Shown: piece by piece, positions 1 to 64,000 of the stretch
Layout of the letters: every line of letters begins with the position of its first letter
Numbering within the stretch: the stretch's first letter is position 1
NCBI GenBank assembly: GCA_964360975.1
Contig: CAYHYY010000001.1
Coordinates: forward strand, 959-64,958
DNA length: 64,000 nt
Source of the DNA: an uncultured Candidatus Saccharibacteria bacterium
GTDB taxonomy: Bacteria > Patescibacteriota > Minisyncoccia > Phycocordibacterales > Phycocordibacteraceae
Direction: 5' to 3'
The notes under the pieces: generated by a model
Seen by the model: only the letters and a program-made list of their open reading frames with translations
The model's database searches: none
Told to the model about the DNA's origin: nothing
Translations under genes and position numbers: made by a program

Positions 1-1
1 A

Positions 2-691
2 GCCCATGAGCATGCTGATCCTGTCGGCTTATATCTCAATGATTGTCTACGCTACCTCGAGGAAGGCGATATTGATCTCATATTTACCAAGCATGCCGTC
101 ATGACCTGCATTTCCGATACTTTTTACAATGACACGGATAGGGAGCTTCGTGAGAAGACGGTTTCGCGCGCAGGCTCTATCGTGGCTTTCGCGCCGAACC
201 CAGGTGACGTGGCAACCGTCGAGCGTGTTTTTTATCCCTACATTACCGCTGAAGAATTGGGAAAAGTGGAAGAAGGAGAATTTATCATTGCGCTCACCAT
301 CGATGCAATTCGTTCGCGGCCGTTTTTCGCGCGTGTCATTCCACTTTCCTCACGATCCAGTCTTTCAGAACAGGATTTGATGGGTGTCTCACGCGATCGA
401 TATACGCTGCCTCGACTCAAAGTTGATCAACTCTTTAAGTCGAGTGCCATGATTGGAAAAGAGATGCCCATGAAGGACGCGCCACCAGGAACATTTACTG
501 ATACGTTTCGCTCCATTTTTTCGAAGCGTTCCGGCGATCAGCCTCTCGCGAAAGGTGAACAGCAAAAAAAACAATCAATAAGTCCGTCCGATATGAAGAC
601 TACCCAAAAATCGGCGCAAACTGAGATACCCGAAAACGACCTGAAGACGATGCTTCGGGTTGACTCTGGCAAAGCGTTCGACAAGGAGTAA
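2..691 (+). CDS. Hypothetical protein, 5'-partial (the reading frame is open to the window start)
   Basis: The frame of ORF 101..691 stays open back to nt 2. No recognisable motif. The C-terminus is low-complexity and K/Q/S-rich. Confidence 0.35.
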   Translation, partial: AHEHADPVGLYLNDCLRYLEEGDIDLIFTKHAVMTCISDTFYNDTDRELREKTVSRAGSIVAFAPNPGDVATVERVFYPYITAEELGKVEEGEFIIALTIDAIRSRPFFARVIPLSSRSSLSEQDLMGVSRDRYTLPRLKVDQLFKSSAMIGKEMPMKDAPPGTFTDTFRSIFSKRSGDQPLAKGEQQKKQSISPSDMKTTQKSAQTEIPENDLKTMLRVDSGKAFDKE

Positions 692-708
692 GTGAGCATG
701 CGCCCTTT

Positions 709-1488
709 ATGAGAAGAAGCCTCGTGGTCATTGCCATATTGTCTGCACTATCTCCATTCACTGCTCACGCGGCGGTAGTGATTTCGGAGATCATGTATGA
801 CCTCCCTGGTTCTGATGAAAACAGAGAGTGGATAGAACTGTACAACAACGGTGTCGAGATCGTAGACCTGGAGGACTGGAGATTTTTTGAAGGCGGTGTC
901 AATCACAAAATACTCCCACGCCACGCTTTGAGCCTCATGCCAAACTCATATGTTGTCATCGTACGTCATGTCGATGGGTTCAAGACGGACTGGCCTTTAT
1001 ATGATGGGGCACTCTTTGTAAGCTCGTTTTCTCTCAATAACACGGGAGAAAACCTCACTATCAAAAACGCCAATCTTGAAACTATTTTTTCGCTCGCTTA
1101 CACAAATAACGTTGCCGCGGGGGATGGAAATTCATTGAATCTGATACAGGGCGAGCTTGCATCTCGTCGGCCAACGCCGGGTATGTCGATAGCCGATGAA
1201 CCCCTCACGATACCTAAAGTAGTTACTTCTCTGGCAGAAGCGGCACCAGTCTCGGACGGTAACCTTTCAACGCAGGACGAGGTTAGAGAGACAGGTGCAA
1301 TAGATGGGGGCGGTATGGACAGGGGGGTCTATGCCGCTTCTTTCGTAGCTGGTGAGGAGCAACGCCCGCGTTCAATATTCCCGTGGATCGCCTCACTCAT
1401 TGCGGTAATGGGGCTCGGCTTCGCATCAGTTTTGTGGCGAAAAAGAAAATCCAAAAGCGGGTACACTATCATTGAAGAGGAGGTATGA
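709..1488 (+). CDS. Lamin-tail-domain (LTD) surface protein with an N-terminal signal peptide and a C-terminal TM anchor followed by basic residues
   Basis: Signal-like N-terminus MRRSLVVIAILSALSPFTAHA. LTD hallmark VISEIMYD..G.D..EWIELYN. C-terminal hydrophobic helix followed by RKRKSK. Confidence 0.55.
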   Translation: MRRSLVVIAILSALSPFTAHAAVVISEIMYDLPGSDENREWIELYNNGVEIVDLEDWRFFEGGVNHKILPRHALSLMPNSYVVIVRHVDGFKTDWPLYDGALFVSSFSLNNTGENLTIKNANLETIFSLAYTNNVAAGDGNSLNLIQGELASRRPTPGMSIADEPLTIPKVVTSLAEAAPVSDGNLSTQDEVRETGAIDGGGMDRGVYAASFVAGEEQRPRSIFPWIASLIAVMGLGFASVLWRKRKSKSGYTIIEEEV

Positions 1489-2951
1489 AAGGAAAACTGA
1501 TATTGGTAACCGGCGGGGCCGGGTTCATCGGCTCGCATCTCTGTGAGAGATTGAGAGATGAGGGGAATACGGTGATCTCGCTCGATAACTATTTCACGGG
1601 AACGCGCACCAATCATGTGGCGGGCGTTCAGTATCGAGAAGGTCATACGAAGAACGTTGAAGCGCTCGTTCCTGAAACACCTGACGTCATCTATCACCTC
1701 GGTGAATATGCGCGTGTTGAACAGAGTGTCTTGGAGCCGGACATTGTTGAGGATTTGAATACGGAAGGCACAAAGGGCGTCGTGGATTTTTGGAAAAAGA
1801 GACGTTCGAAACTTGTCTATGCTGGTTCGTCGACCAAGTTTGGCGACGAAGGAAAAACACGTCTTGAATCACCCTACGCGCGCACAAAGGCTCTGAACTC
1901 AGAATTGGTGAAGCAGGTGGGAGAACAAGAAAAATTGCCGTACGCGATAACCTATTTTTACAATGTGTATGGAGCGCGTGAACGCGCTGGTGTCTATGGC
2001 ACGGTCATAGAGCAATTTAAGCGCATGTATGTTTCGGGAGCACCGTGCGCGGTGGTGCGTCCTGGTACGCAAGAGCGAAATTTTACGCACGTCGACGATA
2101 TTGTGGATGCGCTTATCCTCGTCGGCGAAAACGGATCGGGAGATGAATACGGACTGGGGAACGAGAAAGCGTACTCAATATTTGATGTGGCGACCATGTT
2201 TGGTTTTGGTTCTGATGTCGTGCTCTTTCCTTCGCGCTCGGGGAATCGCATGACGTCGCGACTGGACACGAGTAAAGTCAGCGCGCTCGGCTGGCGCGCA
2301 AAGCGTGAACTCGCAGCATACATTCGCGAGTTCACGAATTCAAAAACGCGAGGCGTTAAACGCGACAATCGAGTTCTTGTTTTTTCTACCACCATGCACC
2401 CGGTCGCCGGACTTGCCGAAGAATCCTTCGCTGAGCTCGCCAGAGAACTCCCCGATGTAGTCTTTGACGTCATTACGACCAAGTTCATGAGAAATGCACC
2501 GGAGGTCATTCCGTCGCCAAATATGCGGATATTTCGTCTCGGCATCGGAGCGAAAACTGACAAGTATTTTCTTCCTGTTCTTGGCGCAATCCGCGGCATA
2601 TCGTTACACATGAGCAGGCGATACCTCTTTACGTGGTCTCTGATGGCAAGCTATGCGGCTCTCTCCGCCCTCATTTTGAAGCAGTTGGTTCGTGCACCGC
2701 TCCTCATCACGCTTGCGGATCAAAATCTCGATGACCTTACCGCTCTACAGCGATTTGCGCTCTCATACATGATTTCGAAGGCTGATCAGGTGTATGGCAC
2801 CCACGGAGGCCAGGAAGCTCAGGCTATGCAAATGGCGGGGAGGAGTTTACCGAGGAATTCTGTCGGAGAGGGTGATGCCTTCGCCAATGCACTCCGTTTC
2901 GCGTACGCCGACATAGTGAGGCGTTTTCAAAATGACTACAGAACGCCATGA
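1485..2951 (+). CDS. NAD-dependent epimerase/dehydratase (extended SDR) fused to a GT4-like N-terminal half-domain
   Basis: GGAGFIGSHL Rossmann motif and YARTK (YxxxK). The C-terminal ~190 aa aligns with the N-terminal domain of the downstream GT4 (RVLVFSTTMHP../KVLIFSLAYYP..; RIFRLGIGA/FVHRIGIAS). It has no EX7E donor-binding domain. Confidence 0.6.
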   Translation: MKGKLILVTGGAGFIGSHLCERLRDEGNTVISLDNYFTGTRTNHVAGVQYREGHTKNVEALVPETPDVIYHLGEYARVEQSVLEPDIVEDLNTEGTKGVVDFWKKRRSKLVYAGSSTKFGDEGKTRLESPYARTKALNSELVKQVGEQEKLPYAITYFYNVYGARERAGVYGTVIEQFKRMYVSGAPCAVVRPGTQERNFTHVDDIVDALILVGENGSGDEYGLGNEKAYSIFDVATMFGFGSDVVLFPSRSGNRMTSRLDTSKVSALGWRAKRELAAYIREFTNSKTRGVKRDNRVLVFSTTMHPVAGLAEESFAELARELPDVVFDVITTKFMRNAPEVIPSPNMRIFRLGIGAKTDKYFLPVLGAIRGISLHMSRRYLFTWSLMASYAALSALILKQLVRAPLLITLADQNLDDLTALQRFALSYMISKADQVYGTHGGQEAQAMQMAGRSLPRNSVGEGDAFANALRFAYADIVRRFQNDYRTP

Positions 2952-4162
2952 CCAATGAAAAGAAAAAAGTGCTCATATTCTCGCTCGCGTACTATCCAAA
3001 GCACGTTGGGGGTGCCGAGGTTTCAATAAAGGAGATCACCGACCGAATCAGTGACATCGAATTTCATCTCATCACCAACCGGTTTGATTCAACCTTGCCT
3101 AAGGAGGAGAAAATAGGAAACGTCTTTGTTCATAGGATCGGCATTGCGAGCGAGAATCCAACAATGGCTGATCTAAAGCGTTTTCCTCTCAACCTCAACA
3201 AACCGCTCTATCAGTTTCTTGCTGCCTGGCGTGCGCATCGACTGCACGCACGGTACCGTTTTGATGCCATGTGGGCGATGATGGCGCACTCGACTGGTGT
3301 TCCCGCAGTGATTTTCAAAATGCTCCACCCGCGCGTTAAATATATTCTCAATTTACAGGAAGGGGATCCAATACCGTACATAGAAAGAAAGATGCTTCCT
3401 TTGTGGTTTTTCTTCAGCCGCGCATTTACGAAGGCGGATATCATTCAACCGCTTTCTACATTTCTCGCAGAGTGGGCGAGGAGGCGTGGATTTACGGGGC
3501 CTATCGTCATCATCCCGAATGCCGTCAATGCGGAGCATTTTTCTGAAGAGTATCCAGCCTCGGTGATCAATGATATTCGTGATTCGCTCGGGAAAAAAAT
3601 GGGCGACGTATTTTTGATCACGACATCTCGCCTGGTTAAAAAGAATGCGGTCGATGATGTTATCCGCGCGCTCGCACTTCTTCCGAAAAACGTGCGCTTT
3701 ATTGTTCTCGGTGTTGGGCCAGACGAAGTACAACTCAAAGAGCTCGCAAAAAAACTTGGTGTGTCGCCACGTGTTGCATTCTTGGGACACGTTGGCCATG
3801 ACGAAATGCCAAAGTATCTAAAAGCATCTGATATTTTTATACGGCCGTCACGCTCTGAGGGGTTTGGGGCGTCGTTTGCCGAGGCTATGGCAGCCGGACT
3901 TCCCGTCGTGGCGACTCAAGAGGGTGGCATCGCAGATTTTCTTTTTGATGAGAAACTGAATCCTGACAAGCCGATAACTGGCTGGGCGGTCGAAAAAGAT
4001 TCACCGCAGCAGATAGCCGCTGCAATCAACAACATTATGGAAAATCCCGAGAAAGTCCGGGCTGTCGTGAAGACCGCGAAGGCGATGGTGGTAGGTAAAT
4101 ATGATTGGGATATCATCGCGAGAGACATGCGCACCAAAGTTTTTAATGCTCTCGGCATCTAA
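2948..4162 (+). CDS. Glycosyltransferase family 4 (GT-B, retaining)
   Basis: C-terminal RPSRSEGFGASFAEAMAAGLPVVAT (EX7E-type motif). Overlaps the upstream gene by 4 nt. Confidence 0.75.
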   Translation: MTNEKKKVLIFSLAYYPKHVGGAEVSIKEITDRISDIEFHLITNRFDSTLPKEEKIGNVFVHRIGIASENPTMADLKRFPLNLNKPLYQFLAAWRAHRLHARYRFDAMWAMMAHSTGVPAVIFKMLHPRVKYILNLQEGDPIPYIERKMLPLWFFFSRAFTKADIIQPLSTFLAEWARRRGFTGPIVIIPNAVNAEHFSEEYPASVINDIRDSLGKKMGDVFLITTSRLVKKNAVDDVIRALALLPKNVRFIVLGVGPDEVQLKELAKKLGVSPRVAFLGHVGHDEMPKYLKASDIFIRPSRSEGFGASFAEAMAAGLPVVATQEGGIADFLFDEKLNPDKPITGWAVEKDSPQQIAAAINNIMENPEKVRAVVKTAKAMVVGKYDWDIIARDMRTKVFNALGI

Positions 4163-4163
4163 C

Positions 4164-5270
4164 ATGCGTATTCTCATTGCAACGGGCCTCTATCCTCCGG
4201 AGATTGGGGGACCAGCAACGTATTCAGCGCACCTCAAGAGGAGTCTGCCCGCGCATGGCATCGAAGTGGTTATCTTGCCGTTTAGCCGAGTTCGCCAATA
4301 TTGGAAAGTAGTTCGTCATCTCGTGTACTTCTACCTTGCCTTCAAGGAAGGAAAACGGACAGACCTTATATATGCTCAAGATCCTGTATCGGTCGGTGTG
4401 CCAGCGCTGTGTGCCGCGTTTTTATTACGGAAGCCTTATATGCTCAAGATTGTCGGCGATTACGCATGGGAACAGGCATCGCAGCGTTTCGGCTACGCGG
4501 GTACCCCCGATGCTTTCCAGGATGCTGAAATTCATATCATTGCAAAGATCTTCAGGACATTGGAACGTTTTGTTGCCAGGCAAGCGCACGTGGTCGTCGT
4601 TCCATCAAAGTATCTTGGCGGCATCGTGCGCCTTTGGGGTGTCCCCGAAGAGAAAATTGCGGTTATAAAAAATGGTATCGAGAGTTTCCAAGATACTGGT
4701 TCAAAGAGCGTCATTCGTGGATTATTTAAATTTCATGGAAAACTTATCATTTCGGTCGGCCGACTCGTTCCGTGGAAGGGATTTGATCTCTTAATTAGAA
4801 TTCTTCCCGCTATAAAAAAAAATTATCCTGATACAAAACTGCTCATTATTGGGTCGGGGCCTCTGATGGATGTTCTCGAAAAGAAATCTGTACAGATGGG
4901 GCTCATGAATGATGTCGTGTTTACCGGTGCACTGGAGCGGGACATCCTCATTCGCTATATTCGAGCATCAGATGTGTTTGCGTTGAATACGTCATATGAA
5001 GGACTTTCACATCAAATTCTTGAGGTGATGGCAGTCGGTGTTCCGGTCGTGACGACCCGCGTCGGTGGTAATCCAGAAGTTATTACGCACGGCGTTGATG
5101 GGTATCTCTTAAAGCACAATGACGCGAAGGGGTTTAGAGAAACTATCATGAAGCTGCTTGGTGATAGCGGTTTACGAACCCGTACGGTGGCAAACGCAAA
5201 GCGAAAAATCACGCAATTTTCTAATGAACGCATGGTCGCAGAAACGGCAGCACTGCTAAAAACAATATGA
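4164..5270 (+). CDS. Glycosyltransferase family 4
   Basis: MRILIATGLYPPEIGGPATY N-terminus and NTSYEGLSHQILEVMAVGVPVV motif. The start is taken at ATG 4164, directly after the upstream stop. Confidence 0.75.
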   Translation: MRILIATGLYPPEIGGPATYSAHLKRSLPAHGIEVVILPFSRVRQYWKVVRHLVYFYLAFKEGKRTDLIYAQDPVSVGVPALCAAFLLRKPYMLKIVGDYAWEQASQRFGYAGTPDAFQDAEIHIIAKIFRTLERFVARQAHVVVVPSKYLGGIVRLWGVPEEKIAVIKNGIESFQDTGSKSVIRGLFKFHGKLIISVGRLVPWKGFDLLIRILPAIKKNYPDTKLLIIGSGPLMDVLEKKSVQMGLMNDVVFTGALERDILIRYIRASDVFALNTSYEGLSHQILEVMAVGVPVVTTRVGGNPEVITHGVDGYLLKHNDAKGFRETIMKLLGDSGLRTRTVANAKRKITQFSNERMVAETAALLKTI

Positions 5271-6349
5271 ACGTTCTCATGTTGTCCACCGATGCGAAGA
5301 TTTTTGCTCCGGGGAGCGCGCGTGAACGCATCACATCGTATGGAACCATTGTTGATTCACTCACGCTCGTCATTTTTTCTATGGGATCTCCGGAACGAAT
5401 TAATCTTGCGCAAAATGTCATCGCCATTCGTATTGGCGGTGGTAATAAATTTATTGTGTTCGCGCGTGGGATTTTGATTCTTTTGAAGGAGACGAAGTTG
5501 CGTGCATACGACGTTGTGTCGTCTCAAGACCCGTTCGCTATCGGCTTGGCAGCGCTCATGGTTTCTTACCTTCGGAGCATACCGCTTCAGATCCAGGTAC
5601 ACACTGATTGTTTTTCTCGCGCATACCGGAGCGAATCAATCCGTCGATTTCTGGAAGCGTTCATCGCGCGGTGGGTTGTCTCTCGCGCCTCATGCGTCCG
5701 CGTTGTTTCTAAAAGGATTGCGAGGTCGGTTGCCTCGATGACTTTGGCGCCGCTCTCCATACTACCGATTCTGGTACAACCCGCGCGCGCAGTCTTGAGC
5801 GTCCCGGCCCCACATTCGGGGAAATATATTACTTTTCTTGTCGTTTCTCGTCTCACGAAAGAAAAACAACTGGGCATTGCCATTGAGGCTATTGCGCGCG
5901 TGCCATTAGCTGGCCTGATCGTTGTTGGCGATGGCTCTGAGAGGAATCGTCTAGAAAAAAAAGTTGCCGAACTTGCGCTCAGTGACCGCGTTCAATTCGT
6001 GGGGTGGAAAGATGATAGAGCGTCGTCCTACCAGCATGCCGACTGTTTTATCCAAACCTCGCGCTATGAGGGGTACGGTATGGCGCTCGTTGAGGCAGCA
6101 CTCTACGCTCTCCCGCTTATTTCAACCGATGTCGGTGTCGTTGGTGAAACTTTCATTGAGGGGCAAGAAGTACTCATCGCAGATGCCAACACAGAATCCT
6201 TCGCGGCTGCTATTCGTAAAATGGTCGATGACGAGGCATTCCGGAAAGCGATGGGAAGGCGCGCTAGAGAGAAAGCGCTGGCACTCGTTATGCCGCCTCA
6301 CGAATATCTTCGAAAGTACCAGGAGGCGCTTAAAACCTGCGTTTTTTAG
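5267..6349 (+). CDS. Glycosyltransferase family 4
   Basis: TSRYEGYGMALVEAALYALPLISTDVG motif. 4 nt overlap with the upstream gene. Confidence 0.7.
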   Translation: MNVLMLSTDAKIFAPGSARERITSYGTIVDSLTLVIFSMGSPERINLAQNVIAIRIGGGNKFIVFARGILILLKETKLRAYDVVSSQDPFAIGLAALMVSYLRSIPLQIQVHTDCFSRAYRSESIRRFLEAFIARWVVSRASCVRVVSKRIARSVASMTLAPLSILPILVQPARAVLSVPAPHSGKYITFLVVSRLTKEKQLGIAIEAIARVPLAGLIVVGDGSERNRLEKKVAELALSDRVQFVGWKDDRASSYQHADCFIQTSRYEGYGMALVEAALYALPLISTDVGVVGETFIEGQEVLIADANTESFAAAIRKMVDDEAFRKAMGRRAREKALALVMPPHEYLRKYQEALKTCVF

Positions 6350-6372
6350 CATCGTGTGCTAGCATAGCGGTC

Positions 6373-7203
6373 ATGACAGTCGGCTTCATCGGGCAAGGAT
6401 TCATAGGAAAAGCGTATGCGGATAATTTTGAGCAACGCGGCTACGCGGTCGTGCGCTATGCGCGAGAAGAGAAGTTTGCCAGTAGCAAAGACAAAATAGC
6501 TGAATGTGACTTCGTGTTCATAGCGGTTCCGACACCGACGACGCCGGGAGGTTTCGACTACTCTATTGTCGAGGGTGTCCTCTCACTCGTTGGGAAAGGA
6601 AAGGTCGCGATCATCAAGTCGACCCTCCTTCCCGGGACGACCGTAAAACTTCAGGAAAAATATCCCGATATTCTTGTGCTGCATTCGCCTGAATTTTTGC
6701 GGGCGCGTTCGGCAGGAGAAGATGTACAGCGGCCAGCGCGGAATATAGTAGGTATTCCGAAAGAGACTGCAGCATTGAGGCGTGCCGCAGAGGAAGCAAT
6801 AAAGATTATGCCGCACGCGCAATTCGATGCGGTGATTTCTTCTACTGAGAGTGAACTCGTCAAATATGCGGGGAACGTATTTCTCGCCATGAAGTTGATC
6901 TTTGCAAACATGCTGTTTGATGTATCGAAGGCAATCGGCGCAGACTACGAAAGCGTGAAAAATTCATTTGGTGCTGACCCGCGAATAGGCATGAATCATC
7001 TCGCGATAGATTTTGAAGGCGGGCGTGGCGCTGGCGGTTTCTGTTTCATCAAGGACTTCGCTGCATTCAATGAGCTTTATGAAAAAATGGCGAATGATCC
7101 AGTCGGACTCAAGGCGCTCAAAGGTTTTGAAGAAAAAAATGTAAAACTGCTCAGAGATTCTGGGAAGGACCTCGAATTGCTCAAGGGAGTTTATGGTGAA
7201 TAG
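6373..7203 (+). CDS. UDP-glucose/GDP-mannose dehydrogenase family protein, unusually short (lacks the C-terminal UDP-binding domain)
   Basis: GQGFIG Rossmann motif, VFIAVPTP, SPEFLRA (PEFLREG-like), and catalytic GGFCFIKD (GGSCFPKD-like). Only ~50 aa follow the catalytic Cys. Confidence 0.6.
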   Translation: MTVGFIGQGFIGKAYADNFEQRGYAVVRYAREEKFASSKDKIAECDFVFIAVPTPTTPGGFDYSIVEGVLSLVGKGKVAIIKSTLLPGTTVKLQEKYPDILVLHSPEFLRARSAGEDVQRPARNIVGIPKETAALRRAAEEAIKIMPHAQFDAVISSTESELVKYAGNVFLAMKLIFANMLFDVSKAIGADYESVKNSFGADPRIGMNHLAIDFEGGRGAGGFCFIKDFAAFNELYEKMANDPVGLKALKGFEEKNVKLLRDSGKDLELLKGVYGE

Positions 7204-7221
7204 TCGGAGCATCACACGCGC

Positions 7222-8565
7222 ATGAGTGAACAAAAATATTTTGGAACAGATGGGGTACGCGGGCTTGTCGGGAAAACACCGATGACGGTTGATTTCGCGC
7301 TTCGCTTGGCGAACGCGGCGGCAGTCGTTTTGACGCCAAACGGCGGGAAGGTACTGATTGGCAAGGACACACGACTCTCTGGATACATGTTTGAATCGGC
7401 CATTGAAGCAGGACTGGTTGCCGCCGGAGTAGATGTGATGCTCATCGGCCCACTGCCGACACCGGGTGTTGCGTACATGACGCGCCACCTCGGATGTGAT
7501 TTTGGTGTCGTGGTGAGCGCGTCTCATAACCATTACCTCGACAATGGCATAAAATTTTTCGACAGAAACGGAGGAAAATTATCTGATGAGTTGGAATTAA
7601 AAATAGAAGCCCATCTCGAGGAAGCGCCCGTCACGGTCGAATCAGAGAAATTAGGGAAAGTGACTCGTGTCGACCATACGCGAGATGCGTATCAGAAATT
7701 TTGCTTATCTACCGTCCCAGAAGATTTCAGACTTGATGGCATGAGCATAGTGGTCGATGCGGCGAATGGCGCCGGCTATAAGGTAGCTCCACGCGTATTT
7801 ACCGAACTTGGTGCGGAGGTGACGCCTATTGGTGCCGCGCCGAATGGAAGGAACATCAATGCGCAGTGCGGCTCCACGCATCCCGAGCTTCTTCAATTGA
7901 CGGTAAAAGGCGTTCACGCGCATTGTGGCATTGCGCTCGACGGCGATGGCGATCGTTTGCTTATGGTTGATGAGAACAGCGATATCATCGACGGTGACCA
8001 GCTCTTGTATATTCTCGCTCAAAGCATGAAGAAGAGTGGCACGCTCACCGGGCCAGTCATTGGTACCTTGATGACCAATCTTGGCGTTGAGCGTGCGATC
8101 AAAAACCTTGGCATCGAATTTAGGCGGGCAAAGGTCGGCGACCGGTATATCCGACGTTTGATGCGCGAATCAGGGAGTAATCTTGGTGGAGAATCATCTG
8201 GTCATATTATCTGTCTTACTAAAACAACTACCGGAGACGCTATCGTTGTAGCACTCCAGATCTTGGCTGAGATGAAAAAAAACAGCTCGACCCTTTCGGC
8301 TTTAAGGAGAGAGGTGAAATTGTTTCCACGCGTTCTTATTAATGAGCGAACCGAACGTAACGGAGGCTCTCTTACCAGCAAGAGACTCGTTGACGCAATC
8401 ACTTTGTCAGAAAAGGAGCTAGGCTCTGAAGGGCGCGTGGTAGTTAGGAAGTCTGGTACTGAACCCGTCATTCGCGTCATGGTCGAAGCCGCCGTTGAAG
8501 CCGATGCGAAAAGGCATGCTGAGGCACTTTCGAGCATTGTGCGTGAGGAACATAGCGCGTCATAG
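7222..8565 (+). CDS. glmM: Phosphoglucosamine mutase
   Basis: GTDGVRG N-terminus and SASHNHYLDNGIKF phosphoserine loop. 447 aa. Confidence 0.85.
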   Translation: MSEQKYFGTDGVRGLVGKTPMTVDFALRLANAAAVVLTPNGGKVLIGKDTRLSGYMFESAIEAGLVAAGVDVMLIGPLPTPGVAYMTRHLGCDFGVVVSASHNHYLDNGIKFFDRNGGKLSDELELKIEAHLEEAPVTVESEKLGKVTRVDHTRDAYQKFCLSTVPEDFRLDGMSIVVDAANGAGYKVAPRVFTELGAEVTPIGAAPNGRNINAQCGSTHPELLQLTVKGVHAHCGIALDGDGDRLLMVDENSDIIDGDQLLYILAQSMKKSGTLTGPVIGTLMTNLGVERAIKNLGIEFRRAKVGDRYIRRLMRESGSNLGGESSGHIICLTKTTTGDAIVVALQILAEMKKNSSTLSALRREVKLFPRVLINERTERNGGSLTSKRLVDAITLSEKELGSEGRVVVRKSGTEPVIRVMVEAAVEADAKRHAEALSSIVREEHSAS

Positions 8566-8574
8566 GATAGTGAA

Positions 8575-19664: not shown

Positions 19665-20683
19665 GAGCCGATATAAAAAAAGTACTGACCCTTCGCGCTT
19701 CTTCTATTGGGGATTCACTGATGGGAAAGTATTTCCTGGAGAACGTGCACGCCGCGTATCCCGAATCAAGAGCGTACATACTTGTAGGGGGCCGCGGGGG
19801 CATGATCAAGGATCTGTTCCGCGCGTATTCGTGGCTCACCGTAATAGAAGCGAACAGGAAATCACCAGGCTCCGTTGTTCGCGCGTTTCGAGAACTGTCG
19901 GGATGTGACCTAACGCTCACGCAGGAGGCAGAGAATCCGTTTTCACTACCGTCAAAAATCTTCGCACGACTTGTTACCAAGCGCGGCGGGCTTTATGGTT
20001 TCGACGACCAATGGTTCGGTAACTCCATGATCTACGATCACGTGGTTCCTTTTGAAGGGGATCACCAGAGTGACGGCATTATTGTTGAAGAGCGAAAGAT
20101 TTTAAATGCTGCCGGTATTCCCGTTTCAAAGAAGGAGTTTTCGCTCGAGTACAATCCTGACAAAGAGGTGCTCAAAAGATTTGGGCTAGAAAAGGGTTCG
20201 TTTATAGTAATGCACTTATTTGCCGGAACCCCGGGAAGAGAGATAAGTCAGAAGAAGCGCATTGAAATTGTACGTGCCGTTCATGAAAATTATGGCGGCA
20301 AGATCCTTCTCACCGGAGGTAAGGGGTCGGAACGGGAGCGAACAGACGGTGCTGCCTCGGGGCTTGAGCGCGTTATGTCCATTGCCGGTGACACCACCAT
20401 GCAAGAATTCATTAATCTCATCGCGAACGCTCAGGTGGTCGTTGCGCTCAATACGGGGGCGGGGCACATAGCCTCACATCTGAAGGTGCCGACCGTCATT
20501 ATTTCGCCGCAAGGGGTCGAGCGCGCGTGGTTCGGAGAGGAAATGTATGGCGGTCGCCCAGTCATCCTTTCTAACTATGATGTTGATGACACCGCTCCCC
20601 GCGAATCGGTACATCCTCCCTCAATGGAGCATGTTGCAACCAGCGAGGTGGTAGAGAGAGTAAGCCGGATAGTAAACAAATAA
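19661..20683 (+). CDS. Glycosyltransferase family 9 (heptosyltransferase-like)
   Basis: N-terminal [14 protein letters not shown] (l.iR.sslGD) and C-terminal [24 protein letters not shown] (DSGxxHlAAAxGxPxV-like). Confidence 0.65.
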
Positions 20684-20686
20684 GAT

Positions 20687-22537
20687 ATGTGCGGCATTGC
20701 AGGACTGGTGAGCTCTAAGGAACCGGCGAAGACGGCTACGGTTCAGGCGATGATCGACTCTATAAAGCACCGTGGACCTGACGACGAGGGGGTCTACACG
20801 CAAGAGGAGGTAGGTTTGGGACAGCGAAGGCTTTCAATTCTCGACGTATCCGCCAAAGGGCACCAGCCGATGCGTTTCGGTAACCGATACGTCATGACAT
20901 TTAATGGGGAAATTTATAACTATCTTGAGCTCAAGAAAGAACTGCCCGACATTAAGTACGAATCGGCGAGCGATTCTGAAGTCCTCATGCATGCGTATGC
21001 GACGTGGGGACCTGACTGCGTAAAGAAGTTCAACGGTATATTTGCATTTGCGATATGGGATGAGAAAGAGCGCACGCTCTTTGCAGCGCGCGACCACGTA
21101 GGCGTGAAGCCTTTTTACTATGCGACCGCGGGAGAGACGACGTACTTCGCTTCAGAAATCAAAGCGATTCTTGCGGCAGGGTTTAAGGCAAAGCCGAACG
21201 AGCACATCATGTATGAATACCTTGCGCACGGCGTCTACGATCATTCAAACGAAACGTTCTTTGACGGAGTCTTTCAGCTTCCGGCAGGGCACTCGCTGTT
21301 CATACGAGCGGGAAAACCAGTGGTCACGAAATATTGGAATCTTGCCGAGCGCATCGTCGACACGAATGGCTGGAGTGATAGCAAAGTGCAGGAAACCTTC
21401 CGCGACCTTTTCGAGGACGCGGTCAAAATACAATTGCGTTCTGACGTGCCCGTTGCACTCGATGTCTCTGGTGGTATCGACTCATCCATCCTCGCGCACG
21501 CTATTAACAAAGCAAACAATGGGCAGAAAAATTTTAGAATGTTTTCGTTTGCGTATGCAGGCTCGCCCTACGACGAGGAGCCATACGTTCGGGATTTAGC
21601 GAAGGTGCTTGGCTGGGAGGTCTCTATAAAGCATCTATCGCCAGACGACGTGAAGCGACTCATAGAACCCGCCACGTGGCATCAGGACCAACCATTTTCA
21701 GGCCTGCCATCTCTCGCCCTTCAAAATCTTGTTGAGTCGTACAAGGATTCTGATATTAAGGTCGTCCTCGAAGGCCAGGGCGGGGATGAAATAGCCGCGG
21801 GGTATGAATACTACATCGGCGCGTACTGGCTCGATGTTGCAAAGGAAAAGGGTGAGGAGGCAGCGAACAAAGAGTATGAAGCATTTGCGAAGATACGAGG
21901 ATTCAAAGACGATGAATCAAAACGCGCGTTTCTGAAAAACGCTATAGATGCGTACCGGACACCCGGGAGTTCAGCAGATGGCTCTCGCTTTGCAAAGCCA
22001 GAAGTGCTGCAGAAAGATTTTTTGTCGCGAGCTCATGTGGAACCGAAAACGTACGAAGCGCCTTTTGAGAGCGCGCTCACCAACATGCAGTACCGAGATA
22101 TTTTCCATACGAAATTACCGCGCATCCTTCGGTCTGTTGACCGAGCATCAATGGCGTACGGGAGAGAACTACGCGTGCCACTTCTTGATTATCGATTGCT
22201 CGAGTTTTCTCTTGGCCTCCCACTTGAACAAAAGATCAGGAACGGTGAACAAAGATTCTTCGTGAGGGACGCGTACCGCCCGCTCCTGCCGAAGCATATT
22301 GTCGAAGCGCCGAAGCGAGCAGTCGTGAACCCCCAGCGCGAATGGTTCCAGAAAGAGCTTAGGCCGTTGGTAGAGGGCATTCTGTCTTCGAAATCATTCG
22401 GTGAACGAGGCGTGTTCGATCAGAAGGCCGTGCTTGAGGAGTACGAGCGCTACTGCTCGACGCCTCAGAAAAACTCATTCCACGTGTGGCAGTGGGTAAA
22501 CCTTGAGCTGTGGTTCCGAGCATTCATGGATCGATAG
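20687..22537 (+). CDS. Asparagine synthase family amidotransferase, copy 2
   Basis: MCGIAGLV, DVSGGIDSSILA. 616 aa. Confidence 0.8.
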   Translation: MCGIAGLVSSKEPAKTATVQAMIDSIKHRGPDDEGVYTQEEVGLGQRRLSILDVSAKGHQPMRFGNRYVMTFNGEIYNYLELKKELPDIKYESASDSEVLMHAYATWGPDCVKKFNGIFAFAIWDEKERTLFAARDHVGVKPFYYATAGETTYFASEIKAILAAGFKAKPNEHIMYEYLAHGVYDHSNETFFDGVFQLPAGHSLFIRAGKPVVTKYWNLAERIVDTNGWSDSKVQETFRDLFEDAVKIQLRSDVPVALDVSGGIDSSILAHAINKANNGQKNFRMFSFAYAGSPYDEEPYVRDLAKVLGWEVSIKHLSPDDVKRLIEPATWHQDQPFSGLPSLALQNLVESYKDSDIKVVLEGQGGDEIAAGYEYYIGAYWLDVAKEKGEEAANKEYEAFAKIRGFKDDESKRAFLKNAIDAYRTPGSSADGSRFAKPEVLQKDFLSRAHVEPKTYEAPFESALTNMQYRDIFHTKLPRILRSVDRASMAYGRELRVPLLDYRLLEFSLGLPLEQKIRNGEQRFFVRDAYRPLLPKHIVEAPKRAVVNPQREWFQKELRPLVEGILSSKSFGERGVFDQKAVLEEYERYCSTPQKNSFHVWQWVNLELWFRAFMDR

Positions 22538-22558
22538 TTCTCTTGCTACAATTCGCCT

Positions 22559-23554
22559 ATGAAAAAAATAGGCCATCTCATTTGGGGAAGGATATACCTG
22601 TGGTTTTTCCGCCCACTTTATAAGATTGAAAACTTTTATCCCATCTGGCACGGCATCGTGAATCGGGAGCCGGTGAAGAGCCTGAAGCGTTTGGGGCGTG
22701 CACCGGACGAGTTGGAGTCGAGAATTCTATCGGATCTTCGCAAAGACGGCATTGCGTTTTCATCGCTTGAGGAACTTTTCGGAAAAGGGAAGCTTGAAGA
22801 ACTTTTGACTTTTGCTGACTTTGAACATGCGCCGAGGAGAACGAACCGCCAGAAGCCGTTCATCAGTGAGTTCCTCGAAGAAATGCCAACCGTCACACGC
22901 GATAACAAATTATCTGCTATCGCGCTCAATGAGAGGGTACTTACTATCGCAGGGAACTACATCGGCATGGCCCCTAAACTCCAAGAATTTACGCTGACGG
23001 AAATTAAAGCAGTGCCAGAGGGAGCGGGTAAATCTGCTTCGATGCGATGGCACCGCGATCCGCACGATTTGCGACTTCTTAAGATGTTTGTCTACTACGT
23101 TGACGTTGGACCTGAAAATGGCCCCTTTACCTACCTTCGCGGTTCCAATTACGGAAATAAGTATGGACGCCTTTTCCCGCAGACACCACCTTCCGGCGTC
23201 TACCCACCAGACGGCGCGGTAGACAAGGCAATCGATAAAGCTGATCTTGTGCAGGCTATTGGGAAAGCGGGCACAGTGGTCTTTGCGGACACAGCAGGAC
23301 TTCACTGGGGCGGGCACGTAAAACAGGGGATGCGAAGGATGTCGACCATAGGCTTCCTTCCGCCAAAGTCATTTCTTATTCGTCAGCTTACCTACAAGAA
23401 AAGTCCTGATGAGACGTTGAGTCTGCTTCAAGAATATGTGGCATTAAAAAGTGACCGTCTCGCTTCTCGAAATGCGTACATTTATTTGAAAAGTCTCTTT
23501 GTGGGAGCCGACAGCGTCGGAGGACACATCACCGGTATGAAAGGTTGGATGTGA
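22559..23554 (+). CDS. Phytanoyl-CoA dioxygenase (PhyH)-like 2OG/Fe(II) oxygenase family protein
   Basis: WHRDPHD ... YYVDVGPENGPFTYLRGSN ... VVFADTAGLHWGGH resembles the PhyH HxD...H facial triad. Confidence 0.45.
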   Translation: MKKIGHLIWGRIYLWFFRPLYKIENFYPIWHGIVNREPVKSLKRLGRAPDELESRILSDLRKDGIAFSSLEELFGKGKLEELLTFADFEHAPRRTNRQKPFISEFLEEMPTVTRDNKLSAIALNERVLTIAGNYIGMAPKLQEFTLTEIKAVPEGAGKSASMRWHRDPHDLRLLKMFVYYVDVGPENGPFTYLRGSNYGNKYGRLFPQTPPSGVYPPDGAVDKAIDKADLVQAIGKAGTVVFADTAGLHWGGHVKQGMRRMSTIGFLPPKSFLIRQLTYKKSPDETLSLLQEYVALKSDRLASRNAYIYLKSLFVGADSVGGHITGMKGWM

Positions 23555-23574
23555 TGTCGGGTAGAGTCAAGTGA

Positions 23575-24555
23575 CTACATTCCGTTTACTATTCCCAATG
23601 GTCTTTCGCCTTTGCCGACTCGTCTGAAATTTTCTAGCGCATTCTCAAGCGCTGTCTTGTATGCGTCCATAGTTGAACCCGCCATGTGCGGTGTCGCGAC
23701 CACATTAGGAAGCGTGAGAAGGGGATCGTTAGCCTCTGTTGGCTCTTTGTAGTACACGTCGAGCCCCGCGCCATGTAAGTGGCCATCGCGGAGTGATTCC
23801 TCGAGTGCGCCATAGTCGACGAGCTGCGCGCGAGACACATTAATGAAGGTTGCACCCTTCTTCATTTTTGAAAGTTCGCTCTTTCCGATCATGCCTTCGG
23901 TTTCTTTCGTGTGGTGAAGATGGAGCGTGACGATGTCAGATGTCGCGAGAAGCTCATCAAGAGAAACGAATTGCGCGTTTAAAGATTTTTCAATGTCTTC
24001 CTCGGCGCGTTTGATGTCGTAATACACCACTTCCGATCCGAAGCCATTTACGATTTTAGCGACAGCGCGGCCAATATTTCCGAAACCAACAATGCCGACT
24101 CGTTTGCCTTTTAACATGAACATATCCACGCCGTGACTGTTTCCAACCCAGGTGCCAGTTGTTGTTCTCTTGTGCGAGTCGGGCAAGCGCTTTGCTACCG
24201 CAAGCATGAGAAGCACCGAGTGTTCCGCGACGGATCCGGCGTTCGCTCCGCCGTTATTTGCCACAGGAATGCCATGCTTTGTGGCGCCCGCCGTATTGAA
24301 CTTATCGTAGCCTGAGCTCCACAACTGCATAAGCTTCACATTTTTCCCTGCTTCTAGAATCTCATCTGAGAGAAATCTGCCTGGCGCGAAAAGCACGACT
24401 TCCGCCCACGAAAGCTTTTGCTTTTTTTCTTCGTCCGGCGTGAGGTACGTCATGGAGTCCATCTCAAATTCCGACTCGGGGAAGTAAGACTTCACGAGCT
24501 TTTGAAGGTCAGCAGGAATTCGCTCTTCGTAAACGTAGAGAAGTTTTTGTTTCAT
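23575..24555 (-). CDS. D-isomer-specific 2-hydroxyacid dehydrogenase family (NAD-binding)
   Basis: GIVGFGNIGRAVAKI Rossmann motif and a catalytic His region with PHMAGST. Confidence 0.75.
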   Translation of the reverse strand: MKQKLLYVYEERIPADLQKLVKSYFPESEFEMDSMTYLTPDEEKKQKLSWAEVVLFAPGRFLSDEILEAGKNVKLMQLWSSGYDKFNTAGATKHGIPVANNGGANAGSVAEHSVLLMLAVAKRLPDSHKRTTTGTWVGNSHGVDMFMLKGKRVGIVGFGNIGRAVAKIVNGFGSEVVYYDIKRAEEDIEKSLNAQFVSLDELLATSDIVTLHLHHTKETEGMIGKSELSKMKKGATFINVSRAQLVDYGALEESLRDGHLHGAGLDVYYKEPTEANDPLLTLPNVVATPHMAGSTMDAYKTALENALENFRRVGKGERPLGIVNGM

Positions 24556-25544
24556 GCGTGATCACTTTTCTCTATAATGACATACAGGCTCGTAGCGTGT
24601 CTGCCACCCGTTACGTAGAGGTACGCGTACAAAAGAACTGTGGGAATAAAGAAGAGTCCGTAAAGCTTTGTAAGTGACAGCGCACGAATAACGCGATTTC
24701 GCATAGAAACGCTTCTCTTCACGGGCTTTCCTGATACTACTCTCGGAGCAGTCGCGCCGTCACTCTTGCCAGTCAATTTTTTCGACAACCCAAAGCTCAA
24801 CCACCCGGAGGTCCATTCCGAGAAGCGCATGAGGAGTCGTGAGAAGTAGCCGGGGGCTCCGGTCATATGTCGCATACGGCGGATGCGAAACCCTCGAGCT
24901 TCAAAGAAATTTCTAATTGCAGAATCACTCCATCGCGTTAGATGTTCCGGCGGGTTGTCGCCGTTAAAGAAACCACTCCACCTACCGCGCCATGGCGTAG
25001 AGATTACCAATAGGCCTCCGGGATTTAAGAGCTGGTGCAACTTCGGAATGACGTCGAAGCCATCCAAGTGTTCCAGAATTTCAAACATCGTGATAACGTC
25101 GAACTTCTTTTCAGGAAACTTTGCGACAAACTCATCCACTGACAGCGGATGGACATCAGTGAGTCCCCAAAAATCCTTGGCCGTTTGAATTGCCTCGGTG
25201 TCAAAGTCGCAACCCGAAACGGTGTAGCCCGCTTTTTCAGCACCGGCCAAAAATCTTCCTGCGCCCATGCCGAGATCAAGTAACGTGCCGCCCGCGTTCG
25301 GGCGATGCCGCAAGAAATGTTTCTGCATTGCAAAAAGCGGTTGGGAAAGCGGGTCATGGTTTCGCATCACCGACTCCTTGTTGTCGACTTCGTAAAAAGT
25401 ATTTCCAGGGTTATGGAATGGCCACCAAAATTGAAGATCGCACGCACCGCACTCATACAGCGTCGAAGCATCGAGCGTCTGTCGTTTCGTGAGTGACGTA
25501 GAGCCGCACGCTACACAAGTTCGAGGAACTGAAGTCGGCTCCAT
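24552..25544 (-). CDS. Class I SAM-dependent methyltransferase with an N-terminal Zn-ribbon and a C-terminal TM helix (paralog of 17287..18240)
   Basis: CVACGS..CGACDL, LLDLGMGAGRFL, and a hydrophobic C-terminus. Confidence 0.6.
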   Translation of the reverse strand: MEPTSVPRTCVACGSTSLTKRQTLDASTLYECGACDLQFWWPFHNPGNTFYEVDNKESVMRNHDPLSQPLFAMQKHFLRHRPNAGGTLLDLGMGAGRFLAGAEKAGYTVSGCDFDTEAIQTAKDFWGLTDVHPLSVDEFVAKFPEKKFDVITMFEILEHLDGFDVIPKLHQLLNPGGLLVISTPWRGRWSGFFNGDNPPEHLTRWSDSAIRNFFEARGFRIRRMRHMTGAPGYFSRLLMRFSEWTSGWLSFGLSKKLTGKSDGATAPRVVSGKPVKRSVSMRNRVIRALSLTKLYGLFFIPTVLLYAYLYVTGGRHATSLYVIIEKSDHA

Positions 25545-25671
25545 GAGTATTCATCCTATGATACGCGCTAGAATACTGTATGCAATCAAATATTGCGTGC
25601 GGGGACGCGTGATCTTTGGTCAGCGTAACCTTGAGAAGCGAGTCCTGGTACGATACACTAGAAAGCTCACA

Positions 25672-27342
25672 ATGAAGAAAAAGCTAGCTGTTAAGCCAAA
25701 AAAACACCCTCTTCGTAGGACCAGCGTTCGCGCGAGGGCATTGAATTCGAAGGGAAAGTCAGCGTACGTCTCGGCGCCTGAAAGCTTCATGCCATCACAC
25801 GCGCTTTTTAAGCGTGGTGAATTTGATTTCAAAAATCTATTCATTTTTGAGATGGCGAACAATCATCAAGGAGATGTTCAGCACGGACTCAAGATAATTG
25901 ACGAATTGGGAAAAATTTCGAAAAAGATGGGAATCCGTGGCGCGATAAAGTTTCAATTGCGCGACCTCGACACATTCATTCATCCCGCACACAAGAAAGG
26001 ATCAAACAATAAACACGTTCCCCGATTTCTCTCTACGAGACTCTCACAAGCCGAATTCCAGAAACTCGTCGATGCAGCGCGCGATGCGGGTCTCCTCATT
26101 ATGGCGACGCCGTTCGATGAGAAGTCGGTTGATCTTCTAGAAGCGCTGCATATAGACATAGTTAAAGTCGCGAGCTGCTCGGCTCTCGATTGGCCGCTTT
26201 TGGAGCGCATTGCCGAAACGAACCGCCCTGTCATTGTATCGACCGCTGGAGTAGCGCTTCACGATGTCGATCGCGTCGTGGCGTTCTTCCAACACCGCGG
26301 CGTTCCGTTCGCGCTTATGCACTGCGTGGCGCTGTATCCGACGCCGAGCGAGAAACTTAATTTGGGACGGATCGAAATGTTTGCAAAGCGGTACCCTGAT
26401 GTACCGGTCGGCTACTCGACGCACGAAGATCCCAAGGATACGAATGCAGTGCGTGTTGCATACGCAAAAGGTGCGCGCATTTTTGAGAAACACGTAGCGC
26501 TTCCCACTGACCAATATTCTGTGAACAAGTATTCAGCGACGCCAGTTCAACTCATCAAATGGATAGAGGCGTGGCAAGAAACTGCCGCAATGCTTTCCGG
26601 AGACTCCACCATGACCGCTGGACCTGAAGAAACACAATCGTTGAGAGAGCTCATGCGCGGCGTGTTCGTGAAAAAGGCGGTAAAGAAGGGAGGAGCGCTC
26701 TCAAGGAACAACATTTACTTTGCGATGCCAGCATCTTCCGGGCAACTCGTGAGCGGCGAGTGGAAAGAGAGCATGGTTGCCGATCGCTCCTATAAAGCTC
26801 ACGAGGCTGTCTCGGCAGACGTCATCAATTCTTACCGCGTATCGAAAAATGAGCTTGTCGCGTCCTTTGTTCGCAGAATTAAGGGAATGCTTGCCGAGGC
26901 GAACATCGCTGTCGGTGCTGCTCCTGAGGTTGAATTGTCACACCACTATGGCCGTGAGCGATTTCTTGAATATGGCACGGCGATCATTAGTTGTATTAAC
27001 AGAGAGTATTGCAAAAAAGTACTCCTCCAGCTTCCGAACCAGTATCACCCAGCGCACTATCACAAAAAGAAAGAAGAGTCGTTCCAGGTGCTTTCAGGAG
27101 AGCTTGTGGTGGAGTTGGAAAAGAAACGAAAAATTCTTTATCCCGGAGACGTGTTGGTAGTGCCGCGCGGCACGTGGCACAGCTTCTGGACCGACACGGG
27201 TGCTATCTTTGAAGAAGTATCAACAACGCATTTCAATGACGATTCATTTTATGCAGATAAGACGATCAATAAAGTTCCACGAGACGAACGAAAGACGCAG
27301 CTGGTAAATTGGGGACGACATCAGTTTGATAACGAGCAATAG
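25672..27342 (+). CDS. NeuB-family nonulosonic-acid synthase (PEP aldolase TIM barrel) fused to a C-terminal cupin
   Basis: FIFEMANNHQGDVQHG (IAEIGxNHNGD-like) and an HEDPKD metal site. The C-terminus carries the cupin motif YHKKKEESFQVLSGELVVELEKKRKILYPGDVLVVPRGTWH. The start is uncertain: ATG 25672 was chosen, and the track ORF begins at 25489, overlapping the divergent neighbour. Confidence 0.65.
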   Translation: MKKKLAVKPKKHPLRRTSVRARALNSKGKSAYVSAPESFMPSHALFKRGEFDFKNLFIFEMANNHQGDVQHGLKIIDELGKISKKMGIRGAIKFQLRDLDTFIHPAHKKGSNNKHVPRFLSTRLSQAEFQKLVDAARDAGLLIMATPFDEKSVDLLEALHIDIVKVASCSALDWPLLERIAETNRPVIVSTAGVALHDVDRVVAFFQHRGVPFALMHCVALYPTPSEKLNLGRIEMFAKRYPDVPVGYSTHEDPKDTNAVRVAYAKGARIFEKHVALPTDQYSVNKYSATPVQLIKWIEAWQETAAMLSGDSTMTAGPEETQSLRELMRGVFVKKAVKKGGALSRNNIYFAMPASSGQLVSGEWKESMVADRSYKAHEAVSADVINSYRVSKNELVASFVRRIKGMLAEANIAVGAAPEVELSHHYGRERFLEYGTAIISCINREYCKKVLLQLPNQYHPAHYHKKKEESFQVLSGELVVELEKKRKILYPGDVLVVPRGTWHSFWTDTGAIFEEVSTTHFNDDSFYADKTINKVPRDERKTQLVNWGRHQFDNEQ

Positions 27343-27348
27343 TTATTT

Positions 27349-28071
27349 ATGAACATCTATGCGGTGATCCTTGCCCGCGGTGGTTCAAAAGGGGTACCAC
27401 GGAAAAATGTCCTGCCGCTGAACGGAAAGCCGTTGATTGCGTGGACTATTGAGGCCGCAAAAAAAGTGCCGACGATTTCTAGGGTCGTGGTGAACACCGA
27501 TGATGATGAGATTGCTTCCGTCGCTGAATCGTACGGCGCGGAGATTTACATGCGCCCGAGTGAACTTGCAGGGGATGACACTCCCGATCTTCCGGTATTT
27601 GAGCAGTACCTAACGCGCCTCAAAGCGCAAGGCGAGTTGCCGGACATGATTGTCGATCTTCGTCCCACCGCGCCACTCCGCAGCGCGAAACGCATTGCTG
27701 AAGGGATTGAACTTTTATCCCGGATTGGCATTCTGAAAGCTGACTCGGTTCGAGCTGTTTCAAAAGCCGCGAAACATCCTTACAAGATGTGGAATCTCAA
27801 GGGTGAACACATCACCCCGTTTCTTTCGAAGTCCGTTACGGGGCTCAATGAGCCGTACAACGCTCCGCGACAAGTATTGCCACAGGTATATCAGAATAAT
27901 GGGTGCATGAATGCATTCTGGCCGGCAACAGTACTTGAGAAGCATTCGATGTCAGGCAACACTATCGCAGGTTTCGTTATGGATGATTGGGAGTCCGTTA
28001 ACATTGATACAAAGCTCGACTTCAAACTTGCCGAACTACTTATGAAAGAACACGAGAAGTTGTTTGCCTAA
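27349..28071 (+). CDS. CMP-nonulosonic-acid cytidylyltransferase (NeuA/PseF/LegF family)
   Basis: AVILARGGSKGVPRKNVLPLNGKPLI signature. Confidence 0.75.
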   Translation: MNIYAVILARGGSKGVPRKNVLPLNGKPLIAWTIEAAKKVPTISRVVVNTDDDEIASVAESYGAEIYMRPSELAGDDTPDLPVFEQYLTRLKAQGELPDMIVDLRPTAPLRSAKRIAEGIELLSRIGILKADSVRAVSKAAKHPYKMWNLKGEHITPFLSKSVTGLNEPYNAPRQVLPQVYQNNGCMNAFWPATVLEKHSMSGNTIAGFVMDDWESVNIDTKLDFKLAELLMKEHEKLFA

Positions 28072-28099
28072 TACGGTAGCGTGCGCGATACTGACCGCC

Positions 28100-29158
28100 A
28101 TGTCTGTTAAAGTAAAAATCATCGGAGCTGGCTCTATTGGAAATCATCTCGCGCAAGCGTCTCGGCGCATTGGGTGGGACGTTACCGTAGTGGATGCGAA
28201 CCGCGATGCGCTGAAGCGCATGAAGGACGATATCTATCCAACTAGATATGGAATGTGGGATTCACGCATTAAGCTCGCGCACATGAGTGAAGAACCGAAG
28301 GGTGGCTTCGACATCGTTATGATCGGGACGCCTCCCGACAGTCATCTCAAACTCGCGCTCGCCGCACTCCGCGAAAAACCGCGTGTGCTACAAATAGAGA
28401 AGCCGCTCTGCCCACCATGTGATCCGCTCCTCTCCCGATTCCTCGCAGCAGCAAAAAAGTCGCGAACGAAAATCATTGTTGGCTACGATCACACCGTAGG
28501 CGCGTCCATTGAATACGTCGCGTCGCATATACAGATGCTTGGGACTCCGCTTACCTTAGATGTCGAATTCCGTGAACACTGGCAAGGCATTTTCAAAGCG
28601 CACCCTTGGCTTTCTGGTCCATCAGATTCGTATTTGGGATACTGGAAGCGAGGCGGAGGAGCATCCGGGGAACACTCGCACGCACTCCATCTCTATCAAT
28701 ACCTAGCAAAAGAGATGGGGTTGGGGACCTGGAAGAAGGTCGTACCGCATCTGACGGTAGAGAAAGCAGCAGGAGGAGTGCAATACGATTCGGTGGCATC
28801 ATTCGGATTCGAGATGAGCAAGGGGCGATACGGACGTGTTATTCAAGATGTCATAACACTTCCAACGCGAAAGTGGGCGCGAGCGCAGGGATCCGATGGA
28901 TTCATCGAGTGGATCTGTGGTGGTTCGCCGAAAGGGGACATTGTCCGCCATGCGCTGAAGGGTAAAAAGCTAGAGGAGAAAGTGTTTGAGAAGACGCGCC
29001 CTGACGATTTCTTGAGAGAAGTAAAACACATTGATAAAATCCTGAAAGGCAAGCAAAGCGCCGCGACTTCCCCTATGTCTCTAGAGAGCGCGGTCGCGGT
29101 GATTCGTGTACTAGAGAAAACGTGGAAGAGTAAATCAAAGGTCGCGATTTCTTTGTAA
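28100..29158 (+). CDS. Gfo/Idh/MocA-family NAD(P) oxidoreductase
   Basis: VKIIGAGSIGNHLAQA Rossmann motif and family-typical length. The start was taken at ATG 28100. Confidence 0.6.
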   Translation: MSVKVKIIGAGSIGNHLAQASRRIGWDVTVVDANRDALKRMKDDIYPTRYGMWDSRIKLAHMSEEPKGGFDIVMIGTPPDSHLKLALAALREKPRVLQIEKPLCPPCDPLLSRFLAAAKKSRTKIIVGYDHTVGASIEYVASHIQMLGTPLTLDVEFREHWQGIFKAHPWLSGPSDSYLGYWKRGGGASGEHSHALHLYQYLAKEMGLGTWKKVVPHLTVEKAAGGVQYDSVASFGFEMSKGRYGRVIQDVITLPTRKWARAQGSDGFIEWICGGSPKGDIVRHALKGKKLEEKVFEKTRPDDFLREVKHIDKILKGKQSAATSPMSLESAVAVIRVLEKTWKSKSKVAISL

Positions 29159-29328
29159 AACAAGCCGCCCGTTCGACAGTCCCCCGGACTATCGAACACC
29201 CCGCCCCAAAGGGGACGGGGTATTGAGCGGGCGGCACCGGGGTGTTTTTCTAGGTAGAGAATCGGCCACCGCCGATACTGGTTTACCCTCAATCCCCGCG
29301 GCAAGCCGCGGGGATTGAAACCTAGTAA
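29159..29328. repeat. Copy A of a ~170 bp GC-rich multi-hairpin intergenic element that begins directly after a stop codon
   Basis: About 95% identical to 57303..57475. Hairpins: ttcgacagtcc/ggactatcgaa, caccccgcccc/ggggacggggtg, and ccccgcgg-caag-ccgcgggg. An enclosing stem gccgcccg/cgggcggc is followed by a T5 run. Confidence 0.7.
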
Positions 29329-29532
29329 ACTACCCCGCTACTACCATATATGGTAGTGATGCGGCCTCCGCCGAGATTCTCTTGACGGTACTCCGTCATA
29401 GAGAATCCAAGTGTGGTCGCCCTGCGCGAGCCACCGGGCGCGCGTGGCGACGATTCACCCCCGTGCCAGAGGCACGGGGCACTCTCGTCGTCCAGCCAGT
29501 AGAAATCTCAAGCCGGTGCGCTTGAGATTTGC
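29329..29532. other. Hairpin-dense non-coding stretch of at least five strong stem-loops between convergent genes. Possibly a structured RNA.
   Basis: Stem-loops ctacca-tata-tggtag, gattctct[tgacgg-tact-ccgtca]agagaatc, gtcgcc..ggcgac, ccccgtgcc-aga-ggcacgggg, and aaatctcaag-ccggtgcg-cttgagattt. No ORF. Confidence 0.35.
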
Positions 29533-30890
29533 ATTATCGTGTCGGCAATGTGCGAGCCCGCAGTTCCGAAATTAGGCAAATACGAATTCACCAGCGTTAC
29601 TCTCTTTTCAGCATTTTGTTCTGGGTCGTTCATGTAGCTCCCGATGATTGACCTGAACGTATCTTTGTCGTATGCAACATCAACGCCACCTGTTTCGAGA
29701 GCCTTTCGAATAAAAGAGAACGTGAAGAGTAACCTGATTACTGCGTCGTCGTTTTCTGCATGATCCAAACCAGACAGTCCCGTGTAAATCATCGGCTTGT
29801 TCAAAACTGCCGCGTCGAGCGCAAGTGAGGAGAAAATACTCAAATTGACGTCAGCAAAGTTGAGAAGATTCGCGACGTGATCTTTGTTTGGGAGTGTGTC
29901 TGCGGATTCTAGCAAGAGATTCGGGAACTCTTGCTGGAGAGATATATACGCCTCGGGAATACGTTGCGTTGGTCCAAACCGAACGAGGACCATGCTCTCA
30001 GGGATTCTCATCGCTTTGATGTCTTCAAGGAGCAGCTTCGTGACGTCCAACTGATGTGGGTGCCAATTGTCCGTTCCGACGAAATACGTGATGAGCTTCT
30101 TTTGAGGATCAGCGCCGATTGATTTGAAAAGTTCTTCACGGGTAGCGGATGGAGAAAACTTTGCGTAGGTATCGTATCGCTGACATCCCTCGACATGTAT
30201 CAGTTCTGCATTGATCGACTTAAGATCAACGAGTTCCTGCTTCATCAGGTCATTCCAGACAAAGATGTGTGCCTGCCGCGGCACCGAGTACAGGCGATTT
30301 TCAAAATAGTTCCATGGCAAGTCGACGACGAATACGGGAACTCGATGTTTTCTACCAACGGCAAGCCACGCGATATCGTGTGCATCATGAGAAAGTGTAC
30401 CCACCACAATACCGTCAGGAGAGTGCTCGCGAAGTAGTCCTTCGAACGATGGCTCTGAGATTGCATACTCCTCGAGGTAGTCAAATAGATTCACCAAAGT
30501 ACTTCGAAAAGGCCTGAGAAGCATGCGCAAGAATTTCATGACTCGATCCTTCGGGGGGAGAGAGCGAATCAGTGCGTTTGCGGTCGTGCTCATTTCAACC
30601 AATTTCGCGTGTTCGTGCTTTGCGGTATCAAGTGCCAATGCATGTTCACGGACCCGGCTCGTTTTTACTAATGACGCGGGCAGTGCGGGCAGTGCTTGGT
30701 GGACTACATTTTCGCCAGAAAACTCCTTCGTGAAGTCTTCATCATCCACAAATGGAGAAAGGATCACGATCTTCGACTTTGTTTTCAGAGACGAAAAAAT
30801 GTCTGAACGAAGAATGGCGTTCGTGCGGTACGCGGTCGGAATAATGAAAAAAAAGGTCTTCATGAAGCGGCGCGATTGTACCACGCTCAT
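29508..30890 (-). CDS. TagF/TagB-like GT-B fold protein, paralog 1 of 5 (putative polymer glycosyl- or glycerophospho-transferase)
   Basis: Shares with 33205, 36414, 48570 and 58828 an N-terminal ILxI..P motif, HSPDGIVVGT, WNYF, VEGCQRYD (GYPxxD-like), and C-terminal SSLALDAAVLNKPMIYTG. Confidence 0.45.
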   Translation of the reverse strand: MSVVQSRRFMKTFFFIIPTAYRTNAILRSDIFSSLKTKSKIVILSPFVDDEDFTKEFSGENVVHQALPALPASLVKTSRVREHALALDTAKHEHAKLVEMSTTANALIRSLPPKDRVMKFLRMLLRPFRSTLVNLFDYLEEYAISEPSFEGLLREHSPDGIVVGTLSHDAHDIAWLAVGRKHRVPVFVVDLPWNYFENRLYSVPRQAHIFVWNDLMKQELVDLKSINAELIHVEGCQRYDTYAKFSPSATREELFKSIGADPQKKLITYFVGTDNWHPHQLDVTKLLLEDIKAMRIPESMVLVRFGPTQRIPEAYISLQQEFPNLLLESADTLPNKDHVANLLNFADVNLSIFSSLALDAAVLNKPMIYTGLSGLDHAENDDAVIRLLFTFSFIRKALETGGVDVAYDKDTFRSIIGSYMNDPEQNAEKRVTLVNSYLPNFGTAGSHIADTIMQISSAPA

Positions 30891-30939
30891 GCCAGTGTAC
30901 CAGTCGCCAGATACATCATTTGGCGTATAATCGAGCTAC

Positions 30940-31842
30940 ATGAGAGCGTTAGTAACCGGTGCAACTGGCTTTGTCGGATCGAACCTCGCCTTAAAACTTG
31001 CCGACGACGGTCACGACATTATTGCTGTTGGAGCAGCGCACGAGCAGAGGCTAGAACATCCGAACGTGCGCGTTATTTATATGGGCGCTCTCGAGATCCC
31101 GTGGGATACGATTGGGGACATTGATGTTCTGTTTCATCAGGGCGCGATTGCTGACACGACGATTTATGATCGAGAACAATTGATACGTGCGAACGTGGAG
31201 ACGTCAAAAAAATTTTTCGAGTACGCCATGACGCATGGTGCGAAATCCATCGTGTACGCCTCATCGTGCGCGGTCTATGGCGATCTCCCTGGAATTTTTA
31301 AAGAAGATGGCCCCGTCAAGCCTTTGAACGCCTATGGAGAATCAAAGGTTGCACAGGATGAATTTGCGAAAGAATTCTGGGCAAAAAATTCTGTTCGCGT
31401 GGTCGGCCTTCGGTACTCAAACGTCTACGGCCCCAGAGAGAACCACAAGGGGAGGATGGCGAATATGATCTATCAGCTTGCGCAGCAAATGCAGAGGGGC
31501 AATCCGCGCCTTTTCAAAATGGGCGAACAATTGCGCGAATATATTCATATTGATGACGTTGTCCGCGCAAATATTCTCGCGGTGGACTCGAAGGATAACG
31601 GCATCGCTAATATCTCATACAGTCCGCCACGTACCTTTAATGATGTCGTCACCGTTTTGAACAGCGTACTTGGCATGAAACGCACGCCGGAATATATCGA
31701 CAATCCATACGTGGGCAAATACCAGTCACACATTGAATGTGACGTCTCGCGCGCAAAGGAGCTGTTCGGCTTTACCGCCGCAATCTCTTTGGAGGAGGGA
31801 ATCAAGAGCTACTACGATTCGGGACATCTCGTACCCCGCTGA
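30940..31842 (+). CDS. ADP-L-glycero-D-manno-heptose 6-epimerase-like (HldD/RfaD family SDR)
   Basis: VTGATGFVGSNL, IVYASSCAVYG, KPLNAYGESK, and VGLRYSNVYGPRENHKGRMANM align closely with E. coli HldD (RYFNVYGPREGHKGSMASV). Confidence 0.75.
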   Translation: MRALVTGATGFVGSNLALKLADDGHDIIAVGAAHEQRLEHPNVRVIYMGALEIPWDTIGDIDVLFHQGAIADTTIYDREQLIRANVETSKKFFEYAMTHGAKSIVYASSCAVYGDLPGIFKEDGPVKPLNAYGESKVAQDEFAKEFWAKNSVRVVGLRYSNVYGPRENHKGRMANMIYQLAQQMQRGNPRLFKMGEQLREYIHIDDVVRANILAVDSKDNGIANISYSPPRTFNDVVTVLNSVLGMKRTPEYIDNPYVGKYQSHIECDVSRAKELFGFTAAISLEEGIKSYYDSGHLVPR

Positions 31843-31979
31843 AGCATAACTTTTTTGATTGCTTCGATCAGAAGGGTTTTGATGGATAGAAGTGTTGAGC
31901 GTATTTCAGTCGTTTATCGCGGGCTACCTTTGGTTTCGTGCGTATGAGAGGCTGACGTTCAAGATTTCAAATGGTATTA

Positions 31980-31995
31980 TTTTCATATATGAAAA
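31980..31995. promoter_or_regulatory. 16 bp perfect palindrome TTTTCATATATGAAAA centred on the start codon of the TrpR-like gene (candidate operator)
   Basis: Seen in the sequence. A near-identical 18 bp palindrome recurs at 32439..32456. Confidence 0.4.
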
Positions 31996-32426
31996 AAAAG
32001 AAAGGAGATTTAAGTAAGGAAGAATTTATCAAGACACTCGACATGCTCTATACAGCTGCTGGTACTGTTAAAGGTCGAAAGGATATGAAGTCGTTCCTGC
32101 GCGACCTTTTGACGGAGAGCGAGCGAATAATGCTCGGGCGACGTATTTGGATTGCGAGGCTCCTCCTTAATGGAATAAGTGTCATTGAAATTAGTCACCA
32201 GCTCAGAGTGAGTGTGGCAACTGTATACCGGGTGGAGCGCTGGCTCAAGGATCAGTTCACAGGTTACGAAGGCGCGGTCAGGGGTCTTGAGCGTGAGATG
32301 GAAAAGCGCGCGCGCATCCGCGAGGCAATCGCAGAACCTTTTTCATTTGTTGCATTAAAGCGTAGGTATCCACTCCATTTTCTGCTGTTCCCTGACCCTA
32401 AACCCAAGAAGCGGTACCACGATTAA
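31989..32426 (+). CDS. TrpR-like DNA-binding protein (YerC/YecD family)
   Basis: LTESERIMLGRRIWIARLLLNGISVIEISHQLRVSVATVYRV matches the Trp-repressor-like helix-turn-helix. The start was taken at ATG 31989 (MKKKKGDL). Confidence 0.6.
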   Translation: MKKKKGDLSKEEFIKTLDMLYTAAGTVKGRKDMKSFLRDLLTESERIMLGRRIWIARLLLNGISVIEISHQLRVSVATVYRVERWLKDQFTGYEGAVRGLEREMEKRARIREAIAEPFSFVALKRRYPLHFLLFPDPKPKKRYHD

Positions 32427-32438
32427 TATATTTTCGAG

Positions 32439-32456
32439 ATTTTCATATATGAAAAT
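32439..32456. promoter_or_regulatory. 18 bp perfect palindrome ATTTTCATATATGAAAAT, 13 nt after the stop of the TrpR-like gene (second candidate operator)
   Basis: Seen in the sequence. Pairs with the site at 31980..31995. Confidence 0.4.
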
Positions 32457-32589
32457 ATTTGCGAGTTGCTGTTCGTCATTGTTGAGAAGACCATACGTGA
32501 GTCGGCAGCGTCCCTATACATACTATACGCAGCAACATCAATGCACGTTTTCCTTACGTGCTTAAAGCACTGTATGCTGCTCTGTTATT

Positions 32590-33198
32590 GTGTATAGTGG
32601 TGTGGAATCAATTTCAAAAATTACTACGTCTTTCATGCTCTACGCGCCGCAGATATACGCTCTCAATGGATTCGCACGAATTTCGTTCAAAAAGGATACG
32701 CAAAAGTTTCTTGACGTTGGGTGTGGATTTCGCAAATTACCGGGAGCGGTAGGCGTCGATGCGGACCCTTCAACTGATGCAGACGTCGCACACGACCTTG
32801 AAAAATTTCCGTGGCCTTTTGCCGATGGGGAATTTGATCTTATACTTATGTCCCACGTTCTTGAGCATCTCTCTAACACCGCGAAGACCCTTCGCGAGGT
32901 ACACCGTGTCGGGAAGCCGGGCGCGCGCGTCGTTATTCAGATACCCTATTTTAGATCACCTGACGCTTTTTCTGACCCTACACATAAGCATTTTTTCACG
33001 ATAGAGTCAGAAACCTTCCTTCTTGCGGAAGGGTATGAACGGGTGGGCTTTTGGATTGGTTGGCCGCACCGATCGAGGAACCCAATAAAGGAGGCATTCA
33101 AGCAGTATGTCCACCAACACCCAAAATTTTATGAATCACATCTCTCGCTTCTCTTTCCAACCGAATGTCTTACGTGGGAGCTCGAAGTGAAGAAATAA
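32590..33198 (+). CDS. Class I SAM-dependent methyltransferase (Methyltransf_11-like)
   Basis: LDVGCGFRKLPGAVGVD motif I, DLILMSHVLEHL, PGARVVIQIPY. The exact start is uncertain (an alternative ATG lies at 32638). Confidence 0.6.
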   Translation: MYSGVESISKITTSFMLYAPQIYALNGFARISFKKDTQKFLDVGCGFRKLPGAVGVDADPSTDADVAHDLEKFPWPFADGEFDLILMSHVLEHLSNTAKTLREVHRVGKPGARVVIQIPYFRSPDAFSDPTHKHFFTIESETFLLAEGYERVGFWIGWPHRSRNPIKEAFKQYVHQHPKFYESHLSLLFPTECLTWELEVKK

Positions 33199-33204
33199 AG
33201 TGTT

Positions 33205-34623
33205 ATGGCAAGCGACAAAACAAAAACGTTGCTCTTTTCCATAAGTGTTGGCGAGTGTTACAAAAATTTTGCCGCGTTTCCGGGAGGCTTGTTTGAACTG
33301 CTGGAGGCGGATGTCGTGCGAGGCGCACTTCGAATAATTTTTGTCGTTCCTAAAGAAAAGACTGCGCTTCTCGAGCCAGTTGAAGCATTCGCAAAGCGTC
33401 ATCCTGATCGGGTCGTCGTCGAAACGGTTACCATAGCTCCAAGAACGACGATACAAAAAATATTTGCCTTTCTCTACTCGTACTTCGTGTACACCGGGAC
33501 TACAAAAACGCTCGCCACGGTAGGCATGCGGCCGAACGACGCACCAGGCGGAGGTAATCGGTGGCTCGCGCCACTCAAGTTCGCACTATCCAAAACGTTC
33601 GGCAGAAGTCGCTGGATTCGTTTTTCTGTAGTCCCTGTTCTCTACCGCTTATTTTTTCCACAACGCCCATTTGCGCAGATCGTCGATACATACGAACCAG
33701 ATCTTGTATTTGTTCCCGATTTATTTGATCGATTCGACGTCGAACTTTCGCGAGAAGCAATGTACCGGAAGATTCGGCGCGTGGGGATGGTGATGAACTG
33801 GGATCACCTCGATAAATATTTCCTCCCCTTTCCCGTGGAGATACTCTTTGCGCAGAGCGATCAAATGCGGAGATTCGCCGTTGAATTTCAGATGTATCCG
33901 AACGAGGCGATTAGAATTGTGGGGTACCCGTTTCTCGATTTTGTGGCAAACAAAGAATACCGCGCGCCGCGCGAAGAAATAATAAAAAAGCTTGGATTTT
34001 CACCGAACGCGAAATACGTTTTGTATATCGCTGGCAGCATGTATGCGCCCGACGAGCCAGACGTTATCGAGGAGATGATCAAGTGGGCGGACCATAACGA
34101 ATACGGCGGCGAAGACGTGTACTTTGTCATTAGGCCGTATCCTGGCGGAAGAGGGAAAGATGTGGAATTTGACGAGCAAAAATTCAACGGGTTTGCGAAT
34201 CATCCGCGCGTATCGTTTCAGATGGAAAAATTCTGGGCCGGATTTGAAACGAACATCGAATTCATGAATATTATGCGGCATGCCGACGTTTTGATTCAGG
34301 TATTTTCAACGGCGGTTATTCCCGCAGCGGCCTTGGATCGCCCTATGATAACGCCCTCCTTCGATGGGCATCATCTCCGACCATTTAATCGTTCGGTGAG
34401 GAGATTTGAAATGCGAGAGCATTTTAAGGATGTCCTTGAAAGTGGAGGGCAACAGCGCGCGCTGACTTTTGAGGAGCTTAAGGAAAAACTCACGATGTAC
34501 TTAAAGCACCCAGAAACTCACGCTCGGGAGCGCGAAGATATGAGACAGAAAGTTGTCGGACCTCTTGATGGAAACGCGTCAAAACGCATGCACGAGCTAC
34601 TCATCAAAGAACTCGATTCATAA
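33205..34623 (+). CDS. TagF/TagB-like GT-B fold protein, paralog 2 of 5
   Basis: YEPDLVFVPD, MNWDHLDKY, VGYPFLD (GYPRxD-like), FSTAVIPAAALDRPMITP. Confidence 0.45.
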   Translation: MASDKTKTLLFSISVGECYKNFAAFPGGLFELLEADVVRGALRIIFVVPKEKTALLEPVEAFAKRHPDRVVVETVTIAPRTTIQKIFAFLYSYFVYTGTTKTLATVGMRPNDAPGGGNRWLAPLKFALSKTFGRSRWIRFSVVPVLYRLFFPQRPFAQIVDTYEPDLVFVPDLFDRFDVELSREAMYRKIRRVGMVMNWDHLDKYFLPFPVEILFAQSDQMRRFAVEFQMYPNEAIRIVGYPFLDFVANKEYRAPREEIIKKLGFSPNAKYVLYIAGSMYAPDEPDVIEEMIKWADHNEYGGEDVYFVIRPYPGGRGKDVEFDEQKFNGFANHPRVSFQMEKFWAGFETNIEFMNIMRHADVLIQVFSTAVIPAAALDRPMITPSFDGHHLRPFNRSVRRFEMREHFKDVLESGGQQRALTFEELKEKLTMYLKHPETHAREREDMRQKVVGPLDGNASKRMHELLIKELDS

Positions 34624-34626
34624 CGC

Positions 34627-36417
34627 ATGACTGCATCAAGCACTGTACCCCGTATGCGCGCAACCGAGCTCCTTTGGACGCTCTATGGTGAGCATAAAGG
34701 ATACGTCGTCATCCTTCTGGTTCTTGGCATACTTGGTGGATTTCTCGAGACGCTGGGGATTAGTATTCTCATTCCGCTTTTCTCGCACGTGTTAGACAAG
34801 CCTCTCATAGAAACAGGAAATTTCGCCGCGTTTTTCGTGCGGCTTTTTGATTTTTTCCACATTCAGCAACGCCTGAGCGTGCTCTTGCCACTTCTCGTCT
34901 CCATTTTTGTGTTTCGAGGTCTCGTCCTCTATAGCTTCAATTATGTTCGCGCACGGGTTATGGGCGATTACGAACGTGCGACACGGACGAGTGTCTATAA
35001 AAAATTGCTGCATGCTGACTGGCCATTTCTATCGGCACAACGCATCGGACATGCGGAGAATACGCTCATGGCCGATGTTGATAGGGCGACAAAGCTACTC
35101 GCCAATCTCACGAATTCCATTCTTCAGGTATCGAGTCTCGCGATCTACGTCACGGTGGCCATAGCTATTTCTCCAGAGGTGACCGCGGCAACCTTGATAA
35201 CCGGTGGAGCGCTGCTTTACTTCTTTCGGCCGCTCATTCGCAGGAATCGTGAGTATTCAGCTAAAACCGTCGATCTCAATAAACGGATCGCGCACGATGT
35301 CAATGAAAGCATCATCGGAATAAAATCAGTCAAAATCATGAACCGTGAAGACGCATTGAGCGATCGGATGGCGCGCCTCTTCAATTATCTCCGTGATCTG
35401 AAAATCAAACGCACATTAATTTCATCCGCGACGACAGAATTCATTCAGCCCGTGAGTGTCATTTTCGTTGTGCTCGTGTTTATCTACGCTTTTTATCGAC
35501 CCGGATTTGATCTGGCGACATTTGCGGTCGTCATGTTTCTCATTCAACGCATATTCATCTATGTTGATCGAGGGCAGACGCTCATGCATGAGATTAATCA
35601 GCAACTACCGCACGCAACGTATTTAGTGAATTTCCTCGGCTTACTTGAAGGTCGAACGACGGGAGTCAATGGCGAGAAGCCTTTCGCATTTGGCAAAGAA
35701 ATCGTCTTCGATCATGTTTCATTCGTGTATGAGTCGGAACGCACGGTGCTCAAGGACGTAACGTTTTCAATCAAGCACGGTGAAATGGTTGGCATCATTG
35801 GGCCTTCAGGCGTTGGGAAGACCACGGTCGTTGATCTCATCATGAGACTTCTTGACCCGTCGGATGGGAAAATTACGGTCGACGGCGTTCCGCTTGACCG
35901 TATAAGCACGAAGGAATGGCGCTCCCATATTGGTTACGTGCCACAAGACATCTTTCTCCTGAATGAGAGTATTTTTCAGAATATTCGATTTTTTGACCAC
36001 TCAGTTTCTCCCGATGATGTCCGTATCGCTATTCGCGATGCGAAACTCGACGAGGTGGTCGCGGCGCTTCCTCAGGGCATAGAGACTAACGTGGGAGAGC
36101 GGGGCGTCGCGCTTTCTGCGGGACAACGACAGCGCATTGTTCTCGCGAGAGCTCTTGCTCGGAAACCGGACATTCTCATTCTCGATGAGGCGACGAGTTC
36201 TCTGGATGCTGAATCTGAGAGTGTCATTCACGAGGCGCTTGAAGCAATACGCGGAAAAGTCACGGTCATCATAATCGCGCACCGACTTTCTACGATTATG
36301 AATGCAGATACGCTGGTAGCACTTGAGGGTGGACAGATCGTCGAGCACGGGACGCCAGATGCGCTACTAAAAAACCCGAAGTCATATTTCTATCGTTTGC
36401 GGTCTATGCAAACATGA
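34627..36417 (+). CDS. ABC exporter with a fused six-TM permease and ATPase (MsbA-like family)
   Basis: Six N-terminal TM helices. Walker A GPSGVGKTT, ABC signature LSAGQRQRIVLARAL, and Walker B ILILDEATSSLD. Confidence 0.85.
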   Translation: MTASSTVPRMRATELLWTLYGEHKGYVVILLVLGILGGFLETLGISILIPLFSHVLDKPLIETGNFAAFFVRLFDFFHIQQRLSVLLPLLVSIFVFRGLVLYSFNYVRARVMGDYERATRTSVYKKLLHADWPFLSAQRIGHAENTLMADVDRATKLLANLTNSILQVSSLAIYVTVAIAISPEVTAATLITGGALLYFFRPLIRRNREYSAKTVDLNKRIAHDVNESIIGIKSVKIMNREDALSDRMARLFNYLRDLKIKRTLISSATTEFIQPVSVIFVVLVFIYAFYRPGFDLATFAVVMFLIQRIFIYVDRGQTLMHEINQQLPHATYLVNFLGLLEGRTTGVNGEKPFAFGKEIVFDHVSFVYESERTVLKDVTFSIKHGEMVGIIGPSGVGKTTVVDLIMRLLDPSDGKITVDGVPLDRISTKEWRSHIGYVPQDIFLLNESIFQNIRFFDHSVSPDDVRIAIRDAKLDEVVAALPQGIETNVGERGVALSAGQRQRIVLARALARKPDILILDEATSSLDAESESVIHEALEAIRGKVTVIIIAHRLSTIMNADTLVALEGGQIVEHGTPDALLKNPKSYFYRLRSMQT

Positions 36418-37781
36418 AAGTTCTCTTCGTCATCCGTTCGGTGAACTTGTTTCACTACTATAAGAGCATTATCACTGCGCTCGCCAAGCGGGGACATGTG
36501 GTCGAGATGTTATTCGATGAAAAGTGGAGTACTGCTCATTCTATTGAACCGGTGAAAGAATTCATTGCACGATATCCTGCGTGCACCTACGGATGGTCTC
36601 TGCGAAGGCATGGTTGGCTTAAGCCATGTATCTTTCAAGTGCGCGAGCTTCGTAGTTACCGACGATTCCTCATTGTTCCGGGGCAGTCGACGTATTATCG
36701 CGACCGATGGCCAAACCACATGCCCTGGTTATGGCGACAGACGCTCAAACGCGTTCCGGGCGCGAAAGCAATATTGAAAACAAAGTTGTGCGGACGCTTC
36801 CTCGCATTCATAGAGGACAGCGTTCGACCTGATCCGAGAATAGTCGAGGACATTCGAAAGCATGCGCCAGACATTGCAGTGGTCACGCCGCTCAATCTGC
36901 GACTCTCCGAGGATATCGAATATTTAAAGGCTGCGCGCTCTCTAAAGATACCGACCGCGGGCGCTGTGCTTTCGTGGGACAATTTGACCACGAAGGGACT
37001 TATGAGCATTTTGCCAGATATACTCTTGGTCTGGAATGAAGCGCAAGTCGAAGAAGCGCGCGTGCATCACCAGATTCCTCCCGAGAAAACTCGAGTCGTT
37101 GGCGCTGCAGTTTTCGACCAATGGTTTGATTCAAACCTTTCTGCTTCAGCAGATAGAGAAGTTTTTTGCACGGCCCACGGACTGGATCCCAAGAAGCCGT
37201 ACGTTTTGTATCTCGGATCGTCTCGCAACATGGCGTACGACGAAACGTGGATTATTAAGAAACTGCGAACAGCGCTCGACGAGAGCGACGATCCTCTCCT
37301 TCGGTCGGTGCAGCTCGTGGTACGACCGCACGGGGCTAATTACGCAATCTATAAGGATATAGAAACACCCGGCATTGTGCTGGTCCCCCGTGAGGGAACG
37401 CTTCCGAATACGAGGGAGACGCTTCAGCTCTTTTACGATACCGCGTATCATTCTGTCGGCGTCATTATCGGTGCGAACACGAGCGCCATCATTGACTCAA
37501 TGACCGTGGGGAAGCCAGCGATAGTGTTTCAAACAGACCAGTACCGAAAGACGCAGATGGATACGCAGCACTTTCGGCAACTTCTTGAAATGGAAGTGCC
37601 GTACCTGGTGCCAGATACAGTTTCATTCTTAAAGCGCATGTTTTCACTTTTGAAAGGTGACGACCCGAAGCGAGAAAACAGGCATGCATTCATCAAACGG
37701 TATATTCGACCGCATGACGTGAGCGCCGGCGAAAAGGCGGCAGACATTCTTGAGGGACTTGCGAAAAAACGCGCGCGCTAG
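36414..37781 (+). CDS. TagF/TagB-like GT-B fold protein, paralog 3 of 5
   Basis: MKVLFVIRSVNLFHY, HAPDIAVVTP, SWDNLTTKG, VVGAAVFDQ, GANTSAIIDSMTVGKPAIVF. Confidence 0.45.
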   Translation: MKVLFVIRSVNLFHYYKSIITALAKRGHVVEMLFDEKWSTAHSIEPVKEFIARYPACTYGWSLRRHGWLKPCIFQVRELRSYRRFLIVPGQSTYYRDRWPNHMPWLWRQTLKRVPGAKAILKTKLCGRFLAFIEDSVRPDPRIVEDIRKHAPDIAVVTPLNLRLSEDIEYLKAARSLKIPTAGAVLSWDNLTTKGLMSILPDILLVWNEAQVEEARVHHQIPPEKTRVVGAAVFDQWFDSNLSASADREVFCTAHGLDPKKPYVLYLGSSRNMAYDETWIIKKLRTALDESDDPLLRSVQLVVRPHGANYAIYKDIETPGIVLVPREGTLPNTRETLQLFYDTAYHSVGVIIGANTSAIIDSMTVGKPAIVFQTDQYRKTQMDTQHFRQLLEMEVPYLVPDTVSFLKRMFSLLKGDDPKRENRHAFIKRYIRPHDVSAGEKAADILEGLAKKRAR

Positions 37782-37945
37782 AGCATGTCCGGAAACCTCC
37801 CCCTACCTGGAAACCGCTCATTTCCTACTCAACATTTCGTCTCGTCCTCAACGTACTCTCAGTACGCTTCGGACTCCGACTCATGTCTCATGACGGAAAT
37901 GAACGGTTTCGGTTCGGGTACCGCGGGTTTCCGGACATGCTCTAG
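37778..37945. repeat. 168 bp imperfect palindrome with 20 bp perfect terminal inverted repeats (CTAGAGCATGTCCGGAAACC ... GGTTTCCGGACATGCTCTAG). Could be a structured RNA or a MITE-like element.
   Basis: The terminal inverted repeats are 37778..37797 and 37926..37945. An inner pair ggaaaccgctcatttcc (37809..37825) / ggaaatgaacggtttc (37895..37910) has one mismatch. The element overlaps the stop of the upstream gene and lies just before the ATG of the next gene. Confidence 0.45.
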
Positions 37946-37978
37946 TTCAGTTGGCGCGCTTCTGCTACCATTTCTCAC

Positions 37979-39043
37979 ATGTCGTACTCAAAAGATCTTG
38001 CAGAACATATTCGAGCGGCTTCCGAGAGTCATGCATTCAGCAAATACAAGGAAGCGCGTAGCGCTATTCTTGCGCTCATTGATGAATCCAAATCCGACGC
38101 GGGAGCAAGCGATTACTGGAAACAGGAAATTGCAGGGTTCGAGTATCTTTTCGATGCATCCCCGTTGATTATCGAAACATTACGCCATCACTCGTATCAC
38201 CTCACGGGTCTCTATGAGTACCACTACCGCACGCACCATGCACGCATGAAGGGTCCGTATCGTGAGAAACTTGCGCTCCTCAAAACGCTCGATTCAAAAT
38301 CACTCCTCGTGCCAGAATCACCCGCGCTCGGCGGGTTTGGGTACGACATAGATGGCGCACTTTATAATCTCGACACGCTGAAATTTTATGAATTCCTTAT
38401 AGGCCTCGACAAGGCTGGATTCATAGAACCCGTACGGAATGCAGACCGTCCCGTTGTTGTTGAAATAGGCTCCGGGTGGGGAGGATTCGCGTACCAGTTT
38501 AAAACGCTTTTTCCGAAAACATCCTACGTCTTGGTCGACTTGCCGCACAGTCTTTTACTTGCCGCGACGTATATCCAGGCACTGTTTCCCGACGCGCATA
38601 TATATCTTGGCAATTCTATCCAATCATATGCACAGGTGGATTTTTCTCAATACGATTTCATTTTCGTTCCGAACACGGCGTGGGGAACACTACGCAAGCA
38701 ACGCATCGATCTCGCGATGAACATGATTTCATTTCAAGAAATGACTGATGAACAGGTGCGTTCGTATGTCTCGCGTCTGGCGGATTTTGAGTGTCCTCGA
38801 CTCTATAGCTTGAATCGCGATCGATCTCCCAACAACAGTGAAATCAGTGGGGTCATCGGCATTATGTCTGAGCAGTATCGCGTAGAGCATGTTTCCGTAC
38901 TTCCCGTTCCATATCACGTACTCAAAACTCCGAAACTATCGTTTATCGGTTCAGTAAAACATATAGTAAAGCAGGTTATCGGTAGGAAATCGAAACCAAT
39001 GTCTCGTGAGTATCAACACGCGAGCGGGGTGTTATCAGCATGA
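37979..39043 (+). CDS. SAM-methyltransferase-fold protein (putative sugar O-methyltransferase family), tandem paralog A
   Basis: VVEIGSGWGGFAYQF motif I and VLVDLPHSLLLAATY. Paralogous to the next gene (LLEIGSGAGNFAIF / VLIDLPQMLAYAAF). Confidence 0.5.
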   Translation: MSYSKDLAEHIRAASESHAFSKYKEARSAILALIDESKSDAGASDYWKQEIAGFEYLFDASPLIIETLRHHSYHLTGLYEYHYRTHHARMKGPYREKLALLKTLDSKSLLVPESPALGGFGYDIDGALYNLDTLKFYEFLIGLDKAGFIEPVRNADRPVVVEIGSGWGGFAYQFKTLFPKTSYVLVDLPHSLLLAATYIQALFPDAHIYLGNSIQSYAQVDFSQYDFIFVPNTAWGTLRKQRIDLAMNMISFQEMTDEQVRSYVSRLADFECPRLYSLNRDRSPNNSEISGVIGIMSEQYRVEHVSVLPVPYHVLKTPKLSFIGSVKHIVKQVIGRKSKPMSREYQHASGVLSA

Positions 39044-40050
39044 ATAGAGAGAAATCCGCAGCAAAACGATTCCACGAATTTCTGGCAACGGTTCCAGAGT
39101 TGCGAGATCCTACGCATGAGTCTACGTTTTGGGGCCCGCACATCAAGGCGTTCCGTCTCCACGAGCAGCCAAGCGAGGCGGAGGAGCTCGCAACGATTGT
39201 GGCAACTTCCGAATTTGGCTTTCGGGAAAAGTCGACGCTTCGTCTCTTGTTCGATGCGACCGTAGCTCGTTTCGTTAATTTTATTGCAACGAGATTGTAT
39301 TTTCTGAGTGATTCGAAAAGCAAGAAGTATGAACACGCACGAGCGCTTGCCTTTATGCAAAAGAAGGGGCTCTATGCTGACTACCTCTCTTTCACACAAA
39401 AATTCGACATTGGCTCCTCGATGCCGTCGGTTCGTCACTACTGGTACTTCTTAACATTGAAGAAATTCTTGAAACCGGAAGAGACTGCCTTGCTTGAAAT
39501 AGGAAGTGGAGCAGGGAATTTTGCTATCTTTTGCCTAAAAGAATTACCAGTTTCGACGTACGTACTCATTGATCTGCCACAGATGCTTGCGTACGCGGCG
39601 TTTCAGCTGCGGCGCTTCACACCAGGGGTGCACATCATATATCCCAACGAATTCAGAGGCTCTATCGATACAGGAAACGGCAAGACCGTTGTCATGCTTA
39701 CGCCTTCACAAATAGCCATGCTCCCTCCTGCATCAATCGATGCGCTTTTCAATTTTAATTCATTTTCTGAAATGGATAGAGAAGAAATTGCTCGATATCT
39801 TAAAGAGATCTACCGGGTCGGAAAGAAGAACGCGCTCACCTATTTGGTGAACCGTATTAAAGCAATGAAGGATATGCAGGGTGTTCCGTATGAGAACAAT
39901 CCCTATCTATTTCCGTACCGTGCGGATGATGAGATTTTTGCCATGGGTCTTGATGAATTTCACCACTTTACCCGCAGTGGTTTCAACGTAATCCCCGCGG
40001 TGACGATTTCGCGCATTGCCCGTATTAACACAGAGAATACGGGAGAGTAG
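39040..40050 (+). CDS. SAM-methyltransferase-fold protein (putative sugar O-methyltransferase family), tandem paralog B
   Basis: LLEIGSGAGNFAIF and the NFNSFSEMDREEIARYL region shared with paralog A. 4 nt overlap with paralog A. Confidence 0.5.
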   Translation: MNREKSAAKRFHEFLATVPELRDPTHESTFWGPHIKAFRLHEQPSEAEELATIVATSEFGFREKSTLRLLFDATVARFVNFIATRLYFLSDSKSKKYEHARALAFMQKKGLYADYLSFTQKFDIGSSMPSVRHYWYFLTLKKFLKPEETALLEIGSGAGNFAIFCLKELPVSTYVLIDLPQMLAYAAFQLRRFTPGVHIIYPNEFRGSIDTGNGKTVVMLTPSQIAMLPPASIDALFNFNSFSEMDREEIARYLKEIYRVGKKNALTYLVNRIKAMKDMQGVPYENNPYLFPYRADDEIFAMGLDEFHHFTRSGFNVIPAVTISRIARINTENTGE

Positions 40051-40082
40051 ATTAATGAGCGTTAGATTGATAGCATACAGCG

Positions 40083-41330
40083 ATGCGCGTCTCCAGAGGG
40101 GTCACTGTACGAACAACCTGTCGCATGTGCGGGAGCGACAAACTACACCAGTTTCTGGATCTCGGTATCCAGCCATTGGCAAATTCATTCGTAAAAAAAG
40201 AGGACTTGGATCAGCCTGAAGAAAAATACCCGCTCGAGGTGTACTGGTGTGAGCGTTGCTCGCTTGCACAATTAATTCATGTCGTCAGTCCCGAAATACT
40301 CTTTCGCGACTACGTGTACTTCTCAACGGCCATGCCGAAGCTCTCGAATCATTTTAAAGACTACGCAAAGGACGCGGTGAAGCGTTTCGTATCGAAGGAA
40401 GGACAGTTAGTGGTAGAGATCGGCTCGAACGATGGCGTCTTGCTCAAGACCATTCAGGACACAGGAGTTCGAGTGCTCGGTGTTGATCCTGCGAAAAATA
40501 TTGCGACGATTGCGAATGAGCGGGGCATAGAAACGATTCCCGAATTTTTTAACGAACCATTAGCAAAAGGGATTCGTGAAAGCCGTGGGGTGGCGCGCAT
40601 CATCATCGGCAACAACGTGGTAGCGCACATTGATAACCATCTCGACTTACTCCGCGGCGCTCTCGCGCTCTTGGATGAGGATGGGGTATTTATCTTTGAA
40701 GCCCCCTACCTGATCGACATGTTTGATAACCTCACGTTCGACACGGTGTATCACGAGCACCTCTCGTATCTTGCCGTGAGGCCCCTTGTTTCTTTTTTCG
40801 CTGCGAACGGTCTTGAGGTGTTTGACGCCCGAACGTCGCCAGTCCAGGGAGTCTCGCTCCGCATGTACGCAGGTCGACCCGGGCGTCACCCTATTTCTCC
40901 GTCTGTGAGAGATCTCCAGGAAGCGGAGAAACGTCGTGGACTCGACACATTGGAACCGTATCAAGCATTGGCTCGTCGCATACAGGATCTAAAAGAAGAT
41001 GTGCGAAAAGAGCTCTGGAATCTTAAAAAAAGCGGCAAGCGTCTCGCGGGGTATGGGGCGCCTGCAAAGGGGAACACGCTGCTCAACTACTATGATATCG
41101 GTCCTGACATGCTCGACTATGTCACGGAAACCCTTCCTTCAAAAATCGGGTTATATACTCCGGGCATGCATATTCCAGTAATCCACATTGATGAGGCCCG
41201 GAAGAACCCGCCAGACGCCTATTTGCTTCTGGCGTGGAACTACCAGAAAGCAATCTTGGAACAGGAGGAAGCATTTCTAAAAAGCGGCGGGACCTTTGTG
41301 GTTCCCATCGGTGACAAACGCACCAACTGA
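40083..41330 (+). CDS. NDP-hexose C-methyltransferase-like (TylCIII-type: Zn-ribbon, SAM methyltransferase, and C-methyltransferase C-terminal domain)
   Basis: CRMCGS...CERCSLAQL Zn-ribbon and VVEIGSNDGVLL motif I. The C-terminal domain has the RLAGYGAPAKGNTLLNY pattern typical of the C-methyltransferase C-terminus. Confidence 0.6.
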   Translation: MRVSRGVTVRTTCRMCGSDKLHQFLDLGIQPLANSFVKKEDLDQPEEKYPLEVYWCERCSLAQLIHVVSPEILFRDYVYFSTAMPKLSNHFKDYAKDAVKRFVSKEGQLVVEIGSNDGVLLKTIQDTGVRVLGVDPAKNIATIANERGIETIPEFFNEPLAKGIRESRGVARIIIGNNVVAHIDNHLDLLRGALALLDEDGVFIFEAPYLIDMFDNLTFDTVYHEHLSYLAVRPLVSFFAANGLEVFDARTSPVQGVSLRMYAGRPGRHPISPSVRDLQEAEKRRGLDTLEPYQALARRIQDLKEDVRKELWNLKKSGKRLAGYGAPAKGNTLLNYYDIGPDMLDYVTETLPSKIGLYTPGMHIPVIHIDEARKNPPDAYLLLAWNYQKAILEQEEAFLKSGGTFVVPIGDKRTN

Positions 41331-41335
41331 AATCT

Positions 41336-43267
41336 ATGAAAGTACTCGTTGCAGGAGGAGCAGGATATATCGGGTCGCAAGTTGTGCCGCACCTGGCGAG
41401 TCTTGGTCATGACGTGACTGTTGTCGATTTATTGTGGTTTGGGAATCATCTACCGAAAAGTATTACCGTTATACAGAAAGATTTGTTTGATCTCGAAGAC
41501 AAAGATTTGTGGGGGTTTGATGCAGTGATTTTTCTCGCCGGTCTTTCAAATGATCCGATGGCTGATTATTCGCCGGGTCTCAACTTCATAGCAAATAGCG
41601 CAGCGCCCACGTATGTAGCCTACATCGCAAAAAAGGCTGGCGTACCGCGCTATATATACGCGGGCTCGTGCTCGGTGTATGGATACACAAAAGATGACGA
41701 ACTTACATCAGAAGAATCAGAGGTGCGGAGCGTGTACCCGTACGGTATATCCAAACTGCAGGGTGAGCGTGGCGCACTGCTTCTAAACGACGAGCATTTC
41801 TCGGTCATTTGTCTTCGCCAGGGAACGGTGTGTGGCTACAGCCCGCGTATGCGCCTCGATCTGATGTTGAATGCCATGTACACACATGCGCTCAAAAAAG
41901 GCACGATCACGGTAAATAATCCGAGTATATGGCGACCACTTTTGGCCATGACCGATGTGCTCAAGGTGTACGAGCGCGCGCTTGCAGTTCCACTTTCGGT
42001 GAGCGGCATCTTTAACGTGAACTCTACGAACGTCACCGTCGGGGAAGCTGCAGAAGCCATACGCGCTTATTTTGACCGAGTCTACGACAAAAAGATTCAT
42101 ATCGATACCAAGCACGTTGCTGATGTTCGCAATTATCGCGTCACGAACGAAAAAGCCAGAACCATTCTTGGCATTGAATTCAATGGATCTCTCGAATCTA
42201 TTATAGAAGATCTTCATAAAAACCTGAACGATTCAGTCGATATTGATGACCCACAATATTCCAACATTAAAACGTTTATGGCGCTTTTCCCAAACAAATC
42301 ATTTCCTGACCCATCCGCAGACAGAGCGAGCGTGGGCACCATAAAAGAAAAAAGTCTCGAGCCTGGATTGGTAAGTATTGGAATTCCTGTCTACAATGGC
42401 GCGAATAAGATCCGACCGGCGCTCGAATCGTTTCTCAAGCAGACATACAATAATATTGAAATAATTCTCTCTGACGACGCATCAACTGACGAGACCGCAG
42501 CAATCTGCCAAGAGTATGCCAAGCGCGATAAGCGCATTCGTTACATACGGCAACAGAAGAACCTCACCCAACTTCCGAACATCGAGTTCGTGATGAACGC
42601 TGCCCGCGGCGAATATTTCGTGCTCGGCGCTGATGACGATTGGTGGGACAAGACATTTGTCGAAAAATTGAAAAATATTCTCGATATGAATCCTTCGTAT
42701 GGCGCGGCGATCGGCTCTGTGCGTCGCGTTTATACTGATGGAGAAATAGAACGAGAAGTTATTTACTCCGGAGCGTTTGATTTAACCAATCAGTCGTATG
42801 CTGAAGTTTTCGACAAGATGTCAGGCAAGTGGCCCACCCATTGGTTTTGCGGCGTGTACCGAACAAAATTGATACAAGACCTCATGAAGAATCCGTTTCC
42901 TCAGTGCAAGTCTCACGACCGCGTTTTTATGTGTGAGCTTGCGCTCGCCACGCGCATATTCTCAATTCCGGAGGTGTTGCATCACAAGACCATGTATCGG
43001 CAAACGCTTGCTGAGCGCTATAGCGCGCAAAATGTTGGCAAAGTGTTTCGCGATCCTCAGTCGCAAACGAAGTATGTCGTTGCCATGCTCAAACGATTGG
43101 TACTCTCGCCAAACATTCCATTGGAGAGGAAACTTCGTCTCTACCCGTACCACCTGAGTCTTTTTGTTTGGCGGAATCGCGTGTTTTTGCGCGAATGGTT
43201 CCCGCGGCTCTTTCGGGCCGCTCTGCATATTCGGGCAGGGGTCAGGCGGGCAATAGCTCGCGCTTAG
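41336..43267 (+). CDS. Fusion protein: NAD-dependent epimerase/dehydratase (N-terminal ~300 aa) plus a GT2 glycosyltransferase (C-terminal)
   Basis: N-terminus VAGGAGYIGSQVV with YGISK (YxxxK). C-terminus VSIGIPVYNGANKI...ILSDDASTDET (GT2 DxD context). Confidence 0.7.
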   Translation: MKVLVAGGAGYIGSQVVPHLASLGHDVTVVDLLWFGNHLPKSITVIQKDLFDLEDKDLWGFDAVIFLAGLSNDPMADYSPGLNFIANSAAPTYVAYIAKKAGVPRYIYAGSCSVYGYTKDDELTSEESEVRSVYPYGISKLQGERGALLLNDEHFSVICLRQGTVCGYSPRMRLDLMLNAMYTHALKKGTITVNNPSIWRPLLAMTDVLKVYERALAVPLSVSGIFNVNSTNVTVGEAAEAIRAYFDRVYDKKIHIDTKHVADVRNYRVTNEKARTILGIEFNGSLESIIEDLHKNLNDSVDIDDPQYSNIKTFMALFPNKSFPDPSADRASVGTIKEKSLEPGLVSIGIPVYNGANKIRPALESFLKQTYNNIEIILSDDASTDETAAICQEYAKRDKRIRYIRQQKNLTQLPNIEFVMNAARGEYFVLGADDDWWDKTFVEKLKNILDMNPSYGAAIGSVRRVYTDGEIEREVIYSGAFDLTNQSYAEVFDKMSGKWPTHWFCGVYRTKLIQDLMKNPFPQCKSHDRVFMCELALATRIFSIPEVLHHKTMYRQTLAERYSAQNVGKVFRDPQSQTKYVVAMLKRLVLSPNIPLERKLRLYPYHLSLFVWRNRVFLREWFPRLFRAALHIRAGVRRAIARA

Positions 43268-43268
43268 T

Positions 43269-44204
43269 ATGAAAAAAATACTTATTACGGGAGCGGCGGG
43301 GTTTGTCGGCTCTCATGTCGTACGACAGGCGCTCGAAAAGGGTTTTGAGGTGCACGCACTCGTTCGCAGAAATTCTTCCCTCGAGCGCATTCAGGATGTT
43401 ATGGAACGTATCACTATCCATGAGGAATCACTGGAAGACAAAGCGTCACTTGAAGCACTGCTAAAACGAATTGGCGCTGAGGCGGTGATCCACCTCGCTA
43501 CCTCTCCGATAATGAGCGGCCAGACAGCAGACGCGGAGACGCTTATCAGGACAAATATTGAAGGTACGGTTCACCTTATGGATGCCGCAGCAGCCGTTGG
43601 AGTAGATGCTTTCATTCATATAGGAAGCGGTGGAGGGGAGTATGGCCCCAAGGATCATCCTGTTCGCGAGGATGAGCGATGCGAACCGGTCGAACTGTAC
43701 GCCACGACGAAATTAGCGGCGACGCTCTATGGGCAGGGACTTGCACGACGCACCGGGTTTCCCTGTATGACGTTCCGTATCTTCACGCCGTACGGACCTG
43801 GAATTCAAAAGGGGAGGCTCGTCTACAATCTCATCGATAAAACCCTTAAAGGAGAATCCATCCAAATGAGTAGTCCGAAAATTTCTCGCGATTTCGTGTA
43901 CGTGGAAGATATTCCACCGCTTCTCCTCGAGGCTTTACCGCATGCCAAGGAACACGCGGGTGAAATATACAATCTGGGCAGCGGCACGTCGACGTCACTC
44001 AAGCAACTCACCGATGCCGTTTTTAAAGCTCTCGGTAAAGAAACGGAAGTAGCATGGAACGCGCTCCCCGTCTTAAGTTATGACAGCGAAATATGGCAAG
44101 CAGATATGAGGAAAACATTTTCAGCGTTCACGTGGCGACCGCAAACCACATTAGAAGAAGGGATGAAGAGAACGATACAATGGATGCAAGCCTCACGCGC
44201 ATGA
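43269..44204 (+). CDS. NAD-dependent epimerase/dehydratase family (possibly a GDP-4-keto-6-deoxyhexose reductase)
   Basis: ITGAAGFVGSHVV and YATTK (YxxxK). Adjacent to the RmlC-like epimerase and close to gmd. Confidence 0.65.
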   Translation: MKKILITGAAGFVGSHVVRQALEKGFEVHALVRRNSSLERIQDVMERITIHEESLEDKASLEALLKRIGAEAVIHLATSPIMSGQTADAETLIRTNIEGTVHLMDAAAAVGVDAFIHIGSGGGEYGPKDHPVREDERCEPVELYATTKLAATLYGQGLARRTGFPCMTFRIFTPYGPGIQKGRLVYNLIDKTLKGESIQMSSPKISRDFVYVEDIPPLLLEALPHAKEHAGEIYNLGSGTSTSLKQLTDAVFKALGKETEVAWNALPVLSYDSEIWQADMRKTFSAFTWRPQTTLEEGMKRTIQWMQASRA

Positions 44205-44737
44205 AGGTCACTCCACTTCGATTAGCTGGACTCGCTTCCATAACTCCAGAAGTTCACGGTGATTCGCGCGGATATTTTATGGAAGTGTTTAACAAAGACA
44301 CTTTTACGGACGCCGGTTTACCATTCGACGTTGTCGAGCATAATCAATCGCACTCACAAAAGAATGTTCTCCGTGGACTTCACTTCCAGTATGATCCACC
44401 GCTGAGTAAAATAGTGCGCGTTGTACGAGGGAAAGCTTTTTTTGTCGCCGTCGATACCAGAAAGGAGTCTCAAACGGTGGGTGGGTGGGAGGCGCGAGAG
44501 CTGTCACCTGAAACAAAAGAATTGTTTTTTATTCCTGCTGGGTTTGCTACAGGATTTTGCGCTTTGGAGGACGACACCGATATTGAGTATTACTTTAACA
44601 ATCACTACAATCCAAGAGGGGAAACAAACATCGCGTGGAATGATCACCTCATAAACATTTCGTGGCCTATAGAAAATCCGATTCTTTCAGAACGAGATGC
44701 AGGAGCGCAATCTCTTAAAGATTGGCTCGCTCGATAA
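44201..44737 (+). CDS. NDP-4-keto-6-deoxyhexose 3,5-epimerase (RmlC/RfbC cupin family)
   Basis: GDSRGYFMEVF (GDERGFFxExF), NQSHSQKNVLRGLHFQ, and the AGFATGFCALED region. The start at 44201 overlaps the upstream stop (ATGA). Confidence 0.8.
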   Translation: MKVTPLRLAGLASITPEVHGDSRGYFMEVFNKDTFTDAGLPFDVVEHNQSHSQKNVLRGLHFQYDPPLSKIVRVVRGKAFFVAVDTRKESQTVGGWEARELSPETKELFFIPAGFATGFCALEDDTDIEYYFNNHYNPRGETNIAWNDHLINISWPIENPILSERDAGAQSLKDWLAR

Positions 44738-44749
44738 ATTTCGACGCAG

Positions 44750-45688
44750 TTAGAGAATCAAAGGAAAAACGAAGGCGACGAAAAAGGGGATGTAGATAAG
44801 CGCAAAGAGCGTCGTCGAGACCACGGCAACGGCCGCTTTTTCGGGGACGGTGTTTAGTTGTGACGCATAGGCAACAGTGTTTGAAGCGAGCGGCACAATC
44901 GAAAAGGTGAGCATGATCGGATATACAGAAGCACTAAAAAAATGAAAAGTGTTGATGTCCAACAAGATAAGACTAATCGCTGCAGCGGGCCAGACGAGGA
45001 ATTTTGATGCAAACGATAAGAGTAGGAATTTTTTGTCTACGTCGCTCCATGCGACACCAGCGAGGCCAATGCCGACAAGCATCATGCCGAGCACGGAGTA
45101 CGCTCCTCGAAAATGAGCGAAAAGAGTTGACGCGTTTTCATATATGGATATGTGCAGCGCTAGAAACAGGACACCCACAATGAAGGCATACAGCGTGGGA
45201 AGCCTCAACACTCGCATGATCGCGTCACGAGGAAGAAAATTTCCGCGTGCGACGAAGTAATAGCCAATAGAATTTTCAAAGAGGGATATGCCGAGAATGA
45301 GGAGTACCGCTACCGACAAGTACTGTTCACCAAAAAGTGCGAGGACGAGGGGTAGACCAAAGTAGCCAGCGTTACCTGTGCCCGCGCCAAATGCCAAAAT
45401 ATTCTTTTCTGGTCCCTGCCAATACATTTTTCCAATGTTATAGAACGCGATACTCATGATTGTTGCTAGAGAAAACGATAGAAGCGGCAGGAGCATGATA
45501 GACCGATCGGGGGACGCAGTGACCACGCCATTAAAAATGACGAAGGGCACAATAAAAAAAATGAGGAGGCTCGCTATTGATTCTTTGTTGACCTTGAAAT
45601 AGCGGCCAGCGAGGTATCCAAGCAATACCAGTACGTAAAGAGGGAGAATTTTCGAAATGAGATCGACAAAGAGTTCCATGTGTGGCAA
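44750..45688 (-). CDS. AEC-family (auxin-efflux-carrier-like) membrane transporter
   Basis: About 10 TM helices. N-terminal ILPLYVLVLLGYLAGRY is typical of the family. Confidence 0.55.
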   Translation of the reverse strand: MPHMELFVDLISKILPLYVLVLLGYLAGRYFKVNKESIASLLIFFIVPFVIFNGVVTASPDRSIMLLPLLSFSLATIMSIAFYNIGKMYWQGPEKNILAFGAGTGNAGYFGLPLVLALFGEQYLSVAVLLILGISLFENSIGYYFVARGNFLPRDAIMRVLRLPTLYAFIVGVLFLALHISIYENASTLFAHFRGAYSVLGMMLVGIGLAGVAWSDVDKKFLLLSFASKFLVWPAAAISLILLDINTFHFFSASVYPIMLTFSIVPLASNTVAYASQLNTVPEKAAVAVVSTTLFALIYIPFFVAFVFPLIL

Positions 45689-45732
45689 CCCAATAGTACA
45701 CTCATTTTTTGCAGAAAGCGTATACTGACTCT

Positions 45733-46911
45733 ATGAAAATTACCGCAGTCGAGATGCTCCATGCGGACGCCGGGTGGCGTCCATGGTCGTTCGTCAAAAT
45801 TGAGACGGACGGCGGTATCGTTGGATGGTCAGAATGTACGGACTCACACGGCTCGCCTCGAGGCATGGAGGGCGTCGTGCGCGATATGGCGCCGCTCATC
45901 GTCGGGAGAGACCCGGAAGACCTTGATCGATTGCTGTGGGAGATGCACGCGAGAACAAAACAAAGTCCTGGTTCAATTCTTCAGAAAGCGCTTGGTGGGA
46001 TTGAGAACGCGCTTTGGGATATTGTCGGAAAATCAAAGGGCGTCCCTGTCTACAAACTTTTTGACGGGCCGGTCCGAAAAGAATTGCCGCTCTACTGGTC
46101 TCACTGCGGTACGTCGCGCGTTCGTGCTTGGGATGCGATAAAGAAACCGCGTATCAAAACGCGTGACGATGTCATTGCATTCGGCAAGGAGGTTCGTGAC
46201 TCAGGATTCAAAGCAATAAAGACCAATATCGGCATCTTGGGTGACGAGCCGTACGTGTATATGCCGGGGTTCTTCAAGAGTCCTGGCGATCGCGATGGTC
46301 ATGTGTCCGCCGGCATTCTTTCGGGGATCGAAGCTTGGGTGAGCGCTTTGAGAGAAGCGGTCGGTAAGGATGTTGCAATAGCACTCGATCTCAATTTCAA
46401 TTTTAACGCTGGGGCATGCATCACCATCGGGAAAACTCTGGAGCAATATAACCTTGCGTGGTTCGAGATAGACCTGTATGACCCGAAAGCGCTTCGCACC
46501 GTGCGCGACGCCATACAGACACCAATCACCTCATGCGAGAACATTCTTGGACTTTCAAATTATCGGCCGTATTTTGACGCTGGTTCGATGGATGTGACGT
46601 CGGTGGATATCATTTGGAATGGATTCAGAGAGTCGGTTGAGATAGCGAAAGAGGCGGGAACACGCGGTATGGAAGTTGTTCCGCATAACTATAATGGTCA
46701 TCTCTCGACCATGATCAGTGCGCATTGGGCGGCCGTCCTCGAGAACGTGAAGATAATGGAGTACGACGTCGATGACGTTCCATGGCGAGATTCACTATTC
46801 ACTGATATCCCCGCGGTTTCGAATGGAGTAATGACGTTGAATGATAAACCTGGATGGGGATGTGATGTGCGAGAGGATGTACTAAAAGAACACCCATGGC
46901 CAAAAAGCTAA
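45733..46911 (+). CDS. Enolase-superfamily enzyme (mandelate racemase/muconate-lactonizing family; sugar-acid dehydratase-like)
   Basis: N-terminal capping domain KITAVEM...VKIETDGGIVGWSE. The barrel region carries D/E metal ligands (IALDLNFNF, WFEID). Confidence 0.6.
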   Translation: MKITAVEMLHADAGWRPWSFVKIETDGGIVGWSECTDSHGSPRGMEGVVRDMAPLIVGRDPEDLDRLLWEMHARTKQSPGSILQKALGGIENALWDIVGKSKGVPVYKLFDGPVRKELPLYWSHCGTSRVRAWDAIKKPRIKTRDDVIAFGKEVRDSGFKAIKTNIGILGDEPYVYMPGFFKSPGDRDGHVSAGILSGIEAWVSALREAVGKDVAIALDLNFNFNAGACITIGKTLEQYNLAWFEIDLYDPKALRTVRDAIQTPITSCENILGLSNYRPYFDAGSMDVTSVDIIWNGFRESVEIAKEAGTRGMEVVPHNYNGHLSTMISAHWAAVLENVKIMEYDVDDVPWRDSLFTDIPAVSNGVMTLNDKPGWGCDVREDVLKEHPWPKS

Positions 46912-47804
46912 CGGTTGGCATACTTGGTGTCGGCGCAATCGGGGGCCTCATTGCGGCCGCAGCGGCCGCAAAGGGTTATGCGGTGACGTGCATCACGACA
47001 GAGGAACGCGCTGAAAAGCTGTCGAAGGATGGTCTACCGTACCGCATCGCCTTTCTTGGTGAAGGCACCGTACGACCAAACGTGGTCACTGAACTCCGTG
47101 AATCCCCTGACATCCTCATTGTTACGGTGAAGGCACCGCATTTGGATGACGCATTGAAGAGAGTTGAACACATCGCTCCCACGGCGCAAGCAGTATCGCT
47201 TTTGAATGGGACTGGGCATCTCCAAAAAATACGTGATGCCCTCAAATGTTCGGTGTCTGTGGGGACGATTGGACACCTTGAGGCGTACCGGGAGGCCGAT
47301 GGCGTCGTTGTATCCGCGTCGCGTGCGCCTACCGTTGAGCTTGCAACAGAACGCGGGGCTTCCGCTGACGAGGTAATAGAATTTTTTGAATCGATAGGTG
47401 TTCGTGTAGAGACATTTCCGAATGAGGTCGACGTTATTTGGAGAAAACTATCCCGACTCGGTCCGCTTGCGGCAGTGACTGCGGCCAGCAAAAAAAGTAT
47501 TGGAGAAGTTCTAGAGGACGATGCGTGGAGAGCGCGACTCGACGCTGCTATCGATGAAACAGCGGCCGTGGCTCTTCACGCCGGGGCCTCGGTTGATGCG
47601 GCAGCAAATCGCGATGAAATGAGAAAATATCCACCGACGCTGACGACATCTTTGGCTCGCGATATAGCAAAACATGAAGCAGGCGAACTTGATAGTATTG
47701 TCGGCTCAATTGTCGCAGAAGGCGAAAAACACTCAATTCCAGTAGATACAATGAGAGAACTCTACGCCCTGTTGCAATCGTCTTTGAAACTCACCGGCTC
47801 GTAG
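46896..47804 (+). CDS. 2-dehydropantoate 2-reductase-like (ApbA/PanE family) NAD(P) oxidoreductase
   Basis: VGILGVGAIGGLIA Rossmann motif. Length and the C-terminal helical domain are typical of the family. Confidence 0.55.
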   Translation: MAKKLTVGILGVGAIGGLIAAAAAAKGYAVTCITTEERAEKLSKDGLPYRIAFLGEGTVRPNVVTELRESPDILIVTVKAPHLDDALKRVEHIAPTAQAVSLLNGTGHLQKIRDALKCSVSVGTIGHLEAYREADGVVVSASRAPTVELATERGASADEVIEFFESIGVRVETFPNEVDVIWRKLSRLGPLAAVTAASKKSIGEVLEDDAWRARLDAAIDETAAVALHAGASVDAAANRDEMRKYPPTLTTSLARDIAKHEAGELDSIVGSIVAEGEKHSIPVDTMRELYALLQSSLKLTGS

Positions 47805-47812
47805 CTTAGTAT

Positions 47813-48577
47813 ATGAACACAATGGACAACGCACAGCCTCAGATACTCGCGATCATCGGCGCCCGCTCTGGGTCAAAGGGAATACCGAACAAGAACATCA
47901 AACCGCTTGTCGGCGTTCCGCTTCTTGGTAGATTGGTTGAGAAGGCGAAAAAATCGAAACACGTCTCACGGGTTTTTGTTTCTACCGATTCAGAGGAGTA
48001 CGCAAATCTTGCGAAATCGTTCGGGGCGGAGGCAACGTTTTTGCGACCCGCAAACATTTCAGGGGATACCGCTACCGACTATGAGTACATTCGCCACGTC
48101 GTCGACGAGCTGAAACGAACGGAGGGTTATGTGCCGGACGTGGTGCTTCGCCTCATGTGCACCGTACCGTTCCAGATTACCGCTGATATCGATGGCGTCA
48201 TTGAAGTATTGCAAAACGATGCCGACGCTGACTCAGGCGTCGTCGCCGCCGAGGGGCATCAACATCCTAAGAAAGCGCTCAAGATAATAGAAAAGAACGG
48301 GATACGCCGTCTCGCGTCGTACATGACAGGTTCAACAGAGGAAGTGGAGCCGCTACCGCGGCAAGGATACGAAAAGCCTTACTTTCGAGCAAATATCATT
48401 GCGTCGCGAATGCGCGCGATTGAGAAAGGCTCATTGACGGGAGATTCAGCCGTTCCGTATATTATCCCGATGGAGCGTTCGCTCGACATAGATACGGTGA
48501 CTGATTTTCTTACTGCAGAGAAACTGTATCCGAACTTTGACGAGGGATCGGGGAAATTTCGACTCGACCATGAGTAG
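47813..48577 (+). CDS. CMP-nonulosonic-acid cytidylyltransferase family, copy 2
   Basis: ILAIIGARSGSKGIPNKNIKPLVGVPLL signature. Confidence 0.7.
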   Translation: MNTMDNAQPQILAIIGARSGSKGIPNKNIKPLVGVPLLGRLVEKAKKSKHVSRVFVSTDSEEYANLAKSFGAEATFLRPANISGDTATDYEYIRHVVDELKRTEGYVPDVVLRLMCTVPFQITADIDGVIEVLQNDADADSGVVAAEGHQHPKKALKIIEKNGIRRLASYMTGSTEEVEPLPRQGYEKPYFRANIIASRMRAIEKGSLTGDSAVPYIIPMERSLDIDTVTDFLTAEKLYPNFDEGSGKFRLDHE

Positions 48578-49973
48578 CACGCAACCGAAAACGATTCTCA
48601 TGCCTATTTTCAATGGCCTTCGCGCGAGGAATTTTTTTCTGACGGACACATTCGATGAGCTGTTAAAAGCGAATATCCGCATTGTCATTCTCGCGCCGTC
48701 ACATAAGATCGATTTTTATCGCAAGCATTACGCGCACGAACTGGTCGTTTTTGAGGACTGGAAAATGGTGAAGGAGCCATGGCAGGGGAAAAAGCTTCAT
48801 AAAATTGCGTTCAGTCTCCTTGATACCGGGACGATCCGCGCAAAGCAGTACATGTTTTACGTTCGCCATAAAAATTTCCTGAAGTTTCTTCTCCAACGCA
48901 TGGTCACCGTCGTATTTGGAAATCGAAGGCCGTTGCGTCTTTTCGTACGCTGGCTTGATCAATTCGTTCCGTTGAACAAAGAAATGGTTGCGTATCTCAA
49001 CAAATACAAGCCGGATCTTGTTATCGCGCCAGACATAATTCTTTCGACGGATCGCATTACGCTTCGTGCGGCAAAGCGGCTCGGTTACCCGACGCTTGGC
49101 ATGGTTCGTTCATGGGACAATTTAACGGCTAAGGGTGTCATACAATTGATCCCTGACCACTTGGTGAGCCAAACAAGTCGAATGAAAGGTGAAGCGATTC
49201 ATTACGGTGATATGAAGGCGGAAAATATCTCGGTCGTTGGCGCACCGCAGTTTGATATTCATTTCAAACCAACACGACTGACGCGTGAACAATTTCTCGA
49301 TTCACTTGATATTCCCCGTGACCGAAGGTTGGTCCTGTGCGCTCCATTTTTTGGCGAATATTCTACGAAGTCAGGCATGCAAATTGTACGAGACCTCGCA
49401 CAAGCAATCGACGACGGGAAAATTCCCAAGGATGTGCATCTTCTCGTTCGCTACCGACCTGAGGACTACACTGACGCTGCGACCGTTTTGCAGCACTCAT
49501 TTGAGCATCCTCATGTGACTATTACGCGTCCAGCCAGTCGGTCATTCCGAGATGCTCATGGAAAGGCCGATTTTGAGTTCACGATAGACGATCTGTACGT
49601 CATGGAGCATTCGCTTCGTTACAGTTCGCTCTCAATAAATACAATTTCGACGTTTACCATCGATGCGGCAGCAATCGATTGTCCGGTTATCAATGTGCGT
49701 TACGACGCGGATCCAGAGACTCCACCGCCTTTCAGGGTAGAACTTTTTTCGCATTACGATCACTACCTTATCCTGGAGAAGACCGGTGGCGTGCGACTCG
49801 TGTACACGCCGGATGAACTGCTTCGCGCCGTGAACGAGTATCTTCAAGATCCATCGCGCGATCGGGAGGGAAGGGCACGCATTCGCGATGAGCAGATAGA
49901 ATTCACCGATGGGAAATCGGGAGCGCGAACGGCGGAAGCTATCGTTGCACGACTTAAGGTTGTGGCACCGTAA
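48570..49973 (+). CDS. TagF/TagB-like GT-B fold protein, paralog 4 of 5
   Basis: YKPDLVIAPD, RSWDNLTAKG, VVGAPQFD, ISTFTIDAAAIDCPVINV. The start at 48570 overlaps the upstream stop (ATGAGTAG). Confidence 0.45.
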   Translation: MSSTQPKTILMPIFNGLRARNFFLTDTFDELLKANIRIVILAPSHKIDFYRKHYAHELVVFEDWKMVKEPWQGKKLHKIAFSLLDTGTIRAKQYMFYVRHKNFLKFLLQRMVTVVFGNRRPLRLFVRWLDQFVPLNKEMVAYLNKYKPDLVIAPDIILSTDRITLRAAKRLGYPTLGMVRSWDNLTAKGVIQLIPDHLVSQTSRMKGEAIHYGDMKAENISVVGAPQFDIHFKPTRLTREQFLDSLDIPRDRRLVLCAPFFGEYSTKSGMQIVRDLAQAIDDGKIPKDVHLLVRYRPEDYTDAATVLQHSFEHPHVTITRPASRSFRDAHGKADFEFTIDDLYVMEHSLRYSSLSINTISTFTIDAAAIDCPVINVRYDADPETPPPFRVELFSHYDHYLILEKTGGVRLVYTPDELLRAVNEYLQDPSRDREGRARIRDEQIEFTDGKSGARTAEAIVARLKVVAP

Positions 49974-49978
49974 TACCT

Positions 49979-51004
49979 ATGGCATCAAAGCGAGCACTCA
50001 TTACAGGAATAAGCGGTCAAGACGGATCGTATCTTGCCGAATTGTTACTCAAGAAAGGATACGAAGTGCATGGGCTTATACGTCGCTCGAGTCGAGATCC
50101 GTTCGTTCGCCTGCAGCACATAAAGCAATCTATTGTTCCGCACTACGGCGACTTGAGGGACCGAGGAGCACTCGAGCGCGCTGTCTCGAAGAGTCAGCCG
50201 GACGAGGTCTACAATCTCGCCGCGCAATCAGACGTCGGTATCTCATTCATGGTTCCCGAGGAAACATACGAAATTAATTACGCAGGTGTGGGACGATTGG
50301 CGCAGGTCATTCTCGATATAAAGCCGTCAGCACGTCTGTATCAAGCGTCGACGTCCGAGATGTTCGGTGATACGCTGCCGCCTCAAAGTGAAACATCCCC
50401 GTTCAATCCGGTGTCGCCGTATGGCATAGCGAAACTAAGAGCACATGAGGATTATGTAGTCGGATATCGTGAAAAACGCGGTGTGTTTATCGCGTCTGGC
50501 ATTCTCTTTAATCACGAGAGTCCACGGCGCGGTGAACATTTTGTCACGAGGAAGGTCACCATATCATTTGCAAAAATAGCTGCAGGCATCCAAGAATCAG
50601 TTGAGCTCGGTAATCTTGATGCGAAGCGTGACTGGGGATTCGCGGGAGATTATGTGGATGCAATGTGGCGCATGATGCAGCGAGATGTTGCCGAGGATTA
50701 TGTGATTGGTACCGGCAAAGCGCATTCCGTACGAGAACTGGTAGAGGAGTGTGCAAAGGCGTTCGGTCTGAAATTACACTGGGAGGGAAGTGGCGTGAAG
50801 GAAGTGGCGAAAGACGATACGGGTACCGTTCGCGTCCGGATTAACGAAAAGTTCTACCGACCAAAAGAAGTAAATTCGCTGTTGGCAGATGCCCACAAAG
50901 CTGAACGCGATCTTAAATGGAAACCTGAAACGACGTTCCGAGAGCTTGTCACGATGATGGCTGAATCCGATCGTACTGCCCAAGAGAATCGAGCCACACA
51001 TTAA
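49979..51004 (+). CDS. gmd: GDP-mannose 4,6-dehydratase
   Basis: ALITGISGQDGSYLAELLLKKGYEVHG, YQASTSEMFG, NHESPRRGE, RDWGFAGDYV. Near-canonical Gmd. Confidence 0.9.
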   Translation: MASKRALITGISGQDGSYLAELLLKKGYEVHGLIRRSSRDPFVRLQHIKQSIVPHYGDLRDRGALERAVSKSQPDEVYNLAAQSDVGISFMVPEETYEINYAGVGRLAQVILDIKPSARLYQASTSEMFGDTLPPQSETSPFNPVSPYGIAKLRAHEDYVVGYREKRGVFIASGILFNHESPRRGEHFVTRKVTISFAKIAAGIQESVELGNLDAKRDWGFAGDYVDAMWRMMQRDVAEDYVIGTGKAHSVRELVEECAKAFGLKLHWEGSGVKEVAKDDTGTVRVRINEKFYRPKEVNSLLADAHKAERDLKWKPETTFRELVTMMAESDRTAQENRATH

Positions 51005-51024
51005 TCCATGATATAGTAGGCCGC

Positions 51025-53211
51025 ATGAAATCCGATGCTCTTTTTCGCTTTGTCATCATCGCGGGACTCAGCGCCCTCACCCTCGTCCCTCTCTATGTAG
51101 CGAACACAAGCTTTTTCCCTTTTATTACGGGGAAAAATTTTGCATTTCGTATTGGTGTCGATATCTTGTTTGCGCTCTGGGCAATGCTTGCCCTGAGAGA
51201 TACGTCGGTTCGACCAAAACCGATGCTCATTCTGTATGTTGTTGGCGCGTTTGTTCTCTCTCTTGGAATCTCGGCAGTCCTTGGCGTGAATTTCGATAAG
51301 AGCTTTTGGTCAAATTTTGAGCGCATGGAAGGGTGGATTGGCCTCTTTCATCTCGGTTTGTACTTCTTTCTGATTGCGGCCATGTTCCAAGGCGAGAAGG
51401 CGTGGAAATACTTTTTCAATACAACGATTACCGTTTCCGTGCTCATTGGCTTGTTTGGCTTTGCGCAACTTGCTGGCTTTACGGTCATTAACCAGGGCGG
51501 CGTTCGTGTCGACGCAACGTTGGGCAACGCGACGTACCTCGCAGTCTACATGCTCTTCCACCTCTTTATTACGGCCCTCGCCGCTTTCAAATGGGGGTTG
51601 CGTTCGCGGATGCTCCAGCTTTGGTACGGAGCAGCATTCTTTGTACAGGCGGTCATACTGTATTTCACCGCGACGCGTGGCACGATACTCGGTTTGATTG
51701 TCGGTATTTTTGTTACGGGACTCGTACTGGTTTTCTTCTCCAAAGGGAATGCTGCGCTCAAGAAGTATGGAGCCGCAGTACTTATTGGGGTAGTGCTCTT
51801 GATTGGCGGGTTTCTGCTTATTAAAGACACGTCGTTCGTCAGAGAGAACGAAACACTTGGACGGCTCGCATCAATTTCATTGTCTGAGGGGGCGACGCGT
51901 TTCACCGTGTGGGGAATGGCGTTTCAAGGATTTCTCGAGCGGCCAATTTTTGGTTGGGGGCAAGAAAATTTCAATTACGTATTCAATCAGTACTATGAAC
52001 CGTCCCTCTATGCGCAGGAGCCGTGGTTTGACCGAGCGCACAACGTTGTTCTCGACTGGCTCATCGCGGGCGGCCTTATAGGTTTTCTGCTCTACCTGTC
52101 CGTCTACGCGGTCACTTTCTGGTACCTGGTGCGTCCGCAATCAACCTTTCCGCTCATAGAACGCGCGCTCATTGCAGGTCTCATTGTGGCGCATGCCATT
52201 CATAATCTTTTTGTTTTTGACAACCTTATTTCATACCTGTTTTTCCTAACCATCATTGCCTACGTGGCGTACCAAGCGCACGACGTTCCAGCGACTACCG
52301 AGCAGCGCCCTTCGCTCGCGCTTCCGCAACATGCATTTATCGTTGGCGCGCCAATAATTATTATCCTCTTATGTATCGTCGTCTATTTCGTGAATGTGCC
52401 GGGCATAGCAACCGCCACAGGGCTCATTGACGCTATTCGTCCACAGCCGGGAGGTGCTGTAGAAAACTTTGAGAATTTTAAGGCGCTTTCGGAAAAAACT
52501 ACCGGATTGGGAAGGCAGGAAGTGCGCGAGCAGCTCATTCAGTTCGCCCTACAGGTGCTCAGATCAGATTCACCAGATCAGGCTTTCAAACAGCAGGTTG
52601 TGGAATACGCAATAGAAGAATTTAAGGACGAGATAGCGAACAATCCAGAAGATGCTCGCCTCAGACTCTTTCTCGGCTCACTCTATCGGCAGATTGGTCT
52701 TGGAGATCAAGCGCTCGCGGAACTGACGAAAGCGTTAAAGCTTTCCCCACAAAAGCTTACGACCTACCTCGAACTCGGAGTTCTCTATCACGATGCGAGT
52801 GATATTTCGGCGTCTCAGGAATGGTTTAGGAAGGCGTTAGAACTTGAGCCGCGATATGACCTCGCGCGGAGCTTCTATGCGGTGACTGCTATAGAAAGTG
52901 GGGACGATGCTCTCCTTAAGGAAATATTGCTCCCACGATACGGGACCATTACACCGGACAATGACTATATTCTTCAGGCATACGTTGCGAAGAACGATGC
53001 AGCAAGTATTGTAGGGGTATTGGAGAGTCGCGTGGAAGGAGATCCAGAAAACGCCGACGCTCGCTTGCAGCTCGCGTCTGCATACGTAGAAGTCGGGAAT
53101 CGCCAGGCCTCTATAGAGCAGGTTCGAAAAGTTATTGAATTGAGGCCGGACTTTAAAGAACAGGGCGAAGGATATATTCGCGATATCGAAGCAGGACTCA
53201 AGCCGCAATAG
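51025..53211 (+). CDS. Wzy_C (O-antigen-ligase/O-oligosaccharyltransferase-like) polytopic membrane protein with a C-terminal TPR-repeat domain
   Basis: About 12 TM helices. RAHNVVLDWLIAGGLIGFLLYL matches the Wzy_C H-N-x3-L-x4-E/D-x-G motif. The C-terminal 250 aa contains TPR-like repeats. Confidence 0.6.
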   Translation: MKSDALFRFVIIAGLSALTLVPLYVANTSFFPFITGKNFAFRIGVDILFALWAMLALRDTSVRPKPMLILYVVGAFVLSLGISAVLGVNFDKSFWSNFERMEGWIGLFHLGLYFFLIAAMFQGEKAWKYFFNTTITVSVLIGLFGFAQLAGFTVINQGGVRVDATLGNATYLAVYMLFHLFITALAAFKWGLRSRMLQLWYGAAFFVQAVILYFTATRGTILGLIVGIFVTGLVLVFFSKGNAALKKYGAAVLIGVVLLIGGFLLIKDTSFVRENETLGRLASISLSEGATRFTVWGMAFQGFLERPIFGWGQENFNYVFNQYYEPSLYAQEPWFDRAHNVVLDWLIAGGLIGFLLYLSVYAVTFWYLVRPQSTFPLIERALIAGLIVAHAIHNLFVFDNLISYLFFLTIIAYVAYQAHDVPATTEQRPSLALPQHAFIVGAPIIIILLCIVVYFVNVPGIATATGLIDAIRPQPGGAVENFENFKALSEKTTGLGRQEVREQLIQFALQVLRSDSPDQAFKQQVVEYAIEEFKDEIANNPEDARLRLFLGSLYRQIGLGDQALAELTKALKLSPQKLTTYLELGVLYHDASDISASQEWFRKALELEPRYDLARSFYAVTAIESGDDALLKEILLPRYGTITPDNDYILQAYVAKNDAASIVGVLESRVEGDPENADARLQLASAYVEVGNRQASIEQVRKVIELRPDFKEQGEGYIRDIEAGLKPQ

Positions 53212-53291
53212 AGTTGTTCCGCAAGCTCGTTCATGGTACAGTGCTGGCTGTGAGTGCTAGTAATTGCTAGCTCTTCGAAAATCTACATAAG

Positions 53292-53320
53292 ATCCCGCCT
53301 CGGCGGGATTTTGTGTTTTT
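53292..53320 (+). terminator. Rho-independent terminator after the Wzy_C/TPR gene
   Basis: atcccgcc-tc-ggcgggat hairpin followed by tttgtgttttt. Confidence 0.5.
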
Positions 53321-53466
53321 CTAGAAAAAGGAGGAGGTATTGCCGCTATCTGAAATCATAGTTACAGTGGTGGTGTTGCCCGCAGTGTGCGGCTGGCGGC
53401 GGCACTCACATAGATTTTTGCTTGGAGCTCGCACCCGTCGGTCGCACACTGAGGACAACGTCGTAT

Positions 53467-54492
53467 ATGAAAATAGAGGAGTATATCCCGCTTTTACGGT
53501 TGACGACCATGAAAACAGGCGGCGCGGCGCGGTATGTCGTTACCGCGTCAGGTGAGCACGAGGTGAAGACTGCGGTACAATTTGCTGCCGAAAAAAAACT
53601 TCCGGTGATACCTCTCGGGGCGGGATCGAATATGCTTGCGCCTGACGATGGGGTAGAAGCGGTATTTATGAGGATGAGTGATGAAATAGGTATTCATCGC
53701 TTTGAAGAGGTAGGGGGAGGAATTCAGATACTGGTCAGCGCTGGAGTGCCATGGGACTCGTTTGTCGATGAAGCGGTTTCGCGCGGTTGGTGGGGGATAG
53801 AGAATCTATCTGGTATACCGGGGACCATTGGAGCGGCCGCTGTTCAGAACATTGGAGCGTACGGCATGGCGCTCAGTGAGTCTGTTGTAGAAGTTTTTGC
53901 GTATGATCTTAAGGAGCATGCGCTAAAAACGTTTTCTCATAGAGATTGTCTCTTTGGGTATAGAACCAGTGTTTTTAAGGAAGAGAGGGACCGATACTTT
54001 ATCGCACGTATTCGATTTCGATTATCCACAACCGCAGCACCACGTCTGTCGTATCGAGATATCACAGAGCACTTTACTGATACGAACGAGGAACCATCGC
54101 TCTTAAACATTCGCCATGCTGTGCTCGCGATACGAATGAAGAAATTTCCACCACTCGATACATACGGCACGGCAGGTTCATTTTTTATGAATCCGGTGCT
54201 TCCAGAGGCAACCGCTTTGACTCTAAAGGAAAGGTTCCCCGGGATGCCGCTCTTTTCGATGCCAGAGGGAGGAGTAAAAGTACCGCTCGCATGGATTCTC
54301 GATCGGGTACTCAACATGAAAGGAGAGCGCGTGGGCGGCGCATTTCTTTGGAATCAGCAGCCAATTGTTATTGCAACGGAAACTGGCGCAACGACGCGCG
54401 ATGTTTTGATGCTTGCTGATCGAGTTCGCTCGTTGGTGAAAGAAAAAATTCATATCGATATACTTCCTGAAGTGCGCACCGTATTCAAATAA
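53467..54492 (+). CDS. murB: UDP-N-acetylenolpyruvoylglucosamine reductase
   Basis: FAD-binding domain (TMKTGGAARYVV, PVIPLGAGSNML) and the C-terminal MurB domain. The start was taken at ATG 53467. Confidence 0.8.
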   Translation: MKIEEYIPLLRLTTMKTGGAARYVVTASGEHEVKTAVQFAAEKKLPVIPLGAGSNMLAPDDGVEAVFMRMSDEIGIHRFEEVGGGIQILVSAGVPWDSFVDEAVSRGWWGIENLSGIPGTIGAAAVQNIGAYGMALSESVVEVFAYDLKEHALKTFSHRDCLFGYRTSVFKEERDRYFIARIRFRLSTTAAPRLSYRDITEHFTDTNEEPSLLNIRHAVLAIRMKKFPPLDTYGTAGSFFMNPVLPEATALTLKERFPGMPLFSMPEGGVKVPLAWILDRVLNMKGERVGGAFLWNQQPIVIATETGATTRDVLMLADRVRSLVKEKIHIDILPEVRTVFK

Positions 54493-54686
54493 TTTTATTT
54501 TTTTATAAAAAAGTTTTCATATATGTTATCCACATGTACTGGTTGATTGTGTGGTGAGATGTTTTATGCGCTACATAATGATGAGAGCTTGTATGGCGAC
54601 GCAGGAATAATGTTTGCACAACGCATTGTTCCAGGTCAGGCGTAGAGCGCATGTACAGGTCGTTATTTGTCCTAAAGCAAACTCAT

Positions 54687-54761
54687 ATGGCAAAAAAGCG
54701 AAAGGCGAAAGCGGCAAAAAAGACGAAGACAAAGAAGCGAACTTCGAAGCGCCGCAAATAG
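54687..54761 (+). CDS. Candidate 24-aa lysine/arginine-rich peptide (MAKKRKAKAAKKTKTKKRTSKRRK). Speculative.
   Basis: A short ORF followed 10 nt later by a strong bidirectional terminator. No clear Shine-Dalgarno sequence. Confidence 0.2.
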   Translation: MAKKRKAKAAKKTKTKKRTSKRRK

Positions 54762-54771
54762 TTTCCGTAAG

Positions 54772-54808
54772 AAAAAAAGCTTCGATACATTCGAAGCTTT
54801 TTTCTTTT
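54772..54808. terminator. Bidirectional rho-independent terminator (A-run, agcttcga-tacat-tcgaagct, T-run)
   Basis: An 8 bp GC-containing stem flanked by A7 upstream and T7 downstream. Confidence 0.5.
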
Positions 54809-54833
54809 TATATCAGGCATCGCTCATGCAAAT

Positions 54834-57302
54834 GTGCTAGGATGCCTTACCATGCTTGGCTTCGGGAAGCTGTTTACATCGGCAAGCCCTCTCTTAGGGA
54901 AAGCACAAGAGGCAGTCCTCGCCGTTAATACTTTTGAGGCTGCCATGAAGGCGCGGTCACTTGATGAAATTAAGGCCTTAACGAGCGACTTTAAGGATCG
55001 CGTAGCCAAAGGAGAGCATCTTGACGACCTACTCCCTGAGGCGTTCGCGGCTGTGCGCGAAGCATCGCTTCGAACCCTTGGGGAACGACATTATGACGTG
55101 CAAATAATCGGTGGGTATGTACTCCATAACCACGCCATTGCCGAGATGCGCACTGGTGAAGGTAAAACGTTGGTCGCAACGCTCCCTGCTTATTTGAATG
55201 CACTCACCGAAAGAGGTGTCCACATTATTACGGTGAACGATTATCTCGCGAGACGCGATGCGGTATGGATGGGACAGATTTATGCCGCGCTCGGACTGAG
55301 CGTCGGCGTTATCAATCATGACGCATCGTATGCGTACGATCCGTCGCATTCAGAAAAAGATGAAGCGCGAGACACGCTCGGATCGTTTAAAGTCATGCAC
55401 GAATTTCTTCGTCCCGTGTCCAGAAAAGAATCATACGCTGCTGACATTACGTACGGCACGAATAACGAATTTGGATTTGACTACTTGCGAGATAATCTTG
55501 AATACGACGCAGTTAATCTCAGGCAACGCGATCACTACTACGCTATTGTCGATGAAGTAGACTCGATACTTATTGACGAGGCGCGCACCCCATTAATTAT
55601 TTCGGGTCCTGCAAAGGATCCTGAAGCGTTGTATCAGACGTTTGCAGCTATCGCGAAATCGCTCAAAGAAACTGAGGACTATACCGTTGATGAAAAGATG
55701 CGCGCCGTCATTATTACCGACTCTGGGGTAGAGAAGGCGGAGAAAGCACTTGGCATAGAAAATTTGTACGCTGAAGGCGGTGCAAAGATGGCGCACCACT
55801 TAGAGTCCGCAGTAAAGGCGAAGGCGCTTTTTATGCTCGACAAAGACTACGTTGTAAAGGATGGCCAGGTAGTCATCGTTGATGAATTTACGGGACGTTT
55901 GCAGCCGGGGCGTCGGTGGTCCGAAGGTTTGCATCAAGCCATTGAAGCGAAGGAAGGGGTAACCATACAAAAAGAGAGTCAGACTTACGCGTCGGTGACG
56001 TTCCAAAATTACTTCCGTATGTACGAGAAGATTGCAGGCATGACGGGAACGGGGGAGACCTCAGAGGAGGAATTCAGGACTGTGTATGGCTTGGATGTAG
56101 TCGCCATTCCAACGCATCGACCGACGGCGAGAGACGACCAACATGATCTTATATTCCAAAATGAATCGGGAAAATTCAGAGCGATAGCGAAAGCGGTTGC
56201 TGAGCGTCACGCGAAAGGGCAGCCGGTCTTAATTGGCACGACGTCGATTGAAGCAAATGAGCGTCTCGCGGCCGTTTTACGCGTCGCAGGCATTCCGCAC
56301 GAGGTCATGAATGCGAAGAATCATGAGCGAGAAGGGGAAATTATTGCGCAAGCCGGACGAAAAGGAGCAGTGACGGTTGCGACGAACATGGCGGGGCGAG
56401 GTGTGGACGTAAAACTCGGCGGCAATCCTGCGACCAAAGAAGCGTACGAAGCGGTGAAGAATCTGGGGGGGTTGTTTGTGGTGGGTACTGAGCGTCACGA
56501 TGCTCGGAGGATCGATAATCAGCTTCGCGGTCGCGCGGGTCGTCAGGGTGACCCCGGCGTTACACAATTCTTCGTATCGCTCGAAGATCGATTGATGCGC
56601 GTTTTTGCATCGGATATGGTGAAGAAAATGATGGGAAAACTGGGTATCCCAGAAGATGAACCCATTCAGAGCGGCATGGTTTCTCGTTCTTTGGAGTCTG
56701 CGCAGGAAAAGATTGAAGGAGTGAATTTTGATTCTCGGAAGCACGTTTTAGGATTTGATGATGTGTTGAATCACCAGCGCGCGGTGATATATAAGAAGCG
56801 GCATGCGGTTCTCACTGGTGGACCAGATGAAGTCATTGCTATGGCGCGCGAACACATGGATGCTGCGGGAGCGGACGGCAGCGTTCTCGACGCCAAGGAG
56901 CAAGCATTAGGTCGAGATGCATTCGTGATTGCGCTCAGGCGTCTTCTTTTGCAGGCATATGATATGTTCTGGATTGAGCATCTCGAGACGATGGATCACT
57001 TGAGAGGGTCGGTAAATCTCCGGTCGTATGGCGGCAGAGATCCATTCATTGAATATCGTCGTGAAGGATTACGTCTCTTCAGAAACCTCGAAGAGTCACT
57101 CTCAGTCTTTGTCGCAGAGTCCGTTCCCCGTGTCGTCCCCGCATCGTCCAATCCGCAAAAAACGGTGCGCCTCGTCGCACCTGTTGCCCAAAAACTTGGT
57201 CGCAATGATCACGTGAAGATAACGAACGGCACCGAGACACGCGAAATGAAGTACAAGAAGGCGGAAGCTCTGCTATCCCAAGGTTGGAAAATCGTGGAGT
57301 AA
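54834..57302 (+). CDS. secA: Preprotein translocase ATPase SecA
   Basis: MRTGEGKTLVATLPAYLNAL (Walker A), ITVNDYLARRD, HQAIEAKEGV, TNMAGRGVDVKLGG. The track start at 54834 is GTG; an internal ATG at 54852 is an alternative. Confidence 0.9.
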   Translation: MLGCLTMLGFGKLFTSASPLLGKAQEAVLAVNTFEAAMKARSLDEIKALTSDFKDRVAKGEHLDDLLPEAFAAVREASLRTLGERHYDVQIIGGYVLHNHAIAEMRTGEGKTLVATLPAYLNALTERGVHIITVNDYLARRDAVWMGQIYAALGLSVGVINHDASYAYDPSHSEKDEARDTLGSFKVMHEFLRPVSRKESYAADITYGTNNEFGFDYLRDNLEYDAVNLRQRDHYYAIVDEVDSILIDEARTPLIISGPAKDPEALYQTFAAIAKSLKETEDYTVDEKMRAVIITDSGVEKAEKALGIENLYAEGGAKMAHHLESAVKAKALFMLDKDYVVKDGQVVIVDEFTGRLQPGRRWSEGLHQAIEAKEGVTIQKESQTYASVTFQNYFRMYEKIAGMTGTGETSEEEFRTVYGLDVVAIPTHRPTARDDQHDLIFQNESGKFRAIAKAVAERHAKGQPVLIGTTSIEANERLAAVLRVAGIPHEVMNAKNHEREGEIIAQAGRKGAVTVATNMAGRGVDVKLGGNPATKEAYEAVKNLGGLFVVGTERHDARRIDNQLRGRAGRQGDPGVTQFFVSLEDRLMRVFASDMVKKMMGKLGIPEDEPIQSGMVSRSLESAQEKIEGVNFDSRKHVLGFDDVLNHQRAVIYKKRHAVLTGGPDEVIAMAREHMDAAGADGSVLDAKEQALGRDAFVIALRRLLLQAYDMFWIEHLETMDHLRGSVNLRSYGGRDPFIEYRREGLRLFRNLEESLSVFVAESVPRVVPASSNPQKTVRLVAPVAQKLGRNDHVKITNGTETREMKYKKAEALLSQGWKIVE

Positions 57303-57475
57303 AACAAGCCGCCCGTTCGACAGTCCCCCGGACTATCGAACACCCCGCCCCAAAGGGGACGGGGTGTTGAGCGGGCGGCACCGGGGTGTTTTTCTAGGCA
57401 GAGAATCGGCCGCCGCCGATACTGGTTTACCCTCAATGCCCCGCGGCATAGCCGCGGGGCATTGAAACCTAGTAA
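57303..57475. repeat. Copy B of the ~170 bp multi-hairpin element, directly after the secA stop codon
   Basis: About 95% identical to 29159..29328. The terminal hairpin carries compensatory changes on both arms (gccccgcgg-cata-gccgcggggc versus ccccgcgg-caag-ccgcgggg). Confidence 0.7.
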
Positions 57476-57489
57476 TATACAATAGATAT

Positions 57490-57828
57490 ATGTTTATAGA
57501 ACTTATTGCGCGTTTCCTTGGAACTATTTTTGCGGTTCTCCTTGCGGCCTACATAGTCCCCGGGTTTACCGTCGATAGTTTTTATACGGCAGCAATTGTT
57601 GCGGTAATCCTTGGCGTATTGAATGTGACCATTAAACCGATCCTGATCCTTTTGACACTTCCACTCACCATACTTACCATGGGGCTGTTCACTTTTATTA
57701 TCAACGCGCTTCTGATTCTTATTGTTTCTAGTTTCGTAGAAGGGTTTAGTGTCGCAGGGTTCGTCCCAGCGCTAATCGGTGGCGCGGTCATTGCACTCAT
57801 TGGCTGGGCATTGCACCGGCTCACCTAA
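57490..57828 (+). CDS. Small four-TM membrane protein (YvlD/DUF360, holin-4-like family)
   Basis: 112 aa, four hydrophobic helices, family-like GFTVDSFYTAAIVAVILGVLNVTIKP. Confidence 0.5.
   Translation: MFIELIARFLGTIFAVLLAAYIVPGFTVDSFYTAAIVAVILGVLNVTIKPILILLTLPLTILTMGLFTFIINALLILIVSSFVEGFSVAGFVPALIGGAVIALIGWALHRLT

Positions 57829-64000: not shown

What the first reader, a model, noticed from the sequence alone, without database searches (positions are those of the whole stretch)
57303..57475. Second copy of the multi-hairpin element at the 3' end of secA
This is listed separately so it can be located. The element shows the same immediate post-stop placement as copy A (stop TAA at 57300..57302, element from 57303). 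Placement right after the stops of two unrelated genes suggests either targeted insertion at gene ends or a role as a modular terminator or 3'-UTR stabiliser.
Basis: seen in the sequence. Interest (0 to 1): 0.5.

Follow-up and report, generated by a model that had tools for sequence, protein, structure and literature searches.

The report
Mobile multi-hairpin repeat after secA stop
A 173-base, hairpin-packed piece of non-coding DNA has been inserted exactly after the stop codon of secA in a groundwater Patescibacteria genome; it is one copy of a small family of mosaic, REP/MITE-like repeats, which is ordinary in kind but apparently undescribed in this streamlined lineage.

Summary
Window 57303-57475 (+) is a 173-nt, GC-rich (0.61 against 0.50), very strongly folding element. 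It is 97% identical to 29159-29328, and both copies start on the base after a TAA stop.

It is an insertion. Five secA relatives (75-80% aa identity) have a 15-nt secA-to-next-gene spacer where the window has 187 nt. Removing the element and one TAA restores a collinear site.

It is not an assembly artefact. Independent Hainich groundwater assemblies reproduce every junction, and several break inside the repeat.

At least four or five loci carry it. All four known left flanks end in GTAA, and the element itself ends in GTAA (GTGA in one copy).

Copies differ by the presence or absence of whole hairpins, by a compensated base-pair indel, by a flipped loop and by a nested insertion. The same modules recur in other orders and orientations.

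I found no terminal inverted repeats, no GTAG or CGTC tag on its hairpins, no Rfam family and no transposase in the window.

Best reading: a non-autonomous, mosaic palindromic repeat (REP/BIME/PATE-like) that targets GTAA, so it is tolerated at ...G-TAA stops. Mobilisation by an IS200/IS605-type enzyme is only inferred. It is not a canonical sense-strand terminator. One hairpin weakly resembles a CRISPR repeat. Interest is modest.

The parts
54852..57302 (+). secA gene (816 aa from the ATG at 54852). Its stop codon TAA is at 57300-57302.
   Evidence: Pfam SecA domains. An identical protein is on record in ENA and NCBI.
57299..57302 (+). Left-flank GTAA, made of the last base of the final Glu codon plus the stop TAA. 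It is the putative target, or one copy of a duplicated tetranucleotide.
   Evidence: All four distinct left flanks end in GTAA: window A and B, L006 and L011.
57303..57475 (+). Element copy B: 173 nt, non-coding, GC 0.61.
   Evidence: 97% identical to 29159-29328. Absent from five secA relatives. Fold z-scores between -8.3 and -9.95.
57308..57379 (+). Domain I, a three-way junction. P1 is 57308-57315 paired with 57372-57379 (GCCGCCCG/CGGGCGGC). It encloses hairpin H1 (57316-57340) and hairpin H2 (57341-57366).
   Evidence: MFE and centroid structures and coordinates. H1 is missing as a unit in the L011 variant.
57382..57395 (+). CGGGGTGTTTTTCT. It is the imperfect inverted-repeat partner (79%) of the left terminus AGTAAAACAAGCCG (57298-57311) and holds the only T-run on the sense strand.
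   Evidence: Inverted-repeat scan. The DNA fold pairs AAAACA with TGTTTT. The terminator scan gives only a weak hit here.
57405..57420 (+). M2, a small hairpin ATCGGC-CGCC-GCCGAT. The loop is CACC in the other copies.
57420..57474 (+). Domain II, a long interrupted hairpin. TACTGGTT pairs with AACC-T-AGTA around the perfect 15-bp hairpin M3 (57433-57465).
   Evidence: Consensus fold and DNA fold. Compared with copy B, copy A lacks one G-C pair on both arms. The L006 and L021 copies carry the loop inverted, ATA to TAT.
57422..57468 (+). CRISPR-repeat-like stretch: GTTTACCCTCAAT, then a GC hairpin, then ATTGAAAC.
   Evidence: Sub-threshold match to Rfam CRISPR-DR18 over the full model: 20.4 bits here and 27.5 bits for copy A at 29278-29321, against a gathering score of 50.
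57472..57475 (+). Right-terminal GTAA of the element, a direct repeat of the left-flank GTAA.
   Evidence: It reads GTGA in the L006 copy.
57476..57489 (+). The native 14-nt spacer TATACAATAGATAT before the next gene. It is collinear with the 15-nt spacer of relatives.
   Evidence: Alignment with L002-L005.
57490..57828 (+). Downstream co-directional gene for a 112-aa, 4-TMS membrane protein (PF04020), followed by obg at 57829-58797.
   Evidence: Pfam. The same gene order occurs in relatives.
29159..29328 (+). Element copy A (170 nt), directly after TAA 29156-29158 of a Gfo/Idh/MocA-type oxidoreductase gene (28100-29158).
   Evidence: Reproduced in the independent assemblies L014 and L020.
29329..29507 (+). 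Further hairpin modules that follow copy A: palindrome 29338-29358, and hairpins 29373-29407, 29416-29451 and 29459-29479. The same modules occur in inverted orientation, and duplicated, in L006 1-190, and nested inside the L006 copy.
29499..29530 (+). GTAG-tagged hairpin (GTAG-AAATCTCAAGC-CGGTGC-GCTTGAGATTT). Its 3' arm encodes the last codons and the stop of the convergent minus-strand gene (29508-30890).

Best explanation
Window 57303-57475 is one copy of a lineage-restricted family of non-autonomous, mosaic palindromic repeats in a groundwater Patescibacteria (Paceibacteria-like) genome. The family is comparable in kind to REP/BIME, NIME, BOX and IS200/IS605-derived PATE elements.

Shown: the element is built of separable hairpin modules. 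These are domain I, a three-way junction; a small hairpin; and domain II, a long interrupted hairpin. It was inserted between the TAA stop of secA and the first base of the native 14-15-nt spacer.

Shown: every known copy is preceded by GTAA and itself ends in GTAA or GTGA.

Inferred: the element integrates next to, or duplicates, GTAA. In a genome with almost no intergenic space, the copies that survive are those at ...G-TAA stop codons or inside earlier copies. There the stop codon and the downstream spacer stay intact.

Inferred with less confidence: the element has no terminal inverted repeats but has sub-terminal hairpins at both ends and an invariant flanking tetranucleotide. The most likely mobilising activity is therefore a trans-acting HUH/Y1 single-strand transposase of the IS200/IS605/RAYT type, acting on hairpins in single-stranded DNA. 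Recombination and template switching between shared modules would then create the mosaics.

Inferred: relatives show secA and the next genes 15 nt apart, and the element has no promoter and no canonical sense-strand terminator. It is therefore probably transcribed within the secA-PF04020-obg mRNA. There its very stable hairpins would act, as a by-product, as a barrier to 3'-exonuclease or as a processing site, as REP does.
For: There are two 97% identical copies after the stops of two unrelated genes.

Insertion: secA relatives P0002, P0003, P0004 and P0008 (two contigs) all have a 15-nt spacer, against 187 nt here. The alignment shows GAG-TAA-[173 nt]-TATACAATAG against GAG-TGA-TATACAATAG.

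A multi-copy repeat: independent assemblies break inside it (L001, L010, L012, L014). Extra loci have new flanks: L006, L011-left and L021-right.

Invariant GTAA: it appears on four different left flanks, and in L006 it belongs to another repeat module rather than to a gene end.

Modularity: H1 is absent in L011. An 89-nt block of other modules is nested in the L006 copy between duplicated 20-nt linkers. The same modules are inverted and tandemly duplicated in L006 1-190 and follow copy A in the window.

Hairpins are maintained. Copy A and copy B differ by a G-C pair removed on both arms of M3. The closing pair of H2 is C-G in B, T-A in L011 and C.A in A and L006.

Folding is extreme on both strands, as DNA as well as RNA. 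GC and MFE/nt are outliers among the window's gaps.

There is no Rfam family and no tRNA. No ORF in the window matches a transposase, integrase or recombinase family, which fits a non-autonomous element.

IS608 properties used for comparison come from PMC3201880: sub-terminal imperfect palindromes; insertion 3' of a fixed tetranucleotide that stays in the left flank; and a right cleavage site inside the element, 10 nt 3' of the hairpin foot. Here GTAA ends 10 nt 3' of the M3 foot on the + strand. On the - strand, TTAC ends 9 nt 3' of the P1 foot.
Against: No transposase of any kind was found, and the rest of the genome could not be searched.

Only four or five copies are known, all from one groundwater site. 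Target preference, orientation bias and covariation therefore cannot be tested statistically: there are 0 double-sided changes under the RNAalifold consensus.

The GTAA...GTAA arrangement fits a 2-4-bp target-site duplication by a DDE transposase equally well. The guide/cleavage-site pairing rule of IS608 could not be evaluated.

L011 and L021 are low-coverage contigs and are probably graph chimeras through the repeat, so the flanks they provide are less secure.

Exact-pattern scans found no relatives in GTDB species representatives or viral contigs, and BLAST found none in phages or plasmids. Spread beyond this population is therefore unproven.

With two copies in the window, their placement at stop codons, rather than at other intergenic GTAA sites, is only weakly non-random: roughly 0.015-0.09 under a crude neutral-site count.
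Confidence: 0.72

Rival explanations
1. It is a classical MITE mobilised by a DDE transposase (IS630/Tc1-like with a TA duplication, or IS5/IS1031/Harbinger-like with a TAA or 4-bp duplication). The GTAA...GTAA at the two ends would then be a target-site duplication.
For: Direct repeats of 4-5 nt flank the copies: AGTAA/AGTAA in B, GTAA/GTAA in A, GTAA/GTGA in L006. The size and non-coding nature fit. An imperfect 14-nt inverted repeat (79%) bounds domain I, and CTAGG...CCTAG bounds domain II.
Against: The two true termini are not inverted repeats of each other: AACAAGCCGCC against the reverse complement of the right end, CTAGGTTTCAATG. The duplicated sequence is identical in every copy, which is unusual for a TSD unless the target is strictly specific. 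GTAA is not the YTAR target of IS5. No DDE transposase is present in the window.
Confidence: 0.15
2. It is primarily a functional cis-acting RNA module, kept at gene 3' ends because it terminates transcription, stabilises the upstream mRNA or directs intercistronic processing. Its repetition would then reflect recruitment rather than selfish spread.
For: It lies immediately after the stop in the sense orientation at both window sites. The RNA fold is extremely stable. Hairpin-preserving differences exist between copies. The antisense strand reads as a strong hairpin followed by TTGTTTT, which in copy A faces a convergent gene. REPs are reported mainly downstream of ORFs and are thought to act as RNA elements (PMC3733652).
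Against: Relatives function without it and have only 15 nt at this site. There is no canonical sense-strand terminator, although classic terminators exist in the lineage. The structure is equally good on both strands and as DNA. In L006 the same modules pile up in an 800-nt non-coding mosaic in both orientations, not at a gene end. Whole hairpins come and go between copies.
Confidence: 0.15
3. Domain II is a solitary CRISPR-repeat-like unit, derived from or mimicking a 37-nt, Cas6-type repeat that ends in AUUGAAAC. It would be bound or cut by a Cas6/Cas5d-type RNase, making the element a dispersed CRISPR-repeat mimic with a regulatory, anti-CRISPR-like or processing role.
For: There is an end-to-end match to Rfam CRISPR-DR18: 27.5 bits with E = 0.0028-0.013 for copy A, and 20.4 bits for copy B. 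Nearly all non-loop positions are identical (UCAA-UCCCCGC...GGGGAUUGAAAC), and the unit starts with GTTT and ends with GAAAC. Solitary repeat units that mimic CRISPR repeats are known from phages (PMC10651486).
Against: The score is well below the gathering threshold of 50, and the E-value would be above 1 for the whole window. The hairpin is 10 nt longer than the model's. ATTGA is part of the palindrome itself, so the motif may be incidental. ATTGAAAC is not enriched in the window. There is no array, no cas gene in the window and no match in viral contigs. CRISPR-Cas is uncommon in this phylum (my own knowledge).
Confidence: 0.06
4. It is an assembly artefact: a repeat collapsed or mis-joined by the assembler, so that the two post-stop placements are not real.
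For: Several assemblies break inside the element. Two low-coverage contigs, L011 and L021, join one copy's left side to another copy's right side.
Against: L020 spans the whole copy A gap identically in an independent assembly. Separate assemblies reproduce both copy B junctions (L001 on the left; L010 and L012 on the right). The secA-PF04020-obg order across copy B is the conserved order in all relatives. The copies carry private variants that continue into their own flanks.
Confidence: 0.02

Closest known systems
REP / BIME (repetitive extragenic palindromes and bacterial interspersed mosaic elements; RAYT-mobilised)
   Same: Both are short GC-rich imperfect palindromes combined with linkers into mosaics, in both orientations. 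Both lie mainly downstream of ORFs, between co-directional or convergent genes, are species-specific, and have no coding capacity (PMC2817692, PMC3733652, compared).
   Different: The element's own hairpins carry no unpaired GTAG or CGTC tag next to the stem; only a neighbouring hairpin at 29499-29530 does. The conserved unit is a 170-173-nt composite that includes a three-way junction, not a 20-40-nt REP or REP pair. The copy number seen is about 5, not above 100. No RAYT was found.
IS200/IS605-derived non-autonomous elements (PATEs), with IS608 as the mechanistic model
   Same: There are no terminal inverted repeats, and there are sub-terminal hairpins at both ends. An invariant tetranucleotide sits immediately 5' of the element: GTAA on the + strand, which is TTAC on the - strand and so identical to the IS608 target. 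The same motif lies inside the right end, 9-10 nt 3' of a hairpin foot (PMC3201880).
   Different: The left hairpin starts 5 nt from the left boundary on the + strand (7 nt on the - strand), against 19 nt in IS608. Left and right motifs are identical here, whereas IS608 has TTAC and TCAA. Extra internal hairpins are present. No TnpA or TnpB gene and no omega-RNA/HEARO match were found.
BOX elements of Streptococcus pneumoniae, NIME/Correia elements of Neisseria, ERIC, and bcr1 of the Bacillus cereus group (from my own knowledge)
   Same: These are modular, highly structured intergenic repeats of 100-300 nt that are co-transcribed with neighbouring genes. Module number varies between copies, and some insert at a fixed short target.
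   Different: There is no sequence similarity. Correia and ERIC elements have clear terminal inverted repeats. BOX has a fixed A-B-C module order. None of them is reported from Patescibacteria.
CRISPR repeats of the 37-nt, AUUGAAAC-ending class (Rfam CRISPR-DR18/DR52) and solitary repeat units (Racr)
   Same: Domain II reads GTTTACCCTCAAT, then a GC hairpin, then ATTGAAAC, and it aligns end-to-end with the DR18 consensus. It occurs singly, like solitary repeat units (PMC10651486).
   Different: The score is below threshold and the stem is longer. There is no array, no spacers and no cas genes nearby. It is embedded in a larger chromosomal repeat rather than in a phage.

Membership tests
REP / BIME | Imperfect palindromes of 20-40 bp | tested here: met
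   H1 is 25 nt, H2 is 26 nt, M2 is 16 nt and M3 is 30-33 nt.
REP / BIME | An unpaired GTAG or CGTC tag at one end of the palindrome (PMC3733652) | tested here: not met
   None of H1, H2, M2 or M3 has GTAG or CGTC next to its stem on either strand. Only the neighbouring hairpin at 29499-29530 has GTAG at its 5' foot.
REP / BIME | High copy number, and a cognate RAYT gene flanked by the repeats (PMC2817692) | not testable with these tools
   Only 64 kb and a few short contigs of the genome are available. At least 4-5 loci were seen. No Y1_Tnp-type ORF is present in the window.
REP / BIME | Mosaic combinations of palindromes and linkers in alternating orientations, located downstream of ORFs | tested here: met
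   The modules are re-used, inverted, duplicated and nested in L006, and also follow copy A.
MITE (DDE-mobilised) | Terminal inverted repeats at the two ends of the element | tested here: not met
   The left end AACAAGCCGCC and the reverse complement of the right end, CTAGGTTTCAATG, are unrelated. Only internal, imperfect inverted repeats bound the sub-domains.
MITE (DDE-mobilised) | Target-site duplication flanking each copy | tested here: inconclusive
   GTAA or AGTAA occurs at both ends. It is the same in every copy, so a duplication cannot be told apart from a fixed target plus a fixed terminal motif.
MITE (DDE-mobilised) | Small size (under about 500 bp), non-coding, multi-copy, absent from orthologous sites | tested here: met
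   The copies are 170-173 nt. A search with concatenated translations of the open reading frames found no protein homologue. At least 4-5 loci are known. Five relatives have the empty site.
IS200/IS605-type (PATE) | Sub-terminal hairpins at both ends and no terminal inverted repeats | tested here: met
   The P1 junction starts 5 nt from the left boundary, and the M3 hairpin ends 10 nt from the right boundary.
IS200/IS605-type (PATE) | Insertion 3' of a fixed tetra- or pentanucleotide retained in the left flank, with no gain or loss of target DNA | tested here: inconclusive
   GTAA precedes all four known left ends. The site is collinear with relatives if the right GTAA is counted as part of the element. 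This is equally compatible with a duplication.
IS200/IS605-type (PATE) | A cognate Y1 (HUH) TnpA, and guide/cleavage-site pairing | not testable with these tools
   There is no TnpA in the window. The rest of the genome is unavailable, and the pairing rules are partly non-canonical (PMC3201880, PMC5934647).
Intrinsic (Rho-independent) terminator | A stable GC-rich hairpin followed within about 2 nt by a U-run on the transcribed strand | tested here: not met
   On the sense strand, the T5 run begins 9 nt after the P1 stem, and M3 is followed by AAACCUAGUAA. The feature is met only on the antisense strand, as P1 plus TTGTTTT.
Integron attC site | Inverse core RYYYAAC at the 5' end and a complementary core GTTRRRY at the 3' end of one imperfect palindrome | tested here: not met
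   The left end GTAAAAC matches 5 of 7 positions. No complementary GTTRRRY is present at the right end, and the element is not a single palindrome (read).
CRISPR repeat (Rfam CRISPR-DR18) | A score at or above the family gathering threshold, and occurrence in a regularly spaced array | tested here: not met
   The scores are 27.5 and 20.4 bits against a threshold of 50. There is no array in the window.
Any Rfam RNA family | A covariance-model match at gathering score | tested here: not met
   There are 0 matches in the whole window, and only sub-threshold hits around the copies and in L006.

The most novel reading that the evidence does not exclude
The element could represent an undescribed class of TIR-less, hairpin-guided mobile mosaics in Candidate Phyla Radiation bacteria. 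This class would home to GTAA, and so to ...G-TAA stop codons, by single-strand transposition. One of its modules would be a CRISPR-repeat mimic ending in AUUGAAAC that a Cas6-type RNase processes. The insertion would then convert a tight operon junction (secA to the next gene) into a processed, hairpin-capped mRNA boundary.
Probability: 0.07. Interest if true: 0.7.

Novelty: new variant of a known kind. Interest (0 to 1): 0.35.

Why it matters
Patescibacteria have genomes of about 1 Mb with almost no intergenic space, and they are usually described as poor in repeats and mobile DNA. Here a family of structured, mosaic repeats is recent: copies are 97% identical, while the closest secA relative found shares only 80% amino-acid identity. 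This shows that selfish or semi-domesticated palindromic elements also operate in this lineage. It also shows where they can survive, namely exactly at stop codons and inside one another.

In practice, the repeat breaks metagenome assemblies and produces chimeric contigs in this population (L011, L021), which matters for MAG quality.

If the GTAA specificity and a cognate enzyme were confirmed, the element would add a compact, sequence-addressed insertion system from an unexplored phylum. If the element alters secA-operon mRNA stability or processing, it would be a natural example of operon remodelling by a repeat. None of this overturns current understanding, so interest is modest.

Tried and rejected
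These searches and ideas led nowhere.

- Rfam at gathering score on the whole window gave nothing. Permissive scans of both copies and of L006 gave only sub-threshold noise, apart from the CRISPR-DR18 lead.
- A tRNA/tmRNA scan found nothing.
- Exact-pattern scans: a 34-mer and a 20-mer linker against GTDB species representatives gave 0 hits and one chance 20-nt hit (L007).
- Six viral-contig scans with different modules gave only chance hits in coding DNA (L008, L009, L017-L019).
- The single metagenome scan gave L006 only. It missed L001, which contains the pattern, so that collection is incomplete for this site.
- BLAST (distant mode) of the element against phage and plasmid collections found no match.
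- I searched 5.8 billion predicted proteins with the concatenated open frames of the repeat, to catch copies mis-called as genes. No hit.
- Empty-site test for copy A: homologues of the oxidoreductase are at most 64% identical, so they are not informative. L015 and L016 diverge from the window at 28943, upstream of the element, and lead to an unidentifiable ORF.
- Covariation: four copies carry too few substitutions.
- Integron attC, TnpB/IscB omega-RNA, retron, DGR variable/template repeat and sRNA-gene ideas were considered. I dropped them because core sites were absent, there were no Rfam hits, no adjacent RT or nuclease genes were present, and the differences are not adenine-specific.
- Strand assignment from G.U wobble positions was ambiguous, at about 3 against 2.
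- Literature searches for MITE or REP elements in Patescibacteria/CPR returned nothing relevant. One search returned only papers about mites.
Full report

The ORF that ends at 57302 is secA. It matches SecA_DEAD, SecA_PP_bind, P-loop_SecA and SecA_SW, and its likely start is the ATG at 54852. The stop codon TAA is at 57300-57302.

From 57303 the sequence is AACAAGCCGCCCG..., and it ends in ...CATTGAAACCTAGTAA at 57475. A 77-nt probe from its 5' part matches the window twice, at 57303 and at 29159 with one mismatch. None is expected in shuffles.

The repeat finder and blastn give 96.6-97% identity over about 177 nt. The pairwise alignment shows that identity begins at GTAA|AACAAG and stops after CCTAGTAA.

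Copy A (29159-29328) follows TAA 29156-29158 of a Gfo/Idh/MocA-type oxidoreductase gene.

The element folds far better than chance. As RNA the z-scores are -8.9 (+ strand) and -8.3 (- strand). As DNA they are -9.0 and -9.95. Among all intergenic gaps of the window, only the two that hold the repeat have GC near 0.6 and about -0.56 kcal/mol per nt (sliding-window check).

**2. Where the window comes from, and whether the element is an insertion**

The SecA protein is identical to one on record from a Hainich groundwater metagenome (ENA ERZ1292617) and from an NCBI MAG. Its relatives are annotated as Patescibacteria, Paceibacteria or Kaiserbacteria.

In five relatives with 75-80% SecA identity, the next gene starts 15 nt after the secA stop. 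That gene encodes a PF04020 four-TMS membrane protein and is followed by obg. The relatives are P0002, P0003 (L002), P0004 (L003) and P0008 (L004 and L005). In the window the gap is 187 nt.

The alignment reads as follows:
- window: GAG-TAA-[173 nt]-TATACAATAGATAT-ATG
- L003: GAG-TGA-TATACAATAGACTTC-ATG

The element is therefore a clean insertion between the stop codon and the native spacer. Equivalently, it is an insertion with a 3-5-nt duplication of (AG)TAA.

**3. It is not an assembly artefact, and it is multi-copy**

Independent assemblies from other Hainich samples reproduce every junction:
- L001 has secA plus 29 nt of the element, and then the contig ends.
- L010 and L012 begin inside the element and run into the downstream gene.
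- L014 begins inside copy A and runs into the convergent gene.
- L020 spans the whole 349-nt copy A gap identically.

Contigs that end inside the element are what a dispersed repeat produces.

Further loci exist:
- L006, found by the metagenome scan, carries a third copy at 525-788. It sits within an approximately 820-nt non-coding mosaic upstream of a metallo-beta-lactamase-fold gene.
- L011 has a fourth left flank...GATAGTCGGGTAA|AACAAG.
- L021 has a further right flank, GTAA|AACAAGCCGCTCACTAACTA, next to a different minus-strand gene.

L011 and L021 are low-coverage contigs. They join one copy's left half to another copy's right half, so they are probably graph chimeras. Even so, they reveal additional genomic flanks.

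**4. Anatomy** (coordinates; structures)

- Domain I (57308-57379) is an 8-bp stem P1 (GCCGCCCG/CGGGCGGC) that encloses two 11-bp hairpins, H1 and H2.
- The left terminus AGTAAAACAAGCCG is an imperfect inverted repeat of CGGGGTGTTTTTCT at 57382-57395.
- A small hairpin, M2, lies at 57405-57420.
- Domain II (57420-57474) is a long interrupted hairpin. TACTGGTT pairs with AACC-T-AGTA around the perfect 15-bp hairpin M3 (57433-57465).
- The two real ends of the element are not inverted repeats of each other.

**5. How the copies differ**

- Copy A lacks one G-C pair on both arms of M3 relative to copy B. This indel is compensated.
- The H2 closing pair is C-G in B, T-A in L011, and C.A in A and L006.
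- The M3 loop is ATA in B and TAT in L006 and L021, so the palindrome has flipped.
- H1 is missing as a block in L011.
- In L006 an 89-nt block of other modules is nested in domain II, between two copies of the 20-nt linker GATACTGRTTTACYCTCAAT.
- The modules that follow copy A in the window (29329-29507) recur in L006 1-190, inverted and tandemly duplicated.

This is the behaviour of a mosaic of separable palindromic modules. It is not the behaviour of a single conserved RNA gene. With only four usable copies, formal covariation is uninformative.

**6. Target**

All four distinct left flanks end in GTAA: GGAGTAA, TTTGTAA, GGTAGTAA and CGGGTAA. The element's right end is GTAA, or GTGA in L006.

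In L006 the left GTAA belongs to another repeat unit, TCGCTTYGTTTGGTAGTA, which occurs twice there. GTAA is therefore a property of the site, not of gene ends as such.

In the window, 5 of 54 genes end in G-TAA, and two of those five carry the element. Outside the elements there are 27 other GTAA sites (both strands) where an insertion would not interrupt a gene, and none of them is occupied. With two events this is only weakly non-random. The simplest reading is GTAA-directed integration combined with purifying selection in a genome that is almost entirely coding.

**7. Mechanism**

No ORF in the window matches a transposase, integrase or recombinase. The window is a large cell-envelope glycan cluster plus murB, secA and obg. 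The element is therefore non-autonomous.

Three features match the IS200/IS605 'peel and paste' logic described for IS608 (PMC3201880; PMC5934647):
- there are no terminal inverted repeats;
- there are sub-terminal hairpins at both ends;
- a fixed 5' tetranucleotide is present, and the same motif recurs 9-10 nt 3' of a hairpin foot at the other end.

Read on the minus strand, the flanking tetranucleotide is TTAC, the IS608 target itself. The same Y1/HUH superfamily (RAYTs) is thought to mobilise REP and BIME elements (PMC2817692).

I therefore favour single-strand, hairpin-guided mobilisation in trans. This step is inferred, not shown. A DDE-type MITE with a TA, TAA or GTAA duplication remains possible.

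GC skew is positive along the whole window, and both copies share one orientation. This fits strand-biased single-strand insertion, but it means little with two copies.

**8. Function**

Relatives show that secA and the next genes form a tight unit with a 15-nt spacer and no terminator. The element brings no promoter-like site.

It also brings no canonical sense-strand terminator. The T5 run starts 9 nt after P1, and M3 is followed by AAACCUAG. The lineage does use textbook terminators, for example AAAAACGCCCCTCACGGGGCGTTTTTTT upstream of secA in L002.

On the antisense strand, P1 followed by TTGTTTTAC does look like a terminator. This could matter in copy A, which faces a convergent gene.

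The element is thus most likely transcribed inside the secA operon mRNA. Any effect, such as 3'-exonuclease protection or processing, would be REP-like and secondary. I could not test this.

**9. An unexpected resemblance**

A permissive Rfam scan aligns GGTTTACCCTCAAT, the hairpin and ATTGAAAC end-to-end with CRISPR-DR18. The scores are 27.5 bits for copy A (E = 0.003-0.013 for the stretch searched) and 20.4 bits for copy B, against a gathering score of 50.

Outside the longer loop, nearly every position matches the consensus. The unit begins with GTTT and ends with ATTGAAAC, the handle of Cas6-type repeats.

Against this reading:
- ATTGA is part of the palindrome itself;
- the 8-mer is not enriched in the window;
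- there is no array and no cas gene in the window;
- there is no match in viral contigs.

I record this as a low-probability lead. Solitary repeat mimics are known from phages (PMC10651486).

**10. Comparison and novelty**

No sequence relative was found in Rfam, in GTDB species representatives, in viral contigs, or in the phage and plasmid collections. No paper in the library describes MITE- or REP-like repeats in Patescibacteria.

In kind, the element is closest to the REP/BIME and IS200/IS605-derived families. However, it fails the REP tag test and the MITE terminal-inverted-repeat test, and its conserved unit is an unusually elaborate 170-nt composite. I therefore rate it a new variant of a known kind, of modest interest.

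**11. Verdict**

The 'insertion at gene ends' interpretation is supported in the sense of GTAA-directed insertion tolerated at stop codons. The 'modular terminator' interpretation is not supported on the sense strand. The stabiliser role is untested.

Noticed in passing
window 29329-29507: Copy A is followed by about 180 nt of further hairpin modules: palindrome ACTACCATATATGGTAGT, and hairpins at 29373-29407, 29416-29451 and 29459-29479. They belong to the same mosaic system and recur inverted and duplicated in L006.
   Followed up: partly
window 29499-29530: A GTAG-tagged, REP-like hairpin overlaps the 3' end of the convergent minus-strand gene (29508-30890, with a weak Glyphos_transf match). 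Its arm encodes the last seven or so codons and the TGA stop. The repeat may therefore have replaced the original C-terminus.
   Followed up: no
L006 1-822: An approximately 820-nt non-coding mosaic lies upstream of a metallo-beta-lactamase-fold gene. It contains tandem 66-nt units (1-55 and 67-121), a perfect 32-nt palindrome (340-371), two copies of TCGCTTYGTTTGGTAGTA, and the third element copy with a nested insertion.
   Followed up: partly
L021 2294-2317: Here the right flank of an element copy begins with the element's own first 10 nt (AACAAGCCGC) before diverging. This suggests head-to-tail insertion at the terminal GTAA, or a solo remnant. The M3 hairpin in this contig is a hybrid of two copy types.
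   Followed up: partly
L015 and L016 (match window 27717-28943): Two 1872-nt contigs from other samples match the window at 99.9% up to 28943 and then continue into unrelated sequence. This truncates the oxidoreductase to 282 aa and leads to an ORF with no Pfam hit. It is either a structural variant or a chimera.
   Followed up: partly
P0046 (hit): A 665-aa protein on a 3159-nt ENA contig is 100% identical to the N-terminal 74% of this SecA, but it also carries a precomputed HATPase_c domain. It is probably another chimeric contig.
   Followed up: no
window 1-53211 and 58828-62133: Nearly the whole window is one co-directional cell-envelope glycan cluster. It includes many GT1, GT2 and GT4 glycosyltransferases, two asparagine-synthase-like genes, two NeuB-like genes (25489-27342 fused to a cupin; 60438-61610 with SAF), three CTP_transf_3 cytidylyltransferases, three Glyphos_transf-like genes, a Wzy_C-TPR ligase and an ABC exporter. 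This suggests a nonulosonic-acid or teichoic-acid-like surface polymer in a Patescibacterium.
   Followed up: no
L002 2990-3030: The secA gene call in relative P0003 (842 aa) starts upstream of a textbook intrinsic terminator (AAAAACGCCCCTCACGGGGCGTTTTTTT). The true start is probably the next ATG, so the annotated N-terminus is likely wrong.
   Followed up: no
window 4669-5266, 44205-44749, 54493-54851: Three unusually long gaps for this genome (598, 545 and about 340-360 nt; GC 0.39-0.46) have no ORF of 80 aa or more and no Rfam hit. They were not examined further.
   Followed up: no
window 29278-29321 and 57422-57468: There is a sub-threshold but end-to-end match of the M3 module to Rfam CRISPR-DR18, and the module ends in ATTGAAAC.
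   Followed up: partly
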